Of a stretch of 64,000 nucleotides of DNA, positions 1-64,000 are shown one piece after another. The notes beneath the pieces are model-generated. The model did not search any database. It was given only the letters and a program-made list of their open reading frames with translations, and was not told the DNA's origin. The translations under genes were made by a program, and so were the position numbers. Location: NCBI RefSeq assembly GCF_003018115.1, contig NZ_CP027457.1; one strand, written 5' to 3'. This DNA comes from Escherichia coli (GTDB lineage Bacteria; Pseudomonadota; Gammaproteobacteria; Enterobacterales; Enterobacteriaceae). How positions within the stretch are numbered: position 1 is the stretch's first letter; the number at the start of each line of letters is the position of its first letter.

Positions 1-223
<223 letters not shown>

Positions 224-245
224 GTCTGACTTTATCTGATTTGAT

Positions 246-275
246 AATGCCAGCCTTCGGGCTGGCATTTTTTAT
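246..275. terminator. Intrinsic terminator between convergent eno and ygcG
   Basis: Hairpin aatgccagcc-ttcg-ggctggcatt followed by TTTTTT; A-rich on the other side, so plausibly bidirectional. Confidence 0.7.
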
Positions 276-282
276 GGTGGAG

Positions 283-1155
283 TTACCAGCGGCCGGATGC
301 GCCGCCACCGCCAGAAGAACCGCCCCCGCCGCTAAATCCGCCGCCACTTGAGCCTCCAGCGGAACCGCTGTTGTCTGAATGATAACTTCTACCAGATGCT
401 CTTTTCTGAAGTACACATAAACAGGTAAAGACCATAAATATGGTGAAAGTAAAAAAGAAGGAAAATACAGCAATGGAAAAAGTTTTATCGGAGAACAGGA
501 ATAAATCTAAAAGATGGATTGCTGAAATACAGACTCCACTTTTACATGCGCGACAAAAATTACTGCCTTGATGAAAAAACCAGAAAGGGAAGAACATCAC
601 TGCAAATACCCAAAAAATAGCAAAGTAATAATGATCAGTGGAAGACGTTGATTCACTTTCTGAAGGATTAGCCGGATATTGGTGTTGTGAAGTGAGTTGG
701 TTATTCAAAGCGATTATAGCTAACTCTAATCCCTTAGCTAATTTTTGTTGTTTAAATGCGGGTATCATGTTGCTACGGATGATATCTCCAGCCAGAGCAT
801 CGGTTACCTTTTCTTCCAGCCCATAACCTACCTGGATGCGGACAGTGCGATCCGACCAGGCAACAACGATCAGTATCCCATCATTACGTTTGGCATCTCC
901 TAAACGCCAATTGTCAAAAACTCTTGTAGCATATTGTTCAATTGTCTCATCTTTGGTTGTGGAAACAATTAATACAGCAATTTGCACTTGGGTATTATTG
1001 AAAATAGATTCTAACTTGTGCGTCAGTTCTTTCTTTTCTTGTGAGTTTAAGCTACTCGTAAGATCCGTAACTTGTTGCTGTAATTGTGGGACAATAGTTG
1101 GTTGGGCTGCAACAAAGGAACATACGAAAGTGAACATTAGTATGAAATAGCGCAT
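283..1155 (-). CDS. ygcG: TPM-domain membrane protein YgcG (signal peptide, C-terminal TM region and Gly/Ser-rich tail)
   Basis: ORF 283..1224 minus; start chosen at the internal Met ([19 protein letters not shown], signal-peptide-like) giving 290 aa; synteny eno-ygcG-queE. Confidence 0.8.
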
Positions 1156-1447
1156 TATAAATTTCTCATTAAATCTGGATAAATAAATTGACGGCGGCAT
1201 CGGTAATTTTAGATTCGTTATCATTAAAAACTAATACAGAAAAAATAAATATAATTTTGGTGAATGTTTTGACATGATTAAATCCATTTTATTTATTTTC
1301 TTCTGACATAATACGTTACTCCCTTTAATTATTAACGATATGTTTCGCATTTTTCTTTAAATCTGCATGTAACAGAATGTTAATAAGACATGATTGTTGC
1401 GGCAGGATCTGCAATAATTAACAATTATCCACTTCACAGAGAATGCT

Positions 1448-2119
1448 ATGCAGTACCCGATTAACGAGATGTTCCAGACCCTGCAAGGTGAGGGTTACTT
1501 TACCGGCGTCCCCGCCATTTTTATTCGTTTACAGGGATGCCCGGTTGGCTGTGCCTGGTGCGACACCAAACACACCTGGGAAAAGCTTGAGGATCGGGAA
1601 GTCTCCCTTTTCAGCATTCTGGCGAAGACCAAAGAGAGTGATAAGTGGGGGGCGGCGAGCAGTGAAGATTTGCTGGCTGTCATTGGTCGTCAGGGATATA
1701 CCGCGTGGCATGTGGTGATTACGGGTGGTGAGCCTTGCATTCATGATTTGCTGCCACTGACTGACCTGCTCGAAAAGAACGGTTTTAGCTGCCAGATCGA
1801 AACCAGTGGGACTCATGAAGTACGCTGCACACCGAATACCTGGGTTACCGTATCACCAAAGCTGAACATGCGCGGCGGCTATGAAGTGTTGTCACAGGCA
1901 CTGGAGCGAGCCAACGAAATCAAGCATCCAGTGGGGCGCGTACGTGATATTGAAGCACTGGATGAACTACTGGCAACGCTGACCGATGATAAACCGCGAG
2001 TCATTGCACTGCAGCCGATTAGCCAAAAGGATGATGCCACACGTTTGTGCATTGAAACCTGCATTGCGCGTAATTGGCGTTTGTCGATGCAAACCCATAA
2101 ATATCTAAATATTGCCTGA
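1448..2119 (+). CDS. queE: 7-carboxy-7-deazaguanine synthase (radical SAM)
   Basis: 223 aa; N-terminus MQYPINEMFQTLQGEGYFTGVPAIFIRLQGCPVGCAWCDTKHTW with a CxxxCxxC-type cluster motif typical of QueE. Confidence 0.9.
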   Translation: MQYPINEMFQTLQGEGYFTGVPAIFIRLQGCPVGCAWCDTKHTWEKLEDREVSLFSILAKTKESDKWGAASSEDLLAVIGRQGYTAWHVVITGGEPCIHDLLPLTDLLEKNGFSCQIETSGTHEVRCTPNTWVTVSPKLNMRGGYEVLSQALERANEIKHPVGRVRDIEALDELLATLTDDKPRVIALQPISQKDDATRLCIETCIARNWRLSMQTHKYLNIA

Positions 2120-2379
2120 TTAAACATTTATAAGCGTTATAAATGGGTGGAACCTGTAAAGACTTCTACTCATTTATATTGTTTGTCGCCTCTGAAAACT
2201 CCTCCATTTTCCCCATCCAGGGCTAATCATTAGCATTCTCTACAAATTCTGCGGCATTAATTTTTCGCTGGAGTGAAAATTATTGCGGCAAAGTTTGGTA
2301 GATTTTAGTTTGTATAGAGTTATTTTAAATATTTACCTTTTTAATCAATGGATTAAGCGCTCTTTAACATAATGGATGT

Positions 2380-2458
2380 GTTGTTTGTGTGATACTGTAA
2401 AGTTGGTAGATTGTGACTGGCTTAAAAAATCATTAATTAATAATAGGTTATGTTTAGA
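2380..2458 (+). promoter_or_regulatory. CRISPR leader (AT-rich) immediately upstream of repeat 1
   Basis: AT-rich ...tggtagattgtgactggcttaaaaaatcattaattaataataggttatgtttaga directly abutting the first repeat; resembles the E. coli I-E leader from memory. Confidence 0.6.
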
Positions 2459-3219
2459 GAGTTCCCCGCGCCAGCGGGGATAAACCGAAAATTGGGACGC
2501 TAACTCATGGGTCTGGGTAGAGTTCCCCGCGCCAGCGGGGATAAACCGGGAAAAACGCCTGTGGTTGGGGCTGAACCAGGGAGTTCCCCGCGCCAGCGGG
2601 GATAAACCGTCGGCGCGCTCTCTGTAGAGCGGTTGTGTGATGAGTTCCCCGCGCCAGCGGGGATAAACCGTCGTCGGGTCCGACAGGGGTCGGTTGTTCG
2701 CCGAGTTCCCCGCGCCAGCGGGGATAAACCGGCTTAATAAACGAGGAGAATACCGATGTTTTTAAGTTCCCCGCGCCAGCGGGGATAAACCGTTCTTTTA
2801 ATGGCGTCAGGCCCATTACAGAGCGAGTTCCCCGCGCCAGCGGGGATAAACCGTTTTGACGATTATTCTAAAAGTGAAAATAGCAGAGTTCCCCGCGCCA
2901 GCGGGGATAAACCGCACGCTGGAGTGACCGGGTGGCAGAGCATGACGAGTTCCCCGCGCCAGCGGGGATAAACCGCCATTTCATCATGAACGGCGGAAAT
3001 ATCGTGGGAGTTCCCCGCGCCAGCGGGGATAAACCGGTCAGTTCCCGGTTGATATATATGATGAGCATGAGTTCCCCGCGCCAGCGGGGATAAACCGCGC
3101 AATGGCGCGGCGATTGCTCTCGAGATCAAGTGTTCCCCGCGCCAGCGGGGATAAACCGGGTACAAAAGAGGCCCCATTCTGGCAGGGCTCGAGTTCCCCG
3201 CGCCAGTGGGGATAAACCA
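2459..3219 (+). CRISPR. Type I-E CRISPR array, 13 repeats and 12 spacers (queE-ygcE side)
   Basis: 29-bp repeat GAGTTCCCCGCGCCAGCGGGGATAAACCG at 2459, 2520, 2581, 2642, 2703, 2764, 2825, 2886, 2947, 3008, 3069, 3130, 3191 with exact 61-bp period and 32-bp unique spacers. Repeat 6 starts AAG, repeat 12 starts GTG, terminal repeat 13 is degenerate (..CCAGTGGGGATAAACCA). Confidence 0.97.
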
Positions 3220-3308
3220 CCATATAACCCGTTATCTCTTTCTCAAGTTTTTATATTAGCTGTACTTGTAATAAGCAACATATCCACGTAACACCTCATG
3301 TTCATAAT

Positions 3309-3332
3309 AGTTCCCCATGCCAGATAAGTTCA
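3309..3332 (+). repeat. Decayed CRISPR repeat remnant
   Basis: agttccccatgccagataag resembles the repeat with an internal deletion, about two repeat-spacer units beyond the terminal repeat. Confidence 0.3.
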
Positions 3333-3687
3333 CAATTATCGATACAAAAAATTAAAGTTAATCAAAGTGTTATTTGTATAATTCTTAAGCCGTTAAGAAA
3401 TTTTAATCTATTATTTTTTTAATATTAATTAATGCCTGTTAATTTTTTCTTTAGTATAACAGTGTGTTTTTTAAGCTTGTTATTCATTGATTAAGTAATA
3501 AATCTGGAAATTTGTCTTTGTTTTGAGGCTAATGAGTGGTTTTACATAACCGCCTCTATACGCTGTTGATGAATAGTTCTTATGAATAAAGATATCCAGT
3601 TCATACTTTAAGTGAAAATTGATAAAGTGCGATTCGTATTGTCTTTTATTCTAAAGACATCGAGTGTAGTTAATATTCCTTGTAAAA

Positions 3688-3810
3688 ACAGGGATAAACC
3701 GAACTAGTTGAAGTTTTTATTATGTTCCCTGCATCAGCGGGGATAAACCGGACTTGTTATCATTTTTTAAGTTGTCGAACTTATGTTCCCCGCGTCAGCG
3801 GGGATAACCA
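3688..3810 (+). CRISPR. Degenerate satellite CRISPR array (3 repeat copies, 2 spacers), preceded by an AT-rich leader-like stretch
   Basis: Partial repeat ..acagggataaaccg (3688-3701), 20-bp spacer, repeat ATGTTCCCTGCATCAGCGGGGATAAACCG (3722-3750), 32-bp spacer, repeat ATGTTCCCCGCGTCAGCGGGGATAACC (3783-3810). Confidence 0.8.
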
Positions 3811-3856
3811 TTCAGGTATGTTCAGGCCGGGCAGTTTCCCGCCCGGTCTTCCTCAC

Positions 3857-5335
3857 TTACGCATTCGACCAGCTCTGGATCGAATCCGCATTCCCCAATT
3901 CCCCATGCATCACTTCATACGATTTTTTCAGGATCACATCAGTATGTTTGGTTAGGGCTTTGAAAATACCTTTATTCATCGCGTCGTAGCGTTTGGCATT
4001 GCTCTCAACAGGCATAAAGATATCTTTCACGCGAACCATTTTGTCGACAGCCGTTGCGTAATCCGGGTATAGCCCCAGACCTACCGCCGTATTGATCGCT
4101 GCCCCCAGACTTGCACAACCGTTAATGGCGTTACGGCGTGCAGGAAGGTTGAACACGTCGGCAAAAATTTGCATAAATAGATCGCTGTTCGAACCGCCGC
4201 CAGTAATGATCACATGCTTTGCAAAGTGATTCATTTCATTACACATATTGTCGTAATTGTTCTTCAGCGTCAGCGCCACGCTTTCCAGTATCGAACGATA
4301 TATCCATGCGTAATCCATGCTGGAATCAAAGCCGATCATAATCCCACGTTTGTAGGGTTCCCACGGGTTGGTCAGCCAGTCCAGCACCGTCATCAGACCA
4401 TTACAGCCAGGCGGCACACAAGAAGCTTTTTTGTTGAGCAAATCTTCCGGTGAAAGATCCTGTGCTTTGGCATCCTGAATTAACGACTCGCCTAACATGT
4501 CGCGTAGCCAGCTCACCGTCCACATGCCTTTACGGATACCGTACCCTTCATACAGCAATGTTTCCGGAATAGAAGACATAATCGGCCAGTACGCCACCGG
4601 ATCTTTCGGCAGTGCTTTACCGTTCATCATCAGCGCGATGTAGGTGCCAAGAGAAATCACCGCCGTTTCATCATCCAGCAATCCGGCTCCCAGAGCTTCT
4701 ACCGGTTTATCACTGGTGGTACAAACAACCGGCAGCCCTGCCGGGAAATGTGTCGCCAGCGCGGCTTGAGGTGTGATCTGTCCAAGAACAGTGCCTGGCA
4801 TTTGCACATCAAACAGCATATGACGGGGGATATTAAACTTCTCCATGACTGCGGCATCTTCACTCCATGCCCAGCTCTTATAATCCACCGGCCACTGACC
4901 AAAATAGTTGGCGATATTGTCTTTAAACTCGCCGGTTAAGCGATGCGTCAGATAACCCGAAAAAGAGGTGACATATGCCACGTCAGGATTAGTGTGTTCG
5001 TAGGGACGCGTTACGCGTGCATCCTGCCAGCTAATCAATGGCGCAGCTGGCGTGCCATCGGCTTTCAATAACGCACGGCAGCAACGGATGGATCCCAGAC
5101 CAATACCGACAATATCTTCTTTATTCCCGGCAAACTGACTCATCAAATCGTGACCGGCAAAACATAATGATGCCCATAAATCGTCGTCAGGATGTTCTGC
5201 GGTATCGGCATCTGGCGTGTGCATCGGCTGCAATAAGCCTTTACCTTCGCAAACCACATTACCTTCCAGATCGTACATCACCACTTTTGTGCTCTGACTT
5301 CCGCCATCAATCCCTATGATGTATTTTTTCGACAT
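3857..5335 (-). CDS. ygcE: FGGY-family carbohydrate kinase
   Basis: 492 aa; N-terminus MSKKYIIGIDGGSQSTKVVMYD (FGGY kinase N-terminal motif); synteny. Confidence 0.88.
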   Translation of the reverse strand: MSKKYIIGIDGGSQSTKVVMYDLEGNVVCEGKGLLQPMHTPDADTAEHPDDDLWASLCFAGHDLMSQFAGNKEDIVGIGLGSIRCCRALLKADGTPAAPLISWQDARVTRPYEHTNPDVAYVTSFSGYLTHRLTGEFKDNIANYFGQWPVDYKSWAWSEDAAVMEKFNIPRHMLFDVQMPGTVLGQITPQAALATHFPAGLPVVCTTSDKPVEALGAGLLDDETAVISLGTYIALMMNGKALPKDPVAYWPIMSSIPETLLYEGYGIRKGMWTVSWLRDMLGESLIQDAKAQDLSPEDLLNKKASCVPPGCNGLMTVLDWLTNPWEPYKRGIMIGFDSSMDYAWIYRSILESVALTLKNNYDNMCNEMNHFAKHVIITGGGSNSDLFMQIFADVFNLPARRNAINGCASLGAAINTAVGLGLYPDYATAVDKMVRVKDIFMPVESNAKRYDAMNKGIFKALTKHTDVILKKSYEVMHGELGNADSIQSWSNA

Positions 5336-5361
5336 GATTTTTCTCCTGTAATTTTCCTGGC

Positions 5362-6639
5362 TTACTTGCTGCTAGCTATTGCGGGGGCGCTATCAGCAGT
5401 ACGAATTTTTTGGAACAGCAAAAAGGTAAAGACAATCACCATGGCAAGCGCCGCCATTCCCATCAGCCACATATTGCGGTAGGCTTCTGCTGCGGGCAGG
5501 GTGTCTTGCCAGTGGCCGATAATTGGGTAAACGAAGACATCCGGCAGGAATCCAATCACCGAACAAATACCTACCGTGGTGCCCATAATGTAAGACGGTG
5601 TTCTCGCTTCGCCAGGGCAGGCCCAGTACAGCCCGCGTGAGGCGTAACAGGTGAATCCCAGCAGTATAATCAGGCCAATCCCCATCGCGACCGATTGCGG
5701 GTTAGAGTTCGTGACGAGCAGGGCAGTTAACGCCAGCAGGCCGAGTACGGAAAGGATTTGGATCACGCGGGTAGGGGATTTCACTTTACTGTAGGTGGTG
5801 ATAATGCCGCCAAGTGGGCCGCACAGCGCGCGGAAGATTTTGTTGATCACAATCCCCATGTAGCTCGCCGCCACCAGCGACATGCCGTACATTTCGGTCA
5901 GATAGTTGGTGGAGTAACTCAGAATGGCGTAGATGGTGAAGACACCAAAAATCACCATGCTGCAATACCAGGTGGTGCTGATGCGCAAAACGGCCAGGAT
6001 GTCGCTAAGCTGGAATGACTGTTTTTCTTCGTTATTGGCACTGCGCAGGTTGTTGTTATCGCTAACAAAAAACCAGCACAGAATCCCCAACAAGATGTAA
6101 ACCACACTATAGATGATAATGACCGTTTTCAGGCTGGTGCTGTCATCCGGTGCAAAGCGAGAAAAGACCCACATGGTAAACACCGCCAGCGACATTACAC
6201 CGACGCCGCGCAGCCCTTCCATCCAGCCCATAATTTTCCCTTGCTCGCTATGATCGCCAAGCAACGAGGCGGCTTTAATCGACACCGACCACAGCATTAA
6301 AATCGTTGTTATCGCAAAGGCGACCTGAATACAGAGCATTACCCACAGCGGTGGATACGTTGCCATTAACAGACCCAGTAATCCGGTAATGATCATCGCG
6401 GAAGTAATCATTTTGCGGTGTGAAAATTTATCGGCAATAACGCCGCTGGGGGCATAAAGAATAATAGCCGCAATACCAAAGGTACTCATTATTAAACCTA
6501 TCTCGGTATTGCTGAATCCCATAAATTTCGCCATGGGAATTTGATAAATATAACGTAAATAAGCCAGGTCGAAACTAACGCCGCCGCTAAAACTAATTAT
6601 CGCGAGGGTTATCCAACGGCGATATGAGTTGTGTTGCAT
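5362..6639 (-). CDS. yqcE: MFS transporter
   Basis: 425 aa, multiple hydrophobic TM segments; 26 bp upstream of ygcE, likely co-transcribed. Confidence 0.85.
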   Translation of the reverse strand: MQHNSYRRWITLAIISFSGGVSFDLAYLRYIYQIPMAKFMGFSNTEIGLIMSTFGIAAIILYAPSGVIADKFSHRKMITSAMIITGLLGLLMATYPPLWVMLCIQVAFAITTILMLWSVSIKAASLLGDHSEQGKIMGWMEGLRGVGVMSLAVFTMWVFSRFAPDDSTSLKTVIIIYSVVYILLGILCWFFVSDNNNLRSANNEEKQSFQLSDILAVLRISTTWYCSMVIFGVFTIYAILSYSTNYLTEMYGMSLVAASYMGIVINKIFRALCGPLGGIITTYSKVKSPTRVIQILSVLGLLALTALLVTNSNPQSVAMGIGLIILLGFTCYASRGLYWACPGEARTPSYIMGTTVGICSVIGFLPDVFVYPIIGHWQDTLPAAEAYRNMWLMGMAALAMVIVFTFLLFQKIRTADSAPAIASSK

Positions 6640-6663
6640 ATCGTATTCCCATTTGTAATAGAC

Positions 6664-6711
6664 AAAAAAAAGAGAAAAGTAAGCCTCCCTTTCAGGTGGA
6701 TTACTTTTCTC
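6664..6711 (-). terminator. Intrinsic terminator in the yqcE 5' leader (minus strand)
   Basis: On minus strand: gagaaaagtaa - 18-nt loop - ttacttttctc followed by TTTTTTTT, ending about 25 nt before the yqcE ATG (6639). Confidence 0.55.
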
Positions 6712-6760
6712 AGGTCTCTAGTAATTGAAATAATAAATAACATGGAAAGCAGAGGTGTTG

Positions 6761-6776
6761 TGTGAGAGTAATCACG
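6761..6776. promoter_or_regulatory. CRP-like site (TGTGA-N6-TCACG), positioned for a class II promoter reading toward yqcE
   Basis: tgtgagagtaatcacg, 9/10 match to the CRP half-sites. Confidence 0.4.
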
Positions 6777-6817
6777 CTTCTGCTTTTTAAAATTATTTGA
6801 CAATACGAATATCACAC

Positions 6818-6833
6818 TGTGATTACGATCACA
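6818..6833. promoter_or_regulatory. Consensus CRP site (TGTGA-N6-TCACA) upstream of ygcW
   Basis: tgtgattacgatcaca, perfect match to both CRP half-sites; a TTGACA -35-like hexamer at 6797-6802. Confidence 0.55.
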
Positions 6834-6859
6834 TTAGCAGTTATGTCCTTATGCTAAAA

Positions 6860-6884
6860 ATTATCTCCAGTTACCAGAGATAAT
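6860..6884 (+). other. Leader RNA hairpin (8-bp stem, 9-nt loop) upstream of the ygcW leader terminator
   Basis: attatctc-cagttacca-gagataat perfect inverted repeat. Confidence 0.4.
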
Positions 6885-6890
6885 GAGAAA

Positions 6891-6933
6891 GGTAACTTCC
6901 CTCTCGCGGGGGAAGTTACCTTTCTTTTTTTTT
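6891..6933 (+). terminator. Intrinsic terminator in the ygcW 5' leader
   Basis: ggtaacttccc-tctcgcgg-gggaagttacc (11-bp perfect stem) followed by TTTCTTTTTTTTT, ending 25 nt before the ygcW ATG (6958). Confidence 0.75.
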
Positions 6934-6957
6934 GCCTTACGGAAATTGGAGCTAACT

Positions 6958-7743
6958 ATGTCAATCGAATCTCTCAATGCGTTCTCAATGGATTTTTTCT
7001 CCCTGAAAGGTAAAACAGCAATTGTTACCGGCGGGAATAGCGGTTTAGGTCAGGCATTTGCAATGGCGTTGGCCAAAGCTGGCGCAAATATTTTTATTCC
7101 AAGTTTTGTCAAAGATAACGGCGAAACAAAGGAAATGATTGAAAAACAGGGTGTTGAAGTGGACTTCATGCAGGTGGATATCACCGCAGAAGGCGCACCG
7201 CAGAAGATTATCGCTGCCTGCTGTGAGCGCTTCGGTACCGTCGATATTCTGGTTAACAATGCCGGTATTTGTAAGCTGAATAAGGTGCTGGATTTCGGTC
7301 GTGCCGACTGGGATCCAATGATTGATGTGAACCTGACCGCCGCATTCGAGTTAAGCTACGAAGCGGCAAAAATTATGATCCCGCAGAAAAGCGGTAAAAT
7401 TATTAATATCTGTTCATTGTTCTCTTACTTAGGTGGACAATGGTCACCTGCTTATTCAGCCACTAAACATGCTCTTGCCGGATTCACCAAATCCTATTGC
7501 GATGAATTAGGTCAATATAATATTCAGGTGAATGGTATTGCCCCGGGATATTACGCTACCGATATCACTCTGGCGACCCGTAGTAATCCAGAAACTAACC
7601 AGCGCGTTCTTGATCATATTCCGGCAAACCGTTGGGGCGATACTCAGGATTTAATGGGCGCAGCCGTATTCCTCGCAAGTCCGGCATCGAATTATGTCAA
7701 CGGGCATTTATTAGTGGTTGATGGCGGTTATTTAGTGCGCTAA
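6958..7743 (+). CDS. ygcW: Short-chain dehydrogenase/reductase (SDR)
   Basis: 261 aa from ATG 6958 (SD ggag upstream); TGGNSGLGQA Rossmann motif; ORF track start 6883 lies inside the leader terminator and is rejected. Confidence 0.88.
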   Translation: MSIESLNAFSMDFFSLKGKTAIVTGGNSGLGQAFAMALAKAGANIFIPSFVKDNGETKEMIEKQGVEVDFMQVDITAEGAPQKIIAACCERFGTVDILVNNAGICKLNKVLDFGRADWDPMIDVNLTAAFELSYEAAKIMIPQKSGKIINICSLFSYLGGQWSPAYSATKHALAGFTKSYCDELGQYNIQVNGIAPGYYATDITLATRSNPETNQRVLDHIPANRWGDTQDLMGAAVFLASPASNYVNGHLLVVDGGYLVR

Positions 7744-7812
7744 CCCATAACGGTGGTTTCTGTTTTCTCTTATTAATGATTATTCCATTTTTATTATCAG
7801 GAAGGAATTACT

Positions 7813-9267
7813 ATGTCTTTATCTCGCGCAGCGATTGTCGACCAGCTAAAGGAAATTGTTGGTGCAGATCGCGTAATTACCGATGAAACAGTATTAAAGA
7901 AGAACAGTATTGACCGTTTTCGTAAATTTCCGGATATTCATGGCATTTATACTTTGCCGATTCCGGCAGCGGTCGTAAAACTCGGTTCCACAGAGCAAGT
8001 ATCCCGTGTGCTGAATTTTATGAATGCGCACAAAATTAACGGTGTGCCGCGTACCGGTGCTTCCGCCACCGAAGGTGGGCTGGAAACTGTTGTAGAAAAC
8101 TCGGTGGTGCTCGACGGTTCCGCCATGAATCAAATCATTAATATTGATATTGAGAATATGCAGGCGACGGCGCAATGTGGCGTTCCGCTGGAGGTGCTGG
8201 AAAACGCGTTGCGTGAAAAAGGTTACACCACGGGGCATTCTCCGCAGTCAAAGCCGCTGGCGCAGATGGGCGGCCTGGTAGCAACCCGCAGTATCGGGCA
8301 GTTCTCCACACTCTACGGCGCAATCGAAGATATGGTCGTTGGTCTGGAAGCAGTATTGGCTGATGGCACCGTGACACGTATTAAAAACGTGCCACGCCGC
8401 GCGGCTGGCCCGGACATTCGTCACATCATCATCGGCAACGAAGGTGCATTGTGCTATATCACTGAAGTAACAGTGAAAATCTTTAAATTCACCCCGGAAA
8501 ACAACCTCTTCTACGGCTATATCCTGGAAGACATGAAAACCGGCTTCAACATCCTGCGTGAAATCATGGTGGAAGGGTATCGTCCGTCGATCGCTCGTTT
8601 GTATGACGTTGAAGATGGCACCCAACACTTCACCCATTTTGCCGACGGAAAATGCGTGCTGATCTTTATGGCTGAAGGTAACCCTCGCATTGCGAAGGCG
8701 ACGGGCGAAGGGATTGCGGAAATCGTTGCCCGCTACCCGCAATGCCAGCGCGTGGACAGCAAGCTGATCGAAACCTGGTTTAACAACCTGAACTGGGGAC
8801 CGGATAAAGTGGCTGCCGAACGTGTGCAGATCCTCAAAACCGGCAACATGGGCTTTACCACCGAAGTGTCCGGCTGCTGGAGCTGCATCCACGAAATCTA
8901 CGAAAGTGTTATTAACCGTATTCGTACCGAGTTCCCGCACGCCGACGACATCACTATGCTGGGCGGTCACTCCTCTCATAGCTATCAGAACGGCACCAAC
9001 ATGTACTTCGTCTACGACTACAACGTTGTCGACTGTAAGCCGGAAGAGGAAATCGACAAGTACCACAATCCGCTCAACAAAATCATTTGCGAAGAAACCA
9101 TTCGCCTCGGTGGTTCGATGGTGCACCACCACGGTATCGGTAAACATCGCGTTCACTGGAGCAAACTGGAACACGGCAGCGCGTGGGCGTTGCTGGAAGG
9201 GCTGAAAAAGCAATTCGATCCTAACGGCATTATGAACGCGGGTACTATCTATCCGATTGAAAAATAA
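7813..9267 (+). CDS. ygcU: FAD-linked oxidase (alkyl-DHAP synthase-like)
   Basis: 484 aa; synteny and size. Confidence 0.85.
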   Translation: MSLSRAAIVDQLKEIVGADRVITDETVLKKNSIDRFRKFPDIHGIYTLPIPAAVVKLGSTEQVSRVLNFMNAHKINGVPRTGASATEGGLETVVENSVVLDGSAMNQIINIDIENMQATAQCGVPLEVLENALREKGYTTGHSPQSKPLAQMGGLVATRSIGQFSTLYGAIEDMVVGLEAVLADGTVTRIKNVPRRAAGPDIRHIIIGNEGALCYITEVTVKIFKFTPENNLFYGYILEDMKTGFNILREIMVEGYRPSIARLYDVEDGTQHFTHFADGKCVLIFMAEGNPRIAKATGEGIAEIVARYPQCQRVDSKLIETWFNNLNWGPDKVAAERVQILKTGNMGFTTEVSGCWSCIHEIYESVINRIRTEFPHADDITMLGGHSSHSYQNGTNMYFVYDYNVVDCKPEEEIDKYHNPLNKIICEETIRLGGSMVHHHGIGKHRVHWSKLEHGSAWALLEGLKKQFDPNGIMNAGTIYPIEK

Positions 9268-9273
9268 TGTGTC

Positions 9274-9338
9274 AGGCAGCGTCCCGTGATGACGGGGCGT
9301 TGCCTTTTCGGCTTCTCAGGTGAGAAGCCGTTCTTATT
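9274..9338 (+). terminator. Tandem hairpins between ygcU and ygcS; the second is a terminator-like hairpin 23 nt before the ygcS start
   Basis: Hairpin 1 ggcagcgtcccg-tgatga-cggggcgttgcc (two G-U pairs) then CUUUU; hairpin 2 cggcttctc-aggt-gagaagccg then TTCTTATT. Confidence 0.5.
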
Positions 9339-9360
9339 ACCGGACAATGAAGGGGTAAAG

Positions 9361-10698
9361 ATGAACACTTCACCGGTGCGAATGGATGATTTACCGCTTA
9401 ACCGTTTTCACTGTCGAATTGCTGCGCTCACTTTCGGCGCACACCTGACCGACGGTTATGTTCTCGGCGTCATTGGTTACGCCATTATTCAACTTACGCC
9501 CGCCATGCAACTGACGCCGTTTATGGCGGGAATGATCGGCGGCTCGGCGCTCCTTGGTTTGTTTCTTGGCAGCCTGGTTCTTGGGTGGATCTCCGACCAT
9601 ATTGGTCGGCAAAAAATCTTCACCTTCAGCTTTTTGCTGATTACGCTCGCTTCGTTCTTGCAATTTTTTGCCACCACGCCAGAGCATCTTATTGGGCTGC
9701 GCATTTTGATCGGCATTGGGCTGGGAGGCGATTACTCAGTCGGTCACACCTTGCTGGCTGAATTTTCCCCGCGCCGCCATCGCGGTGTTTTGCTGGGCGC
9801 ATTCAGCGTGGTGTGGACCGTAGGCTATGTGCTGGCAAGTATTGCCGGACATCACTTTATTTCCGAAAACCCGGAGGCCTGGCGCTGGCTACTGGCATCG
9901 GCAGCTCTGCCCGCGTTGTTGATTACGTTATTACGCTGGGGAACGCCAGAATCGCCACGCTGGCTACTGCGCCAGGGGCGTTTTGCAGAAGCTCACGCTA
10001 TCGTGCATCGCTATTTTGGTCCCCATGTTTTACTGGGCGATGAAGTGGTAACGGCGACCCATAAACACATCAAAACCTTGTTCTCTTCGCGTTACTGGCG
10101 GCGCACGGCGTTTAACAGCGTCTTCTTTGTCTGCCTCGTAATCCCATGGTTTGTGATTTATACCTGGCTGCCAACTATCGCCCAGACTATTGGTCTGGAA
10201 GATGCGCTGACTGCCAGCCTGATGCTTAATGCGTTGTTAATTGTGGGCGCGCTGCTGGGATTAGTTCTGACGCACCTGCTGGCACATCGCAAATTTTTGC
10301 TGGGAAGTTTTTTGCTGCTGGCGGCAACGCTGGTAGTAATGGCCTGTTTGCCTTCCGGCAGTTCATTAACGCTGCTGCTTTTTGTTCTCTTCAGCACCAC
10401 CATTTCGGCAGTCAGTAATCTGGTGGGCATTTTGCCTGCGGAAAGTTTTCCTACTGACATTCGCTCGCTGGGCGTCGGTTTTGCCACCGCCATGAGTCGA
10501 CTTGGCGCGGCGGTAAGTACTGGCCTGCTGCCGTGGGTGCTGGCGCAGTGGGGAATGCAAGTCACCTTATTGCTCCTGGCGACAGTGTTGTTGGTTGGTT
10601 TTGTTGTGACCTGGCTATGGGCACCAGAAACCAAAGCCCTCCCGCTGGTGGCGGCGGGAAATGTAGGAGGTGCGAATGAACATTCTGTTAGCGTTTAA
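9361..10698 (+). CDS. ygcS: MFS transporter
   Basis: 445 aa from ATG 9361 (MNTSPVRMDD...); ORF track start 9286 rejected. Confidence 0.85.
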   Translation: MNTSPVRMDDLPLNRFHCRIAALTFGAHLTDGYVLGVIGYAIIQLTPAMQLTPFMAGMIGGSALLGLFLGSLVLGWISDHIGRQKIFTFSFLLITLASFLQFFATTPEHLIGLRILIGIGLGGDYSVGHTLLAEFSPRRHRGVLLGAFSVVWTVGYVLASIAGHHFISENPEAWRWLLASAALPALLITLLRWGTPESPRWLLRQGRFAEAHAIVHRYFGPHVLLGDEVVTATHKHIKTLFSSRYWRRTAFNSVFFVCLVIPWFVIYTWLPTIAQTIGLEDALTASLMLNALLIVGALLGLVLTHLLAHRKFLLGSFLLLAATLVVMACLPSGSSLTLLLFVLFSTTISAVSNLVGILPAESFPTDIRSLGVGFATAMSRLGAAVSTGLLPWVLAQWGMQVTLLLLATVLLVGFVVTWLWAPETKALPLVAAGNVGGANEHSVSV

Positions 10699-11455
10699 AG
10701 CCGAACCGGATGCCGGAATGCTGGCGGAAAAAGAGTGGCGGGCGGCGGCTCAGGGTAATAGCGGACCGGATATTTCGCTACTGCGAAGTTTACTCGGTGC
10801 TGATGAACAGGCTGCCGCCGCGCTGCTGTTGGCGCAGAGAAAAAACGGTACGCCGATGTCTTTAACCGCGTTGAGCATGGGGGATGAACGGGCGTTGCAC
10901 TGGCTGCGCTATCTCATGGCTCTTGGGTTTGAGGAAGCTGTATTGCTGGAGACGGCGGCAGATCTGCGCTTTGCGCCGGAATTTGTCGCTCGCCATATTG
11001 CCGAATGGCAGCGTCAGAATCCGCTGGATCTGATAATTACCGGCTGCCAAAGCAGCGAAGGGCAGAATGGGCAAACGCCATTTTTGCTGGCGGAAATGCT
11101 GGGCTGGCCCTGCTTCACCCAGGTGGAGCGTTTCACTCTCGACGCGCTGTTTATCACCCTCGAACAGCGTACTGAACATGGGTTGCGTTGTTGCCGGGTT
11201 CGCTTGCCTGCGGTGATTGCCGTGCGTCAGTGCGGTGAAGTGGCCTTGCCAGTACCGGGAATGCGCCAGCGAATGGCTGCGGGGAAAGCAGAAATTATCC
11301 GTAAAACTGTTGCTGCCGAAATGCCAGCGATGCAGTGTCTGCAACTGGCAAGAGCAGAGCAACGACGCGGAGCGACGCTGATTGATGGGCAAACGGTAGC
11401 AGAAAAAGCTCAAAAGCTATGGCAGGACTATTTACGCCAAAGGATGCAGCCATGA
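10676..11455 (+). CDS. ygcR: Electron-transfer flavoprotein beta subunit (FixA-like)
   Basis: 259 aa from ATG 10676 with SD aggagg; overlaps the ygcS stop. Confidence 0.85.
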   Translation: MNILLAFKAEPDAGMLAEKEWRAAAQGNSGPDISLLRSLLGADEQAAAALLLAQRKNGTPMSLTALSMGDERALHWLRYLMALGFEEAVLLETAADLRFAPEFVARHIAEWQRQNPLDLIITGCQSSEGQNGQTPFLLAEMLGWPCFTQVERFTLDALFITLEQRTEHGLRCCRVRLPAVIAVRQCGEVALPVPGMRQRMAAGKAEIIRKTVAAEMPAMQCLQLARAEQRRGATLIDGQTVAEKAQKLWQDYLRQRMQP

Positions 11456-12312
11456 ATATCGCAATTGTGACAATAAATCAGGAGAATGCCGCAATAGCAA
11501 GCTGGCTGGCGGCGCAGGATTTCAGCGGTTGTACCCTGGCGCACTGGCAGATTGAACCTCAGCCTGTAGTGGCGGAACAGGTGCTGGATGCGTTGGTGGA
11601 ACAGTGGCAGCGAACGCCTGCGGACGTTGTTCTCTTTCCGCCGGGAACGTTTGGCGATGAACTGTCGACCCGGCTGGCCTGGCGTTTACATGGTGCAAGC
11701 ATCTGCCAGGTGACTTCGTTAGATATTCCAACCGTAAGCGTGCGCAAATCCCACTGGGGAAATGCGCTAACGGCGACGCTGCAAACAGAAAAACGCCCGC
11801 TATGCCTTTCCCAGGCGCGTCAGGCGGGAGCAGCGAAAAACGCCACGTTGCCCTCTGGAATGCAACAACTGAACATTGTCCCGGGTGCGCTTCCCGACTG
11901 GCTGGTTAGCACAGAGGATCTGAAAAATGTTACTCGCGACCCATTAGCTGAGGCCAGACGGGTGCTGGTGGTGGGGCAGGGCGGAGAGGCAGATAACCAG
12001 GAAATCGCTATGCTGGCAGAAAAGCTGGGAGCCGAAGTGGGCTACAGTCGGGCGCGAGTGATGAACGGTGGCGTTGATGCTGAAAAAGTGATTGGTATTT
12101 CCGGACATCTGCTGGCACCTGAGGTGTGTATTGTTGTTGGCGCTTCTGGCGCAGCAGCGTTAATGGCGGGCGTACGCAATAGCAAGTTTGTGGTGGCGAT
12201 TAATCATGACGCCAGCGCTGCGGTATTTTCACAGGTAGATGTTGGCGTGGTTGATGACTGGAAAGTGGTGCTGGAGGCACTGGTGACAAACATTCACGCA
12301 GATTGCCAATAA
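11452..12312 (+). CDS. ygcQ: Electron-transfer flavoprotein alpha subunit (FixB-like)
   Basis: 286 aa; ATGA overlap with the ygcR stop. Confidence 0.85.
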   Translation: MNIAIVTINQENAAIASWLAAQDFSGCTLAHWQIEPQPVVAEQVLDALVEQWQRTPADVVLFPPGTFGDELSTRLAWRLHGASICQVTSLDIPTVSVRKSHWGNALTATLQTEKRPLCLSQARQAGAAKNATLPSGMQQLNIVPGALPDWLVSTEDLKNVTRDPLAEARRVLVVGQGGEADNQEIAMLAEKLGAEVGYSRARVMNGGVDAEKVIGISGHLLAPEVCIVVGASGAAALMAGVRNSKFVVAINHDASAAVFSQVDVGVVDDWKVVLEALVTNIHADCQ

Positions 12313-12317
12313 CGTGT

Positions 12318-12428
12318 TGCCGGATGATCCTGCCTACGGTTCTGGCCTGGGGACTTGTAGGCCTGATAAGACGCGTCAAGCGTCGCATCAGGCGCTGAAT
12401 GTCGGATGTGGCGTGCGGCCTACAAATC
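12318..12428. repeat. REP/BIME repetitive extragenic palindromes
   Basis: gccggatgatcctgcctacgg ... gtaggcctgataagacgcg...cgcatcaggcgc ... ggatgtggcgtgcggcctac: REP-type palindromic units between convergent ygcQ and ygcP. Confidence 0.75.
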
Positions 12429-12459
12429 AAACCAAATTCAATTGGTTACGATTATCCCG

Positions 12460-13035
12460 TCAAAGTAATTTTTTCGCTAACGTCCAGACCCCGGTATTCG
12501 TGGTGGAAAGCGCCACGACACCCGCGTTAATCGCATTACGCGCATCTTCTTCATCGCACACCAGCCCACCGGCAATCAGCGGTTGGCGGATTTTCTCTGT
12601 CACCCAGCCCAGCACTTTGGGCATACAGCCTGGCAGGATCTCAATACAATCCGGATTCGATTGCGCAACTTGCTTATCAATGTTGTGAAACGAAATTGAA
12701 TCAACAATAAACAGGCGATGAATACAGAAAAAACCTTCCGCTCTTGCCGCTTTCAACATTGAGGCTTTGGTACTGATAATGCCGTCCGCCTCGGTCACCA
12801 GTTTCAAAAACTGAATCACGACTTCTTTATTTGACGCGCCTTCCAGCAAATCAACATGAATAAAAGCATATTTCCCGGCGTTCTTAATCTTTTTAACGAT
12901 ATTACTGATGGTGCAGATATTGCCGTACAACACGGAAATAAACTGGCATTCAGAGTCGATTGCCAGTTGCAGGCTGGCATTATCTTTAACGGCAGCAATC
13001 ACCGGATTCTGGCGGAGCAGGTGTAAGAGGGGCAT
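12460..13035 (-). CDS. ygcP: GlpP-family (glycerol-3-phosphate-responsive type) transcription antiterminator
   Basis: 191 aa; size and family recalled for K-12 YgcP; synteny. Confidence 0.8.
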   Translation of the reverse strand: MPLLHLLRQNPVIAAVKDNASLQLAIDSECQFISVLYGNICTISNIVKKIKNAGKYAFIHVDLLEGASNKEVVIQFLKLVTEADGIISTKASMLKAARAEGFFCIHRLFIVDSISFHNIDKQVAQSNPDCIEILPGCMPKVLGWVTEKIRQPLIAGGLVCDEEDARNAINAGVVALSTTNTGVWTLAKKLL

Positions 13036-13051
13036 AAATTATCCTTATTAT

Positions 13052-13312
13052 TTATCCAAAGCGGTAGGTGATGCCGAATCCGGAAGGCGGATAGCGCCAC
13101 TGTTGTAGTGTGGATTCGTCGCACAGCAAACGGCAGGTGCCACACTCCAGGCAGCCGTGATAATCAACGCGTAAGTCACCTTCCGGTGTGAGCGAAAAAA
13201 GACCTGCCGGACAGGCGTTAATCAACCGTTGTACCATCTGACGCTCAACGGAGTCAGCCGGAACAATGTGCGGCGCATCAGCAACGCGCCAGAGATTATG
13301 GGCTACAGACAT
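13052..13312 (-). CDS. ygcO: Ferredoxin-like protein (FixX-like)
   Basis: 86 aa from the internal Met (MSVAHNLWRV...); CxxC...CxxC motifs. Confidence 0.8.
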   Translation of the reverse strand: MSVAHNLWRVADAPHIVPADSVERQMVQRLINACPAGLFSLTPEGDLRVDYHGCLECGTCRLLCDESTLQQWRYPPSGFGITYRFG

Positions 13313-14574
13313 CGCAGACTCCTGATAACATCGCCCGCCAGATGCCACAGGCCATGACGACGTAAATGACGCCAGAATAACTGGCGCAGCGGTGGAACAG
13401 GTTTATCACCCTGATCCCATAAATCGCGGGAAATATCCTGCATTAACGCAGGCCACGCCCGATACCAGCCAGGGCGTTGCAAAAGCGCCGGAACATGCTG
13501 ATAACGTTGTAGAACATCCCATAGCAGGCTGCGCTCTACGTTGTGATGATAAAGCGCAAACAGATTTTGCGGCTCGCGGTGCTGGCAGGCGCTTATCAGC
13601 GTTTGTGCCGCCGCCTGCGCGCCAGTCAGCGCCATATCCATGCCGCGCACGGAAATTCCGGTATTGACGCAACTGCGCAACGCATCGCCCACCAGCAGCC
13701 AGCCGTTACCGGCGTATTGCACCGGCATACTGTGCAAGCCACCTTCTGGCACCAGATGCGCACCATACTCCAGTGATTCCGTGTTTTTGATAAGCGGGCG
13801 CACTGCCGGATGCGCTTTAAAGCGAGTCAGCAGCTCGCTTGCCGGAACACGACTTTGCGTAAGGGAAGAGAGCGGGCAAACAATCCCTAACGAGAGCGTT
13901 TGTTGATTAGTATAAAGAAATGCGCCGCCGGGTAAGTCATCACAGATCCTGCCGCTGAACAGCAACGCTGCGCCTTCGTTTTTCTCCAGATGAAAACGTT
14001 CTTCAATAGCGGATGTTTCCAGCGACAGCACTTCTTTGATCCCCAACGCCATCGCTTCGCCAGCAGGACGAGTCACTAATCCGTGACGTTCAGCCAGGAC
14101 GCTGTTGGCACCTTCTGCCAGCACCACATAACGGGCGCGGAGAATATCGTCACCACAAATGACACCACACACCCTGCCGTTTTCTTCATACAGTGCATCC
14201 ACCGTCGCTCCGGGGATGCATTCGACACCTTCTTTTTCGGCTTCGGCAACCAGCCACGGATCGAACCGTGCACGTAATACACTCCAGGATTCACCGCCGG
14301 GCTGTAAGCTGGAAAACGTCGTTACGCCATCGGGCGTTAACAGGGAAAGGCTTTCGTGAGTGATGCGTCGTTCAAGAGGCGCGGTCAGATGAAACTGAGG
14401 GAGGAGTTCCGCGAGTGCATGGGTATATAACCGCCCGCCGGAAAGATTTTTGCTGCCGGGGATTTCAGCGCGTTCCAGTAACAAAACGGATAAACCCGCT
14501 CGCGCGCAGCGTAACGCGCAAGCGGTGCCTGCAATACCGGCACCAATAATAATAATGTCGCAGTCGTCTTCCAT
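13303..14574 (-). CDS. ygcN: FAD-dependent oxidoreductase (FixC / ETF-quinone oxidoreductase-like)
   Basis: 423 aa from Met MEDDCDIIIIGAGIAG (FAD-binding GxGxxG). Confidence 0.85.
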   Translation of the reverse strand: MEDDCDIIIIGAGIAGTACALRCARAGLSVLLLERAEIPGSKNLSGGRLYTHALAELLPQFHLTAPLERRITHESLSLLTPDGVTTFSSLQPGGESWSVLRARFDPWLVAEAEKEGVECIPGATVDALYEENGRVCGVICGDDILRARYVVLAEGANSVLAERHGLVTRPAGEAMALGIKEVLSLETSAIEERFHLEKNEGAALLFSGRICDDLPGGAFLYTNQQTLSLGIVCPLSSLTQSRVPASELLTRFKAHPAVRPLIKNTESLEYGAHLVPEGGLHSMPVQYAGNGWLLVGDALRSCVNTGISVRGMDMALTGAQAAAQTLISACQHREPQNLFALYHHNVERSLLWDVLQRYQHVPALLQRPGWYRAWPALMQDISRDLWDQGDKPVPPLRQLFWRHLRRHGLWHLAGDVIRSLRCL

Positions 14575-14651
14575 GTCATGCCCCAGATATCCAGAACACA
14601 ACACCCTAACATAGCGTTACTTAAGGGAAATTGACCGCCGACACACTCTTA

Positions 14652-15017
14652 TCATTCGCCGCGATAGATACAACCTGCGGTACAGGTTTCTTTTACCATC
14701 ACCGCACTTAACAGCGGCACAACGGGTTTAACCTGATCCCAAATCCATTTTGCTAAAACCTCGCTGGTTGGGTTTTCCAGACCTGGAATATCATTGAGAT
14801 AATGGTGATCGAGGCGCTCGTAGGTTGGTTTAAACGCCGCTTTTAGTTCAGCGAAATCGATAATCCAGCCCGTATGCGGATCGACTTCCCCGGTAATTTC
14901 CAGTCGCACCATAAAGGAATGCCCGTGCAGGCGACCACATTTATGCCCTTCCGGGACGTGTGGTAAGCGGTGAGCGGCTTCGAAGGTGAAATCTTTAAAT
15001 AACGTGGTGGACATCAT
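14652..15017 (-). CDS. queD: 6-carboxy-5,6,7,8-tetrahydropterin synthase
   Basis: 121 aa from [35 protein letters not shown] (His/Cys catalytic motifs). Confidence 0.9.
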
Positions 15018-15331
15018 AATTTCTCTACAGGACGATAAAACCGCCGTAGAGTACCGGAAAGGCTGTTTTTTCGCATTATCTAAAACGACTTTGTTGCGCA
15101 AAATCGCTGATTTATCTTAATGATTGGCTAAATTCATTTGTTTTTCATTGGGTTGGTTAATCTATTTTGTTGTTAAAGACTATTGCTAAAACAGGTTAGT
15201 CGATTTGGTTATTAGTTATCGCTATCCCGTCTTTAATCCACACCATTTGCCCCGTTAACCTTACCTTCTCTTCTGTTTTTGGGCGCTGACAGGGCGCAGA
15301 AACAGCTTTGCTTACTGGAACATAACGACGC

Positions 15332-17131
15332 ATGACGACACAGGTCCCACCTTCCGCGTTGCTTCCGCTGAACCCGGAGCAACTGGCACGCCTTCAGGCG
15401 GCCACGACCGATTTAACTCCCACCCAGCTTGCCTGGGTTTCTGGCTATTTCTGGGGCGTGCTCAATCAGCAGCCTGCTGCGCTTGCAGCGACGCCAGCGC
15501 CAGCCGCAGAAATGCCGGGTATAACTATTATCTCTGCTTCGCAAACCGGCAATGCGCGCCGGGTTGCTGAAGCATTACGCGATGATTTATTGACGGCAAA
15601 ACTGAACGTTAAGCTGGTGAACGCGGGCGACTATAAATTCAAACAAATCGCCAGCGAAAAACTGCTTATCGTGGTGACGTCAACGCAAGGGGAAGGGGAA
15701 CCGCCGGAAGAAGCCGTCGCGCTGCATAAGTTCCTGTTCTCCAAAAAAGCGCCAAAGCTGGAAAACACCGCGTTTGCCGTGTTTAGCCTCGGCGATAGCT
15801 CTTATGAATTTTTCTGCCAGTCCGGGAAAGATTTCGACAGCAAGCTGGCGGAACTGGGCGGTGAACGCCTGCTCGACCGTGTCGATGCCGATGTTGAATA
15901 CCAGGCTGCTGCCAGCGAGTGGCGCGCCCGCGTGGTTGATGCGCTTAAATCGCGTGCGCCTGTCGCGGCACCTTCGCAATCCGTCGCTACTGGCGCGGTA
16001 AATGAAATCCACACCAGCCCGTACAGCAAAGACGCGCCACTGGTGGCTAGCCTCTCTGTTAACCAGAAAATTACCGGGCGTAACTCTGAAAAAGACGTTC
16101 GCCATATCGAAATTGACTTAGGTGACTCGGGCCTGCGTTACCAGCCGGGTGACGCGCTGGGCGTCTGGTATCAGAACGATCCGGCACTGGTGAAAGAACT
16201 TGTCGAACTGCTGTGGCTGACAGGCGATGAACCTGTCACCGTCGAGGGCAAAACGTTGCCTCTGAACGAAGCGCTACAGTGGCACTTCGAACTGACCGTC
16301 AACACCGCCAACATTGTTGAGAATTACGCCACGCTTACCCGCAGTGAAACACTGCTGCCGCTGGTGGGCGATAAAGCGAAGTTACAGCATTACGCCGCGA
16401 CGACGCCGATTGTTGACATGGTGCGTTTCTCCCCGGCACAGCTTGATGCCGAAGCGCTAATTAATCTGCTGCGCCCGCTGACGCCGCGTCTGTATTCCAT
16501 CGCCTCCTCGCAGGCGGAAGTCGAGAACGAAGTACACGTCACCGTTGGTGTGGTGCGTTACGACGTGGAAGGCCGCGCCCGTGCCGGTGGTGCCTCCAGC
16601 TTCCTCGCGGACCGCGTGGAAGAAGAGGGCGAACTCCGCGTATTTATCGAACATAACGATAACTTCCGCCTGCCCGCTAACCCGGAAACCCCGGTGATTA
16701 TGATTGGCCCAGGCACCGGTATCGCGCCGTTCCGCGCCTTTATGCAGCAACGTGCTGCCGATGAAGCACCGGGTAAAAACTGGCTGTTCTTTGGCAACCC
16801 GCATTTTACGGAAGATTTCCTCTACCAGGTGGAGTGGCAGCGCTACGTCAAAGAGGGCGTGCTGACACGTATCGATCTCGCCTGGTCGCGCGATCAAAAA
16901 GAAAAAGTTTACGTACAAGACAAACTACGCGAACAGGGCGCGGAGCTGTGGCGCTGGATCAATGACGGTGCCCACATTTATGTCTGCGGCGACGCTAATC
17001 ACATGGCGAAAGACGTTGAGCAGGCACTTCTGGAAGTGATTGCCGAATTTGGTGGCATGGACACCGAAGCGGCGGATGAATTTTTAAGTGAGCTGCGCGT
17101 AGAGCGCCGTTATCAGCGAGATGTCTACTAA
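15332..17131 (+). CDS. cysJ: Sulfite reductase [NADPH] flavoprotein alpha subunit
   Basis: 599 aa; flavodoxin and FAD/NADPH domains; cysJ-cysI-cysH order. Confidence 0.95.
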
Positions 17132-18843
17132 TGAGCGAAAAACATCCAGGGCCTTTAGTGGTCGAAGGAAAACTGACAGACGCCGAGCGCATGAAGCTTG
17201 AAAGCAACTACCTGCGCGGCACCATTGCGGAAGATTTAAACGACGGTCTGACCGGCGGCTTTAAGGGCGACAACTTCCTGCTGATCCGCTTCCACGGCAT
17301 GTATCAGCAGGATGACCGCGACATCCGCGCCGAACGTGCTGAACAGAAGCTGGAGCCGCGCCATGCGATGCTGTTGCGCTGTCGTCTGCCGGGTGGGGTG
17401 ATTACCACTAAACAGTGGCAGGCGATCGACAAATTTGCCGGTGAAAACACCATCTATGGCAGCATTCGCCTGACCAACCGCCAGACGTTTCAGTTCCACG
17501 GCATTCTGAAAAAGAACGTCAAACCGGTGCACCAGATGCTGCACTCGGTCGGTCTTGATGCGCTGGCGACAGCTAACGACATGAACCGTAACGTACTCTG
17601 CACCTCGAACCCTTACGAGTCGCAGCTGCACGCAGAAGCGTACGAGTGGGCGAAGAAAATCTCTGAACATCTGCTGCCTCGTACCCGCGCGTATGCGGAG
17701 ATCTGGCTCGATCAGGAAAAAGTCGCCACCACTGATGAAGAACCGATCCTCGGCCAGACTTACCTGCCGCGTAAATTCAAAACCACGGTAGTGATCCCGC
17801 CACAGAACGATATCGATCTGCACGCCAACGACATGAACTTCGTGGCGATCGCCGAAAACGGCAACCTGGTGGGCTTTAACCTGCTGGTGGGCGGTGGGCT
17901 TTCCATCGAACACGGCAACAAGAAAACCTACGCCCGCACCGCGAGTGAGTTTGGCTATCTGCCGCTGGAGCATACGCTGGCAGTGGCGGAAGCAGTCGTG
18001 ACAACTCAGCGTGACTGGGGTAACCGAACCGATCGTAAAAATGCCAAAACCAAATACACGCTGGAGCGCGTGGGGGTTGAGACGTTTAAAGCGGAAGTGG
18101 AGCGTCGCGCGGGGATCAAGTTCGAGCCGATTCGCCCGTATGAGTTTACCGGACGCGGAGATCGTATTGGCTGGGTTAAGGGCATTGATGATAACTGGCA
18201 CCTGACGCTGTTTATCGAAAATGGTCGCATCCTTGATTATCCGGGGCGTCCGCTGAAAACCGGCCTGCTGGAGATCGCGAAGATCCACAAAGGTGATTTC
18301 CGCATTACGGCGAACCAGAATCTGATCATCGCCGGTGTGCCGGAAAGCGAGAAAGCGAAGATCGAGAAGATCGCCAAAGAGAGCGGGTTAATGAATGCCG
18401 TCACGCCGCAGCGTGAAAACTCAATGGCCTGCGTCTCGTTCCCGACTTGCCCGCTGGCGATGGCGGAAGCGGAGCGTTTCCTGCCGTCTTTTATCGACAA
18501 CATCGATAATTTAATGGCGAAACATGGTGTCAGCGATGAGCATATCGTGATGCGTGTAACAGGCTGCCCGAACGGTTGTGGTCGCGCGATGCTGGCGGAA
18601 GTGGGCCTGGTGGGTAAAGCGCCGGGTCGCTACAACCTGCATCTTGGCGGCAACCGTATTGGGACACGTATCCCACGGATGTATAAAGAAAACATCACCG
18701 AGCCGGAAATCCTGGCGTCGCTTGATGAACTGATAGGGCGCTGGGCGAAAGAGCGCGAAGCGGGTGAAGGCTTCGGCGACTTTACGGTGCGTGCGGGCAT
18801 CATTCGCCCGGTGCTCGATCCGGCGCGCGATTTGTGGGATTAA
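17131..18843 (+). CDS. cysI: Sulfite reductase [NADPH] hemoprotein beta subunit
   Basis: 570 aa; start overlaps the cysJ stop. Confidence 0.95.
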
Positions 18844-18846
18844 CCA

Positions 18847-18896
18847 TCAGCCCGGTCTTGTAGGCCTGATAAGACACGTGAGCGTCGCATCAGGCA
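18847..18896. repeat. REP element between cysI and cysH
   Basis: gcccggtcttgtaggcctgataagacacgtgagcgtcgcatcaggcaag. Confidence 0.75.
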
Positions 18897-18916
18897 AGGC
18901 AAACAGTGAGGAATCT

Positions 18917-19651
18917 ATGTCCAAACTCGATCTAAACGCCCTGAACGAACTGCCGAAGGTAGATCGCATTCTGGCGCTGGCGGAAACTAACGCCCAACTG
19001 GAAAAACTGGACGCTGAAGGCCGCGTAGCCTGGGCGCTGGATAATCTGCCCGGTGAATATGTGCTTTCTTCCAGCTTCGGCATTCAGGCGGCGGTGAGCC
19101 TGCATCTGGTGAATCAGATTCGCCCGGATATTCCAGTGATCCTCACCGATACCGGTTACTTGTTCCCGGAAACCTACCGCTTTATTGACGAGTTAACGGA
19201 CAAACTCAAGCTCAACCTGAAAGTGTACCGTGCTACCGAAAGCGCAGCCTGGCAGGAAGCACGCTACGGAAAACTGTGGGAGCAGGGCGTTGAAGGCATT
19301 GAAAAGTACAATGACATCAACAAAGTCGAACCGATGAACCGGGCGCTGAAAGAACTTAACGCGCAAACGTGGTTTGCTGGCCTGCGCCGCGAACAATCCG
19401 GCAGCCGCGCCAATTTACCGGTGCTGGCAATTCAGCGTGGCGTATTTAAAATGCTGCCGATTATCGACTGGGATAACCGAACGATATATCAGTATCTGCA
19501 AAAGCATGGCCTGAAATATCACCCATTATGGGACGAAGGATATTTATCGGTGGGCGATACCCATACAACCCGTAAATGGGAACCCGGCATGGCGGAAGAA
19601 GAAACGCGTTTCTTTGGCTTAAAAAGGGAATGTGGGTTACACGAAGGGTAA
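18917..19651 (+). CDS. cysH: Phosphoadenosine phosphosulfate (PAPS) reductase
   Basis: 244 aa from ATG 18917 (SD gagg; [12 protein letters not shown]...); ORF track start 18764 runs through the REP and is rejected. Confidence 0.93.
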
Positions 19652-19817
19652 ATATTGCCGGATAAATTAAACGCCTCTGTCAGAAATGATGGGGGCGTTT
19701 TTATTTTGCGAGCAGCATTCCTGATTTTAAACGTGAACGCCGCTGGAAGAATTATCAGGTATAGAATGGCGTCGGGTGCTTGAGGCTGTCTGGCGTTAAG
19801 CATTCGCGAGGTTCCAG

Positions 19818-19922
19818 ATGGACAAAAGCCCCAGGCGATATTTCTATCAACCTGAGGCTTACGTTCGAACCCAAACAATTCGAATGTTAGTCTCTTCTTT
19901 GCAGGGAGGCAAGACATGCTGA
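19818..19922 (+). CDS. mok-like upstream ORF (34 aa), translationally coupled to hok
   Basis: ATG 19818 with SD gagg 7 nt upstream; stop TGA overlaps the hok start (ATGCTGA). Confidence 0.35.
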
Positions 19923-20068
19923 CAAAATATGCCCTTGTGGCAATCATCGTACTGTGTTGTACAGTACTGGGATTCACGCTGATGGTAGGTGACTCGTTGT
20001 GTGAGTTGAGTATCAGAGAACGTGGTATGGAGTTTAAGGCAGTTCTCGCTTACGAATCGAAGAAGTAG
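19916..20068 (+). CDS. Hok/Gef-family type I toxin (50 aa membrane peptide)
   Basis: [50 protein letters not shown]; hydrophobic N-terminal helix plus the SLCE(I/L).(I/Y)R...EV.A..AYES.K signature of Hok proteins; SD ggagg 6 nt upstream; below the 60-aa cutoff of the ORF track. Confidence 0.8.
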
Positions 20069-20261
20069 CCACCACGCGGGGGTAAAACCCCGCGTACTGA
20101 ATTGTGATGGTTTGGTCTCCTGCACCCTTTTTTAAAATTTATATTTTTTATGTGAATATATAGTCTCTATTTATTATTATGAATTTCAAATGAAAATCAT
20201 TAATTTATTCATAATGTAAATGTTTTATTGGCTGATATATATCACAGATAATTTTTAAAAT

Positions 20262-22358
20262 ATGCGTAAATATCCTTTAAGTTTACTGAAGGATAAAAAT
20301 ATTGTGACTTTTTTTGATTTCTGGGGAAAAACCCGACGCGGCGAGAAAGACGGGGGCGACGACTATCACCTTCTTTGCTGGCATTCGCTGGATGTAGCCG
20401 CGATGGGCTATTTAATGGTTAAAAGAAATTGCTTCGGGCTGGCTGATTATTTTCGTCAATTAGGGATTTCTGACAAGGAACAGGCGGCTCAATTTTTCGC
20501 CTGGTTGCTGTGCTGGCACGATATTGGAAAATTTGCCCGCTCTTTTCAACAACTTTACCTGCCCCCTGAACTCAAGATTCAGGAAAGTGCCAGAAAAAAT
20601 TACGAAAAAATCTCTCATTCAACGCTGGGCTACTGGTTGTGGAATCATTATTTAAGTGAATGTCAGGAGTTACTTCCTTCATCTTCGCTCTCTCCGCGCA
20701 AACTTAGGCGAGTGATAGAAATGTGGATGCCCGTGACGACAGGGCATCATGGTCGGCCCCCTGATCGTATGGATGAATTGGATAATTTTCTGCCTGAAGA
20801 CAAAGCTGCAGCACGAGATTTTCTCCTTGAAATCAAACCACTGTTTCCGCTCATAGAGATCCCCGCATTCTGGGATGATGATGAGGGCATTGAACTTATA
20901 AAACACCTTTCCTGGTATATCTCTGCAACCGTCGTGCTCGCAGACTGGACGGGTTCGTCAACGCGATTTTTTCCACGCGTCGCACACCCAATGGATATTA
21001 AAGGTTACTGGCAGAAAACTTTAATTCAGGCTCAAAACGCCTTAACCGTCTTTCCTCTAAAAGCAAAAGTCGCGCCTTTCAACGGAATTAATACGCTGTT
21101 TCCTTTTATTGAGAATCCGACACCGTTACAGCAAAAGGTGCTGGATCTGGATATCAGCCAGCAAGGACCGCAGTTATTTATTCTGGAAGATGTGACTGGC
21201 GCAGGTAAAACAGAAGCGGCGCTTATCCTGGCGCACAGGTTGATAGCTGCGGGGAAAGCTCAGGGGCTGTTTTTTGGTCTGCCAACAATGGCAACGGCCA
21301 ATGCCATGTACGATCGGCTGGTCAAAACCTGGCTTGCTTTCTATTCGCCAGAATCCCGCCCCAGCCTGGTGCTGGCACATAGTGCCCGCACATTAATGGA
21401 CCGCTTTAATGAATCACTCTGGTCTGGTGATTTAGTCGGGTCAGAAGAACCGGATGAACAAACGTTCAGTCAGGGATGTGCGGCCTGGTTTGCCGACAGT
21501 AACAAGAAGGCGTTGCTGGCTGAAATTGGCGTCGGCACGCTGGATCAGGCGATAATGGCGGTGATGCCGTTCAAACATAATAATCTGCGGCTTCTGGGGC
21601 TGAGTAACAAAATCCTGCTGGCTGATGAGATCCACGCCTGTGACGCTTACATGTCGTGCATTCTTGAAGGGTTGATCGAGCGGCAGGCGCGTGGCGGAAA
21701 CAGCGTTATTTTGCTTTCTGCCACGTTATCTCAACAGCAGCGCGACAAACTCGTCGCTGCCTTTGCGCGGGGTACAGAGGGCCAGCAAGAAGCTCCGTTC
21801 CTGGAAAAGGATGATTACCCCTGGCTGACGCATGTCACGAAATCCGATGTGAACTCACACCGGGTAGCGACGCGCAAAGACGTTGAGCGTAGCGTCAGCG
21901 TGGGTTGGCTTCATAGTGAACAAGAGTGTATTGCGCGTATCGAATCGGCGGTAAGTCAGGGGAAATGCATCGCCTGGATCCGGAATTCTGTCGATGACGC
22001 TATTAAGGTTCATCGTCAGCTGCTTGCCCGCGGCGTCATTCCTGCTTCCAGCCTTTCACTTTTTCATAGCCGCTTTGCTTTTAGCGATCGCCAGCGAATT
22101 GAAACGGAAACGCTGGCACGCTTTGGTAAATATTGTAGTTTACAGAGAGCGTCGCAAGTCATTGTTTGTACACAAGTAATTGAGCAAAGCGTGGATATTG
22201 ACCTGGACGAAATGATCTCCGACCTGGCCCCTGTTGATTTGCTGATTCAGCGAGCAGGACGATTACAGCGGCATATCCGCGATATTAATGGTCAGTTAAA
22301 GCGTGACGTGTTCCCCGCGCCAGCGGGGATAAACCGGGTACACGGATATTCTGTCTAA
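20262..22358 (+). pseudogene. cas3: cas3 (type I-E HD nuclease / DExH helicase), 3'-truncated and fused to CRISPR repeat 1
   Basis: HD-domain motifs (CWHSLDVAA, HDIGKF), Walker A DVTGAGKTEAA, DEAH-type LADEIH; reading frame runs into the first repeat at 22308 (residues VFPAPAGINR encoded by repeat) and stops in spacer 1; about 680 aa of Cas3 sequence against about 890 expected. Confidence 0.85.
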
Positions 22359-22702
22359 AAGTTAACTAGTGTTCCCCGCGCCAGCGGGGATAAACCGACT
22401 GATAACGCCGGAGCCTTCTTTTTCAGCAAGTGTTCCCCGCGCCAGCGGGGATAAACCGAGGTTGACGTTGATTTTGTTCGTTATGTTGCCGTGTTCCCCG
22501 CGCCAGCGGGGATAAACCGACCTCGACAATGACACGGGCGCGAAAACAATCGTGTTCCCCGCGCCAGCGGGGATAAACCGTCGGTGGCTGGATTGAAAAA
22601 GAAGATAATCTGGTGTTCCCCGCGTCAGCGGGGATAAACCGGGCGCACTGGATGCGATGATGGATATCACTTAGAATTCCCCGCCCCTGCGGTAGAACTC
22701 CC
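22308..22702 (+). CRISPR. Type I-E CRISPR array, 6 intact repeats plus 1 degenerate terminal repeat, 6 spacers; no leader
   Basis: Repeat GTGTTCCCCGCGCCAGCGGGGATAAACCG at 22308, 22369, 22430, 22491, 22552, 22613 (61-bp period, 32-bp spacers); repeat 6 carries cgcgTcag; degenerate copy gaattccccgcccctgcggtagaactc at 22674-22702. Confidence 0.95.
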
Positions 22703-22722
22703 AGCTCCCATTTTCAAACCCA

Positions 22723-23760
22723 TCAAGACGCCTTCGCCAGCTCCTTCACCAGCGGTAGCATTATCCGCATAACATCACGGCAGCGACGTTCTATTCTTCC
22801 AGGAAGTGCCTTATCAATATGTTGTTGATTATCCAGTCTTACGTCATGCCAGCTATTTCCCGCCGGGAAGGCAGGTGTTTTTGCGCGTTGCTGATAACCA
22901 TCCTTATTCCCAAGATTCCAGTTAGTCGCTTCCACCGAAAGTACAGCAATGCCCGCTTTGTCGAATATTTCTGCGTCATTACAACACCCAGTGCCTTTCG
23001 GATAATTTTTATTCAAACCCGGATTGGTCGTTGCGGCTATTCCGTGACTGCGCGCAATTGCCAGCGCCCTGTCGCGCGTTAATTTCCTTACTGCTTCAGG
23101 GGTTTTTACACCGCTGTTGAAATACAATTTATCGCCAACAATTAAGTTATCGAGATTAATCACCAGCAGCGTATTTTTCTTTTCGGTGTCACTCATCCGC
23201 TTGAGTAAATTCTCAGCGCCTAATTTCCCTTCCTCTTCGCCGCTGGTCGCCACAAATCGAATACCATACTCGGTAGGCGTATTTTTCAGGCGTTCTGCCA
23301 ATTCCAGCATGACACCTAAACCTGCGGCGTTATCATCCATTCCTTGTAACGTCAGCCCGCCGAGATTGGCATCGGCGTCAGCATCGCTCAGCGGGGCGTA
23401 AGTATCCAGATGCGCCATAATGATGATCTGCTGCGGCGCTTTGCCTTCATGAGCGGCAATCACCGTACTTCCTGTCACGTTATGCCAGTTCTTGCGATTA
23501 TCGCGGGCGGTATAAATATACCGACTATTAAATGTCCGAATATCACTGCGATAACCCATTTGCTGAAACTGTTGGCGAATATAATCGGCAGATAACATTT
23601 CTGCAGGAGTTCCGGTCATGCGTCCCGGAAAGAAAGTAGCAATATGTCGTGCCTGAGTATTAGCAAAATCGCCAGGTTTAGGTGACGAGGCGTGTACGGG
23701 GAGAATAAAGCATACGCCGAGCGCCAGGGCAGCGGTACGGTGGCGCAATGCGGAAAACAT
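22723..23760 (-). CDS. iap: Alkaline phosphatase isozyme conversion aminopeptidase
   Basis: 345 aa with N-terminal signal peptide; synteny next to CRISPR and cysD. Confidence 0.88.
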   Translation of the reverse strand: MFSALRHRTAALALGVCFILPVHASSPKPGDFANTQARHIATFFPGRMTGTPAEMLSADYIRQQFQQMGYRSDIRTFNSRYIYTARDNRKNWHNVTGSTVIAAHEGKAPQQIIIMAHLDTYAPLSDADADANLGGLTLQGMDDNAAGLGVMLELAERLKNTPTEYGIRFVATSGEEEGKLGAENLLKRMSDTEKKNTLLVINLDNLIVGDKLYFNSGVKTPEAVRKLTRDRALAIARSHGIAATTNPGLNKNYPKGTGCCNDAEIFDKAGIAVLSVEATNWNLGNKDGYQQRAKTPAFPAGNSWHDVRLDNQQHIDKALPGRIERRCRDVMRIMLPLVKELAKAS

Positions 23761-24011
23761 AGTGAGTCCTTAAATACCATGCAAATTTTTTTACCGCCAT
23801 AGTATGAAACTGCCGCTGCGCTAAAACAATTTCAAATATTCCTAAACGCCCGAAATCCGGTGCCTTAAGCACTTTTTGATATTAGCTTTGCCAAATCGTT
23901 ATTCCGTTAAGGAACTACTCATTCTAATTGGTAATTTCATTCGTTCTCTTACGCTCCCTATAGTCGAAACATCTGATGGCAAGAAAATAGCGGTATTGCA
24001 AAGGAACGGTT

Positions 24012-24920
24012 ATGGATCAAATACGACTTACTCACCTGCGGCAACTGGAGGCGGAAAGCATCCACATTATTCGCGAGGTGGCGGCAGAATTCTCAAATCC
24101 GGTGATGCTCTACTCTATCGGTAAAGATTCCAGCGTCATGCTGCATCTGGCGCGCAAGGCGTTTTATCCAGGTACGCTGCCTTTCCCGTTGCTGCATGTC
24201 GATACCGGCTGGAAATTCCGCGAGATGTATGAGTTCCGCGATCGTACGGCGAAAGCCTACGGCTGCGAGCTGCTGGTGCATAAAAATCCGGAAGGCGTGG
24301 CGATGGGGATTAATCCATTCGTGCACGGCAGCGCGAAACATACCGATATTATGAAAACTGAAGGCCTGAAGCAGGCGCTGAATAAATACGGTTTTGATGC
24401 CGCCTTCGGTGGTGCGCGCCGCGACGAAGAGAAATCCCGTGCTAAAGAGCGTATCTACTCTTTCCGTGATCGCTTCCATCGCTGGGACCCGAAAAATCAG
24501 CGCCCGGAGCTGTGGCACAACTATAACGGGCAGATTAACAAAGGCGAAAGCATCCGCGTTTTCCCGCTCTCTAACTGGACCGAGCAGGATATCTGGCAAT
24601 ACATCTGGCTGGAAAATATCGACATTGTGCCGTTGTATCTCGCTGCGGAACGTCCGGTTCTGGAACGCGACGGTATGTTGATGATGATTGATGACAACCG
24701 TATCGACCTGCAACCGGGCGAAGTGATTAAAAAACGGATGGTGCGTTTCCGTACGCTGGGCTGCTGGCCGCTGACCGGTGCGGTGGAGTCAAATGCACAA
24801 ACACTGCCGGAGATCATCGAAGAGATGCTGGTTTCTACCACCAGTGAACGTCAGGGCCGCGTGATTGACCGCGACCAGGCGGGGTCTATGGAGCTGAAAA
24901 AACGTCAGGGGTATTTTTAA
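24012..24920 (+). CDS. cysD: Sulfate adenylyltransferase subunit 2
   Basis: 302 aa; PAPS-reductase-like fold; cysD-cysN-cysC order. Confidence 0.95.
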
Positions 24921-24921
24921 G

Positions 24922-26349
24922 ATGAACACCGCACTTGCACAACAAATCGCCAATGAAGGCGGCGTCGAAGCCTGGATGATTGCGCAACAACATAAAAGCC
25001 TGCTGCGTTTTCTGACCTGTGGTAGCGTCGATGACGGCAAAAGTACCCTGATTGGTCGCCTGCTGCACGATACCCGCCAAATCTACGAAGATCAGCTCTC
25101 ATCGCTGCATAACGACAGTAAGCGTCACGGCACCCAGGGCGAAAAACTGGATCTGGCTCTGCTGGTGGACGGCCTGCAAGCTGAGCGCGAACAGGGCATC
25201 ACTATTGATGTGGCCTACCGCTATTTCTCTACCGAGAAGCGTAAATTTATTATCGCCGACACCCCCGGGCACGAGCAGTATACCCGCAATATGGCGACCG
25301 GCGCCTCAACGTGTGAGCTGGCGATCTTACTGATCGATGCCCGTAAAGGCGTGCTCGATCAAACCCGTCGTCACAGTTTTATCTCCACGCTGCTGGGGAT
25401 CAAACATCTGGTCGTAGCGATCAACAAAATGGATCTGGTGGATTACAGTGAAGAGACGTTCACACGTATTCGTGAAGATTATCTGACTTTTGCCGGGCAA
25501 CTGCCGGGGAATCTGGATATCCGCTTTGTGCCGCTCTCCGCACTGGAAGGTGACAACGTGGCTTCACAAAGTGAAAGTATGCCGTGGTACAGCGGTCCTA
25601 CACTGCTCGAAGTGCTGGAAACCGTGGAGATCCAGCGAGTGGTGGATGCTCAGCCAATGCGCTTCCCGGTGCAGTACGTTAACCGCCCGAATCTCGATTT
25701 TCGTGGCTACGCCGGAACGCTGGCATCCGGTCGCGTGGAAGTCGGGCAACGTGTCAAAGTGCTGCCCTCTGGTGTGGAATCAAACGTCGCGCGGATCGTG
25801 ACTTTTGATGGTGATCGCGAAGAAGCCTTTGCCGGAGAAGCGATCACCCTGGTGCTGACGGATGAGATCGACATCAGCCGTGGCGATCTGCTGCTGGCGG
25901 CAGACGAAGCGTTACCGGCGGTGCAGAGCGCGTCGGTGGATGTGGTATGGATGGCGGAACAGCCGCTTTCTCCAGGGCAGAGTTACGACATCAAAATTGC
26001 CGGTAAGAAGACGCGCGCGCGTGTTGATGGCATTCGCTATCAGGTTGATATTAATAACCTTACCCAGCGTGAAGTTGAAAACCTGCCACTGAATGGGATC
26101 GGCCTCGTGGATCTCACTTTTGACGAGCCGCTGGTGTTAGATCGTTATCAACAAAATCCGGTGACGGGTGGGCTGATTTTTATCGATCGCCTGAGCAATG
26201 TGACCGTGGGTGCCGGTATGGTGCACGAGCCAGTTAGCCAGGCAACTGCTGCGCCATCTGAATTCAGTGCATTCGAACTGGAATTGAATGCTCTGGTTCG
26301 TCGCCACTTTCCGCACTGGGGCGCGCGCGATTTGCTGGGGGATAAATAA
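24922..26349 (+). CDS. cysN: Sulfate adenylyltransferase subunit 1 (GTPase)
   Basis: 475 aa; GTP-binding motifs [18 protein letters not shown]. Confidence 0.95.
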
Positions 26350-26954
26350 TGGCGCTGCATGACGAAAACGTCGTCTGGCATAGCCATCCGGTCACTGTGC
26401 AACAACGCGAGCTACACCACGGTCATCGTGGTGTAGTGCTGTGGTTTACCGGCCTCTCCGGGTCCGGTAAATCAACGGTCGCCGGGGCGCTGGAGGAGGC
26501 GTTACATAAACTCGGCGTCAGTACGTATCTGCTGGATGGCGATAATGTTCGCCACGGATTATGCAGCGATCTCGGTTTTAGCGATGCCGATCGTAAAGAG
26601 AATATCCGTCGCGTCGGTGAAGTGGCGAATTTGATGGTTGAAGCCGGACTGGTAGTGCTGACCGCATTTATCTCGCCACACCGCGCCGAACGCCAGATGG
26701 TTCGCGAACGCGTAGGAGAAGGGCGCTTTATCGAAGTGTTTGTCGATACGCCGCTGGCGATTTGCGAAGCCCGCGATCCAAAAGGCTTATATAAGAAAGC
26801 GCGTGCCGGTGAACTGCGCAACTTTACGGGAATAGATTCTGTTTACGAAGCGCCTGAATCGGCAGAAATTCATCTCAATGGTGAACAATTAGTAACAAAT
26901 TTGGTACAGCAATTATTAGATCTGTTGAGACAGAACGATATTATCAGATCCTGA
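26349..26954 (+). CDS. cysC: Adenylyl-sulfate (APS) kinase
   Basis: 201 aa; P-loop GLSGSGKST. Confidence 0.95.
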
Positions 26955-27003
26955 GACACCACCGGGTTTCCATGCCCGGTTCGTCAAAGTAACAGGATCA
27001 AAT

Positions 27004-27327
27004 ATGCGTAATAGCCATAACATTACACTAACAAATAACGACAGCCTTACTGAGGATGAAGAAACCACATGGTCACTGCCTGGTGCCGTGGTCGGTTTTA
27101 TCTCCTGGTTATTTGCGCTGGCGATGCCGATGTTGATTTATGGCTCTAACACGCTGTTCTTCTTTATCTACACCTGGCCTTTCTTTCTGGCGCTGATGCC
27201 CGTCGCGGTAGTGGTGGGGATTGCGCTGCATTCATTGATGGACGGAAAGCTACGCTACAGTATTGTTTTCACCCTGATGACAGTAGGCATTATGTTTGGC
27301 GCACTGTTTATGTGGCTACTGGGCTAA
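27004..27327 (+). CDS. ygbE: Inner membrane protein YgbE (DUF3561)
   Basis: 107 aa with hydrophobic segments; synteny cysC-ygbE-ftsB. Confidence 0.8.
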   Translation: MRNSHNITLTNNDSLTEDEETTWSLPGAVVGFISWLFALAMPMLIYGSNTLFFFIYTWPFFLALMPVAVVVGIALHSLMDGKLRYSIVFTLMTVGIMFGALFMWLLG

Positions 27328-27520
27328 TTTGTACTTTCTTGTCTCCTCTGTTCATAATTCAAACCGTAACTAATAATGAGATTATGTTCTGCACGCCCTG
27401 GGTATACGTAACAATGGACAAATGTGGTACATTTGCCCGCGTTGTCGCGGTATCCCCAACAGAGGATGTAGAGTCGTCTTCGGATGCATGGGATGATGAT
27501 GCCGTTTTTCAGGGGGCAGG

Positions 27521-27832
27521 ATGGGTAAACTAACGCTGCTGTTGCTGGCTATTCTGGTCTGGCTACAGTATTCGCTGTGGTTCGGTAAGAACGGTATACA
27601 TGACTATACCCGCGTCAATGATGATGTGGCGGCACAGCAAGCTACAAACGCGAAACTTAAAGCGCGAAACGATCAACTTTTTGCCGAAATTGACGATCTC
27701 AATGGCGGCCAGGAGGCGCTCGAAGAGCGTGCGCGTAATGAACTCAGCATGACCAGGCCGGGCGAAACTTTTTATCGTCTGGTGCCTGACGCGTCGAAGC
27801 GCGCACAGTCTGCGGGGCAAAACAATCGATAA
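27521..27832 (+). CDS. ftsB: Cell division protein FtsB
   Basis: 103 aa; N-terminal TM plus coiled coil ([29 protein letters not shown]). Confidence 0.92.
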
Positions 27833-27850
27833 ATCAGCCCGGGAATTAAC

Positions 27851-28561
27851 ATGGCAACCACTCATTTGGATGTTTGCGCCGTGGTTCCGGCGGCCGGATT
27901 TGGCCGTCGAATGCAAACGGAATGTCCTAAGCAATATCTCTCAATCGGTAATCAAACCATTCTTGAACACTCGGTGCATGCGCTGCTGGCGCATCCCCGG
28001 GTGAAACGTGTCGTCATTGCCATAAGTCCTGGCGATAGCCGTTTTGCACAACTTCCTCTGGCGAATCATCCGCAAATCACCGTTGTAGATGGCGGTGATG
28101 AGCGTGCCGATTCCGTGCTGGCAGGTTTGAAAGCCGCTGGCGACGCGCAGTGGGTATTGGTGCATGACGCCGCTCGTCCTTGTCTGCATCAGGATGACCT
28201 CGCGCGATTGTTGGCGTTGAGCGAAACCAGCCGCACGGGAGGGATCCTAGCCGCACCAGTGCGCGATACTATGAAACGTGCCGAACCGGGCAAAAATGCC
28301 ATTGCTCATACCGTTGATCGCAACGGCTTATGGCACGCGCTGACGCCGCAATTTTTCCCTCGTGAGCTGTTACATGACTGTCTGACGCGCGCTCTAAATG
28401 AAGGCGCGACTATTACCGACGAAGCCTCGGCGCTGGAATATTGCGGATTTCATCCGCAGTTGGTCGAAGGCCGCGCGGATAACATTAAAGTCACGCGCCC
28501 GGAAGATTTGGCACTGGCCGAGTTTTACCTCACCCGAACCATCCATCAGGAGAATACATAA
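27851..28561 (+). CDS. ispD: 2-C-methyl-D-erythritol 4-phosphate cytidylyltransferase
   Basis: 236 aa; ispD-ispF order. Confidence 0.93.
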
Positions 28562-29040
28562 TGCGAATTGGACACGGTTTTGACGTACACGCCTTTGGCG
28601 GTGAAGGCCCAATTATCATTGGTGGCGTACGCATTCCTTACGAAAAAGGATTGCTGGCGCATTCTGATGGCGACGTGGCGCTCCATGCGTTGACCGATGC
28701 ATTGCTTGGCGCGGCGGCGCTGGGGGATATCGGCAAACTGTTCCCGGATACCGATCCGGCATTTAAAGGTGCCGACAGCCGCGAGCTGCTACGCGAAGCC
28801 TGGCGTCGTATTCAGGCGAAGGGTTATACCCTTGGCAACGTCGATGTCACTATCATCGCTCAGGCACCGAAGATGTTGCCGCACATTCCACAAATGCGCG
28901 TGTTTATTGCCGAAGATCTCGGCTGTCATATGGATGATGTTAACGTGAAAGCCACTACTACGGAAAAACTTGGATTTACCGGACGTGGGGAAGGGATTGC
29001 CTGTGAAGCGGTGGCGCTACTCATTAAGGCAACAAAATGA
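28561..29040 (+). CDS. ispF: 2-C-methyl-D-erythritol 2,4-cyclodiphosphate synthase
   Basis: 159 aa; [13 protein letters not shown]... Confidence 0.95.
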
Positions 29041-30066
29041 TTGAGTTTGATAATCTCACTTACCTCCACGGTAAACCGCAAGGCACCGGGCTGCTGAAAG
29101 CCAATCCGGAAGACTTTGTGGTGGTGGAAGATTTGGGCTTTGAGCCTGATGGTGAAGGTGAGCATATTCTGGTTAGAATCCTCAAAAACGGCTGCAATAC
29201 CCGTTTTGTGGCGGATGCACTGGCGAAATTCCTGAAAATTCATTCCCGTGAAGTCAGCTTCGCTGGGCAAAAAGACAAACATGCTGTAACGGAACAGTGG
29301 TTATGCGCTCGCGTGCCGGGCAAAGAGATGCCCGATCTGAGCGCCTTTCAACTGGAAGGCTGCCAGGTGCTGGAGTATGCGCGGCACAAGCGCAAGCTGC
29401 GTTTAGGGGCGCTGAAAGGTAACGCCTTTACCCTGGTACTACGCGAAGTGAGCAATCGCGATGACGTTGAACAACGTCTGATCGATATTTGCGTAAAAGG
29501 TGTACCGAACTACTTCGGTGCCCAACGTTTTGGGATTGGCGGTAGCAACTTGCAGGGCGCGCTGCGCTGGGCGCAAACCAATACTCCGGTGCGCGATCGC
29601 AATAAACGGAGTTTTTGGTTGTCGGCAGCCCGCAGTGCGTTGTTTAATCAGATTGTTGCTGAGCGCCTCAAAAAAGCAGACGTTAATCAAGTTGTTGACG
29701 GCGATGCGCTACAATTAGCCGGACGTGGTAGCTGGTTTGTAGCAACCACCGAAGAACTGGCGGAATTACAGCGTCGCGTCAACGATAAAGAGCTGATGAT
29801 AACCGCCGCATTGCCGGGCAGTGGCGAATGGGGAACTCAGCGTGAAGCGCTGGCATTCGAACAAGCAGCTGTCGCCGCAGAAACTGAATTACAAGCTTTA
29901 CTGGTGCGCGAAAAAGTTGAAGCCGCGCGCAGAGCGATGCTGCTGTATCCGCAACAATTAAGCTGGAATTGGTGGGATGACGTCACCGTAGAGATCCGTT
30001 TCTGGCTTCCGGCGGGTAGTTTTGCAACCAGCGTTGTCAGGGAACTTATCAACACAACAGGTGATT

Positions 30067-30086
<20 letters not shown>
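29037..30086 (+). CDS. truD: tRNA pseudouridine(13) synthase
   Basis: 349 aa; synteny. Confidence 0.92.
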
Positions 30087-31448
<1,362 letters not shown>

Positions 31449-31587
31449 AACGTGAGGAAATACCTGGATTTTTCCTGGTTATTTTGCCGCAGGTCAGCGT
31501 ATCGTGAACATCTTTTCCAGTGTTCAGTATGGTGCCTTGCACGGTAATTATGTCACTGGTTATTAACCAATTTTTCCTGGGGGATAA

Positions 31588-32727
31588 ATGAGCGCGGGAA
31601 GCCCAAAATTCACCGTTCGCCGCATTGCGGCTTTGTCACTGGTTTCGCTATGGCTGGCAGGCTGTTCTGACACTTCAAATCCACCGGCACCGGTCAGCTC
31701 CGTTAATGGCAATGCGCCTGCAAATACCAATTCTGGTATGTTGATTACGCCGCCGCCGAAAATGGGGACGACGTCTACAGCGCAGCAACCGCAAATTCAG
31801 CCGGTACAGCAGCCACAAATTCAGGCTACTCAACAACCGCAAATCCAGCCAGTGCAGCCAGTAGCTCAGCAGCCGGTACAGATGGAAAACGGACGAATCG
31901 TCTACAACCGTCAGTATGGGAACATTCCGAAAGGCAGTTATAGCGGCAGTACATACACCGTGAAAAAAGGCGACACACTTTTCTATATCGCCTGGATTAC
32001 TGGCAACGATTTCCGTGACCTTGCTCAGCGCAACAATATTCAGGCACCATACGCGCTGAACGTTGGTCAGACCTTACAGGTGGGGAATGCTTCCGGTACG
32101 CCAATCACTGGCGGAAATGCCATTACCCAGGCCGACGCAGCAGAGCAAGGAGTTGTGATCAAGCCTGCACAAAATTCCACCGTTGCTGTTGCGTCGCAAC
32201 CGACAATTACGTATTCTGAGTCTTCGGGTGAACAGAGTGCTAACAAAATGTTGCCGAACAACAAGCCAACTGCGACCACGGTCACAGCGCCTGTAACGGT
32301 ACCAACAGCAAGCACAACCGAGCCGACTGTCAGCAGTACATCAACCAGTACGCCTATCTCCACCTGGCGCTGGCCGACTGAGGGCAAAGTGATCGAAACC
32401 TTTGGCGCTTCTGAGGGGGGCAACAAGGGGATTGATATCGCAGGCAGCAAAGGACAGGCAATTATCGCGACCGCAGATGGCCGCGTTGTTTATGCCGGTA
32501 ACGCGCTGCGCGGCTACGGTAATCTGATTATCATCAAACATAATGATGATTACCTGAGTGCCTACGCCCATAACGACACAATGCTGGTCCGGGAACAACA
32601 AGAAGTGAAGGCGGGGCAAAAAATAGCAACCATGGGTAGCACCGGAACCAGTTCAACACGCTTGCATTTTGAAATTCGTTACAAGGGGAAATCCGTAAAC
32701 CCGCTGCGTTATTTGCCGCAGCGATAA
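31588..32727 (+). CDS. nlpD: Murein hydrolase activator lipoprotein NlpD (LysM plus M23 peptidase-like)
   Basis: 379 aa; lipobox LAGCSD; Gln/Pro-rich repeats; LysM and M23 regions. Confidence 0.93.
31784..31855 (+). repeat. Three tandem 24-bp repeats inside nlpD (QQPQIQ units)
   Basis: cagcaaccgcaaattcagccggta / cagcagccacaaattcaggctact / caacaaccgcaaatccagccagtg. Confidence 0.7.
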
Positions 32728-32789
32728 ATCGGCGGAACCAGGCTTTTGCTTGAATGTTCCGTCAAGGGATCACGGGTAGGAGCCACCTT

Positions 32790-33782
32790 ATGAGTCAGAA
32801 TACGCTGAAAGTTCATGATTTAAATGAAGATGCGGAATTTGATGAGAACGGAGTTGAGGTTTTTGACGAAAAGGCCTTAGTAGAAGAGGAACCCAGTGAT
32901 AACGATTTGGCCGAAGAGGAACTGTTATCGCAGGGAGCCACACAGCGTGTGTTGGACGCGACTCAGCTTTACCTTGGTGAGATTGGTTATTCACCACTGT
33001 TAACGGCCGAAGAAGAAGTTTATTTTGCGCGTCGCGCACTGCGTGGAGATGTCGCCTCTCGCCGCCGGATGATCGAGAGTAACTTGCGTCTGGTGGTAAA
33101 AATTGCCCGCCGTTATGGCAATCGTGGTCTGGCGTTGCTGGACCTTATCGAAGAGGGCAACCTGGGGCTGATCCGCGCGGTAGAGAAGTTTGACCCGGAA
33201 CGTGGTTTCCGCTTCTCAACATACGCAACCTGGTGGATTCGCCAGACGATTGAACGGGCGATTATGAACCAAACCCGTACTATTCGTTTGCCGATTCACA
33301 TCGTAAAGGAGCTGAACGTTTACCTGCGAACCGCACGTGAGTTGTCCCATAAGCTGGACCATGAACCAAGTGCGGAAGAGATCGCAGAGCAACTGGATAA
33401 GCCAGTTGATGACGTCAGCCGTATGCTTCGTCTTAACGAGCGCATTACCTCGGTAGACACCCCGCTGGGTGGTGATTCCGAAAAAGCGTTGCTGGACATC
33501 CTGGCCGATGAAAAAGAGAACGGTCCGGAAGATACCACGCAAGATGACGATATGAAGCAGAGCATCGTCAAATGGCTGTTCGAGCTGAACGCCAAACAGC
33601 GTGAAGTACTGGCACGTCGATTCGGTTTGCTGGGGTACGAAGCGGCAACACTGGAAGATGTAGGTCGTGAAATTGGCCTCACCCGTGAACGTGTTCGCCA
33701 GATTCAGGTTGAAGGCCTGCGCCGTTTGCGCGAAATCCTGCAAACGCAGGGGCTGAATATCGAAGCGCTGTTCCGCGAATAA
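32790..33782 (+). CDS. rpoS: RNA polymerase sigma factor sigma-S (sigma-38)
   Basis: 330 aa from ATG 32790 ([21 protein letters not shown]...); sigma-70 family regions 2-4. Confidence 0.97.
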
Positions 33783-33797
33783 GTAAGCATCTGTCAG

Positions 33798-33835
33798 AAA
33801 GGCCAGTCTCAAGCGAGGCTGGCCTTTTTCTTTTG
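33798..33835 (+). terminator. rpoS intrinsic terminator
   Basis: aaaggccag-tctcaagcgagg-ctggccttt followed by TTTTTCTTTT. Confidence 0.7.
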
Positions 33836-33901
33836 TTTAGGAAGCTTGTGTTTTTGTCGCCTGGATAAGACACGTCAGCGTCCTACCCGGCAATTTGCAT
33901 C

Positions 33902-34309
33902 CTATGTGTTCATCATCTTGCGCACCAGCTGCACAAACAGCTCCTGCTCTTCTGCACTCAAACGCCCCAAAAATTCCTCATCCACGCTGTCACCAATCGG
34001 TATCGCCGCAGCAAGTATCTTTTCTCCTTCGGCAGTCAGCCAGACAAAGCGTCGCCGCTTATCAGCGGCGTCATGTTCACGTCTGACTAAGCCACGATTC
34101 TCCATTCTTGCCAACATTTCTGCCAACGTTGCTTTGGTGCTGACTGCTGCTTCTATCAGTGCCACCTGTTCGATACCAGGCTTATCAGCAATGGCGCGCA
34201 TCACCGCATACTGTGGTTTGGTCAGGTCAGGTAACTCGTGCTGCCAGCGAGCCGTGTGCTGCTGAAAAAGTTGTCGTAACAGATGGAACGCTTTATTTCG
34301 TAACGCCAT
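33902..34309 (-). CDS. hosA: MarR/SlyA-family transcriptional regulator HosA
   Basis: 135 aa from Met 34309 (SD ggag 6 nt upstream); winged-helix MarR signature; divergent from ecdB. ORF track start 34342 is an alternative. Confidence 0.8.
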   Translation of the reverse strand: MALRNKAFHLLRQLFQQHTARWQHELPDLTKPQYAVMRAIADKPGIEQVALIEAAVSTKATLAEMLARMENRGLVRREHDAADKRRRFVWLTAEGEKILAAAIPIGDSVDEEFLGRLSAEEQELFVQLVRKMMNT

Positions 34310-34424
34310 GTAAACTCCGGGCAAACTATCTGCCGCTATCATAGCGGTTTTTCAGTGACGAAGGGGATGTTGTTACTTTTCAGTGCTTGCCGCAATGAGA
34401 ACAGAGGCGTATTTTAATAATAAC

Positions 34425-34438
34425 GTTCGTATACGAAC
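34425..34438. promoter_or_regulatory. Perfect 14-bp palindrome in the hosA-ecdB intergenic region (candidate HosA operator)
   Basis: gttcgtatacgaac, 18 bp upstream of the ecdB start. Confidence 0.45.
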
Positions 34439-34455
34439 AATTAAGAGAATAAGCA

Positions 34456-35049
34456 ATGAAACTGATCGTCGGGATGACAGGGGCTACCGGTGCGCCTCTT
34501 GGTGTGGCATTACTGCAAGCGCTGCGGGAGATGCCGAATGTCGAGACTCATCTGGTGATGTCGAAGTGGGCGAAAACCACCATTGAACTGGAAACGCCTT
34601 ACAGCGCTCGCGATGTTGCTGCCCTCGCAGACTTCAGCCATAACCCGGCGGATCAGGCGGCGACCATCTCCTCAGGTTCCTTTCGTACCGACGGCATGAT
34701 CGTTATTCCGTGCAGTATGAAAACGCTCGCCGGTATCCGCGCTGGTTACGCCGATGGCCTGGTAGGGCGCGCGGCGGACGTCGTGCTCAAAGAAGGCCGC
34801 AAACTGGTGCTGGTGCCGCGTGAAATGCCGCTTAGCACCATCCATCTCGAAAATATGCTCGCACTTTCACGCATGGGCGTGGCGATGGTGCCGCCGATGC
34901 CTGCCTTTTATAACCATCCCGAAACGGTAGATGACATTGTCCACCATGTGGTAGCCCGCGTGCTGGATCAATTTGGCCTCGAACATCCCCACGCCAGGCG
35001 CTGGCAAGGGTTGCCGCAGGCCCGGAATTTTTCTCAGGAGAATGAATAA
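34456..35049 (+). CDS. ecdB: UbiX-like flavin prenyltransferase (Pad1 / phenolic acid decarboxylase subunit B)
   Basis: 197 aa; MKLIVGMTGATGAPLGV flavoprotein motif. Confidence 0.88.
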   Translation: MKLIVGMTGATGAPLGVALLQALREMPNVETHLVMSKWAKTTIELETPYSARDVAALADFSHNPADQAATISSGSFRTDGMIVIPCSMKTLAGIRAGYADGLVGRAADVVLKEGRKLVLVPREMPLSTIHLENMLALSRMGVAMVPPMPAFYNHPETVDDIVHHVVARVLDQFGLEHPHARRWQGLPQARNFSQENE

Positions 35050-36476
35050 TGGCATTTGATGATTTACGCAGCTTTTTACAGGCGCTTGATGACCACGGCC
35101 AGTTACTGAAAATCAGCGAAGAGGTGAACGCGGAACCGGATCTGGCTGCCGCTGCCAACGCCACCGGGCGTATCGGCGATGGTGCACCGGCGCTGTGGTT
35201 TGATAATATTCGCGGCTTTACCGATGCCCGCGTGGCGATGAATACCATCGGTTCCTGGCAGAACCACGCGATTTCCCTCGGCCTGCCACCAAACACCCCG
35301 GTCAAAAAGCAGATTGATGAGTTTATCCGCCGCTGGGATAACTTCCCGATTGCCCCGGAGCGCCGCGCCAATCCTGCCTGGGCGCAGAACACCGTCGATG
35401 GTGACGAGATTAATCTGTTCGATATCCTGCCGCTGTTTCGTTTAAACGACGGTGATGGCGGTTTCTATCTCGACAAAGCCTGCGTGGTTTCCCGCGATCC
35501 GCTCGACCCAGATAACTTCGGCAAGCAGAACGTCGGCATCTACCGCATGGAAGTGAAGGGCAAGCGTAAGCTCGGCCTGCAACCGGTGCCGATGCACGAT
35601 ATCGCCCTGCATCTGCATAAAGCAGAAGAGCGCGGTGAAGATCTGCCGGTTGCGATCACGCTCGGTAACGATCCGATCATCACGCTGATGGGGGCCACGC
35701 CGCTGAAATACGATCAGTCTGAGTATGAAATGGCAGGCGCGCTGCGTGAAAGCCCGTACCCGATCGCCACCGCCCCGCTGACCGGTTTTGATGTGCCGTG
35801 GGGTTCAGAAGTGATCCTCGAAGGGGTCATCGAAAGCCGTAAACGCGAAATTGAAGGGCCGTTCGGTGAGTTTACCGGGCACTACTCCGGCGGGCGCAAC
35901 ATGACCGTGGTGCGCATCGATAAAGTCTCTTACCGCACCAGGCCGATTTTCGAATCGCTGTACCTCGGCATGCCGTGGACCGAAATCGACTACCTGATGG
36001 GGCCAGCCACCTGTGTGCCGCTGTATCAACAACTGAAAGCCGAGTTCCCGGAAGTGCAGGCAGTAAACGCCATGTACACCCACGGCCTGCTGGCGATTAT
36101 CTCCACCAAAAAACGCTACGGCGGCTTTGCCCGCGCGGTGGGCCTGCGTGCGATGACCACGCCGCACGGTCTGGGCTACGTAAAGATGGTGATTATGGTC
36201 GATGAAGACGTTGACCCGTTCAACCTGCCGCAGGTGATGTGGGCGCTCTCCTCGAAAGTAAATCCGGCAGGGGATTTGGTGCAGTTGCCGAATATGTCCG
36301 TGCTGGAACTCGACCCTGGCTCAAGCCCGGCGGGGATCACCGACAAGCTGATTATCGACGCCACCACGCCTGTCGCCCCGGACAACCGTGGCCACTACAG
36401 CCAGCCGGTGGTGGATTTGCCGGAAACCAAAGCCTGGGCTGAAAAGCTGACCGCTATGCTGGCCGCACGTAAATAA
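35049..36476 (+). CDS. ecdC: UbiD-family decarboxylase (phenolic acid decarboxylase subunit C)
   Basis: 475 aa; UbiD-family size and operon context with ecdB/ecdD. Confidence 0.85.
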   Translation: MAFDDLRSFLQALDDHGQLLKISEEVNAEPDLAAAANATGRIGDGAPALWFDNIRGFTDARVAMNTIGSWQNHAISLGLPPNTPVKKQIDEFIRRWDNFPIAPERRANPAWAQNTVDGDEINLFDILPLFRLNDGDGGFYLDKACVVSRDPLDPDNFGKQNVGIYRMEVKGKRKLGLQPVPMHDIALHLHKAEERGEDLPVAITLGNDPIITLMGATPLKYDQSEYEMAGALRESPYPIATAPLTGFDVPWGSEVILEGVIESRKREIEGPFGEFTGHYSGGRNMTVVRIDKVSYRTRPIFESLYLGMPWTEIDYLMGPATCVPLYQQLKAEFPEVQAVNAMYTHGLLAIISTKKRYGGFARAVGLRAMTTPHGLGYVKMVIMVDEDVDPFNLPQVMWALSSKVNPAGDLVQLPNMSVLELDPGSSPAGITDKLIIDATTPVAPDNRGHYSQPVVDLPETKAWAEKLTAMLAARK

Positions 36477-36486
36477 GGAGAACAAG

Positions 36487-36723
36487 ATGATTTGTCCACG
36501 TTGTGCCGATGAACAGATTGAAGTGATGGCGAAATCGCCGGTGAAAGATGTCTGGACGGTATATCAGTGCCAGCATTGCCTTTATACCTGGCGCGATACC
36601 GAACCGCTGCGCCGTACCAGCCGCGAACATTATCCCGAAGCGTTCCGCATGACGCAGAAAGATATTGATGACGCGCCAATGGTGCCGAGCATCCCGCCGC
36701 TGCTGGCGGAAGGTAAGCGCTAA
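36487..36723 (+). CDS. ecdD: Phenolic acid decarboxylase small subunit D (zinc-ribbon)
   Basis: 78 aa; CPRC...CQHC zinc-ribbon cysteines. Confidence 0.8.
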   Translation: MICPRCADEQIEVMAKSPVKDVWTVYQCQHCLYTWRDTEPLRRTSREHYPEAFRMTQKDIDDAPMVPSIPPLLAEGKR

Positions 36724-36726
36724 ATA

Positions 36727-36757
36727 AAAGGTCCGATGCTCATCGGACCTTTTTATT
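36727..36757. terminator. Bidirectional terminator between ecdD and ygbN
   Basis: aaaggtccgatg-ctc-atcggaccttt followed by TTATT; A-rich on the other side. Confidence 0.7.
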
Positions 36758-36761
36758 AAGG

Positions 36762-38126
36762 TCAAATTACCGCCCATACGCACCAGGTAATTAAGAATCC
36801 GGTAAAACCGAGAATGGTCGTTAACACTGTCCAGGTTTTCAGACCGTCTGCTACCGACAACCCCAGATATTTGGTCACAATCCAGAACCCTGAGTCATTA
36901 ATATGTGACGCCCCAAGCCCACCAAAGCAGGCTGCCAGCGTCACCAATACGCACTGAATCGGATTCAATCCCATCACCGCTTCTGAGAGTAACCCGCCGG
37001 TTGTCAGTATTGCTACGGTTGCTGACCCCTGCGATGCACGCAGCGCCAGTGAAATAATAAATGCGGCTGGTAACAGAGGCAGGTCAATCATTTGTAACAT
37101 GTTGGCAAGGGCTTTGCCGACGCCCGATTCCACCAGCACTTTGCCAAATACCCCTCCAGCACCAGTAACCAAAATCACTACCGCCGCAGTAGGAAGCGCT
37201 GAGCCCATAATGTCGCTGGTGTGTTGTAAGCTCCAGCCGCGACGTAAAGCCAATAACCAGAATGCCAGCACCAGCGCAATCATTAGAGCTACCATTGGTG
37301 AGCCGATCAGCTGTAGCGTACCAAGCAGGGGATGCGAAGGCGGCATCAGTGTTGCGGAAACCGTACCCGCCATGATAATCGCGATAGGAATAACAATTAG
37401 CGAGGTGACCAGCGCGACGCCCGGTGGATTTATTTTATCGCTTAATTTTGTCGCGCCTTCCTCACTGGCCGGAGCCAGTTGCATCTGTTCCAGTACTTCC
37501 ACCGACATCGCATATTGGCGCTTATTGATTATTTTCGCTGCAAAGTAGCCAACAATCCCTACGGGAATAGAAATCGCAATACCGATGATGGTTAGCCAGC
37601 CGATGTCTGCGTGGAGTAACCCCGCTGCGGCGACAGGGCCTGGATGCGGCGGTACCGCCACATGTACAGTTAGCATGATCCCAGCGACAGGCAGGCCAAA
37701 TTTGAGTGGCGATATTTTGGCAACCTTGGCAAAACCGTAAATGATTGGCGCAAGAATAATAAAGCCGACATCAAAGAAGACGGGAATACCGAGGAAGAAC
37801 GCTGCCAGAGTCAGCGCAGCGATAGTTCGTTTGTCACCTAACTTGCGACTGAAATAATTAGCCAGTGACTCTGCACCACCAGAGTGTTCGATCATACGCC
37901 CCAGCATAGCGCCCAGACCAATAATAATAGTGACGGAACCAAGCACACCGCCCATCCCGGCGATCATCACTTTACCCACTTCGCCCGCCGGTATACCCGC
38001 CGCAAGTGCGACTAACAGGCTGACGAGGAGCAGAGCAACGAATGGTTGTACCTTTGCCTTGATGACCAGCAGCAACAGCATGATTACGCCAGTTAACGCA
38101 ATGCATAACAATGTAATTGTGGACAT
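36762..38126 (-). CDS. ygbN: GntP-family permease
   Basis: 454 aa polytopic membrane protein; synteny with ygbJKLM. Confidence 0.88.
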   Translation of the reverse strand: MSTITLLCIALTGVIMLLLLVIKAKVQPFVALLLVSLLVALAAGIPAGEVGKVMIAGMGGVLGSVTIIIGLGAMLGRMIEHSGGAESLANYFSRKLGDKRTIAALTLAAFFLGIPVFFDVGFIILAPIIYGFAKVAKISPLKFGLPVAGIMLTVHVAVPPHPGPVAAAGLLHADIGWLTIIGIAISIPVGIVGYFAAKIINKRQYAMSVEVLEQMQLAPASEEGATKLSDKINPPGVALVTSLIVIPIAIIMAGTVSATLMPPSHPLLGTLQLIGSPMVALMIALVLAFWLLALRRGWSLQHTSDIMGSALPTAAVVILVTGAGGVFGKVLVESGVGKALANMLQMIDLPLLPAAFIISLALRASQGSATVAILTTGGLLSEAVMGLNPIQCVLVTLAACFGGLGASHINDSGFWIVTKYLGLSVADGLKTWTVLTTILGFTGFLITWCVWAVI

Positions 38127-38214
38127 GGGAAACCCTGTCTGAAAGTTATAGTTAACCTACCCCATCCGTAGATGGGGGGATGTATGGGTACGTTGTAATT
38201 AGGGATTTAACGAA

Positions 38215-38991
38215 TTAGCGCCAGGCGTCAAACCAGCCAAGTCCTTCTTCGGTGAGGCCACGAGGTTTATATTCACAACCGATCCAGCCCTGATATCCCA
38301 CCTCATCGAACAGGCGGAACAGCCACGGATAGTTGATTTCTCCATCGTCCGGTTCATGTCGATCAGGTAGTCCGGCAATTTGTACGTGCGCATATTTCCC
38401 GGCGTAGTCGCGGATTAAATGCGTCAGGTTGCCATCTACTTTTTGCGCATGAAAAGTATCTAGTTGAATAAACACGTTATCTCGCGCAACTTCTTCAACA
38501 ATAGCCAGTGCCTGATACTGGCTGGAGAAGAGATAATGAGGCTTAACGCCGGGGCTGAGTGCTTCAACTAATATTCGCTTGCCGTGTGGCGCAAAGCGGT
38601 CGGCAGCGTAGCGGAGATTATCGATAAATACTGCCCGGTACCGTTCAGCATCTTCGCCAGCGGGCACGACGCCTGCCATTACATGGACTTGTTCACAATT
38701 GAGCTCCAATGCATATTCCAGTGCCAGGTCGATGTCTGCGTGTGCTTCGTGCTCACGTCCGGGAAGGGCGGATAATCCCCATTCCCCCGCATTAATATCT
38801 CCGGGAGCGGTATTGAACAGCGCCAGTGTCAGATGGTTTTGCTCCAGTTGCTTTTGGATTTGCAGGGTGGAGTAGTCATAGGGAAACAGAAATTCCACAG
38901 CATCGAACCCGGCTTTTCGCGCTGCGGCGAAGCGTTCAATAAAAGGAACTTCGGTGAACATCATGGATAAATTAGCTGCAAAACGAGGCAT
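38215..38991 (-). CDS. ygbM: 2-oxo-tetronate isomerase (hydroxypyruvate isomerase family)
   Basis: 258 aa; TIM-barrel xylose-isomerase-like; K-12 ygbM, renamed otnI. Confidence 0.88.
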
Positions 38992-38995
38992 TGCA

Positions 38996-39634
38996 TTAAC
39001 TCCTTAATTCCGCAATTTCACCTGCGGTCAGATAACGGATCGGGCGGTCACCGAGAATAAAAATCAGCTTTGCCGTTTCCTCCAGCTCTTCCATATTGTT
39101 GGCGGCTTCTTGCAGGCTTTCACCGCAAACCACTGGGCCATGATTTGCCAGTAAAAAAGCCTGATTGTCTGCTGCCAGTTCCGCCAGATCCTGTGCGATG
39201 CGTTTATCGCCCGGTCGGTAATAAGGCACCAGCGGGACATTTCCCATCCGCATCACCACGTATGGTGTGAACGGACGAATAACGTTGCTGCTGTCCAGCC
39301 CTTGCAGGCAGGAAAGCGCCGTCGACCATGTGCTGTGCAAATGCACCACCGCTTTACAGCGCGGATTGTTGCGATACAGCGCCAGATGAAAGAGCACCTC
39401 TTTCGAGGGTTTGTCACCACTTAACCATTCGCCATCCGCGGCGACTTTGGAAAGCCGCTGCGGATCGAGATTGCCCAGGCATGAACCTGTCGGTGTCGCC
39501 AGTAAATTCCCGTCAGGTAAAAGCAGCGACAGATTGCCAGCCGAACCGGTTGCATAGCCGCGCTGAAAGAATGAACTGGCAATCCGCGTCATCTCCTCTC
39601 GCAAAGACTGCTCTACTTTTGCGAAATCGCTCAT
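38996..39634 (-). CDS. ygbL: Class II aldolase/adducin family (3-oxo-tetronate 4-phosphate decarboxylase)
   Basis: 212 aa; K-12 ygbL, renamed otnC. Confidence 0.88.
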
Positions 39635-40893
39635 GATAAAAACTCTCTTTGGGCTCGTGAAAAAAAGGCTTCATCACCGAAGTTGCCAGATTTAAGGGCG
39701 AGTGAGACAGGCTTATCCAGTGCGTTTACCCACGGCACGCCGGGGGAAATGGTTGGGCCAATATGAAACCCTTTTATTCCCAGGCTCTGTGTGACTACGC
39801 CGGAGGTCTCACCGCCTGCGACAATAAAGCGTGTCACGCCTTCCGCTGCTAACCGCGCCGCTAGTTGAGAAAACAGTGTTTCTACTGCCTGACTGGCTTT
39901 TTGTGCACCGTATTGCTGTTGAATTGCTGCCAATGCGTCAGTGCTGGCGGTGGCAAAAACCAGTGGAGCAAGTACACTTTCCTGGCCCAGAACCCACTCT
40001 GCCAGTTCGTGTGCATAAGCGGCCAGAGTTTCAATTGAGAGGCAGCGTGCCACATCAACTTCACGGGCTGGTGCAATTTGACGGTAATGTGCCACCTGGC
40101 GGTTGGTCATTTGAGAGCATGAACCGGAGAGCACTACGCCGCGCCCAGCGAGCGGATGCCCTGCTTTGCGAGCCTGGTTACCGTTTTCTTGCGCCCACTG
40201 CCGGGCCAGGCCAATCGCCAGACCAGAACCGCCCGTTACCAGTGGGGCATCGCGCAAGGCTTCTCCCTGAATTTCCAGATGGTGTTCGGTCAGCGCATCA
40301 AGCACCGCGTAGCGGTAGCCCTCTTGCTGTAAGCGAGCCAGCTCTTGACGAACGGCATCCACACCTTGTTCGAAAACATGTGCCGAAACGACGCCGCAGC
40401 GCCCTGTGGATTGCGCTTCAACCAGACGGGGAAGATAGCTGTCGGTCATGGGATTTACCGGGTGATGGCGCATCCCGGATTCGGCCAGCAGTTGATTCAT
40501 TACGAACAAATACCCCTGATAAACCGTACGTCCGTTGACCGGCAGGGCCGGAGAGAAGACCGTAAACGGCGTGTCGAGAGCATCCATTAATGCATCGGTA
40601 ACCGGGCCGATATTACCTTTAGCCGTACTGTCGAAAGTAGAGCAGTATTTGAAATAGATCTGTTTGCAACCTTGCTGTTGCAACCAGCTCAGAGCCGCCA
40701 GCGATTGCTGTGTGGCTTCAACCACCGGACAGGAGCGCGTTTTCAGGCTGATCACCAGTGCGTCGATTGCTTCCGGCATTTTACCTGTTGGAACACCGTT
40801 AATTTGTACCGTTGGTAGACCGTTTTCCACCAGAAAACTGGCGATATCCGTCGCGCCGGTAAAATCATCGGCGATAACGCCAATCTTGATCAT
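39631..40893 (-). CDS. ygbK: 3-oxo-tetronate kinase (four-carbon acid sugar kinase family)
   Basis: 420 aa; MIKIGVIADDFTGATD; K-12 ygbK, renamed otnK. Confidence 0.88.
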   Translation of the reverse strand: MIKIGVIADDFTGATDIASFLVENGLPTVQINGVPTGKMPEAIDALVISLKTRSCPVVEATQQSLAALSWLQQQGCKQIYFKYCSTFDSTAKGNIGPVTDALMDALDTPFTVFSPALPVNGRTVYQGYLFVMNQLLAESGMRHHPVNPMTDSYLPRLVEAQSTGRCGVVSAHVFEQGVDAVRQELARLQQEGYRYAVLDALTEHHLEIQGEALRDAPLVTGGSGLAIGLARQWAQENGNQARKAGHPLAGRGVVLSGSCSQMTNRQVAHYRQIAPAREVDVARCLSIETLAAYAHELAEWVLGQESVLAPLVFATASTDALAAIQQQYGAQKASQAVETLFSQLAARLAAEGVTRFIVAGGETSGVVTQSLGIKGFHIGPTISPGVPWVNALDKPVSLALKSGNFGDEAFFSRAQREFLS

Positions 40894-41798
40894 GATTTCG
40901 CTCCCGGTAGAGTGATGCCAGAGAAAATCTTGATAACTGCGCTATCGTCTTCTTTCCCGTAACCCGCGTTACTGGCGCTGGTGAACATATTCAATGCTGT
41001 TGAGGCCAATGGCAGCGGGAAGTGCAGGGCTTTGGCTGTATCGGCAACCAGACCAAGATCCTTAACAAAAATATCGACGGCTGAATGCGGGGTGTAATCG
41101 CCATCCACCACATGACGCATCCGGTTTTCGAACATCCAGGAATTTCCGGCGGCATTGGTCACGACGTCATACATCACATCCAGCGGAATCCCCGCGCGGG
41201 CTGCAAGTGCCATCGCTTCGGCTCCGGCAGCAATATGTACGCCCGCTAACAACTGGTGAATAATTTTTACGGTCGAACCTAGTCCCGGTTCTGCACCTAT
41301 GCGATAAACTTTTCCGGCAACGGCTTCCAGCACGGGTGCCAGTCGTTCAAAGGCAATATCGCTACCGGAGGCCATGACAGTCATTTCACCGTTAGCGGCT
41401 TTTACTGCACCACCAGAAACTGGCGCATCCAGCATTTCCAGATCGAATCCAGCCAGAGCGGTAGCAATTTCTTGCGCATCAGCACTAGCAATAGTGGAAG
41501 AAACCATTACTGCCGTACCGGGTTTCAGATGTTGTGCAACGCCTGTTTCACCAAACAGCACCTGTTTAACCTGGGCCGCATTGACCACCAGCACCAGCAG
41601 AGCGTCCAGTTTTTCGGCAAACGTCGCGGCGTTATCAGAAACCCCGCAAGCACCTGCCTCTTTCAACGTAGCGCAGGCATTGCTGTTCAGATCTGCGCCC
41701 CAGGTAGAAAGACCTGCGCGGACACATGACAGTGCTGCTCCCATTCCCATTGACCCTAAGCCAACGATACCGACATGAAACTCAGATCCCGTTTTCAT
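40890..41798 (-). CDS. ygbJ: L-threonate dehydrogenase (3-hydroxyisobutyrate dehydrogenase family)
   Basis: 302 aa; NAD-binding GLGSMGMGAA; K-12 ygbJ, renamed ltnD. Confidence 0.88.
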   Translation of the reverse strand: MKTGSEFHVGIVGLGSMGMGAALSCVRAGLSTWGADLNSNACATLKEAGACGVSDNAATFAEKLDALLVLVVNAAQVKQVLFGETGVAQHLKPGTAVMVSSTIASADAQEIATALAGFDLEMLDAPVSGGAVKAANGEMTVMASGSDIAFERLAPVLEAVAGKVYRIGAEPGLGSTVKIIHQLLAGVHIAAGAEAMALAARAGIPLDVMYDVVTNAAGNSWMFENRMRHVVDGDYTPHSAVDIFVKDLGLVADTAKALHFPLPLASTALNMFTSASNAGYGKEDDSAVIKIFSGITLPGAKS

Positions 41799-41993
41799 CT
41801 GCTCTCCTTGTTAATTTAAGTGATATTTTGTTTGATATTGTGAATATAAGCGCTGGAAGATAACGATATGGTGAGCTGATTCACAAAAATTAACATTGTG
41901 TGTTATTTTATGTGAACTAAGCGTTAGTTGCGCCGCGCACGTTTCGCAGGCAAATAGCGTAGAATGTCAGCAGGACAAAGGAAGGAGCAAAAG

Positions 41994-42761
41994 TTGATAC
42001 CCGTAGAGCGTCGCCAAATCATCCTTGAGATGGTAGCTGAAAAAGGCATTGTCAGTATTGCTGAACTAACGGACAGAATGAATGTGTCACATATGACCAT
42101 TCGTCGGGATTTACAAAAACTGGAGCAGCAGGGAGCCGTTGTGCTGGTGTCCGGAGGCGTCCAGTCTCCGGGACGCGTGGCGCATGAACCTTCTCATCAG
42201 GTAAAAACTGCGCTGGCAATGACGCAAAAAGCGGCTATTGGCAAGCTGGCGGCAAGTCTTGTTCAGCCGGGAAGTTGTATCTATCTGGATGCGGGAACGA
42301 CCACGTTAGCGATAGCACAGCATCTGATTCACATGGAGTCACTGACTGTGGTCACAAACGATTTCGTTATTGCGGACTACTTACTCGACAACAGTAATTG
42401 CACAATTATTCACACTGGCGGTGCAGTGTGTCGGGAAAACCGTTCCTGTGTCGGGGAAGCCGCTGCGACCATGCTGCGCAGCCTGATGATTGATCAGGCT
42501 TTTATTTCTGCATCGTCATGGAGTGTGCGGGGGATTTCTACGCCAGCGGAAGATAAAGTCACGGTGAAACGGGCGATTGCCAGTGCCAGCCGCCAGCGAG
42601 TTTTGGTCTGTGATGCGACGAAATATGGTCAGGTGGCGACATGGCTGGCGTTACCATTAAGCGAGTTTGATCAGATTATTACAGACGACGGTTTGCCGGA
42701 GAGTGCCAGTCGCGTGCTGGCGAAGCAGGATCTCTCTTTGCTGGTAGCGAAAAATGAATAA
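41994..42761 (+). CDS. ygbI: DeoR-family transcriptional regulator
   Basis: 255 aa from TTG 41994 (SD aaggag 6 nt upstream); the ATG at 41964 has no SD. Confidence 0.8.
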   Translation: MIPVERRQIILEMVAEKGIVSIAELTDRMNVSHMTIRRDLQKLEQQGAVVLVSGGVQSPGRVAHEPSHQVKTALAMTQKAAIGKLAASLVQPGSCIYLDAGTTTLAIAQHLIHMESLTVVTNDFVIADYLLDNSNCTIIHTGGAVCRENRSCVGEAAATMLRSLMIDQAFISASSWSVRGISTPAEDKVTVKRAIASASRQRVLVCDATKYGQVATWLALPLSEFDQIITDDGLPESASRVLAKQDLSLLVAKNE

Positions 42762-42784
42762 TGGCCTGCAATAACACCGGGTTA

Positions 42785-42824
42785 CTCATGCTTCACAGAA
42801 GAAGCATGAGACTACTTTATTTTA
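42785..42824. terminator. Bidirectional terminator between ygbI and pphB
   Basis: ctcatgcttc-acagaa-gaagcatgag followed by actactttattttat. Confidence 0.65.
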
Positions 42825-43468
42825 TAAAATGACAGCCACCCACTTTTCGGCGATCCGGTATCAATATAAATCTGGTTAGCGAACGTCTGAATGTTATCAA
42901 ACATCATATGTCCAAATATAAAATAATCAGCGCCGTTTATTTGTTGTAACTCGCCATTTAGCGATTTCTGCACACGATCAACAGGCCAGAGTAATTCGAT
43001 CTCCGCTATTTCTTTACCAAAGAGATATTCATTCCCCGGATAATCTGCATGTGTGATGACATATTTTATGTTGTCGTTAGTGATTTCAATAATATGTGGA
43101 AGTTGATGAAATTTCAGCAACAGATCTATTGCCTCTTGTTGCTCTGAATCATTTAAATCGAAAAACCAGTCACCACCGCTGGCAAGCCACATATTGCCAT
43201 CGCCGGTCGCGAACGCATCCAGCGCCATTGCTTCGTGGTTGCCTTTAACGGAGATAAACCAGGGCTGGTTTAGCAGGCGCAGGACGTTAAGACTCTCCGG
43301 CCCACGATCAATATTATCGCCGACAGAAATAAGTAAGTCGGTTTCGGGGAAAAAAGAGAGTTGATGTAAGCGGGATTGTAATAACTGATATTCACCATGA
43401 ATATCACCAACGACCCATATATGGCGATAGTGATGGGCATTGATTTTTTGATAGCGTGTAGATGGCAT
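42812..43468 (-). CDS. pphB: Serine/threonine protein phosphatase 2
   Basis: 218 aa; calcineurin-like metallophosphatase motifs (GDIHG, GDNIDRG, GNHE). Confidence 0.92.
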   Translation of the reverse strand: MPSTRYQKINAHHYRHIWVVGDIHGEYQLLQSRLHQLSFFPETDLLISVGDNIDRGPESLNVLRLLNQPWFISVKGNHEAMALDAFATGDGNMWLASGGDWFFDLNDSEQQEAIDLLLKFHQLPHIIEITNDNIKYVITHADYPGNEYLFGKEIAEIELLWPVDRVQKSLNGELQQINGADYFIFGHMMFDNIQTFANQIYIDTGSPKSGWLSFYKIK

Positions 43469-43573
43469 GGTTTTACCCTGTAAAATAAGCTTTCCTATTA
43501 TACATGGTATTTTTATTTGATTCGTCAGCTGTAGATAATATTCCCGATAGTATTTTTCTACCGGGAATTATAA

Positions 43574-46135
43574 TTACACCAGACTCTTCAAGCGATAAAT
43601 CCACTCCAGCGCCTGACGCGGGGTGAGTGAATCCGGATCGAGGTTTTCCAGTGCCTCGACAGCAGGCGAGGTTTCTTCCGGTACGGACAGCAAAGACATT
43701 TGCGTACCATCCACTTGTGTAGCGGCGGCGTTCGGCGAAATGCTCTCCAGCTCACGCAGTTTCTGCCGCGCGCGTTTGATCACCTCTTTTGGCACGCCCG
43801 CAAGGGCTGCAACCGCCAGGCCGTAGCTTTTGCTCGCCGCGCCATCCTGCACGCTATGCATAAAGGCAATGGTGTCGCCGTGCTCCAGTGCATCGAGATG
43901 CACGTTGGCGACGCCTTCCATTTTCTCCGGTAACTGGGTCAGCTCGAAATAGTGGGTAGCAAACAGCGTCAACGCTTTAATCTTATTCGCCAGATTCTCC
44001 GCGCACGCCCATGCCAGTGACAGACCATCGTAAGTGGACGTTCCACGCCCGATCTCATCCATTAACACCAGACTGTATTCGGTGGCGTTATGTAAAATAT
44101 TGGCGGTTTCAGTCATCTCCACCATAAAGGTTGAGCGCCCAGAAGCCAGGTCATCTGCCGCGCCTACGCGGGTAAAGATGCGATCGATAGGTCCAATCTC
44201 GACTTTTTGTGCCGGTACATAGCTGCCGATGTAGGCCATCAGCGCAATCAGTGCGGTCTGGCGCATATAGGTACTTTTACCGCCCATGTTCGGGCCGGTA
44301 ATAATCAACATCCGGCGCTGCGGTGACAGATTCAGCGGGTTGGCGATAAATGGCTCGTTCAGCACCTGTTCAACCACCGGATGGCGGCCTTCGGTAATGC
44401 GAATGCCCGGTTTATCAATAAAGGTCGGGCAGGTGTAGTTCAGGGTATAGGCCCGTTCCGCCAGGTTCACCAGCACGTCGAGTTCCGCCAGCGCGCTCGC
44501 GCTCTGTTGCAACGCTTCCAGATGCGGCAACAGCAGGTCGAACAACTCTTCATAAAGCTGTTTTTCCAGTGCCAGTGCTTTGCCTTTTGAGGTAAGAACT
44601 TTATCTTCGTACTCTTTTAGCTCTGGAATGATGTAGCGCTCGGCGTTTTTCAGCGTCTGGCGACGCATGTAGTTGATGGGTGCCAGATGGCTTTGCCCAC
44701 GGCTGATTTGAATGTAGTAGCCGTGCACCGCATTAAAGCCAACTTTCAGCGTGTCCAGGCCGGTACGTTCACGCTCGCGGACTTCCAGACGCTCCAGATA
44801 ATCGGTCGCGCCGTCAGCCAGCGCGCGCCACTCATCCAGCTCTTCGTTATAGCCCGATGCGATAACACCACCGTCGCGTACCAGCACCGGCGGTGTGTCG
44901 ATGATTGCTCGCTCCAGCAGATCGCGCAGCTCGGCAAACTCGCCCATCTTCTCACGTAGCGCCTGTACCGGTGCACTATCGACAGTTTCTAACTGCGCAC
45001 GCAGCTCCGGCAGTTGCTGGAAAGCGTGGCGCATACGGGCCAGATCGCGTGGGCGAGCAGTTCGTAAAGCCAGACGTGCCAGAATACGTTCCAGGTCGCC
45101 GACCTGACGCAGTACCGGCTGTAGCCCGGCGGTGAAATCCTGCAATGCGCCAATAGTTTGCTGGCGCTCAAGCAACACGCGGGTATCGCGCACTGGCATA
45201 TGCAGCCAGCGTTTCAGCATACGACTACCCATCGGCGTGACGGTGCAGTCGAGCACAGAAGCCAGCGTATTTTCCGCACCGCCCGCCAGGTTCTGAGTAA
45301 TTTCCAGGTTACGACGTGTCGCGGCATCCATAATGATGCTGTCCTGCTCACGTTCCATGGTGATAGAACGAATATGCGGCAGGGTCGTGCGTTGGGTATC
45401 TTTCGCATACTGCAACAGACAACCGGCAGCACAAAGTCCGCGCGGCGCGTTCTCGACGCCAAAACCGACCAGATCGCGGGTGCCAAATTGCAGATTCAAC
45501 TGCTGGCGCGCGGTGTCGATTTCAAACTCCCACAGCGGGCGACGGCGCAGGCCGCGACGGCCTTCAATCAGCGACATCTCGGCGAAATCTTCTGCATACA
45601 GCAGTTCCGCCGGATTAGTGCGTTGCAGCTCTGCCGCCATCGTTTCGCGGTCGGCCGGTTCGCTCAGGCGAAAACGCCCGGAGCTGATATCCAGCGTCGC
45701 GTAGCCGAAACCTTTGCTGTCCTGCCAGATAGCCGCCAGCAGGTTGTCCTGACGCTCCTGTAACAGGGCTTCATCGCTGATGGTGCCTGGCGTAACGATA
45801 CGCACAACTTTGCGCTCAACCGGACCTTTGCTGGTCGCCGGATCGCCAATTTGTTCGCAGATGGCAACGGACTCTCCCTGATTCACCAGTTTGGCGAGAT
45901 AGTTTTCCACCGCATGGTAGGGAATCCCCGCCATCGGGATCGGCTCTCCCGCCGAAGCACCGCGTTTGGTCAGTGAAATATCCAGCAGTTGCGACGCGCG
46001 TTTTGCGTCGTCATAAAACAGTTCATAAAAATCACCCATCCGGTAAAACAGCAGGATCTCGGGATGCTGGGCTTTCAGCTTGAGATACTGCTGCATCATG
46101 GGCGTATGGGCATCGAAATTTTCTATTGCACTCAT
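43574..46135 (-). CDS. mutS: DNA mismatch repair protein MutS
   Basis: 853 aa; Walker [10 protein letters not shown]; N-terminus [25 protein letters not shown]. Confidence 0.98.
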
Positions 46136-46421
46136 GGGGTTATGTCCGGTTCCCTGATATTAAATGGGGTGTGATGGTTTTTATTTTCGTTGTAATCACA
46201 TAAGGCGCACATGATACCGGAGTTAATCATTTCAGGGGAAGAAGCGAACGGCGAGTTCTTGATGTTGGTTCCGGGAAAGATGCTGTTTTGCAGCTTTTGC
46301 GTGATGCTTATGAAGCAAGTACGCAAAATTGCGTCGGTTGAATAAACCTCCTCCTTCAGAGCCATAGTCCCCTTTCAAATTAAGTTGTAGTATAAATACA
46401 CCTTAAGAGTATGGAGGCAGC

Positions 46422-46775
46422 ATGTCCGGCAAGCGTATCTCTCGTGAAAAACTGACGATTAAAAAAATGATCGATCTTTATCAAGCGAAATGCCCGCAGG
46501 CGTCAGCGGAGCCGGAGCATTACGAGGCGTTGTTTGTTTACGCGCAAAAGCGGCTGGATAAATGTGTGTTCGGCGAAGAGAAGCCAGCCTGTAAGCAGTG
46601 TCCGGTGCACTGTTACCAGCCTGCAAAGCGTGAAGAGATGAAACAGATTATGCGTTGGGCCGGGCCGAGAATGCTGTGGCGTCATCCGATCTTAACCGTG
46701 CGTCATCTCATCGATGACAAGCGTCCGGTGCCAGAACTGCCGGAAAAATATCGTCCGAAAAAACCTCGTGAATAG
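46422..46775 (+). CDS. ygbA: Fe-S/zinc-finger protein YgbA (nitrosative-stress induced)
   Basis: 117 aa; cysteine-rich (CKQCPVHCY); synteny mutS-ygbA-fhlA. Confidence 0.85.
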   Translation: MSGKRISREKLTIKKMIDLYQAKCPQASAEPEHYEALFVYAQKRLDKCVFGEEKPACKQCPVHCYQPAKREEMKQIMRWAGPRMLWRHPILTVRHLIDDKRPVPELPEKYRPKKPRE

Positions 46776-46778
46776 TAT

Positions 46779-46802
46779 GCCGGACAGTCAGATCTGTCCG
46801 GC
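46779..46802. terminator. Hairpin terminator between convergent ygbA and fhlA
   Basis: gccggacag-tcagat-ctgtccggc. Confidence 0.55.
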
Positions 46803-46811
46803 AATTTGCAG

Positions 46812-48890
46812 TTAAATCAATGCCGATTTATCAATTCCCAGCCGCTTCATCCGTGACAGCAGGGTCGTGCGTTTCAGCCCCAGACGTTGCGCAGCGCCTT
46901 TAGGCCCGGCAACCACGCCGTTAGTTTCTTTCAGCACGCGAACAATCAACTGATATTCATCTTCGCCCTCCTGAGCGACAACCGTTGCGGCAGGCGGCGT
47001 TTCAGGTTCCGGTAAAGCAATATCTGGCAATGACAGCTGCAGCACGTTGCCGCGTGTTAGCAATACCGCGCGCTCAATGACGTTTTCCAGTTCGCGTACG
47101 TTACCCGGCCACTCCATATTGCTCAAGGTGCGCAACGTCTCGGCAGGAATGCTGTCGATATTGCGCCCCAGACGACGGGCAATTTTGAAGGTAAAGGCTT
47201 TCGCCAGCAGCGGAATATCTTCCGGACGCTCGCGTAGTGGCGGAAGGTGAATCGGGAATACGTTCAGGCGGTAATAGAGATCGCTACGGAACTCACGGTC
47301 GGCGACCATTTTTTTCAGATCGCGGTTAGTCGCGGCGATTAGACGCACGTCCGTCTGAATGATTTTGTTGCTGCCGAGGCGTTCAAACTCCTGTTCCTGC
47401 AATACACGCAGCAACTTCGGCTGTAACTCCAGTGGCATATCGCCCACTTCGTCGAGGAACAGGGAGCTTTTATCCGCCAGTTCAAAACGACCGATACGCT
47501 GGGCGCTGGCACCGGTAAAAGCCCCACGCTCATGACCAAACAGATCGCTCTCCAGCAATCCGGCAGGCATCGCCGCGCAATTCATTTTGACCATGCGGCG
47601 ATTATTACGCCCACTGAGATTATGGATAGCACGGGCAATCAGCTCTTTACCCGTGCCAGTTTCACCGAGGATCAGCACGGTACTGTCACTTTGCGCCACC
47701 ATTTCAACTTGTTTAAGCACACTGTACATGGCTTCGCTGCGGCCAATAATCTCGCCAAATTCACTATCAACATTGTTGAGCTGCTCGGTCAGGGCGAGGT
47801 TTTCATCAACCAGCCGTTCTTTCAGACGATGGATTTCCTGATAGGCGAGGGCGTTATCGACAGCGATTGCCACACGTTCGGCAATCTGGCGCAGTAAATT
47901 CAGATTGGTAGTGGTAAACACTTTCTCTTCACATTGCGCCAGTTTCAGCACGCCCAGCATGGTGTCGCCAGACATCAGCGGTAACAGGCACAAGGTTTGA
48001 ATCTGGTTGCCCCAGGTGTCGAACAACATGCGTTCATAGGGGGCTAAATCGTCCCGCTCGTGGAGATTGATCAGCAGCATCTCTTTACTTTTGAACACGC
48101 GTTCGGTGAGGGTTCCGGCTTCATCGACTTCGCTCTGTTCGTGGGCGGGATGTTGTTTATCAAGATAGTGAGTGGAGTAGATGTTGAGTTTGTTTTTACG
48201 GTGGCTGCGTAAGACAATGCTGATATCGTCAATGTCGAAATAGTAATGGATTTCTTTGGCGACTTCGCTGACCAGTTCGTCCATATCCAGGCGGGAAAGC
48301 ACCGCGTTGGTGATGGCGACCAGGATGCGGAAGTTATCGCGTTCCCGGCATAACAACTCATAGTCGACATTGTTAACGACGCGACTCTGGATTTGTTCGG
48401 TGACGACAGAAACGATCTGCGTAAATGTTTGCAGACGATTGAACTCTTTTTCGCTCCAGGGGCGATCGTCATAACGAATAAATTCACAGCCACCAAAAAT
48501 ATGCCCTTCCGCCGCCAGTGGCATCAGGCAATAGTGAGCAAATTTTGGGTATAGCCCACCTGCGGCCAGCTGCGGCCAGGTTTCACAAAATTCTTCGTAA
48601 CTGCAATGCAGCGTATCAGGGCGCGACAAAATGCTGCGTACCGGACCGTGTGCCAGAACAGTTTCGTCTTCATATTTAATGGGGGTGTCTTTTTCACGCG
48701 ATGCGTAATAAGACGCACGTTGAGTCTGCGCTTGCCACAACACAATAGCCGCGTTGTCGGCGAGCGCAGAACGCTTTACCAGTTGCGAAAGAGCCTCACA
48801 CAGCGAGGCCAGATCGGGCTGCTGCAATAGTGTCCGAGTGATGTCGAACAACCCTTGCTGTCCGAGATCACTCATCGGTGTATATGACAT
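46812..48890 (-). CDS. fhlA: Formate hydrogenlyase transcriptional activator (sigma-54 enhancer-binding protein)
   Basis: 692 aa from Met MSYTPMSDLGQQG; GAF domains, AAA+ sigma-54 interaction motifs (GETGTGKE, GAFTGA), C-terminal HTH. Confidence 0.95.
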   Translation of the reverse strand: MSYTPMSDLGQQGLFDITRTLLQQPDLASLCEALSQLVKRSALADNAAIVLWQAQTQRASYYASREKDTPIKYEDETVLAHGPVRSILSRPDTLHCSYEEFCETWPQLAAGGLYPKFAHYCLMPLAAEGHIFGGCEFIRYDDRPWSEKEFNRLQTFTQIVSVVTEQIQSRVVNNVDYELLCRERDNFRILVAITNAVLSRLDMDELVSEVAKEIHYYFDIDDISIVLRSHRKNKLNIYSTHYLDKQHPAHEQSEVDEAGTLTERVFKSKEMLLINLHERDDLAPYERMLFDTWGNQIQTLCLLPLMSGDTMLGVLKLAQCEEKVFTTTNLNLLRQIAERVAIAVDNALAYQEIHRLKERLVDENLALTEQLNNVDSEFGEIIGRSEAMYSVLKQVEMVAQSDSTVLILGETGTGKELIARAIHNLSGRNNRRMVKMNCAAMPAGLLESDLFGHERGAFTGASAQRIGRFELADKSSLFLDEVGDMPLELQPKLLRVLQEQEFERLGSNKIIQTDVRLIAATNRDLKKMVADREFRSDLYYRLNVFPIHLPPLRERPEDIPLLAKAFTFKIARRLGRNIDSIPAETLRTLSNMEWPGNVRELENVIERAVLLTRGNVLQLSLPDIALPEPETPPAATVVAQEGEDEYQLIVRVLKETNGVVAGPKGAAQRLGLKRTTLLSRMKRLGIDKSALI

Positions 48891-48963
48891 TTTGTTCTTC
48901 CAGGAAAGCACCGCAAAGCGGTGCAAAAGGTCATTGACTAACTATAGGAGATTTAGAATTTTA

Positions 48964-49974
48964 TTAGCATATACGCGGAAGCGGTTCGGCGTGTGGTAAA
49001 TCGAGGGTTCGTTTCACGCCATACAGACCGGCAAGACGAACACCTTTACGTTCCACCACTTCACCAATCAGAGCCGCGTCTTTCCCCAGTGGATGGGAAT
49101 GTAACGCTGCCAGCACTTGCTCTGCCGCGTTGCGTTCAACGGCGATCACCAGTTTGCCTTCGTTGGCAAAGTTCAGGGCGTCCAGTCCCAGCAATTCGCA
49201 AACGCCGCGCACGGCAGGTTTAACCGGCAGCGCTGATTCAGAAATTTCAATACCGCAACCGCAGGCTGCCGCGAACTCATGAACCACCGCGTTTACACCA
49301 CCACGGGTGGCATCACGCAGCGCTTTCACGCCGGGAATGTCACGCAGCGTCTGAATAAGCGGCGTCAGCACCGCGCAGTCGCTGACCAGTTCGCCATCCA
49401 GCCCCAGCTGCTCACGCAGGTTAAGGATAGTCGCCCCGTGGTCGCCGAGTGTACCGCTAACCAGCAATACATCGCCTGCGGTTAGCGTCTGTGCGCCCCA
49501 GTGAATATTCGCCGGAATTGCGCCCATGCCCGCGGTGTTGATAAACAGTTTATCTGCCGCGCCGCGCTGCACCACTTTAGTATCGCCAGTAACGATGGCA
49601 ATGCCTGCCGTGCGCGCGGTTTCTGCCATGCTGGTCACTACGGCTTTCAGTGTCTCCATCGGCAATCCTTCTTCGAGGATAAAGCCACAGGAGAGATAGC
49701 GCGGAATGGCACCACTGACCGCAACGTCATTGGCGGTGCCGCAAATCGCCAGCTTGCCGATATTACCGCCAGGGAAGAACAGCGGGTCAATAACGTAACT
49801 GTCGGTGGAGAACGCCAGACGGTCGCCTTCCGCTACCAGTTGCGCCAGATCAAGACGTGCCTGATCTTCCTGCTCTGCCAGCCACGGGTTGGCAAAGGCT
49901 TCCATAAACAGGCTGTTGATTAATTGCTGCATCGCCTGGCCTCCGCTGCCGTGGGCGAGTTGGATATTATTCAC
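48964..49974 (-). CDS. hypE: Hydrogenase maturation carbamoyl dehydratase HypE
   Basis: 336 aa; ends ...PRIC typical of HypE. Confidence 0.93.
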   Translation of the reverse strand: MNNIQLAHGSGGQAMQQLINSLFMEAFANPWLAEQEDQARLDLAQLVAEGDRLAFSTDSYVIDPLFFPGGNIGKLAICGTANDVAVSGAIPRYLSCGFILEEGLPMETLKAVVTSMAETARTAGIAIVTGDTKVVQRGAADKLFINTAGMGAIPANIHWGAQTLTAGDVLLVSGTLGDHGATILNLREQLGLDGELVSDCAVLTPLIQTLRDIPGVKALRDATRGGVNAVVHEFAAACGCGIEISESALPVKPAVRGVCELLGLDALNFANEGKLVIAVERNAAEQVLAALHSHPLGKDAALIGEVVERKGVRLAGLYGVKRTLDLPHAEPLPRIC

Positions 49975-51092
49975 GCTTCACTCTCCTGCTGACGATACTG
50001 ATACCACGCGGCGCACGCTCCTTCGGAGGAAACCATCAGCGCACCAAACGCGGTTTGAGGATTACAGGTGTTACCAAACAGCGGGCATTGATGCGGCTTA
50101 CATTTGCCCGTCAAGACTTCGCCACAACGCGCGCGCGGGTCATCGCAGACCTGCTGCGGTGCCGGGCGGAAATGTGCTTCGGCATCGAATCGTTGATAAT
50201 CCGGCGTCAGGTGCACGCCAGAAGATTCAATCACGCCTAAGCCGCGCCATTCGCTGTCGCCGTTGACACAGAACACATCGGCAATCGCCTGTTGCGCCAG
50301 CAGGTTACCGGCATCCGGTACCACCCGACGATACTGATTCTCTACCTTGCTGTGGGCCGCTATTTTCTGCTCCACCAGCATGACCACGCCTTGCAGTAGA
50401 TCAAGGGGTTCGAAACCAGCGACCACCAGCGGACGATGAAAATCGCTGGCGATAAAATTATAGGCATCAGTGCCGATAACCATACTAACGTGGCCCGGCG
50501 CGAGGAACGCGTCGATACCGTTATCCGGCTGTTCCAGCAAACTGCGAAGCGTCGGGATAAGCGTAATGTGCTGGCAGAAGAAGTAAAAATTCTGCACATC
50601 ACGCGCTTTCGCCTGTTGCAGAGTGATAGCGGTGGTCGGCATGGTGGTTTCAAAACCTAAGCCGAAGAACACCACTTTGCGGGTTGGATTCTCCTGCGCC
50701 AGTTTCAACGCATCCATCGGCGAGTAAACGATGCGCACATCGGCACCGCGTGCTTTTGCCTGCAACAGCGATCCCTGTTTCCCCGGCACGCGCATGGCGT
50801 CGCCAAAGGTACAGAAGATGACTTCCGGATGGCTGGCAATCTCCACGCAGGTGTCGATTCTGCCCATCGGCAGTACGCACACCGGGCAACCCGGACCGTG
50901 GATAAACTCAACGTTTTCAGGCAGTAACTGGTCGAGGCCGAATTTAAAAATGGCGTGGGTATGACCACCGCACACTTCCATAATCCGCAGAGGGCGTTCG
51001 GCTGTGTAAGAGAGATGTGAAGCACGTTCGCGCAGATGCTCAATTAACTGCATCACCTGTTCCGGCGCGCGATATTCATCAACAAAACGCAT
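49971..51092 (-). CDS. hypD: Hydrogenase maturation factor HypD
   Basis: 373 aa; conserved Cys motifs (CGxH, GPGCPVC). Confidence 0.93.
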   Translation of the reverse strand: MRFVDEYRAPEQVMQLIEHLRERASHLSYTAERPLRIMEVCGGHTHAIFKFGLDQLLPENVEFIHGPGCPVCVLPMGRIDTCVEIASHPEVIFCTFGDAMRVPGKQGSLLQAKARGADVRIVYSPMDALKLAQENPTRKVVFFGLGFETTMPTTAITLQQAKARDVQNFYFFCQHITLIPTLRSLLEQPDNGIDAFLAPGHVSMVIGTDAYNFIASDFHRPLVVAGFEPLDLLQGVVMLVEQKIAAHSKVENQYRRVVPDAGNLLAQQAIADVFCVNGDSEWRGLGVIESSGVHLTPDYQRFDAEAHFRPAPQQVCDDPRARCGEVLTGKCKPHQCPLFGNTCNPQTAFGALMVSSEGACAAWYQYRQQESEA

Positions 51093-51364
51093 TATTTTTC
51101 CTCGCCATACAACAGCGCGCCGACTTCCGGCTCAACGTCAAACATGTTTTGTAAGGCGTCGAGAGTGTCGCGTGCTTCGGCTTCATTAATTACGCTCATG
51201 GCAAAGCCAACGTGTACCAGTACCCACTGGCCCACGCGCGGCTGACCGTTTTCATCGCAGCTGCCGACTAACGTTAAATCGACATCGCGCTGAATGCCGC
51301 AGACGTCGACTTTCGCCTGGTTGCCGTCAATGGTGCGGATCTGGCCGGGAACGCCTATGCACAT
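51092..51364 (-). CDS. hypC: Hydrogenase maturation chaperone HypC
   Basis: 90 aa from [14 protein letters not shown] (the Cys2 N-terminus typical of HypC). Confidence 0.93.
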
Positions 51365-52227
51365 CGCTGTGTCTCCAGCCAGTTCAGCCACTGGTCCATC
51401 CCTTCGCCGCTGGTGGCGGAAATAAGGATGATTTCAATTTCTGGATTGACTTCGCGGGCGCTGGCGATGCACTTCTCAACGTCAAAGTTAAGATACGGCA
51501 ACAGGTCAACTTTGTTGAGCAGCATCAGCGAGGCGGCGGCAAACATATGCGGATATTTCAGCGGTTTGTCTTCACCTTCGGTAACGGAAAGCACCGCCAC
51601 TTTGTGTTTTTCACCGAGATCGAAGCTGGCCGGGCATACGAGGTTGCCAACGTTTTCGATAAACAGAATACCGTTATCGTCCAGTGGCAGACGCGGTGCG
51701 GCGTCGGCAATCATCTGTGCGTCAAGATGGCAGCCTTTACCGGTGTTCACCTGAATCGCTGGTGTGCCGGTAGCGCGAATGCGTGCGGCATCGTTCACGG
51801 TTTGCTGGTCACCTTCAATAACCGCGCACGGAACGCTGTCTTTCAGGCGCATTAAGGTTTCCGTCAGCAGGGTGGTTTTACCGGAACCTGGGCTGGAAAC
51901 CAGGTTGAGCACCAGTTGCTTGCGGGCAGCAAAGCGCGCGCGGTTGCGTTCAGCCAGACGGTTATTTTTGTCCAGCACGTCAATTTCGACTTCCAGCATC
52001 CGACGCTGGCTCATGCCCGGTGCGTGAGTGCCCGCTTCGCCATGACCGTAATGCAGGTCGCCTTCTTCAGTCTGGCTGGGGGTAAATTCAGGCGCTTTAA
52101 TGCCGGTGATTTTCATCTTCGGGCGTGCCGCCGGGGCAAATGGCGCGCTACGAAACGCGGAATGAGGGTTATGTTCATCACCCTCGATATACAGGTTGCC
52201 TTCACCGCAACCGCATGTTGTACACAT
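51355..52227 (-). CDS. hypB: Hydrogenase nickel-incorporation GTPase HypB
   Basis: 290 aa; N-terminal [10 protein letters not shown] metal site, P-loop GSPGSGKTT. Confidence 0.95.
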
Positions 52228-52230
52228 CGC

Positions 52231-52581
52231 TCACTCCTGGTCTATTTCTATCCGCCGAATCTGTAAACCGTCGTCTGCCACAATCTGTAGCATGTCACCA
52301 TGACACTGTGGACAGCGGCGGACGCGCTGGGTCAGTAGCGTCACATACTGTTGGCATGTTTCACACCAGCATTCGGCCTCTTGTTCTTCGAGGTGCAGTT
52401 TACAACCTTCCGCCACGCTGCCGCGGCAAACCAGATCAAAACAAAAGGCAAGAGAGCTGGTTTCGACACAAGAAAATGCGCCAATTTTGAGCCAGACCCC
52501 AGTTACGCGTTTTGCGCCGTGTTTTGCGGCCTGCTGTTCGATCAATTCCAGTGCCCGTTGGCAGAGGGTTATTTCGTGCAT
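52231..52581 (-). CDS. hypA: Hydrogenase nickel-incorporation protein HypA
   Basis: 116 aa from MHEITLCQ; CxxC...CxxC zinc site. Confidence 0.93.
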   Translation of the reverse strand: MHEITLCQRALELIEQQAAKHGAKRVTGVWLKIGAFSCVETSSLAFCFDLVCRGSVAEGCKLHLEEQEAECWCETCQQYVTLLTQRVRRCPQCHGDMLQIVADDGLQIRRIEIDQE

Positions 52582-52611
52582 ATCGCCTCCCATTAACTAT
52601 TGCCAGCTACA

Positions 52612-52627
52612 AGCAATAATTGTGCCA
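52612..52627 (-). promoter_or_regulatory. Sigma-54 (-24/-12) promoter for the hyp operon
   Basis: Minus strand TGGCACaattatTGCT; GG and GC spaced as in the TGGCAC-N5-TTGCW consensus. Confidence 0.6.
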
Positions 52628-52740
52628 GTGTTGATTATCCCTGCAGTGAATAATGTCGATGATGTCGAAATGACACGTCGACACGGCGACGAAATTCACC
52701 AAAATCTTAAAAATCGCTTTAATAACAATAAATTAAAAGT

Positions 52741-52756
52741 TGGCACAAAAAATGCT
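52741..52756 (+). promoter_or_regulatory. Sigma-54 (-24/-12) promoter for the hyc operon
   Basis: TGGCACaaaaaaTGCT about 37 bp upstream of the hycA start. Confidence 0.65.
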
Positions 52757-52792
52757 TAAAGCTGGCATCTCTGTTAAACGGGTAACCTGACA

Positions 52793-53254
52793 ATGACTAT
52801 TTGGGAAATAAGCGAGAAAGCCGATTACATCGCACAGCGGCATCGTCGCCTACAGGACCAGTGGCACATCTACTGTAATTCGCTGGTTCAGGGGATCACG
52901 TTATCGAAAGCGCGCCTGCATCACGCCATGAGCTGCGCGCCGGACAAAGAACTCTGTTTCGTCCTTTTTGAACATTTTCGTATTTACGTCACCCTGGCGG
53001 ATGGCTTTAACAGCCACACCATCGAGTATTACGTCGAAACAAAAGATGGCGAAGACAAACAGCGGATTGCGCAGGCGCAACTGAGCATTGACGGCATGAT
53101 TGATGGCAAGGTCAACATCCGCGATCGCGAACAGGTTCTGGAACACTATCTCGAAAAAATCGCTGGCGTTTACGACAGCTTATACACCGCTATTGAAAAC
53201 AATGTGCCGGTGAATTTAAGCCAACTGGTAAAGGGACAAAGCCCGGCAGCATGA
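52793..53254 (+). CDS. hycA: Formate hydrogenlyase regulatory protein HycA
   Basis: 153 aa; first gene of the hyc operon. Confidence 0.9.
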   Translation: MTIWEISEKADYIAQRHRRLQDQWHIYCNSLVQGITLSKARLHHAMSCAPDKELCFVLFEHFRIYVTLADGFNSHTIEYYVETKDGEDKQRIAQAQLSIDGMIDGKVNIRDREQVLEHYLEKIAGVYDSLYTAIENNVPVNLSQLVKGQSPAA

Positions 53255-53378
53255 GCTGAGGCTTTGCCCGTTTTGCAGGCGTTACGCCTGTTTGGGGATG
53301 GGCGTGTCGATGAGTGTCGAAAATGACATTTCATCGGCATGTTTTCGTCAAAAATGACAATCACCTGAGGAATGCCTG

Positions 53379-53990
53379 GTGAATCGTTTTGTAATTGCTG
53401 ACTCCACGCTCTGTATCGGCTGCCACACTTGTGAGGCCGCCTGTTCAGAGACGCATCGCCAGCACGGCCTGCAATCAATGCCGCGCCTGAGAGTGATGCT
53501 AAATGAAAAAGAATCTGCGCCGCAGCTCTGTCACCACTGTGAAGATGCACCCTGCGCGGTGGTCTGCCCGGTTAACGCCATCACCCGCGTTGATGGGGCC
53601 GTGCAGTTGAATGAAAGCCTGTGCGTAAGCTGCAAACTGTGCGGCATCGCCTGCCCGTTTGGCGCAATTGAATTTTCCGGCAGCCGTCCGCTGGATATTC
53701 CGGCAAACGCCAATACCCCGAAAGCGCCACCGGCACCGCCTGCTACGGCGCGTGTCAGCACATTGCTTGACTGGGTGCCAGGTATTCGCGCGATCGCCGT
53801 CAAATGTGACCTTTGTAGCTTTGATGAACAAGGTCCGGCCTGCGTGCGGATGTGCCCGACTAAAGCCCTGCATCTGGTGGATAACACCGATATCGCCCGC
53901 GTCAGCAAACGTAAGCGTGAGCTGACCTTTAACACGGACTTTGGCGATCTCACCTTGTTTCAGCAGGCTCAAAGTGGAGAGGCTAAATGA
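53379..53990 (+). CDS. hycB: Formate hydrogenlyase subunit 2 (4Fe-4S ferredoxin-type)
   Basis: 203 aa; four CxxCxxCxxxCP motifs. Confidence 0.95.
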   Translation: MNRFVIADSTLCIGCHTCEAACSETHRQHGLQSMPRLRVMLNEKESAPQLCHHCEDAPCAVVCPVNAITRVDGAVQLNESLCVSCKLCGIACPFGAIEFSGSRPLDIPANANTPKAPPAPPATARVSTLLDWVPGIRAIAVKCDLCSFDEQGPACVRMCPTKALHLVDNTDIARVSKRKRELTFNTDFGDLTLFQQAQSGEAK

Positions 53991-55813
53991 GCGCAATTTC
54001 CCTGATCAATAGCGGCGTGGCGTGGTTTGTCGCCGCCGCTGTTCTGGCATTTCTCTTTTCTTTTCAAAAGGCGCTAAGCGGCTGGATAGCCGGAATTGGC
54101 GGCGCGGTTGGTAGTCTGTATACGGCAGCCGCGGGCTTCACTGTACTGACTGGCGCGGTTGGCGTGAGCGGTGCGCTGTCGCTGGTAAGCTACGATGTGC
54201 AAATCTCTCCGCTTAACGCGATTTGGCTGATTACGCTCGGTCTGTGCGGTCTGTTTGTCAGCCTCTACAACATTGACTGGCATCGCCACGCGCAGGTGAA
54301 GTGCAACGGCTTGCAGATCAATATGTTGATGGCTGCCGCCGTCTGCGCCGTCATTGCCAGCAACCTCGGCATGTTCGTGGTAATGGCCGAAGTCATGGCC
54401 TTGTGTGCGGTGTTCCTCACCAGCAACAGCAAAGAGGGCAAACTGTGGTTTGCGCTGGGGCGTCTTGGCACTCTGCTGCTGGCGATTGCTTGCTGGCTGC
54501 TGTGGCAGCGTTACGGCACGCTGGATCTGCGCCTGCTGGATATGCGTATGCAACAGCTGCCGCTCGGTTCCGATATCTGGCTGCTCAGTGTGATTGGCTT
54601 TGGCCTGCTGGCCGGGATTATTCCGCTGCACGGCTGGGTGCCGCAGGCACATGCGAACGCCTCTGCGCCAGCTGCCGCGTTGTTTTCTACGGTAGTCATG
54701 AAAATTGGCCTGCTGGGCATTTTAACCCTGTCACTGCTGGGCGGTAATGCACCGCTGTGGTGGGGGATCGCGCTGCTGGTGCTCGGTATGATCACCGCGT
54801 TTGTCGGCGGTCTGTATGCGTTGATGGAGCATAACATCCAGCGTCTACTGGCTTACCACACCCTGGAAAATATCGGCATTATCCTGCTGGGGCTGGGCGC
54901 TGGCGTAACGGGTATCGCGCTCGAACAACCGGCGCTGATTGCTCTTGGCCTGGTCGGTGGTCTGTACCATCTGCTTAACCATAGCCTGTTCAAAAGCGTA
55001 CTGTTCCTCGGGGCGGGGAGCGTCTGGTTCCGTACCGGTCATCGCGATATCGAAAAACTCGGTGGTATTGGCAAGAAAATGCCGGTTATCTCCATCGCTA
55101 TGTTAGTCGGGCTGATGGCAATGGCTGCACTGCCGCCGCTGAACGGTTTTGCCGGGGAATGGGTTATCTATCAATCCTTCTTCAAACTGAGCAATAGTGG
55201 CGCGTTTGTTGCCCGTCTGCTGGGGCCGCTGCTCGCTGTGGGTCTGGCAATTACCGGTGCGCTGGCGGTGATGTGTATGGCGAAAGTCTATGGCGTCACG
55301 TTCCTCGGCGCGCCGCGTACCAAAGAAGCCGAAAACGCCACCTGTGCACCGCTCCTGATGAGCGTAAGCGTAGTGGCACTGGCGATTTGCTGCGTAATTG
55401 GCGGTGTTGCTGCGCCGTGGCTGCTGCCGATGCTCTCTGCTGCTGTACCTCTGCCTCTGGAGCCTGCTAACACCACCGTTTCTCAACCAATGATCACGTT
55501 GCTGCTGATTGCCTGCCCGCTGCTGCCATTCATCATTATGGCGATTTGCAAAGGCGATCGTTTGCCATCGCGTTCCCGCGGTGCGGCCTGGGTGTGCGGT
55601 TACGACCACGAAAAATCAATGGTGATTACCGCTCACGGTTTTGCCATGCCGGTGAAACAGGCGTTTGCGCCGGTGCTGAAACTGCGCAAATGGCTGAATC
55701 CGGTGTCGCTGGTGCCGGGCTGGCAGTGCGAGGGGAGTGCGTTGCTGTTCCGCCGGATGGCGCTGGTTGAACTGGCGGTACTGGTGGTGATTATTGTTTC
55801 ACGAGGAGCCTGA
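53987..55813 (+). CDS. hycC: Formate hydrogenlyase subunit 3 (NuoL/M-like membrane subunit)
   Basis: 608 aa polytopic membrane protein. Confidence 0.93.
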   Translation: MSAISLINSGVAWFVAAAVLAFLFSFQKALSGWIAGIGGAVGSLYTAAAGFTVLTGAVGVSGALSLVSYDVQISPLNAIWLITLGLCGLFVSLYNIDWHRHAQVKCNGLQINMLMAAAVCAVIASNLGMFVVMAEVMALCAVFLTSNSKEGKLWFALGRLGTLLLAIACWLLWQRYGTLDLRLLDMRMQQLPLGSDIWLLSVIGFGLLAGIIPLHGWVPQAHANASAPAAALFSTVVMKIGLLGILTLSLLGGNAPLWWGIALLVLGMITAFVGGLYALMEHNIQRLLAYHTLENIGIILLGLGAGVTGIALEQPALIALGLVGGLYHLLNHSLFKSVLFLGAGSVWFRTGHRDIEKLGGIGKKMPVISIAMLVGLMAMAALPPLNGFAGEWVIYQSFFKLSNSGAFVARLLGPLLAVGLAITGALAVMCMAKVYGVTFLGAPRTKEAENATCAPLLMSVSVVALAICCVIGGVAAPWLLPMLSAAVPLPLEPANTTVSQPMITLLLIACPLLPFIIMAICKGDRLPSRSRGAAWVCGYDHEKSMVITAHGFAMPVKQAFAPVLKLRKWLNPVSLVPGWQCEGSALLFRRMALVELAVLVVIIVSRGA

Positions 55814-55815
55814 GA

Positions 55816-56739
55816 ATGAGTGTTTTATATCCGTTAATTCAGGCGCTGGTGTTATTTGCCGTTGCGCCGCTGCTCTCCGGTATAACCCGCGTGGCGCGCG
55901 CCCGCTTGCATAACCGTCGCGGGCCGGGCGTGTTGCAGGAGTATCGCGACATTATCAAACTGCTGGGCCGCCAGAGCGTTGGCCCGGATGCCTCCGGCTG
56001 GGTGTTCCGCCTGACGCCGTATGTGATGGTGGGCGTCATGCTGACTATCGCTACTGCGCTGCCGGTGGTGACCGTCGGTTCTCCGCTGCCGCAACTGGGT
56101 GATTTGATCACCTTACTGTATCTCTTTGCCATCGCGCGTTTCTTCTTTGCCATTTCTGGTCTGGATACCGGTAGCCCGTTTACCGCTATCGGCGCGAGCC
56201 GTGAAGCGATGCTTGGCGTGCTGGTCGAACCGATGCTGCTGCTTGGTCTGTGGGTTGCCGCACAGGTTGCCGGTTCCACCAACATCAGCAACATCACCGA
56301 CACCGTTTATCACTGGCCGCTGAGCCAGAGCATCCCGCTGGTACTGGCGCTTTGTGCCTGTGCGTTCGCCACCTTTATCGAAATGGGCAAACTGCCGTTC
56401 GACCTGGCGGAAGCCGAGCAGGAGCTGCAGGAAGGTCCGCTCTCTGAATACAGCGGCAGCGGCTTTGGCGTCATGAAATGGGGTATCAGCCTGAAACAGC
56501 TGGTGGTGCTGCAGATGTTCGTCGGGGTGTTTATTCCGTGGGGACAAATGGAAACCTTCACCGTCGGTGGGCTGCTGCTGGCGCTGGTGATTGCCATCGT
56601 CAAACTGGTGGTCGGCGCCCTGGTTATCGCGCTGTTCGAAAACAGCATGGCCCGTCTGCGTCTTGATATTACTCCGCGCATTACCTGGGCTGGGTTTGGC
56701 TTTGCATTTTTAGCGTTCGTCTCCTTGCTGGCGGCGTGA
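55816..56739 (+). CDS. hycD: Formate hydrogenlyase subunit 4 (NuoH-like)
   Basis: 307 aa membrane protein. Confidence 0.93.
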   Translation: MSVLYPLIQALVLFAVAPLLSGITRVARARLHNRRGPGVLQEYRDIIKLLGRQSVGPDASGWVFRLTPYVMVGVMLTIATALPVVTVGSPLPQLGDLITLLYLFAIARFFFAISGLDTGSPFTAIGASREAMLGVLVEPMLLLGLWVAAQVAGSTNISNITDTVYHWPLSQSIPLVLALCACAFATFIEMGKLPFDLAEAEQELQEGPLSEYSGSGFGVMKWGISLKQLVVLQMFVGVFIPWGQMETFTVGGLLLALVIAIVKLVVGALVIALFENSMARLRLDITPRITWAGFGFAFLAFVSLLAA

Positions 56740-56756
56740 TTAAAGAGAGTTTGAGC

Positions 56757-58466
56757 ATGTCTGAAGAAAAATTAGGTCAACATTATCTCGCCGCGCTGAA
56801 TGAGGCATTTCCGGGCGTCGTGCTGGACCACGCCTGGCAGACCAAAGATCAGCTGACTGTCACCGTAAAGGTGAACTATCTGCCGGAAGTAGTGGAGTTT
56901 CTCTACTACAAGCAGGGGGGCTGGCTGTCGGTGCTTTTTGGTAACGACGAACGCAAACTGAATGGTCATTACGCCGTTTATTACGTGCTGTCGATGGAGA
57001 AGGGGACTAAGTGCTGGGTAACGGTTCGCGTCGAAGTTGATGCCAACAAACCGGAGTATCCGTCCGTGACGCCGCGCGTTCCGGCGGCGGTGTGGGGCGA
57101 GCGCGAAGTGCGCGATATGTACGGTTTGATTCCGGTTGGTCTGCCGGATGAACGCCGTCTGGTGCTGCCGGATGACTGGCCGGATGAACTTTATCCGCTG
57201 CGTAAAGACAGCATGGATTATCGTCAGCGTCCGGCACCGACCACCGATGCTGAAACCTACGAGTTCATCAACGAACTGGGCGACAAGAAAAACAACGTCG
57301 TGCCGATTGGTCCGTTGCACGTCACTTCCGACGAACCGGGTCACTTCCGTCTGTTCGTCGATGGCGAAAACATTATCGACGCCGACTACCGTCTGTTCTA
57401 CGTCCATCGCGGCATGGAAAAACTGGCGGAAACCCGCATGGGTTATAACGAAGTGACCTTCCTCTCTGACCGTGTGTGCGGGATCTGCGGCTTTGCTCAC
57501 AGCACCGCCTACACCACGTCGGTGGAAAACGCGATGGGTATTCAGGTGCCAGAACGTGCGCAGATGATCCGCGCCATTCTGCTGGAGGTGGAACGCCTGC
57601 ACTCGCATCTGCTCAACCTCGGTCTTGCCTGCCACTTTACCGGCTTTGACTCCGGCTTTATGCAGTTCTTCCGCGTGCGTGAAACCTCCATGAAAATGGC
57701 GGAGATCCTTACTGGTGCGCGTAAAACCTACGGCCTGAACCTGATCGGCGGGATTCGTCGCGATCTGCTGAAAGATGACATGATCCAGACCCGCCAGCTG
57801 GCGCAACAGATGCGTCGTGAAGTGCAGGAGCTGGTGGATGTGCTGCTGAGTACGCCGAACATGGAACAGCGCACTGTCGGCATTGGTCGTCTGGACCCGG
57901 AAATCGCTCGCGACTTCAGTAACGTTGGCCCGATGGTCCGCGCCAGCGGTCACGCCCGCGATACCCGCGCAGATCACCCATTTGTCGGCTATGGCCTGCT
58001 GCCAATGGAAGTCCACAGCGAGCAGGGCTGCGACGTTATTTCCCGTCTGAAAGTGCGTATCAACGAAGTCTATACCGCGCTGAACATGATCGACTACGGT
58101 CTGGATAACCTGCCGGGTGGCCCACTGATGGTGGAAGGCTTTACCTACATTCCGCACCGCTTTGCGCTGGGCTTTGCCGAAGCGCCGCGCGGCGACGATA
58201 TCCACTGGAGCATGACCGGCGACAACCAGAAGCTGTACCGCTGGCGCTGCCGTGCCGCGACCTACGCGAACTGGCCGACCCTGCGCTACATGCTGCGTGG
58301 CAATACCGTTTCCGATGCGCCGCTGATTATCGGTAGCCTCGACCCTTGCTACTCCTGTACCGACCGCATGACCGTGGTCGATGTGCGTAAGAAGAAGAGC
58401 AAAGTGGTGCCGTACAAAGAACTCGAGCGTTACAGCATTGAGCGTAAAAACTCGCCGCTGAAATAA
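56757..58466 (+). CDS. hycE: Hydrogenase 3 large subunit ([NiFe], NuoC/D-like)
   Basis: 569 aa from ATG 56757; NiFe-binding CxxC motifs (RVCGICGFAH; C-terminal DPCYSCTDR). Confidence 0.95.
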   Translation: MSEEKLGQHYLAALNEAFPGVVLDHAWQTKDQLTVTVKVNYLPEVVEFLYYKQGGWLSVLFGNDERKLNGHYAVYYVLSMEKGTKCWVTVRVEVDANKPEYPSVTPRVPAAVWGEREVRDMYGLIPVGLPDERRLVLPDDWPDELYPLRKDSMDYRQRPAPTTDAETYEFINELGDKKNNVVPIGPLHVTSDEPGHFRLFVDGENIIDADYRLFYVHRGMEKLAETRMGYNEVTFLSDRVCGICGFAHSTAYTTSVENAMGIQVPERAQMIRAILLEVERLHSHLLNLGLACHFTGFDSGFMQFFRVRETSMKMAEILTGARKTYGLNLIGGIRRDLLKDDMIQTRQLAQQMRREVQELVDVLLSTPNMEQRTVGIGRLDPEIARDFSNVGPMVRASGHARDTRADHPFVGYGLLPMEVHSEQGCDVISRLKVRINEVYTALNMIDYGLDNLPGGPLMVEGFTYIPHRFALGFAEAPRGDDIHWSMTGDNQKLYRWRCRAATYANWPTLRYMLRGNTVSDAPLIIGSLDPCYSCTDRMTVVDVRKKKSKVVPYKELERYSIERKNSPLK

Positions 58467-58475
58467 GGAATCGCC

Positions 58476-59018
58476 ATGTTTACCTTTATCAAAAAAGTTA
58501 TCAAAACCGGCACGGCGACCTCGTCTTATCCGCTGGAGCCGATTGCGGTTGATAAAAACTTCCGTGGTAAGCCAGAGCAGAACCCGCAGCAGTGCATCGG
58601 CTGCGCGGCCTGCGTCAATGCCTGCCCGTCAAACGCCTTAACGGTTGAAACCGACCTCGCCACAGGAGAGCTTGCCTGGGAGTTTAATCTCGGGCGTTGC
58701 ATCTTCTGTGGACGCTGCGAAGAAGTTTGCCCGACGGCGGCGATCAAACTGTCGCAAGAGTACGAACTGGCGGTGTGGAAGAAAGAAGACTTCCTGCAAC
58801 AGTCCCGCTTCGCGCTGTGCAACTGCCGCGTCTGCAATCGTCCTTTCGCCGTCCAGAAAGAGATCGACTACGCCATTGCGCTGCTTAAGCACAATGGCGA
58901 CAGCCGCGCGGAAAACCACCGCGAAAGCTTTGAGACTTGCCCGGAATGTAAGCGCCAGAAATGCCTGGTGCCGTCCGACCGTATTGAACTGACTCGCCAT
59001 ATGAAAGAGGCCATCTGA
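58476..59018 (+). CDS. hycF: Formate hydrogenlyase subunit 6 (2x4Fe-4S ferredoxin, NuoI-like)
   Basis: 180 aa; [12 protein letters not shown] and [12 protein letters not shown]. Confidence 0.95.
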
Positions 59019-59785
59019 TGAGCAATTTATTAGGCCCCCGTGACGCCAACGGCATTCCGGTCCCGATGACGGTGGATGAATCCATCGCCAGTATGAAGGC
59101 GTCGTTACTGAAAAAAATCAAACGCTCTGCCTACGTTTACCGCGTGGACTGCGGCGGCTGCAACGGCTGCGAAATCGAAATTTTCGCCACGCTTTCGCCG
59201 CTGTTTGATGCAGAACGCTTCGGCATTAAAGTCGTTCCTTCACCGCGTCATGCGGATATTTTACTGTTTACCGGCGCGGTCACCCGTGCAATGCGATCCC
59301 CTGCGCTGCGTGCGTGGCAGTCCGCGCCGGACCCGAAAATTTGTATCTCCTACGGTGCCTGCGGTAACAGCGGCGGGATCTTCCACGATCTCTACTGCGT
59401 GTGGGGCGGTACGGATAAAATCGTCCCGGTGGATGTTTATATCCCTGGCTGCCCGCCAACGCCTGCCGCCACGCTGTACGGCTTTGCAATGGCGCTCGGC
59501 CTGCTGGAGCAGAAAATTCACGCCCGTGGGCCGGGTGAGCAGGATGAACAACCGGCGGAGATCCTGCATGGCGATATGGTGCAGCCGCTGCGTGTGAAAG
59601 TGGATCGCGAAGCACGTCGACTGGCGGGTTATCGTTACGGTCGTCAGATTGCCGATGATTACCTTACACAGTTAGGGCAGGGCGAAGAACAGGTTGCACG
59701 CTGGCTGGAAGCGGAAAACGATCCGCGTCTGAACGAGATTGTCAGCCATCTGAATCATGTTGTTGAAGAGGCGCGTATCCGATGA
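59018..59785 (+). CDS. hycG: Hydrogenase 3 small subunit (NuoB-like)
   Basis: 255 aa; CGGCNGCE and GCPP motifs. Confidence 0.95.
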
Positions 59786-60192
59786 GTGAAAAGGTGGTGT
59801 TCAGTCAACTGAGCCGTAAATTTATTGATGAGAACGATGCCACGCCCGCCGAGGCGCAGCAGGTGGTCTATTACAGCCTGGCGATTGGTCACCACCTTGG
59901 GGTTATCGATTGCCTGGAAGCGGCGCTCACCTGCCCGTGGGATGAATATCTGGCATGGATTGCCACTCTGGAGGCGGGCAGCGAAGCCCGCCGCAAAATG
60001 GAAGGCGTACCGAAGTACGGTGAGATCGTCATCGACATTAACCATGTGCCGATGCTGGCCAATGCATTCGATAAAGCCCGGGCAGCGCAAACTTCGCAGC
60101 AGCAGGAATGGAGTACAATGCTGTTAAGTATGCTGCATGATATTCATCAGGAAAACGCCATCTATTTGATGGTGAGGAGACTGCGTGACTGA
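59782..60192 (+). CDS. hycH: Formate hydrogenlyase maturation protein HycH
   Basis: 136 aa; operon position. Confidence 0.9.
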
Positions 60193-60655
60193 CGTTTTAC
60201 TCTGTGTTGGCAATAGCATGATGGGTGATGATGGCGCAGGTCCGCTGCTGGCGGAAAAGTGCGCCGCCGCGCCGAAAGGTAACTGGGTGGTGATTGACGG
60301 CGGTAGCGCACCGGAAAACGACATCGTCGCCATCCGTGAACTGCGCCCGACACGGCTGCTGATTGTCGACGCCACGGATATGGGGCTAAACCCCGGCGAA
60401 ATCCGCATCATCGACCCGGATGATATCGCCGAGATGTTTATGATGACTACCCATAACATGCCGTTGAACTACCTTATCGATCAGTTGAAAGAAGATATTG
60501 GCGAAGTGATTTTCCTCGGCATCCAGCCGGATATCGTCGGCTTTTACTACCCGATGACCCAGCCGATTAAAGATGCGGTTGAAACCGTTTATCAACGACT
60601 GGAAGGCTGGGAAGGAAATGGTGGATTTGCGCAGTTAGCGGTGGAAGTAGAGTAG
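60185..60655 (+). CDS. hycI: Hydrogenase 3 maturation endopeptidase HycI
   Basis: 156 aa; [20 protein letters not shown]. Confidence 0.93.
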   Translation: MTDVLLCVGNSMMGDDGAGPLLAEKCAAAPKGNWVVIDGGSAPENDIVAIRELRPTRLLIVDATDMGLNPGEIRIIDPDDIAEMFMMTTHNMPLNYLIDQLKEDIGEVIFLGIQPDIVGFYYPMTQPIKDAVETVYQRLEGWEGNGGFAQLAVEVE

Positions 60656-60679
60656 TTTTTCATTAAGGAATTCAGGGAA

Positions 60680-61453
60680 TTGAACATCAGAACAGGGATG
60701 TGCGCTTTTTTATTGAGCTTAGTGCTGCCTGTACAGGCCACCAGCTTTACCGAATATCTGCCGATGAGTGACAGCGAATACGCGCAAAAGCGGGCGCTGA
60801 AACCTCTCCTGACCATGCCTTATGATGCCGAGCAAAACTGGCATTTTAGAAAAGTCGGCGTTGCTGGCGTGACGCTTGAAAAGATGCCAAATGATGATAG
60901 TGAATGGCAATTGAACGGTAAAGATCGCGCCGGTAAATCCTGGTCTGTGCCTGTGGGGGTGCTGCAAAATATGGCGGGTAATGCGCAACTTTACCGTGCC
61001 GATCTTGATCGTAACGGCATTCAGGATCTGGTTATCTGGCGGGGTATTTCAGGAAATGGTCTGGCACCTAACGCGTTTTTGATTCTGATGACCTTTAATC
61101 AGCAAGGTCGCCCGTGTGTTTTTCAGTCCGATGGTTTTTATACCGCAAGTGAAACTGGCATTGATGATTTGCTGGATTTACAAAGGAATGGCCACACGCA
61201 ATTGCTGGATATGCAGTTTGATTCCGGTTACTGGATAACCAGTCTGTATCAGGTAAAAGACGCCAAATGGCAGCGTGTTCACGGCTGGTTTGGCAAGTTA
61301 AGCTATCCCGCGCTCACGCGTTTTACTTATACCCCCAACCGTAAACTCGTCCTCAAACCCATCGCCGGGCGCGACCCGCAAACGGAAGATCTGGCGCAGA
61401 CGCAGCGTTGCTTGATAAAGGGGGATGTGCTTTATGGGGTGAACCAGAACTGA
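60680..61453 (+). CDS. Secreted protein of unknown function (signal peptide; Asp-rich FG-GAP/VCBS-like motif)
   Basis: 257 aa from TTG 60680, or 251 aa from ATG 60698; N-terminus MCAFLLSLVLPVQA|TSF is signal-peptide-like; motif ADLDRNGIQDLVIW; not in the K-12 hycI-ascB interval as I recall it. Confidence 0.6.
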   Translation: MNIRTGMCAFLLSLVLPVQATSFTEYLPMSDSEYAQKRALKPLLTMPYDAEQNWHFRKVGVAGVTLEKMPNDDSEWQLNGKDRAGKSWSVPVGVLQNMAGNAQLYRADLDRNGIQDLVIWRGISGNGLAPNAFLILMTFNQQGRPCVFQSDGFYTASETGIDDLLDLQRNGHTQLLDMQFDSGYWITSLYQVKDAKWQRVHGWFGKLSYPALTRFTYTPNRKLVLKPIAGRDPQTEDLAQTQRCLIKGDVLYGVNQN

Positions 61454-61523
61454 CTTTTTGCAGAGTGGCTATGAGGGGGATTACGTGCAGACAGACGTCA
61501 CGTTACTACAGAGAGAACAAAGA

Positions 61524-61943
61524 ATGACTGCTAATGCTGCACGCGCTGTTAAAGCAACAAGAGAACTGGTCAATGCAGTCCCCTTTCTGGGAGGCAGTGA
61601 CTCAGAAGATGATTATCGTGAAGCACTGGAACTGGTCGAATATTTGATTGAAGAAGATGACACCAATCCACTTATCGACTTTCTGGCGAGCCGCATTGCA
61701 GAGTATGAAAACAACAACGAAAAGTTTGCAGAGTTCGACAAAGCCGTTGCGGCAATGCCGGTTGGCGTGGCGTTACTTCGCACGTTGATTGATCAACATA
61801 ATCTGACCTATGCGGATTTGAAGAACGAAATCGGCTCTAAATCCCTGGTCAGTCAGATTTTGTCTGGACAACGATCCCTGACAATATCCCACATTAAGGC
61901 ACTTTCAGCCCGATTTGGCGTTAAGCCGGAATGGTTTCTTTGA
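61524..61943 (+). CDS. HigA-family HTH (XRE-type) antitoxin-like regulator, no cognate toxin adjacent
   Basis: 139 aa from ATG 61524 (alternative starts GTG 61485, TTG 61458); layout ...VPFLGGSDSEDDYREALELVEYLIE...NPLIDFLASRIAEYE...FAEFDKAVAAMPVGVALLRTLIDQHNLTYADLKNEIGSKSLVSQILSGQRSLTISHIKALSARFGVKPEWF parallels E. coli HigA as remembered. Confidence 0.65.
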   Translation: MTANAARAVKATRELVNAVPFLGGSDSEDDYREALELVEYLIEEDDTNPLIDFLASRIAEYENNNEKFAEFDKAVAAMPVGVALLRTLIDQHNLTYADLKNEIGSKSLVSQILSGQRSLTISHIKALSARFGVKPEWFL

Positions 61944-61959
61944 TTTTGACTGATGCCAA

Positions 61960-62045
61960 ACCCCAGATTGCCCGATGCGCTGCGCTTATCGGGCCTACAT
62001 GTCGCACGAACTATGTAGGCCGGATAAGGCGTTCACGCCGCATCC
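61960..62045. repeat. REP/BIME palindromic units
   Basis: gcccgatgcgctgcgcttatcgggcctacatg ... gtaggccggataaggcgttcacgccgcatccggca. Confidence 0.75.
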
Positions 62046-62056
62046 GGCACGGTTAC

Positions 62057-64000
<1,944 letters not shown>

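Follow-up and report, generated by a model that had tools for sequence, protein, structure and literature searches.

The hosA–ecdBCD module between rpoS and ygbN in Escherichia coli: its HosA operator, its decarboxylase genes and its absence from K-12

The interval between rpoS and ygbN in the window (the whole stretch of E. coli DNA analyzed, 64 000 nucleotides) carries the hosA–ecdBCD module of the mutS–rpoS polymorphic region in its pattern IV form; aliases of the same genes are slyA or kpdR with kpdBCD, and pad1–yclC. Taken jointly with the readings of enzyme, switch and origin set out below, we regard this identification as very likely. Publications already cover the locus and its polymorphism, the repressor with its operator and inducer, and the protein structures. 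The interpretation given in the initial annotation of this DNA is therefore correct but ordinary, since the genes have been characterized and the palindrome that it singled out is the published HosA site. As a discovery the locus carries little weight, and the HosA–operator pair is a standard part in 4-hydroxybenzoate (4-HBA) biosensors. What the comparison of 80 species adds is a footprint of conserved −35, −10 and operator half-sites, indications of an ancestral cluster, and a second HosA-like box in other genera.

Genes of the rpoS–ygbN interval

The features of the interval, in window positions, are the following.

32790–33782, plus strand: rpoS, left flanking gene; open reading frame, with rpoS annotated at the equivalent position in K-12 and other genomes
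33796–33829, plus strand: rpoS intrinsic terminator; 15-pair stem followed by a T-run, fold −24.5 kcal/mol, z = −6.3
33830–36724, no strand: segment of about 2.9 kb present here and absent from K-12; junction comparison and MG1655 annotation
33858–33891, minus strand: degenerate REP-like element immediately 3′ to the stop codon of hosA; hairpin in the sense of the hosA transcript
33902–34309, minus strand: hosA, MarR-family repressor, 135 aa; Pfam MarR and PDB 8aga
34338–34343, minus strand: putative hosA −10 element, TATGAT; within the inverted repeat 34332–34348
34387–34392, plus strand: putative −35 element of the ecdBCD promoter, TTGCCG; cross-genus alignment, 17 bp before the −10
34410–34415, plus strand: putative −10 element of the ecdBCD promoter, TATTTT; T, A and final T invariant across genera
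34425–34438, no strand: HosA operator O1, GTTCGTATACGAAC; half-sites GTTCG-N4-CGAAC, exact match
34456–35049, plus strand: ecdB (pad1), UbiX-type flavin prenyltransferase; NCBIfam VdcB, UbiX TIGR00421 and PDB 1sbz
35049–36476, plus strand: ecdC (yclC), UbiD-family catalytic subunit; NCBIfam VdcC and PDB 7ae4_A
36487–36723, plus strand: ecdD, zinc-ribbon activator subunit, 78 aa; NCBIfam VdcD and PDB 7ae4_a ShdD
36726–36753, no strand: hairpin terminator common to the convergent ecdD and ygbN; fold −16.6 kcal/mol, z = −5.6
36762–38126, minus strand: ygbN (o454), GntP-family transporter, right flanking gene; NCBIfam NF007332, 827.5 against a cut-off of 524; ygbN in K-12

The start codon of ecdC overlaps the stop codon of ecdB (TAATG). 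A scan of 33600–36900 against Rfam revealed no known RNA element, the sub-threshold matches being to two terminator hairpins, with one chance match. The gene identities were computed here, as were the sequence and conservation of the operator, the distribution of the segment and its absence from K-12.

The MarR/SlyA-type regulator that the initial annotation placed divergent from ecdB is HosA. Its product scores 47.6 against a cut-off of 24.6 for Pfam PF01047 (MarR) and 42.1 against 27 for PF12802, and its residues 1–135 align with residues 1–135 of PDB 8aga, ‘Transcriptional regulator HosA’ (E = 2.5e-83). The gene is divergent from ecdBCD with a palindromic operator in between, which is the layout of a HosA orthologue, and in other strains PGAP annotates a 408-bp MarR-family CDS, equal in length to the hosA reading frame, between rpoS and ecdB. 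We rejected a 146-aa reading frame beginning at 34342 in favour of the 135-aa one from 34309, whose start agrees with the PDB chain and with the PGAP annotation, as well as with the CAT and GGAG that are conserved in the alignment. PcaV of Streptomyces coelicolor (PDB 4fht, E = 5.3e-17), a MarR-family protocatechuate-responsive repressor, is one of three solved MarR structures that are almost level as the closest ones after HosA itself. Like HosA, it represses an aromatic catabolic operon and is released by a hydroxybenzoate-type ligand, but ligand, operator and target pathway are different, and it is a distant paralogue rather than an orthologue.

The three genes on the other side of the spacer, described from the outset as UbiX-like, UbiD-family and small-subunit genes, all score above the curated NCBIfam thresholds for the B, C and D subunits of non-oxidative hydroxyarylic acid decarboxylases (HAD). 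EcdB scores 312.2 against 290 for VdcB (NF041206) and 246 against 108.9 for UbiX (TIGR00421), and matches PDB 1sbz over its full length (E = 1.6e-129). EcdC scores 790.2 against 650 for VdcC (NF041204), contains UbiD_N, UbiD and UbiD_C domains, and matches ShdC (PDB 7ae4_A) with E = 2.9e-160. Its catalytic Glu-Arg-Glu (ERE) triad is present, with R166 in GIYRMEV and the glutamates in E269-GPFG-E274. We take R166, E269 and E274 to correspond to R173, E277 and E282 of Fdc1. The ERE motif is named in PMC8379154. EcdD scores 121.2 against 30 for VdcD (NF041205) and matches ShdD (PDB 7ae4_a) with E = 3.4e-11; its two CXXC knuckles place cysteines 3, 6, 28 and 31 at the positions of the zinc ligands of ShVdcD (PMC8379154), bearing out the description of the small subunit as a zinc ribbon. 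Crystal structures exist for HosA (8aga), EcdB/Pad1 (1sbz) and the homologous C/D complex ShdC/ShdD (7ae4).

In the proposed working of the module EcdB would make the prenylated FMN (prFMN) cofactor, with which EcdC would carry out the reversible, oxygen-free decarboxylation of 4-HBA and related hydroxyarylic acids, while the zinc-ribbon subunit EcdD would keep EcdC in its active state. The VdcBCD, BsdBCD and ShdBCD systems of Streptomyces, Bacillus subtilis and Sedimentibacter hydroxybenzoicus have the same B–C–D order of UbiX, UbiD and zinc-ribbon subunits (PMC8379154), and share with EcdBCD both the ERE motif and the four cysteines that bind zinc. They differ in being Gram-positive homologues that are not regulated by HosA, and their D subunits are more divergent than the C subunits.

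Family membership and inducer specificity suggest that the substrate of EcdBCD here is 4-HBA. Members of the family take several substrates and act reversibly (PMC8379154; PMC5779730), so that the physiological substrate might instead be a different hydroxyarylic acid, for instance vanillate or protocatechuate, or the enzyme might act mainly as a phenol carboxylase. We think this unlikely, given that HosA responds specifically to 4-HBA but not to its close analogues (PMC6694116), that the operon is reported as 4-HBA-induced in the summary provided by bioRxiv 10.1101/2024.04.24.590444, and that the closest solved homologue decarboxylates 4-HBA (PMC8379154).

The operator and promoters of the hosA–ecdB spacer

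The 146-bp spacer between hosA and ecdB contains the perfect palindrome GTTCGTATACGAAC (O1), which lies at 34425–34438, 17 bp before the start codon of ecdB. Its proposed role as HosA operator is upheld by its identity with the published 14-bp HosA site, as relayed in PMC6261655 and bioRxiv 10.1101/2024.04.24.590444. The site was reported by Roy & Ranjan (Biochemistry 2016) and reused in PMC6261655; according to the summary of that work in the bioRxiv article, transcription starts upstream of the site, and the operon is under repression and inducible by 4-HBA. The start position and the footprint are taken second-hand, because we know them through papers that reuse or summarize Roy & Ranjan. 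The biosensor oligonucleotides used for EMSA and BLI carry the window flanks 34402–34424 and 34439–34453 around the box (PMC6261655, Table S1). The exact 14-mer stands in just one oligonucleotide of that table; as machine-read, the table has GTTTCGTATACGAAC for the box on each of the two strands, a reading that cannot hold literally for both, and most rows have an extra T. A full-text literature search with the exact 14-mer gave no match, the sequence being found only in the supplementary oligonucleotide table.

Could the palindrome be something other than a HosA operator? A perfect palindrome of 14 bp is not rare; the window has two, against a mean of 3.8 in shuffled sequence, which is about the chance rate, although for a 146-bp spacer the expectation is only ~0.008. 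What gives the palindrome its weight is where it lies, how well it is conserved and the published binding data. A terminator scan flags, on the minus strand (34439–34424), a six-pair stem followed by a T-rich tail, as it might if the element were a weak terminator-like hairpin. Yet the stem comprises merely 5–6 pairs and lies between promoter and ribosome-binding site. In 80 of 80 species the palindrome holds this position, with at most two mismatches and usually 15–21 bp before the ecdB ATG. Its half-sites are invariant and its centre varies, as in a site bound by a protein and unlike a hairpin. The protein could in principle be another regulator, e.g. SlyA, but purified HosA has been studied on this sequence by EMSA, BLI and ligand-release assays (PMC6261655; PMC6694116), and a direct HosA footprint on 34425–34438 together with loss of repression on mutation of the half-sites is, by those second-hand accounts, already in the literature. 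A chance palindrome, a hairpin or a site for another regulator is thus extremely improbable, and we retain the assignment of O1 as the HosA operator.

O1 is also invariant among divergent E. coli alleles of the spacer that are only ~88% identical. The allele in the window is a rare one, with 25 of 5426 genomes at least 99% identical to it, but its operator and promoter hexamers are unchanged. Within the window the search for further HosA boxes gave only a three-mismatch match at 57263, at the level of chance.

HosA binds 4-HBA with a Kd of 4.74 µM measured by ITC, and its binding to DNA and its release by 4-HBA have been followed by EMSA and BLI (PMC6261655). In the switch that we propose, a HosA dimer would sit on the single operator GTTCG-N4-CGAAC, a short way past the point where ecdB transcription starts, and block RNA polymerase; on binding 4-HBA it would leave the DNA, and the operon would be turned on. 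For this scheme the binding of HosA, its response to 4-HBA and the position of the site relative to the start are drawn from the literature.

A simple σ70 consensus scan of the hosA–ecdB spacer called no promoter at the scan threshold, and the promoter assignment rests instead on the cross-genus footprint. Against a mean column identity of 66%, the alignment contains invariant TTG, TA...T and GTTCG/CGAAC blocks. The TTG of the −35 is invariant between genera, and the full TTGCCG is invariant across the E. coli spacer alleles. The ecdBCD promoter is accordingly placed at TTGCCG-N17-TATTTT as a prediction; with the −10 at 34410–34415 transcription would start at about 34422, which agrees with the published location of the HosA site downstream of the start, as summarized in the later papers. 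For hosA, 17 genera or species share a ATCATAGC block with hardly any variation, from which we propose a putative −10 element TATGAT at 34338–34343 on the minus strand.

One observation sits uneasily with this scheme: autorepression of hosA has been reported, yet the single operator is ~80 bp from the putative hosA −10.

Outside Escherichia the spacer has a further element. In Klebsiella, Enterobacter, Kluyvera, Lelliottia, Leclercia, Pseudocitrobacter and Pluralibacter there is a second HosA-like box, GATCGTRTACGAAC, with an invariant right half-site. Its distance upstream of O1 is fixed at 56–57 bp, and ~4 bp separate it from the −35 element. In Escherichia, whose spacer is ~25 bp shorter, this box is missing, and so is the TTTTAA block, a candidate for the −35 of hosA in the other genera. 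Should HosA bind the second box, the ancestral switch might have comprised two operators governing both divergent promoters, of which E. coli would have a reduced, single-operator version with altered autoregulation of hosA. We offer this tentatively, and the balance of probability lies somewhat against it.

Distribution of the segment and its relation to K-12

The rpoS–ygbN interval is indeed polymorphic in E. coli, and K-12 lacks the genes, as the initial annotation said. At least 80% of the segment is present in 2380 of 5426 complete E. coli genomes. K-12 MG1655 has rpoS, 93 bp and ygbN, with none of hosA, ecdB, ecdC and ecdD. Homology with K-12 stops at ~33829 (only bases 1–46 of the query match, i.e. 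33783–33828) and resumes at ~36724, and in place of 33830–36724 K-12 has the 9 bp CTGTGCACA.

Patterns I–IV have been described for this mutS–rpoS (o454–nlpD) region (PMC4209514). The window has the order of pattern IV, the E2348/69 type, namely ygbN (o454), kpdD-C-B, slyA (hosA), rpoS, and we found no difference from it. K-12 is pattern II. O157:H7 is pattern I, in which the cluster is present and ygbN missing, while B2 strains have pattern III, with a flavodoxin and an MBL hydrolase instead of the cluster. The HosA/HAD operon of E. coli UMN026, as described in Roy & Ranjan (2016) and relayed in PMC6261655 and PMC6694116, has the same genes, divergent layout, mutS–rpoS location and 14-bp operator with identical flanks, and differs from the window in allelic differences only.

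How did K-12 come to lack the segment? The term ‘island’ in the initial annotation would imply acquisition. The cluster adjoins rpoS in 66 of 80 species (Enterobacteriaceae and Rahnella), in 39 of them with exactly the arrangement of the window, including E. albertii and E. whittamii; the median identity of RpoS in this comparison is 98.8%. This synteny points to an ancestral segment beside rpoS that was deleted in K-12, and K-12 would then represent a deletion between two terminators and not an empty insertion site. The module would be ancestral beside rpoS in the Enterobacteriaceae, and its loss from K-12 would have ended at the rpoS terminator and the ecdD/ygbN terminator.

The opposite direction, with a pathogen-associated island acquired horizontally between rpoS and ygbN and K-12 as the ancestral empty site, has been argued as horizontal acquisition in bioRxiv 10.1101/2024.04.24.590444. 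It would accommodate the patchy distribution within E. coli, the mild excess of GC in ecdB and ecdC (0.58 compared with a window mean of 0.52), and the unusually high similarity of EcdC across genera, with a median amino-acid identity of 96%. However, we found no integrase or transposase genes, tRNA or flanking direct repeats at the locus, and the segment is present in many commensal and animal isolates. The conserved adjacency to rpoS also speaks against acquisition, and the K-12 spacer keeps the ecdD/ygbN hairpin terminator and has nine bases of unrelated sequence where the two ends meet, the kind of scar that a deletion would leave. We therefore consider acquisition to be quite improbable, and prefer deletion of an ancestral segment.

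A REP-like sequence is present at the rpoS side, as the initial annotation noted, although at 33858–33891 and not 33846–33880; it lies ~28 bp inside the segment and not at the junction itself. The right arm and GTAGG tail are degenerate, with ~5 mismatches and one indel over 33 nt. Its core 19-mer GATAAGACACGTCAGCGTC recurs with one mismatch in a canonical REP at 18859–18895, for which a pattern search in the window would give 0.03 matches by chance. Its alignment with the Z2-type REP consensus scores 31 against a shuffle maximum of 21, and on the minus strand, the sense of hosA, it folds with −21.5 kcal/mol (z = −4.3).

The rpoS–ygbN interval and its products

Reading the open reading frames of the window bears out the gene arrangement proposed for this interval in the initial annotation.

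Features of the rpoS–ygbN interval
rpoS, plus strand, left flank, ending at 33782
33796-33829, plus strand, strong rpoS terminator hairpin (-24.5 kcal/mol, z = -6.3)
33902-34309, minus strand, hosA (135 aa)
34310-34455, hosA–ecdB spacer (146 bp)
34425-34438, palindrome GTTCGTATACGAAC (O1), ending 17 bp ahead of the ecdB ATG
34456-35049, plus strand, ecdB
35049-36476, plus strand, ecdC, its start overlapping the ecdB stop
36487-36723, plus strand, ecdD
36726-36753, hairpin common to ecdD and the convergent ygbN
36762-38126, ygbN, convergent with ecdD

All four products exceed curated thresholds, and the four families assigned to them from the sequence are upheld. The MarR/SlyA-type regulator HosA scores 47.6 with the Pfam MarR domain against a cut-off of 24.6, and aligns along its full length with PDB 8aga, ‘Transcriptional regulator HosA’ (E = 2.5e-83). 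The UbiX-like prenyltransferase EcdB scores 312 with the VdcB model, against 290, and also passes UbiX models; it has a full-length match to the O157:H7 Pad1 structure 1sbz (E = 1.6e-129). EcdC is a UbiD-family decarboxylase, scoring 790 against 650 with the VdcC model, containing all three UbiD domains and matching the Sedimentibacter decarboxylase 7ae4_A (E = 2.9e-160). It retains R166 and E269-GPFG-E274, the ERE triad of the family, which presumably correspond to the Fdc1 residues. The small zinc-ribbon subunit EcdD (VdcD model 121 against 30; match to ShdD) has cysteines 3, 6, 28 and 31 at the zinc-coordinating positions of ShVdcD, described as a zinc-ribbon allosteric activator without which VdcC does not act on vanillate and 4-hydroxybenzoate (PMC8379154). 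We infer that 4-hydroxybenzoate (4-HBA) is the substrate of the EcdBCD enzyme of the window.

The initial observation is confirmed and its interpretation supported. The protein identities, the operator and ligand-released repression are each seen in sequence or published, the latter two being already established in the literature, and the hosA–ecdBCD system as a whole is already known.

The HosA operator and its surroundings

On its own the O1 palindrome is not beyond chance within the window. The 64 kb contain just two perfect 14-bp palindromes, O1 and AGAAACGCGTTTCT at 19600-19613, against a shuffle mean of 3.8, while 0.008 are expected in the 146-bp spacer. The significance of O1 comes from its position in the spacer, its conservation and published experiment. 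For HosA of E. coli UMN026 the recognition site is a palindrome of 14 bp, as studied by EMSA, nick-tolerant BLI kinetics and release by 4-HBA, a ligand with an ITC Kd of 4.74 uM (PMC6261655). The oligonucleotides tabulated there have the form CAGAGGCGTATTTTAATAATAAC-[box]-AATTAAGAGAATAA, with flanks identical to window 34402-34424 and 34439-34452, and one carries the exact O1 14-mer; the palindrome suspected of being the HosA operator is the published site. Most rows of the table give the box as GTTTCG... on both strands, which we regard as an artefact of typesetting or machine reading. Roy and Ranjan (Biochemistry 2016) are credited in both PMC6261655 and PMC6694116. As summarised in a structural preprint (bioRxiv 10.1101/2024.04.24.590444), they place the HosA-bound palindrome downstream of the operon transcription start, with HosA repressing the operon and itself and being released by 4-HBA.

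We scanned one genome per species and found hosA relatives in 80 loci, in genera including Escherichia, Citrobacter, Salmonella, Klebsiella, Enterobacter, Kluyvera, Kosakonia, Lelliottia, Leclercia, Phytobacter, Atlantibacter and Rahnella. The O1 box is present with at most two mismatches in 80/80, usually 15-21 bp ahead of the start codon, and nearly all its variation falls in the central four bases. Everywhere hosA is divergent from ecdB, except for six loci where it is directly divergent from ecdC. In these six species (loci L053, L063, L069, L073, L078 and L081; Pluralibacter, Superficieibacter, Cedecea and some Rahnella) ecdC-ecdD directly follow hosA without ecdB, and their clusters presumably draw prFMN from the housekeeping UbiX.

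An alignment of 17 spacers has a mean column identity of 66%, with TTG (34387-34389), T-A-...-T (34410-34415) and GTTCG/CGAAC invariant. Because of these blocks, the ecdBCD promoter would be TTGCCG-N17-TATTTT with a start near 34422, so that O1 would span about +3 to +17, in agreement with the published downstream position. Just upstream of hosA lies an inverted repeat, GCCGCTATCATAGCGGT (34332-34348), whose core ATCATAGC is near-invariant across genera in the same alignment. This block probably holds the hosA -10 element (TATGAT, minus strand, 34338-34343); alternatively, the repeat could bind another factor. O1 is about 80 bp from the putative hosA -10, and hosA autorepression has been reported.

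In Klebsiella, Enterobacter, Kluyvera, Lelliottia, Leclercia, Pseudocitrobacter and Pluralibacter (L008, L013, L029, L042 and other loci) the spacer carries a second HosA-like box, GATCGTRTACGAAC, with 1-3 mismatches and an invariant right half-site. This box is fixed 56-57 bp upstream of O1, abutting the -35 element and ~73-77 bp ahead of the ecdB ATG. It was not found in the spacers of Escherichia (window 34310-34455 included), Citrobacter, Salmonella, Kosakonia or Atlantibacter; the Escherichia spacer is ~25 bp shorter.

Among E. coli genomes the spacer varies far more than the genes on either side. In 1205 genomes 34310-34455 is only 80-90% identical to the window allele, which is found at ≥99% identity in only 25; the full-length matches listed, by contrast, are at least ~95% identical over the whole segment. 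The operator and -35 element are fixed across the spacer alleles, and the -10 mostly so.

Distribution and origin of the segment

Among 5426 complete E. coli genomes, 2380 carry the segment at ≥80% coverage, chromosomal every time. The interval is polymorphic as stated in the initial annotation, and K-12 does lack the genes: MG1655 has rpoS, 93 bp and ygbN. In an ST131 (B2) genome the same slot holds genes for a flavodoxin and an MBL hydrolase. This polymorphism is the long-known mutS-rpoS / o454-nlpD mosaic, whose patterns I-IV are defined in PMC4209514; the window has the gene order of pattern IV (ygbN, kpdD-C-B, slyA, rpoS, as in E2348/69).

K-12 homology ends with the rpoS terminator (~33829) and restarts where the ecdD/ygbN hairpin begins (~36724), nine unrelated bases, CTGTGCACA, replacing the segment. 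Intrinsic terminator hairpins lie at both deletion ends (33796-33829; 36724-36757), and O157:H7 homology likewise stops inside the ecdD/ygbN hairpin, at ~36735. This suggests that the hairpins are recurrent rearrangement end points in the mosaic.

The label ‘island’ would imply acquisition. The cluster lies ≤3 kb from rpoS in 66/80 species, in 39 of which hosA converges on rpoS across a gap of <300 bp as in the window; in six species it is inverted. Neither mobility genes nor junction repeats were found at the segment among the window ORFs and in the junction comparison, and GC content is only mildly raised (0.557 against 0.522). The simplest reading is that the segment is ancestral and was deleted in the K-12 lineage, a direction that we infer, and recent acquisition is disfavoured. 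Such a reading contradicts the claim that EPEC hosA was horizontally acquired from Shigella dysenteriae Sd197 (bioRxiv 10.1101/2024.04.24.590444).

The REP-like sequence placed at the rpoS-side boundary is real, but lies ~28 bp inside the segment and not at the junction. Positions 33858-33891 have a 19-mer in common with the canonical REP at 18859-18895 with one mismatch (0.03 expected), and align better than any of 500 shuffles to the Z2-type REP consensus. The distal arm is degenerate. Read in the sense of the hosA transcript, the element folds into a hairpin with G·U pairs (-21.5 kcal/mol) directly after the stop codon. A similar degenerate remnant with a ...CGGCAAT end lies beside the flavodoxin gene, the first of the replacement segment (flavodoxin and MBL hydrolase), in the ST131 B2 variant (L002 6090-6170). 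There is a hint that the REP is older than the divergence of the alternative segments.

The module is disrupted in individual strains, NZ_OZ547461.1 (H1/H55) and NZ_CP074726.1 (H14); one disrupted genome has IS2 inserted inside it, and another retains only the last 18%, with ecdD and a ‘hypothetical protein’. Locus L088 (NZ_CP032145.1 3125541-3128621) is a second, partial copy between IS26 and IS10A, adjoining a class 1 integron integrase gene; it consists of ecdB, a truncated ecdC and the half of the spacer that has the promoter and operator. In O157:H7 strain M1300706001A (L087 1-73) the annotation lists the rpoS beside the module as a pseudogene owing to an internal stop, one case of the loss of rpoS function that is well known in natural isolates.

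What the first reader, a model, noticed from the sequence alone, without database searches (positions are those of the whole stretch)
52594..52792. Back-to-back sigma-54 promoters in the hypA-hycA divergent region
TGGCAC-N6-TGCT elements are present on both strands (52612-52627 minus, 52741-52756 plus), matching the known FhlA and sigma-54 dependence of hyp and hyc. This is expected biology, reported as a consistency check on orientation and annotation.
Basis: partly seen in the sequence, partly recalled or inferred. Interest (0 to 1): 0.15.

Follow-up and report, generated by a model that had tools for sequence, protein, structure and literature searches.

The report
Known divergent sigma-54 promoters of hyp/hyc
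The two motifs are the well-known, experimentally bound sigma-54 promoters that drive the E. coli hydrogenase-3 (hyc) and hydrogenase-maturation (hyp) operons in opposite directions from one shared formate-responsive enhancer, so the finding is correct but ordinary.

Summary
Observation confirmed and interpretation supported. The result is textbook biology.

- **Identity of the window.** It is E. coli chromosome. hypA lies at 52231-52581 (-) and hycA at 52793-53254 (+).
- **The motifs.** TGGCACAATTATTGCT (52627->52612, -) and TGGCACAAAAAATGCT (52741-52756, +) are the only two TGGCAC-N6-TGCT matches in 64 kb, against 0.16 expected.
- **Independent scoring.** A weight matrix built from 24 other sigma-54 ChIP-seq sites ranks them first and second among all positions of the window.
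- **Published binding.** Their 17-mers equal sites OS28 (hypA) and OS27 (hycA) of Bonocora et al. 2015. Both are bound in vivo and marked experimentally confirmed in EcoCyc. The predicted start-to-gene distances (20 and 26 nt) are the same.
- **Activator.** FhlA is encoded in the same window (46812-48890, -).
- **Enhancer elements.** Between the promoters lie a GTCG-repeat block, inferred to be the FhlA enhancer (core 52663-52683), and an IHF-like core (52723-52735).
- **Conservation.** All 87 Enterobacterales species sampled with divergent hypA-hycA keep GG and GC in register on both strands.

One small extra emerged. Promoter and enhancer spacings differ between genera in steps of about 11 bp.

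I could not retrieve the mapped-start papers, so exact start sites rest on the -24/-12 convention and on EcoCyc status. Novelty: already known. Interest: low.

The parts
52612..52628 (-). P_hyp, the sigma-54 -24/-12 promoter of hypABCDE-fhlA. 17-mer CTGGCACAATTATTGCT; GG at 52626-52625, GC at 52614-52613; predicted start about 52601.
   Evidence: PWM 22.0 bits, top score in the window. Identical to Bonocora OS28, FAT 201, EcoCyc-confirmed. GG and GC kept in 87 of 87 species. The surrounding 40 bp are identical in 4863 of 5426 E. coli records.
52740..52756 (+). P_hyc, the sigma-54 -24/-12 promoter of hycABCDEFGHI. 17-mer TTGGCACAAAAAATGCT; GG at 52742-52743, GC at 52754-52755; predicted start about 52767.
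   Evidence: PWM 14.9 bits, second in the window. Identical to Bonocora OS27, FAT 91, EcoCyc-confirmed. GG and GC kept in 87 of 87 species. The surrounding 40 bp are identical in 3140 of 5426 E. coli records, and the sampled variants lie in the spacer or upstream.
52651..52698 (.). GTCG/GACG-repeat block between the promoters, inferred to be the shared FhlA enhancer (UAS). Most conserved core: TGTCGAAATGACACGTCGACA at 52663-52683.
   Evidence: Invariant in 8 divergent E. coli alleles. The core TG[T/A]CG-AAATGACA[C/T]GTC aligns across 18 genera, and A[AG]ATGACA is present between the promoters in 67 of 87 species. The words GTCGA, CGACA and AATGAC are shared with the upstream regions of fdhF, hydN and hyfA. 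FhlA binding here is from recalled literature, not tested.
52723..52735 (+). IHF-like core TAACAATAAATTA, one mismatch to WATCAANNNNTTR, ending 4 bp before the P_hyc 17-mer.
   Evidence: Across species, 61 of 87 have at most 1 mismatch within 45 bp upstream of the hyc -24 element (24 perfect), and 44 of 48 plus-strand hits end 4-5 bp before the 17-mer. The same scan upstream of the hyp -24 element gives 0 of 87; shuffles give 12 of 87 with none perfect. IHF is named as an activator of hyc and hyp in PMC2636881.
52231..52581 (-). hypA, first gene served by P_hyp. Shine-Dalgarno GGAGG lies in the 20-nt leader.
52793..53254 (+). hycA, first gene served by P_hyc. Its product is the formate hydrogenlyase regulator that counteracts FhlA.
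   Evidence: PF11046 HycA_repressor, E = 1e-90.
46812..48890 (-). fhlA, the formate-responsive sigma-54 enhancer-binding protein (GAF + Sigma54_activat AAA+ domains) and last gene of the hyp transcription unit.
   Evidence: NF011958 equivalog, 1546 bits, residues 13-704 of the ORF. (PF01590 GAF, PF00158 Sigma54_activat).

Best explanation
The 211-bp hypA-hycA spacer of E. coli holds two divergent sigma-54 (-24/-12) promoters. P_hyp (52628->52612) fires leftward into hypABCDE-fhlA, and P_hyc (52740-52756) fires rightward into hycABCDEFGHI. RNA polymerase with sigma-54 sits on each promoter as a closed complex that cannot start on its own. A GTCG-repeat enhancer lies between them, with its core at 52663-52683. 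That is about 72 bp upstream of the hyp start and about 94 bp upstream of the hyc start. FhlA, encoded at 46812-48890, binds this enhancer when formate is present. An IHF-type bend site (52723-52735) abuts the hyc -24 element and helps loop FhlA onto the hyc polymerase. ATP hydrolysis by FhlA then opens the promoters. HycA, the first hyc product, counteracts FhlA and gives negative feedback. fhlA lies at the end of the hyp unit and gives positive feedback. What is shown: the motifs, their statistics, their identity to sites bound in vivo, their conservation, and the presence of fhlA and hycA. What is inferred from literature and conservation: FhlA and IHF contacts at the named bases and the exact start nucleotides.
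For: - Motifs are exact, unique in 64 kb, and far above chance.
- They take ranks 1 and 2 with an independent sigma-54 weight matrix.
- The 17-mers, their 128-bp centre-to-centre spacing and the 20- and 26-nt leaders are identical to Bonocora sites OS28 and OS27, which are bound in ChIP-seq and confirmed in EcoCyc.
- RpoN holoenzyme binds this spacer in vitro.
- No sigma-70 ChIP peak was found and the site is annotated as sigma-N. The sigma-70 consensus scan shows no excess: 2 found, 1.1 expected.
- Salmonella LT2 has the same pair at the same 114-bp spacing, both bound by sigma-54, with hyc and hyp up 26-fold and 5.6-fold in wild type relative to a delta-rpoN strain, both expressing the promiscuous activator DctD250.
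- GG and GC are kept in register on both strands in 87 of 87 species with divergent hypA-hycA. Both motifs exceed the 99th percentile of shuffles in 85 of 87.
- The enhancer core and the IHF-like core are conserved in sequence and position.
- FhlA and HycA are encoded in the window.
Against: - Nothing contradicts the explanation.
- The primary start-site mapping and footprinting papers were not available. The start sites at 52601 and 52767 are therefore convention-based predictions.
- The FhlA and IHF contacts are inferred, not read from footprints.
- P_hyc has ATGCT rather than TTGCT at -12 and a lower matrix score (14.9 bits).
- The exact A[AG]ATGACA core is missing in 20 of 87 species, all from the long-spacer group (Serratia, Rahnella and similar) apart from one Enterobacter MAG (L023, spacing 113).
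Confidence: 0.95

Rival explanations
1. Only one of the two motifs is a working promoter. The weaker hyc-side element (ATGCT at -12, 14.9 bits) would be a silent sigma-54 binding site, and hyc would be transcribed from elsewhere.
For: Bonocora et al. stress that most sigma-54 sites are transcriptionally inactive under any given condition. The hyc motif scores lower than the hyp motif, and its ChIP signal is lower (FAT 91 against 201).
Against: FAT 91 is still among the strongest peaks in that table, and the site is EcoCyc-confirmed. No sigma-70 peak or convincing sigma-70 consensus sits upstream of hycA. The motif keeps GG and GC in 87 of 87 species at a fixed 34-37 bp from the hycA ATG in Enterobacteriaceae. 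Salmonella hyc is 26-fold sigma-54 dependent.
Confidence: 0.02
2. The two motifs are chance matches in an AT-rich spacer and carry no function.
For: One of 100 shuffles of the window reached two matches. The loose pattern TGGC-N8-TGCW is not enriched.
Against: Both matches fall within one 211-bp spacer, on opposite strands, each pointing at its gene. They are the top two matrix scores in the window. They are conserved in register in 87 species and bound by sigma-54 in vivo in K-12 and Salmonella.
Confidence: 0.005
3. The promoters are real but do not share one enhancer. Each would have its own separate FhlA site (for example the left repeats ATGTCGATGA at 52653-52662 and the right unit GCGACGAAAT at 52686-52695), and the two operons would be activated independently.
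For: The block holds several GTCG/GACG/CGAAAT units. Species differ by gain or loss of single units of about 11-12 bp on either side of the core. From memory, the 1994 FhlA binding study described distinct sites for hyc and hyp in this spacer.
Against: Only one core (TGWCGAAATGACAYGTC) is conserved across genera. The flanking units are variable or absent, for example in Citrobacter werkmanii and Pseudescherichia. Sequence analysis cannot separate the two models.
Confidence: 0.25

Closest known systems
E. coli K-12 hycAp and hypAp (EcoCyc; sites OS27 and OS28 of Bonocora et al. 2015, PMC4591121)
   Same: Identical 17-mers, identical 128-bp centre spacing, identical predicted leaders (26 and 20 nt), same flanking genes.
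   Different: The spacer has seven substitutions relative to MG1655 (52645, 52699, 52701-52703, 52705, 52716). All lie outside the -24/-12 elements, the GTCG-repeat block and the IHF-like core. This allele is at least 99% identical in only 385 of 5426 complete E. coli genomes.
Salmonella Typhimurium LT2 hycA and hypA sigma-54 promoters (Samuels et al. 2013, PMC3844500)
   Same: Divergent pair with the same 114 bp between the two TGGCA starts. Both are bound by sigma-54 in ChIP-chip, and both operons depend on sigma-54.
   Different: TGGCAT rather than TGGCAC at -24, and different spacers (TGGCATGGAAAATGCT and TGGCATAAATATTGCT).
zraP / zraSR (hydHG) divergent sigma-54 promoters
   Same: Another enterobacterial back-to-back pair of -24/-12 promoters in one spacer. 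Both appear in the Salmonella sigma-54 table. From my own knowledge, ZraR binds between them.
   Different: Different activator (the two-component regulator ZraR, responding to zinc), different spacing (168 bp between motif starts in LT2), and no formate or IHF link shown here.
fdhF, hydN-hypF and hyfA promoters (other FhlA-controlled sigma-54 promoters)
   Same: A -24/-12 element with upstream GTCG/GACG-rich sequence. hydN also shares the AATAACAnTAAATTAAAA stretch directly upstream of its -24 element.
   Different: These are single, unidirectional promoters. No 8-mer is shared among all regions, so the enhancer consensus is loose.

Membership tests
sigma-54 (RpoN) -24/-12 promoter | GG and GC dinucleotides exactly 10 bp apart within a TGGCAC-N5-TTGCW-like element | tested here: met
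   Both sites have this. The hyp element has 0 mismatches and the hyc element 1 mismatch to TGGCACNNNNNTTGCW.
sigma-54 (RpoN) -24/-12 promoter | Score above genomic background with a model trained on independent bound sites | tested here: met
   Ranks 1 and 2 of about 128,000 positions in the window, at 22.0 and 14.9 bits. The 99th percentile of shuffled spacers is 10.6 bits.
sigma-54 (RpoN) -24/-12 promoter | Occupied by sigma-54 in vivo or in vitro | tested here: met
   Met by sequence identity to published bound sites, not by a new experiment: Bonocora OS27 and OS28 ChIP-seq and a gSELEX peak in the spacer.
sigma-54 (RpoN) -24/-12 promoter | Correct orientation and short distance to a downstream gene | tested here: met
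   The motif 3' ends lie 30 bp (hypA) and 36 bp (hycA) before the start codons (intervening bases). These distances are 27-34 and 34-37 bp in most Enterobacteriaceae.
sigma-54 (RpoN) -24/-12 promoter | A cognate enhancer-binding AAA+ activator is available | tested here: met
   FhlA is encoded at 46812-48890: NF011958 equivalog, GAF plus Sigma54_activat domains.
sigma-54 (RpoN) -24/-12 promoter | Transcript starts about 12 nt downstream of the GC and depends on rpoN | not testable with these tools
   The primary mapping papers are not held, and TSS supplements gave no hit. Only EcoCyc 'confirmed' status, reported by Bonocora, is available.
FhlA-dependent enhancer (formate regulon UAS) | Conserved activator-binding sequence 70-150 bp upstream of the promoter | tested here: inconclusive
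   A conserved core, TGWCGAAATGACAYGTC, lies about 72 and about 94 bp from the predicted starts. Short GTCG words are shared with fdhF, hydN and hyfA. No FhlA matrix or footprint was available to score it.
IHF-assisted sigma-54 promoter | IHF consensus WATCAANNNNTTR between enhancer and promoter | tested here: met
   A 1-mismatch core lies at 52723-52735. It is position-conserved in 61 of 87 species on the hyc side only. Binding itself was not tested.

The most novel reading that the evidence does not exclude
The shared-enhancer geometry may be under a face-of-the-helix constraint. Across Enterobacteriaceae the distance between the two promoters falls into classes of 90, 100-101, 112-114 and 123-125 bp. 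The distance from the conserved enhancer core to the hyc -24 element falls into classes of 50, 61-64 and 71-74 bp. Both series change in steps of about one helical turn. This would mean that one FhlA assembly must face both polymerases (or the IHF bend) in a fixed rotational setting. To my knowledge this has not been described for this locus. The alternative reading is that the steps reflect gain and loss of FhlA sub-site repeat units of about 11-12 bp.
Probability: 0.3. Interest if true: 0.3.

Novelty: already known. Interest (0 to 1): 0.08.

Why it matters
It confirms the orientation and annotation of the hyp and hyc operons in this window. It also shows that this strain, whose spacer allele is uncommon in E. 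coli, keeps every known control element of formate hydrogenlyase expression. The comparative by-product may help people who engineer FHL expression for hydrogen production. It comprises perfect conservation of both -24/-12 elements in 87 species, a position-locked IHF-like core on the hyc side only, and spacing classes of about 11 bp. It does not change current understanding.

Tried and rejected
- **Primary papers.** I tried to read the start-site, footprint and dRNA-seq TSS-map papers by PMC id (PMC135417, PMC176951, PMC4288677). None is held.
- **TSS supplements.** I searched the supplements of Kim 2012 and Cho 2014 for hycA, hypA, b-numbers and coordinates around 2,848,483 and 2,848,649. 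There were no TSS entries, and one of the Kim 2012 files (file 6) is flagged as cut when stored.
- **Literature searches.** Searches for FhlA footprints or UAS sequences found no open paper with the binding-site sequence.
- **Sigma-70 promoters.** The consensus scan of 52200-53300 found 2 weak matches against 1.1 expected, so there is no competing sigma-70 promoter in the spacer.
- **Known RNAs.** The Rfam scan of 51500-54000 gave only a chance miRNA hit (E = 0.27), so no known RNA element is present.
- **FNR site.** A TTGAT-N4-ATCAA scan of 52200-52800 found nothing in hypA with 3 or fewer mismatches. This leaves the FNR ChIP peak of Myers 2013 unexplained.
- **Second TGGCA.** The TGGCAT at 52763-52768, just downstream of the hyc -12 element, is not a second promoter. 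It has 3 mismatches and no GC at the -12 position.
- **Shared enhancer word.** No 8-mer is shared among the hyc-hyp, fdhF, hydN and hyfA upstream regions, so I did not try to define an FhlA consensus.

Full report
**What is there**

The window is E. coli chromosome. The 1.1 kb around the finding is 99.9% identical to many complete E. coli genomes and is present in 5425 of 5426. In those genomes the flanking genes are annotated hypA and hycA, and in K-12 they are b2726 and b2725.

In window coordinates, hypA is 52231-52581 on the minus strand and hycA is 52793-53254 on the plus strand. NCBIfam and Pfam hits confirm both. The annotated start is 12 bases further in, so the spacer is 52582-52792, 211 bp.

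**The observation**

The sequence read shows TGGCACAATTATTGCT on the minus strand (52627->52612) and TGGCACAAAAAATGCT on the plus strand (52741-52756), as reported.

- These are the only two matches to TGGCAC-N6-TGCT in 64 kb on either strand. Shuffles give a mean of 0.16.
- A looser pattern is not enriched, so the full element carries the signal.
- I built a weight matrix from 24 other sigma-54 ChIP-seq 17-mers printed in Bonocora et al. 2015, leaving out hyc and hyp. The two sites score 22.0 and 14.9 bits, first and second of all positions in the window.

Each motif points toward its gene.

**Comparison with published data**

Table 1 of Bonocora et al. 2015 (PMC4591121) lists two relevant sites:

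| Site | 17-mer | Gene | FAT | Distance to gene |
|---|---|---|---|---|
| OS27 | TTGGCACAAAAAATGCT | hycA | 91 | 26 |
| OS28 | CTGGCACAATTATTGCT | hypA | 201 | 20 |

Both are flagged C, experimentally confirmed in EcoCyc. The window's 17-mers (52740-52756 plus; 52628->52612 minus) are identical to these.

That paper predicts the start 19 bp downstream of the motif centre. Applied to the window, this gives starts at 52767 and 52601, which lie 26 and 20 nt before the start codons. The motif centres are 128 bp apart in both the paper and the window.

Other published evidence agrees:

- Genomic SELEX with reconstituted RpoN holoenzyme also hits this spacer (PMC8743547).
- Myers et al. 2013 saw no sigma-70 peak and annotate a sigma-N site for hyc (PMC3688515).
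- In Salmonella LT2 the orthologous pair is bound by sigma-54. hyc is 26-fold and hyp 5.6-fold higher in wild type than in a delta-rpoN strain, both expressing the promiscuous activator DctD250. The two TGGCA starts are 114 bp apart, exactly as in the window (52627 and 52741) (PMC3844500).

I could not obtain the primary start-site papers. Genome-wide TSS supplements gave no entry. The exact +1 nucleotides therefore remain convention-based.

**Anatomy of the spacer**

Compared with MG1655, the spacer has seven substitutions (52645, 52699, 52701-52703, 52705, 52716). None touches the -24/-12 elements. Eight divergent E. coli alleles show the same picture:

- The promoters are invariant except for one spacer A/G in the hyc element.
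- The block 52651-52698 (AATAATGTCGATGATGTCGAAATGACACGTCGACACGGCGACGAAATT) is invariant.
- Variation clusters at 52699-52716.

The 40 bp around P_hyp are identical in 4863 of 5426 records, and those around P_hyc in 3140 of 5426. The whole-spacer allele of this window is at least 99% matched in only 385 genomes.

The invariant block is rich in GTCGA, CGACA and CGAAAT words. These words also occur upstream of the other FhlA-controlled promoters fdhF, hydN and hyfA. I take the block to be the FhlA enhancer. This is an inference supported by conservation and by my recollection of the 1994-2000 Boeck-laboratory footprints, not by a test here.

An IHF-like core, TAACAATAAATTA, sits at 52723-52735 with one mismatch to WATCAANNNNTTR. 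It ends 4 bp before the hyc 17-mer. PMC2636881 lists IHF as an activator of hyc and hyp.

The spacer shows no sigma-70 consensus excess and no Rfam match.

**Regulators in the same window**

fhlA lies at 46812-48890 on the minus strand, at the end of the hyp gene string. It matches the NF011958 equivalog at 1546 bits and carries GAF and Sigma54_activat domains. hycA, the first gene of the hyc operon, matches the HycA repressor family.

**Other species**

I scanned 100,044 species genomes with the degenerate first eight codons of hypA. This pattern does not presuppose any promoter motif.

- 110 loci had enough upstream sequence, and 87 had a divergent HycA homologue.
- In all 87, the best matrix hit on each strand keeps GG and GC in register.
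- Both hits exceed the 99th percentile of shuffled spacers in 85 of 87.
- The hyp motif ends 27-34 bp before hypA, and the hyc motif 34-37 bp before hycA, in most Enterobacteriaceae.
- An alignment of 18 genera shows one conserved core, TG[T/A]CG-AAATGACA[C/T]GTC, corresponding to window 52663-52679.
- The IHF-like core is present with at most 1 mismatch in 61 of 87 species on the hyc side, and 24 are perfect. Nearly all sit 4-5 bp before the 17-mer. None occurs on the hyp side, and shuffles give 12 of 87.
- Proteus hypA, which lacks a divergent hycA, has no such motifs.

**Mechanism**

The best-supported reading is the established one. Two closed sigma-54 polymerase complexes face away from each other. 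Formate-loaded FhlA bound between them activates them through ATP-driven remodelling, with IHF bending the DNA on the hyc side. HycA feeds back negatively, and fhlA at the end of the hyp unit feeds back positively. Confidence is 0.95.

Whether the two promoters share one FhlA assembly or use adjacent separate sites cannot be settled by sequence alone.

**A small extra**

The promoter-to-promoter distance, measured between the 5' ends of the 17-mers, clusters at 90, 100-101, 112-114 and 123-125 bp among Enterobacteriaceae. The core-to-hyc distance clusters at 50, 61-64 and 71-74 bp. Within Citrobacter both the 100-bp and 112-bp classes occur. They differ by an 11-bp segment that in E. coli holds a second CGACGAAAT unit.

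The steps of about 11 bp could reflect helical phasing or modular gain and loss of FhlA sub-sites. The classes are few and the species are related, so this is only suggestive.

**Verdict**

The feature is already known, and interest is low.

Noticed in passing
window 55197-55213 (+), inside hycC: GTGGCGCGTTTGTTGCC scores 14.3 bits with the sigma-54 matrix, fourth in the window. It is identical to intragenic site IS31 of Bonocora et al. 2015, a weak ChIP-seq peak (FAT 1) in sense orientation within hycC.
   Followed up: partly
window 52861-52877 (+), inside hycA: GTGGCACATCTACTGTA scores 13.5 bits but has TGTA instead of TGCA at the -12 position. It is probably not functional.
   Followed up: no
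window 52699-52716: This is a polymorphic patch between the GTCG-repeat block and the IHF-like core. The window reads CACCAAAATCTT where K-12 reads CATCTTTAGCTT. The whole-spacer allele of this window is at least 99% matched in only 385 of 5426 complete E. coli genomes, including O157:H7 strains. The spacer is more variable than the flanking genes.
   Followed up: partly
loci L012-L131 (hypA-hycA spacers of 87 species): Distances between the two promoters cluster at 90, 100-101, 112-114 and 123-125 bp. Distances from the conserved enhancer core to the hyc -24 element cluster at 50, 61-64 and 71-74 bp. The steps are about 11 bp, roughly one helical turn or one repeat unit.
   Followed up: partly
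L132 (E. coli FDAARGOS_1288, NZ_CP070007.1) 1297-2500; equivalent to window about 52594: An IS5 element is inserted in the hypA leader, between the predicted P_hyp start and the hypA ribosome-binding site. It separates the sigma-54 promoter from hypA in that strain.
   Followed up: yes
window 52773-52790 (hycA 5' leader): TTAAACGGGTAACCTGAC, just before the hycA ATG, is conserved almost unchanged in Escherichia, Citrobacter, Kluyvera, Kosakonia, Pseudescherichia and others. The rest of the leader varies. It may be a translation-control or ribosome-binding element.
   Followed up: no
window about 52562 (inside hypA) and 52719-52732: The FNR ChIP-seq summit that Myers et al. 2013 assign to hyc (2,848,688 in U00096.2) maps to about 52562, inside hypA. 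No TTGAT-N4-ATCAA site with 3 or fewer mismatches lies in hypA. The only match in 52200-52800 is TTAATAACAATAAA (2 mismatches) at 52719-52732, overlapping the IHF-like core.
   Followed up: partly
window 52582-52593: The mechanical ORF list extends hypA by four codons (MGGD) to an ATG at 52593. The annotated start is 52581, and the GGAGG ribosome-binding site lies inside the extension.
   Followed up: yes

What the first reader, a model, noticed from the sequence alone, without database searches (positions are those of the whole stretch)
61458..61943. Solo HigA-family HTH protein with no HigB-like partner
The second inserted gene closely parallels E. coli HigA as remembered in both the N-terminal dimerisation region and the C-terminal XRE HTH (..GSKSLVSQILSGQRSLTISHIKALSARFGVKPEWF). 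There is no RelE/HigB-sized ORF on either side: upstream is the 257-aa secreted protein, downstream a REP element and then ascB. It is either an orphan antitoxin acting as a regulator of the adjacent gene, or the remnant of a degraded toxin-antitoxin pair.
Basis: partly seen in the sequence, partly recalled or inferred. Interest (0 to 1): 0.5.

Follow-up and report, generated by a model that had tools for sequence, protein, structure and literature searches.

The report
Orphaned HigA antitoxin after toxin deletion
This gene is the surviving antidote half of an E. coli HigB/HigA toxin-antitoxin pair whose toxin gene and promoter were cut out by a roughly 0.4-kb deletion, which is an ordinary product of toxin-antitoxin decay.

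Summary
Window 61524-61943 (+) encodes an intact 139-aa HigA-type antitoxin (E = 2.5e-35 to solved E. coli K-12 HigA, 46% identity), and no HigB-sized gene lies beside it.

In 1092 of 5426 complete E. coli genomes the same hycI-ascB site carries a 103-aa HigB toxin gene that overlaps the start of a higA encoding the identical protein. In the window, 421 bp of that arrangement (operator palindrome, promoter, higB codons 1-94) are replaced by 22 bp of filler. Only the last 29 nt of higB remain (61499-61527).

This exact junction is shared by 502 genomes. A second, independent deletion (ST131 and others) accounts for about 915 more, so orphan higA (1416 genomes) outnumbers paired higA. The K-12 "empty" site is a scar of the same island.

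The window's allele is DNA-identical to a paired allele, so its deletion is recent. In the older orphan lineage, higA shows dN/dS of 0.03-0.10, which suggests retained function.

"Regulator of the adjacent 257-aa gene" is not supported. This is a known kind of thing and of modest interest.

The parts
61524..61943 (+). higA: intact orphan antitoxin gene (139 aa plus stop). N-terminal helical region, C-terminal XRE-type helix-turn-helix.
   Evidence: RefSeq CDS in a 100%-identical locus. phmmer to K-12 HigA structures E = 2.5e-35. Pfam HTH_3 at residues 85-138. The protein is identical to the one paired with HigB in other strains.
61499..61527 (+). 3' remnant of higB: part of codon 95, codons 96-103 (RYYRENKE) and the TGA stop, which overlaps the higA ATG as ATGA.
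   Evidence: DNA alignment with intact loci L001, L003, L016, L017, L021 and L022. tblastn hit SRYYRENKE at 61498-61524.
61477..61498 (.). Deletion junction: 22 bp of filler (GGGATTACGTGCAGACAGACGT) standing in place of 421 bp (L001 2338-2758) that held the operator, the promoter and higB codons 1-94.
   Evidence: Alignments. A 60-bp probe across the junction matches 502 of 5426 genomes, 500 of them at 99% identity or more.
61458..61523 (+). Non-coding 5' extension of the mechanical ORF, not part of the gene. It includes the junction and the retained 25 nt upstream of the higA ATG.
   Evidence: ORF list compared with the annotated start and with paired loci, where higA starts at the ATG overlapping the higB stop.
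60698..61453 (+). Upstream neighbour: 251-aa (257 aa from the TTG at 60680) signal-peptide protein of unknown function. It belongs to the same variable island but is not functionally tied to higA.
   Evidence: No Pfam, NCBIfam or PADLOC hit. It occurs without higA (L030), and higBA occurs without it.
61949..62056 (.). REP-like repeated intergenic element between higA and the end of ascB.
   Evidence: This part of the query matches a median of 37 places per E. coli genome.
60185..60655 (+). hycI, the last gene of the formate hydrogenlyase operon. No terminator is predicted between it and higA, so read-through is the only visible source of higA transcription.
   Evidence: The promoter/terminator scan finds no + strand terminator in 60100-61900 and only one weak promoter-like site, at 60797. 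There is no stable structure at 61430-61540.

Best explanation
The gene is the surviving antitoxin half of a chromosomal type II HigB-HigA module that sits between hycI and ascB in many E. coli.

Shown:
- The ancestral arrangement was: secreted-protein gene, then promoter and operator, then higB (103 aa), then higA (139 aa, with its start overlapping the higB stop).
- In the window's lineage a single deletion removed 421 bp and left 22 bp of filler. The lost DNA held the autoregulatory operator palindrome, the sigma-70 promoter and higB codons 1-94.
- The deletion stopped 25 nt upstream of the higA ATG, so higA and its ribosome-binding region are untouched.
- The window's higA is identical in DNA to a still-paired allele, so the loss is recent.

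Inferred:
- Deletions that take the toxin and spare the antitoxin are the survivable ones, which would explain why two independent deletions both end just upstream of higA.
- With its own promoter gone, higA can only be transcribed by read-through from the upstream gene or the hyc operon.
- The protein should still dimerise, bind GTTYACA-N3-TGTRAAC operators and bind HigB of its own subfamily, but this locus now offers it neither toxin nor operator.
- In this strain it is therefore a recently orphaned antitoxin. Any activity it keeps must act in trans, for example on the 78%-identical HigBA modules carried by enterobacterial plasmids and phage-plasmids.
For: Intact higB-higA at the same site encodes the identical HigA protein WP_000126294.1. 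That HigB matches K-12 HigB structures at E = 4.5e-21 and Pfam HigB_toxin. Base-level alignment fixes the deletion, and tblastn finds the remnant. The lost DNA contains the promoter TTGTGA-17-TATAGT and the palindrome GTTTACA-TAT-TGTGAAC, which has 13-nt arms in L003. Population counts in 5426 genomes are higA 2508, higB 1092, this junction 502, and the second junction 658 + 257, which together account for every higA. The window allele equals paired allele L022 at all 420 nt. The K-12 spacer is a scar holding fragments of the island. No terminator or new promoter lies upstream of higA.
Against: The 22-bp filler has no identifiable source in any allele examined, so the event was not a clean two-ended deletion. 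Expression of the orphan gene is inferred only from the absence of a terminator, and nothing here shows the protein is made. The direction of change (deletion rather than insertion of higB) is inferred from the higB 3' remnant and the shared flanks, not from a rooted phylogeny.
Confidence: 0.9

Rival explanations
1. The orphan is an exapted gene kept by selection for a function in trans. One option is anti-addiction or immunity against incoming HigBA modules on plasmids or phage-plasmids, by neutralising their HigB or repressing their promoter. The other is a transcription factor with new chromosomal targets. This is compatible with the deletion origin but disputes that the gene is a mere relic.
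For: In the older orphan lineage (the ST131-type junction, about 915 genomes), six alleles picked by DNA similarity alone have 15 segregating sites, of which 12-13 are synonymous and 2-3 are not (binomial P about 1e-4 or less against neutrality). Ten of the 15 carry variants private to that lineage. Pairwise dN/dS is 0.03-0.10, the same as for flanking hycG/H/I. Orphan higA (1416 genomes) outnumbers paired higA (1092), and the only disrupted copy seen was one of the 5 that fall below 95% identity. HigBA about 78% identical sits on hundreds of Klebsiella, Enterobacter and Leclercia plasmids and on a Cronobacter phage. Their HTH region is nearly identical and their promoter carries two GTTCACA-TAT-TGTAAAC sites with the same half-sites as the lost operator. 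The anti-addiction role of orphan antitoxins is a published hypothesis (PMC7354431).
Against: For the window's own junction there has been no time to test this, since the alleles differ by 0-1 synonymous sites. Homologous recombination could import higA variation from paired alleles. The sample is small and clonally biased. Cross-neutralisation at 78% identity is untested, and TA pairs are often insulated. No operator-like site occurs in the 64-kb window beyond chance.
Confidence: 0.3
2. HigA is a dedicated regulator of the adjacent 257-aa secreted-protein gene.
For: The only support is adjacency and shared strand.
Against: In the full island the HigA operator and promoter lie downstream of that gene and drive higBA. 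higBA exists without that gene. That gene exists without higA. higA is conserved where that gene is reduced to a 55-61-aa stub. No operator-like sequence lies upstream of it.
Confidence: 0.04
3. The antitoxin still has a partner here, either an unconventional toxin (the 257-aa protein or a small unannotated ORF) or the paralogous K-12-type HigB elsewhere in the genome.
For: K-12-type higBA is present in 4377 of 5426 genomes. HigA families can re-pair with unrelated toxins in general (own knowledge).
Against: The 257-aa protein has a signal peptide and no toxin-family hit. The small ORFs nearby are junction artefacts. The window's HigA is only 46% identical to K-12 HigA, and the cognate HigB (lost from the window) only 37.5% identical to K-12 HigB. 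The operator arms also differ, GTTGCCA in K-12 against GTTTACA here. Strain F9792, which has this junction, lacks higBA at fadH-rlmG.
Confidence: 0.03

Closest known systems
E. coli K-12 HigB-HigA (YgjN-YgjM; PDB 5IFG, 5YCL, 6JQ4, 6KML)
   Same: Same fold family and length (139 versus 138 aa), with alignment end to end at E = 2.5e-35. In intact orthologous loci the gene order is the same, toxin first with an ATGA overlap. The operator architecture is also the same, 7-nt arms with a 3-nt spacer overlapping the promoter.
   Different: It is a paralogue, not the same locus: hycI-ascB versus fadH-rlmG. HigA is 46% identical and HigB 37.5% identical. The operator arms are GTTTACA versus GTTGCCA. 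In the window the toxin, promoter and operator are deleted.
Plasmid and phage-plasmid HigBA of Klebsiella, Enterobacter and Leclercia (e.g. p60214CZ_1, NZ_CP085744.1)
   Same: Same subfamily: HigA 77.7% and HigB 78.6% identical, with a near-identical HTH and the same operator half-sites.
   Different: These modules are complete and sit on mobile replicons. The window copy is chromosomal and lacks the toxin.
Orphan antitoxins as a class (surveyed in Klebsiella; reviewed in PMC7354431)
   Same: An antitoxin gene without an adjacent toxin. Most such orphans were judged to be remnants of degraded canonical systems, which is what is shown here at base level.
   Different: Here the intact progenitor, the exact breakpoints and the population frequencies of two independent losses are all visible within one species.
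PD-Lambda-2 anti-phage system (PADLOC models PD-Lambda-2_A and _B)
   Same: The cognate HigB matches component A (E = 1.4e-14), and HigA matches the first ~115 positions of component B (E = 2.4e-14).
   Different: Component B is a 402-position profile of which only the N-terminal quarter is matched. No further components of that system are present. This is resemblance, not membership.

Membership tests
HigA antitoxin, E. coli K-12 (YgjM) type | Full-length sequence homology to structurally characterised HigA | tested here: met
   phmmer E = 2.5e-35, residues 9-138 aligned to 8-136 of 5IFG_B. Global identity 45.7%.
HigA antitoxin, E. coli K-12 (YgjM) type | C-terminal XRE-type helix-turn-helix domain | tested here: met
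   Pfam HTH_3 at residues 85-138, E = 2.1e-9, 37.7 bits against a cutoff of 23.
HigA antitoxin, E. coli K-12 (YgjM) type | Encoded immediately downstream of, and overlapping, a HigB toxin gene | tested here: not met
   Not met in the window: only 29 nt of higB remain. It is met for the identical protein in 1092 other genomes.
HigA antitoxin, E. coli K-12 (YgjM) type | Palindromic operator in its own promoter (autorepression) | tested here: not met
   The operator GTTTACA-TAT-TGTGAAC and the promoter are present in intact loci but lie inside the deleted 421 bp. There is no such site in the window beyond chance.
HigA antitoxin, E. coli K-12 (YgjM) type | Binds and neutralises HigB | not testable with these tools
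   This needs co-expression rescue or a binding assay.
HigA, NCBIfam TIGR02607 antidote_HigA (short Proteus/Vibrio type) | Score above the curated cutoff | tested here: not met
   14.4 bits against a cutoff of 47.7. The gene belongs to the longer YgjM-type lineage, not this one.
Complete type II toxin-antitoxin module | Toxin and antitoxin genes both intact in one operon | tested here: not met
   The toxin gene lacks codons 1-94 of 103 and the promoter is deleted.
PD-Lambda-2 defence system | Full-length component B plus the remaining components | tested here: not met
   HigA covers only positions 9-115 of the 402-position B profile, and no other components are in the locus.

The most novel reading that the evidence does not exclude
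The orphan HigA may not be a passive relic. It would then be a selected chromosomal immunity factor, retained after two independent toxin losses in about a quarter of E. coli genomes, including ST131 and O104:H4. Transcribed as a passenger of the hyc operon, it would neutralise HigB or silence the higBA promoters of incoming plasmids and phage-plasmids of the same subfamily (78% identical, same operator half-sites), weakening their addiction or defence function.
Probability: 0.2. Interest if true: 0.5.

Novelty: already known. Interest (0 to 1): 0.25.

Why it matters
Orphan antitoxins are common in genome annotations, and whether they are debris or working genes is usually left open. This locus gives an unusually clean natural series within one species: the full island, toxin-only loss (twice, independently), loss of both genes, and a final scar in K-12. 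Exact breakpoints and frequencies are visible for each stage.

For the window itself the conclusion is mundane. It holds a recent toxin deletion that left the antitoxin intact.

The wider pattern is a modest, testable pointer toward an anti-addiction role. Orphans outnumber pairs, and the older orphan lineage shows housekeeping-like purifying selection. It also warns annotators that "helix-turn-helix domain-containing protein" at this site is a HigA, and that the 161-aa ORF call is too long.

Tried and rejected
- I looked for a hidden toxin. A six-frame tblastn of the whole window with the cognate HigB and K-12 HigB, at permissive settings, found only the 9-residue remnant at the locus and chance-level hits elsewhere.
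- I looked for a relocated operator. The 17-mer with up to 3 mismatches gave no match, and the degenerate GTTYACA-N3-TGTRAAC with up to 2 mismatches gave 1 match at 11684, against 0.56 expected by chance.
- I looked for a new promoter or a terminator at the junction and found none.
- I tried to trace the 22-bp filler to any higBA allele (L001, L003, L016, L017, L021, L022) without success.
- I tried to use strain F9792 as a stand-in for the window's genome. It is identical over the 1.4-kb locus but only 98-99.2% identical elsewhere, so it is a different strain. I use it only as an example of a strain with this junction.
- Literature searches for this specific locus (hycI/ascB with toxin-antitoxin; HigA with orphan antitoxin) found only general reviews.
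- Structure prediction and the large protein-database searches were not run, because the PDB and genome comparisons already settled identity and origin.

Full report
**What is at the coordinates**

The biologically meaningful start is the ATG at 61524, which gives 139 aa. This is the RefSeq call (WP_000126294.1) in a locus 100% identical to the window over 1421 bp. In related loci this same ATG overlaps the stop codon of the upstream gene. The 66 nt from 61458 to 61523 are an ORF extension that reads across a deletion junction.

**Is it HigA?**

Yes.
- phmmer against all PDB chains returns only E. coli K-12 HigA (5IFG_B, 5YCL_A) at E = 2.5e-35. Residues 9-138 align to 8-136.
- Global identity to K-12 HigA is 45.7%.
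- Pfam sees only the C-terminal HTH_3 domain (residues 85-138, E = 2e-9).
- The NCBIfam model for the short Proteus/Vibrio HigA type is far below its cutoff (14.4 versus 47.7 bits). The protein therefore belongs to the longer YgjM-type lineage.

**Is the toxin really missing?**

Yes. No RelE/HigB-sized ORF flanks the gene. A permissive six-frame tblastn of the whole window, using both the cognate HigB and K-12 HigB, finds only SRYYRENKE at 61498-61524, plus chance-level hits elsewhere.

**What happened**

A search of 5426 complete E. coli genomes shows that the hycI-ascB spacer is polymorphic. In strain 98E11 (L001) the order is:
- hycI
- a 247-aa hypothetical gene
- 173 bp of spacer
- higB (103 aa, annotated as a HigB-family toxin)
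- higA, with its ATG overlapping the higB stop as ATGA

The HigA protein there is identical to the window's. That HigB matches K-12 HigB structures at E = 4.5e-21 and Pfam HigB_toxin.

Base-level alignment gives the breakpoints.
- Homology between the window and the intact loci runs to window 61476 (L001 2337) and resumes at window 61499 (L001 2759).
- L001 2338-2758 (421 bp) is replaced by 22 bp, GGGATTACGTGCAGACAGACGT, for which I found no source.
- The lost DNA holds a promoter-like site, TTGTGA-17-TATAGT.
- It also holds the palindrome GTTTACA-TAT-TGTGAAC overlapping the -35 element. In L003 this has 13-nt arms at 92% complementarity.
- It also holds higB codons 1-94.
- The last 29 nt of higB (61499-61527) and 25 nt upstream of the higA ATG survive.

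**Population picture**

| Feature | Genomes (of 5426) |
|---|---|
| higA | 2508 |
| higB | 1092 |
| 60-bp probe across the window's junction | 502 (500 at 99% identity or more) |
| Second junction, main form | 658 |
| Second junction, SNP variant | 257 |

- The window's junction therefore stems from a single event that is now widespread. It occurs in O104:H4 and O103:H2 strains.
- The second junction is unrelated to the first. It fuses codon ~55-61 of the upstream gene to a point 26 nt before the higA ATG. It is the ST131 type.
- The sum 1092 + 502 + 658 + 257 = 2509 matches the 2508 higA-positive genomes. Two deletions therefore explain essentially every orphan.
- Orphans (1416 genomes, 26% of the total) outnumber pairs (20%).

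Other haplotypes complete the decay series.
- higBA occurs without the upstream gene (L003, L016).
- The upstream gene occurs alone (L030).
- The K-12 spacer of 158 bp is a patchwork of the upstream gene's 5' end, its 3' end and the sequence just after higA. It is a scar of the same island.

**Age and selection**

The window's higA is identical at all 420 nt to a still-paired allele (L022). Alleles carrying the window's junction differ by 0-1 synonymous sites. The window's deletion is therefore recent, and nothing can be said about selection since it occurred.

The ST131-type lineage is older.
- All its alleles share a diagnostic T at position 192.
- Six alleles chosen by DNA similarity alone have 15 segregating sites. 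Of these, 12-13 are synonymous and 2-3 are not (binomial P about 1e-4 or less under neutral expectation).
- Ten of the 15 carry variants not seen in paired alleles.
- Pairwise dN/dS is 0.03-0.10, indistinguishable from flanking hycG, hycH and hycI in the same genomes.
- One frameshifted copy was seen (L006). Only 5 of the 2508 copies fall below 95% identity.

This argues that the orphan is kept by purifying selection in that lineage. The caveats are recombination with paired alleles, the small sample, and clonal over-representation in the database.

**Mechanism**

Shown:
- The gene is intact.
- Its cognate toxin, promoter and operator are gone.
- No terminator or stable structure separates it from the upstream gene or from hycI.
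- No new promoter was created at the junction.

Inferred:
- Transcription is by read-through from the upstream gene or the hyc operon.
- The protein keeps its dimer and HTH properties.
- Toxin-first loss is the survivable direction of decay. That would explain why both deletions stop just short of higA.

**Possible trans roles**

This HigBA subfamily is common on mobile DNA.
- HigB at 60-80% identity is found on more than 500 plasmids, mostly Klebsiella, Serratia, Escherichia, Enterobacter and Leclercia. It is also on a Cronobacter phage at 76.7% identity.
- HigA reaches 77.7% identity on plasmids.
- In an Enterobacter replicon that carries phage tail genes, the HTH region is almost identical to the window's. 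The higB promoter there has two GTTCACA-TA(T/A)-TGTAAAC sites, the same half-sites as the lost chromosomal operator.

Cross-repression or cross-neutralisation is therefore plausible. It fits the published anti-addiction idea for orphan antitoxins (PMC7354431), but it is untested.

The paralogous K-12 higBA is a poor candidate partner.
- Identities are 46% for HigA and 37.5% for HigB.
- The operator arms differ, GTTGCCA against GTTTACA.
- It is absent from the fadH-rlmG site in F9792, a strain with this junction.

**The "regulator of the neighbouring gene" idea**

This is rejected. The operator lay downstream of that gene. The two genes occur independently of each other. higA is conserved where the neighbour is a 55-61-aa stub. 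No operator-like site lies in the window beyond chance.

**Comparison with what is known, and verdict**

This is a HigA of the YgjM type that fails the "complete TA module" test in this genome because of a mapped deletion. As a kind of thing, an orphan antitoxin left by TA decay, it is already known (PMC7354431).

The locus-specific details appear not to have been described in the searchable literature. They are the two independent toxin losses, orphans outnumbering pairs, the K-12 scar, and the signature of selection. They are incremental. Interest is low to moderate.

Noticed in passing
window 60680/60698-61453 (+): The upstream 251/257-aa signal-peptide protein has no Pfam, NCBIfam or PADLOC hit. 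Its protein accession differs between strains whose HigA is identical, so it evolves faster than HigA. It contains two DxD/NxNGxxDL-like motifs (DLDRNGIQDL, DLQRNGHTQL).
   Followed up: partly
L015 (K-12 NC_000913.3 2842415-2842572), equivalent to window 60656-62056: The 158-bp hycI-ascB spacer of K-12 is a mosaic of the island's upstream-gene 5' end, its 3' end and the sequence immediately after higA. The reference "empty" site is therefore a deletion scar, not an uninvaded site.
   Followed up: yes
L004 (ST131 strain 2822) 2420-4420: In ST131-type loci ascB and ascF are absent. higA is followed by a 145-aa hypothetical gene on the opposite strand and then by hydN and hypF, so a further rearrangement removed the asc operon.
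   Followed up: no
L014 (K-12 higBA, fadH-rlmG) and L027 (F9792): The K-12-type higBA locus is itself polymorphic. It is full length in 2825 genomes, about 1550 match only 67% of the query (a different higB 5' part), and about 1050 have no match. F9792 has fadH and rlmG 110 bp apart with no higBA.
   Followed up: partly
window 61477-61498: The 22-bp filler at the deletion junction (GGGATTACGTGCAGACAGACGT) has no counterpart in any intact allele examined. It contains short inverted ACGTG/CACGT motifs and may be templated or derive from an unsampled allele.
   Followed up: partly
L001 2476-3203 (cognate higB-higA): The cognate HigB and HigA hit the PADLOC models PD-Lambda-2_A and the N-terminal quarter of PD-Lambda-2_B (E about 1e-14). 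This hints that the intact module may be related to a known E. coli anti-phage system.
   Followed up: no
window 61949-62056: A REP-like repeat between higA and ascB matches a median of 37 places per E. coli genome. In one strain (SW07164, L013) an IS621 follows higA.
   Followed up: no
window 1-50000 versus L028 (F9792): The window is not strain F9792 despite 100% identity over the higA locus. Elsewhere identity is 99.2% and 98.0%, with a 2.7-kb offset near the window's start, in the region where F9792 is annotated with CRISPR arrays, a truncated cas3 and IS elements.
   Followed up: no
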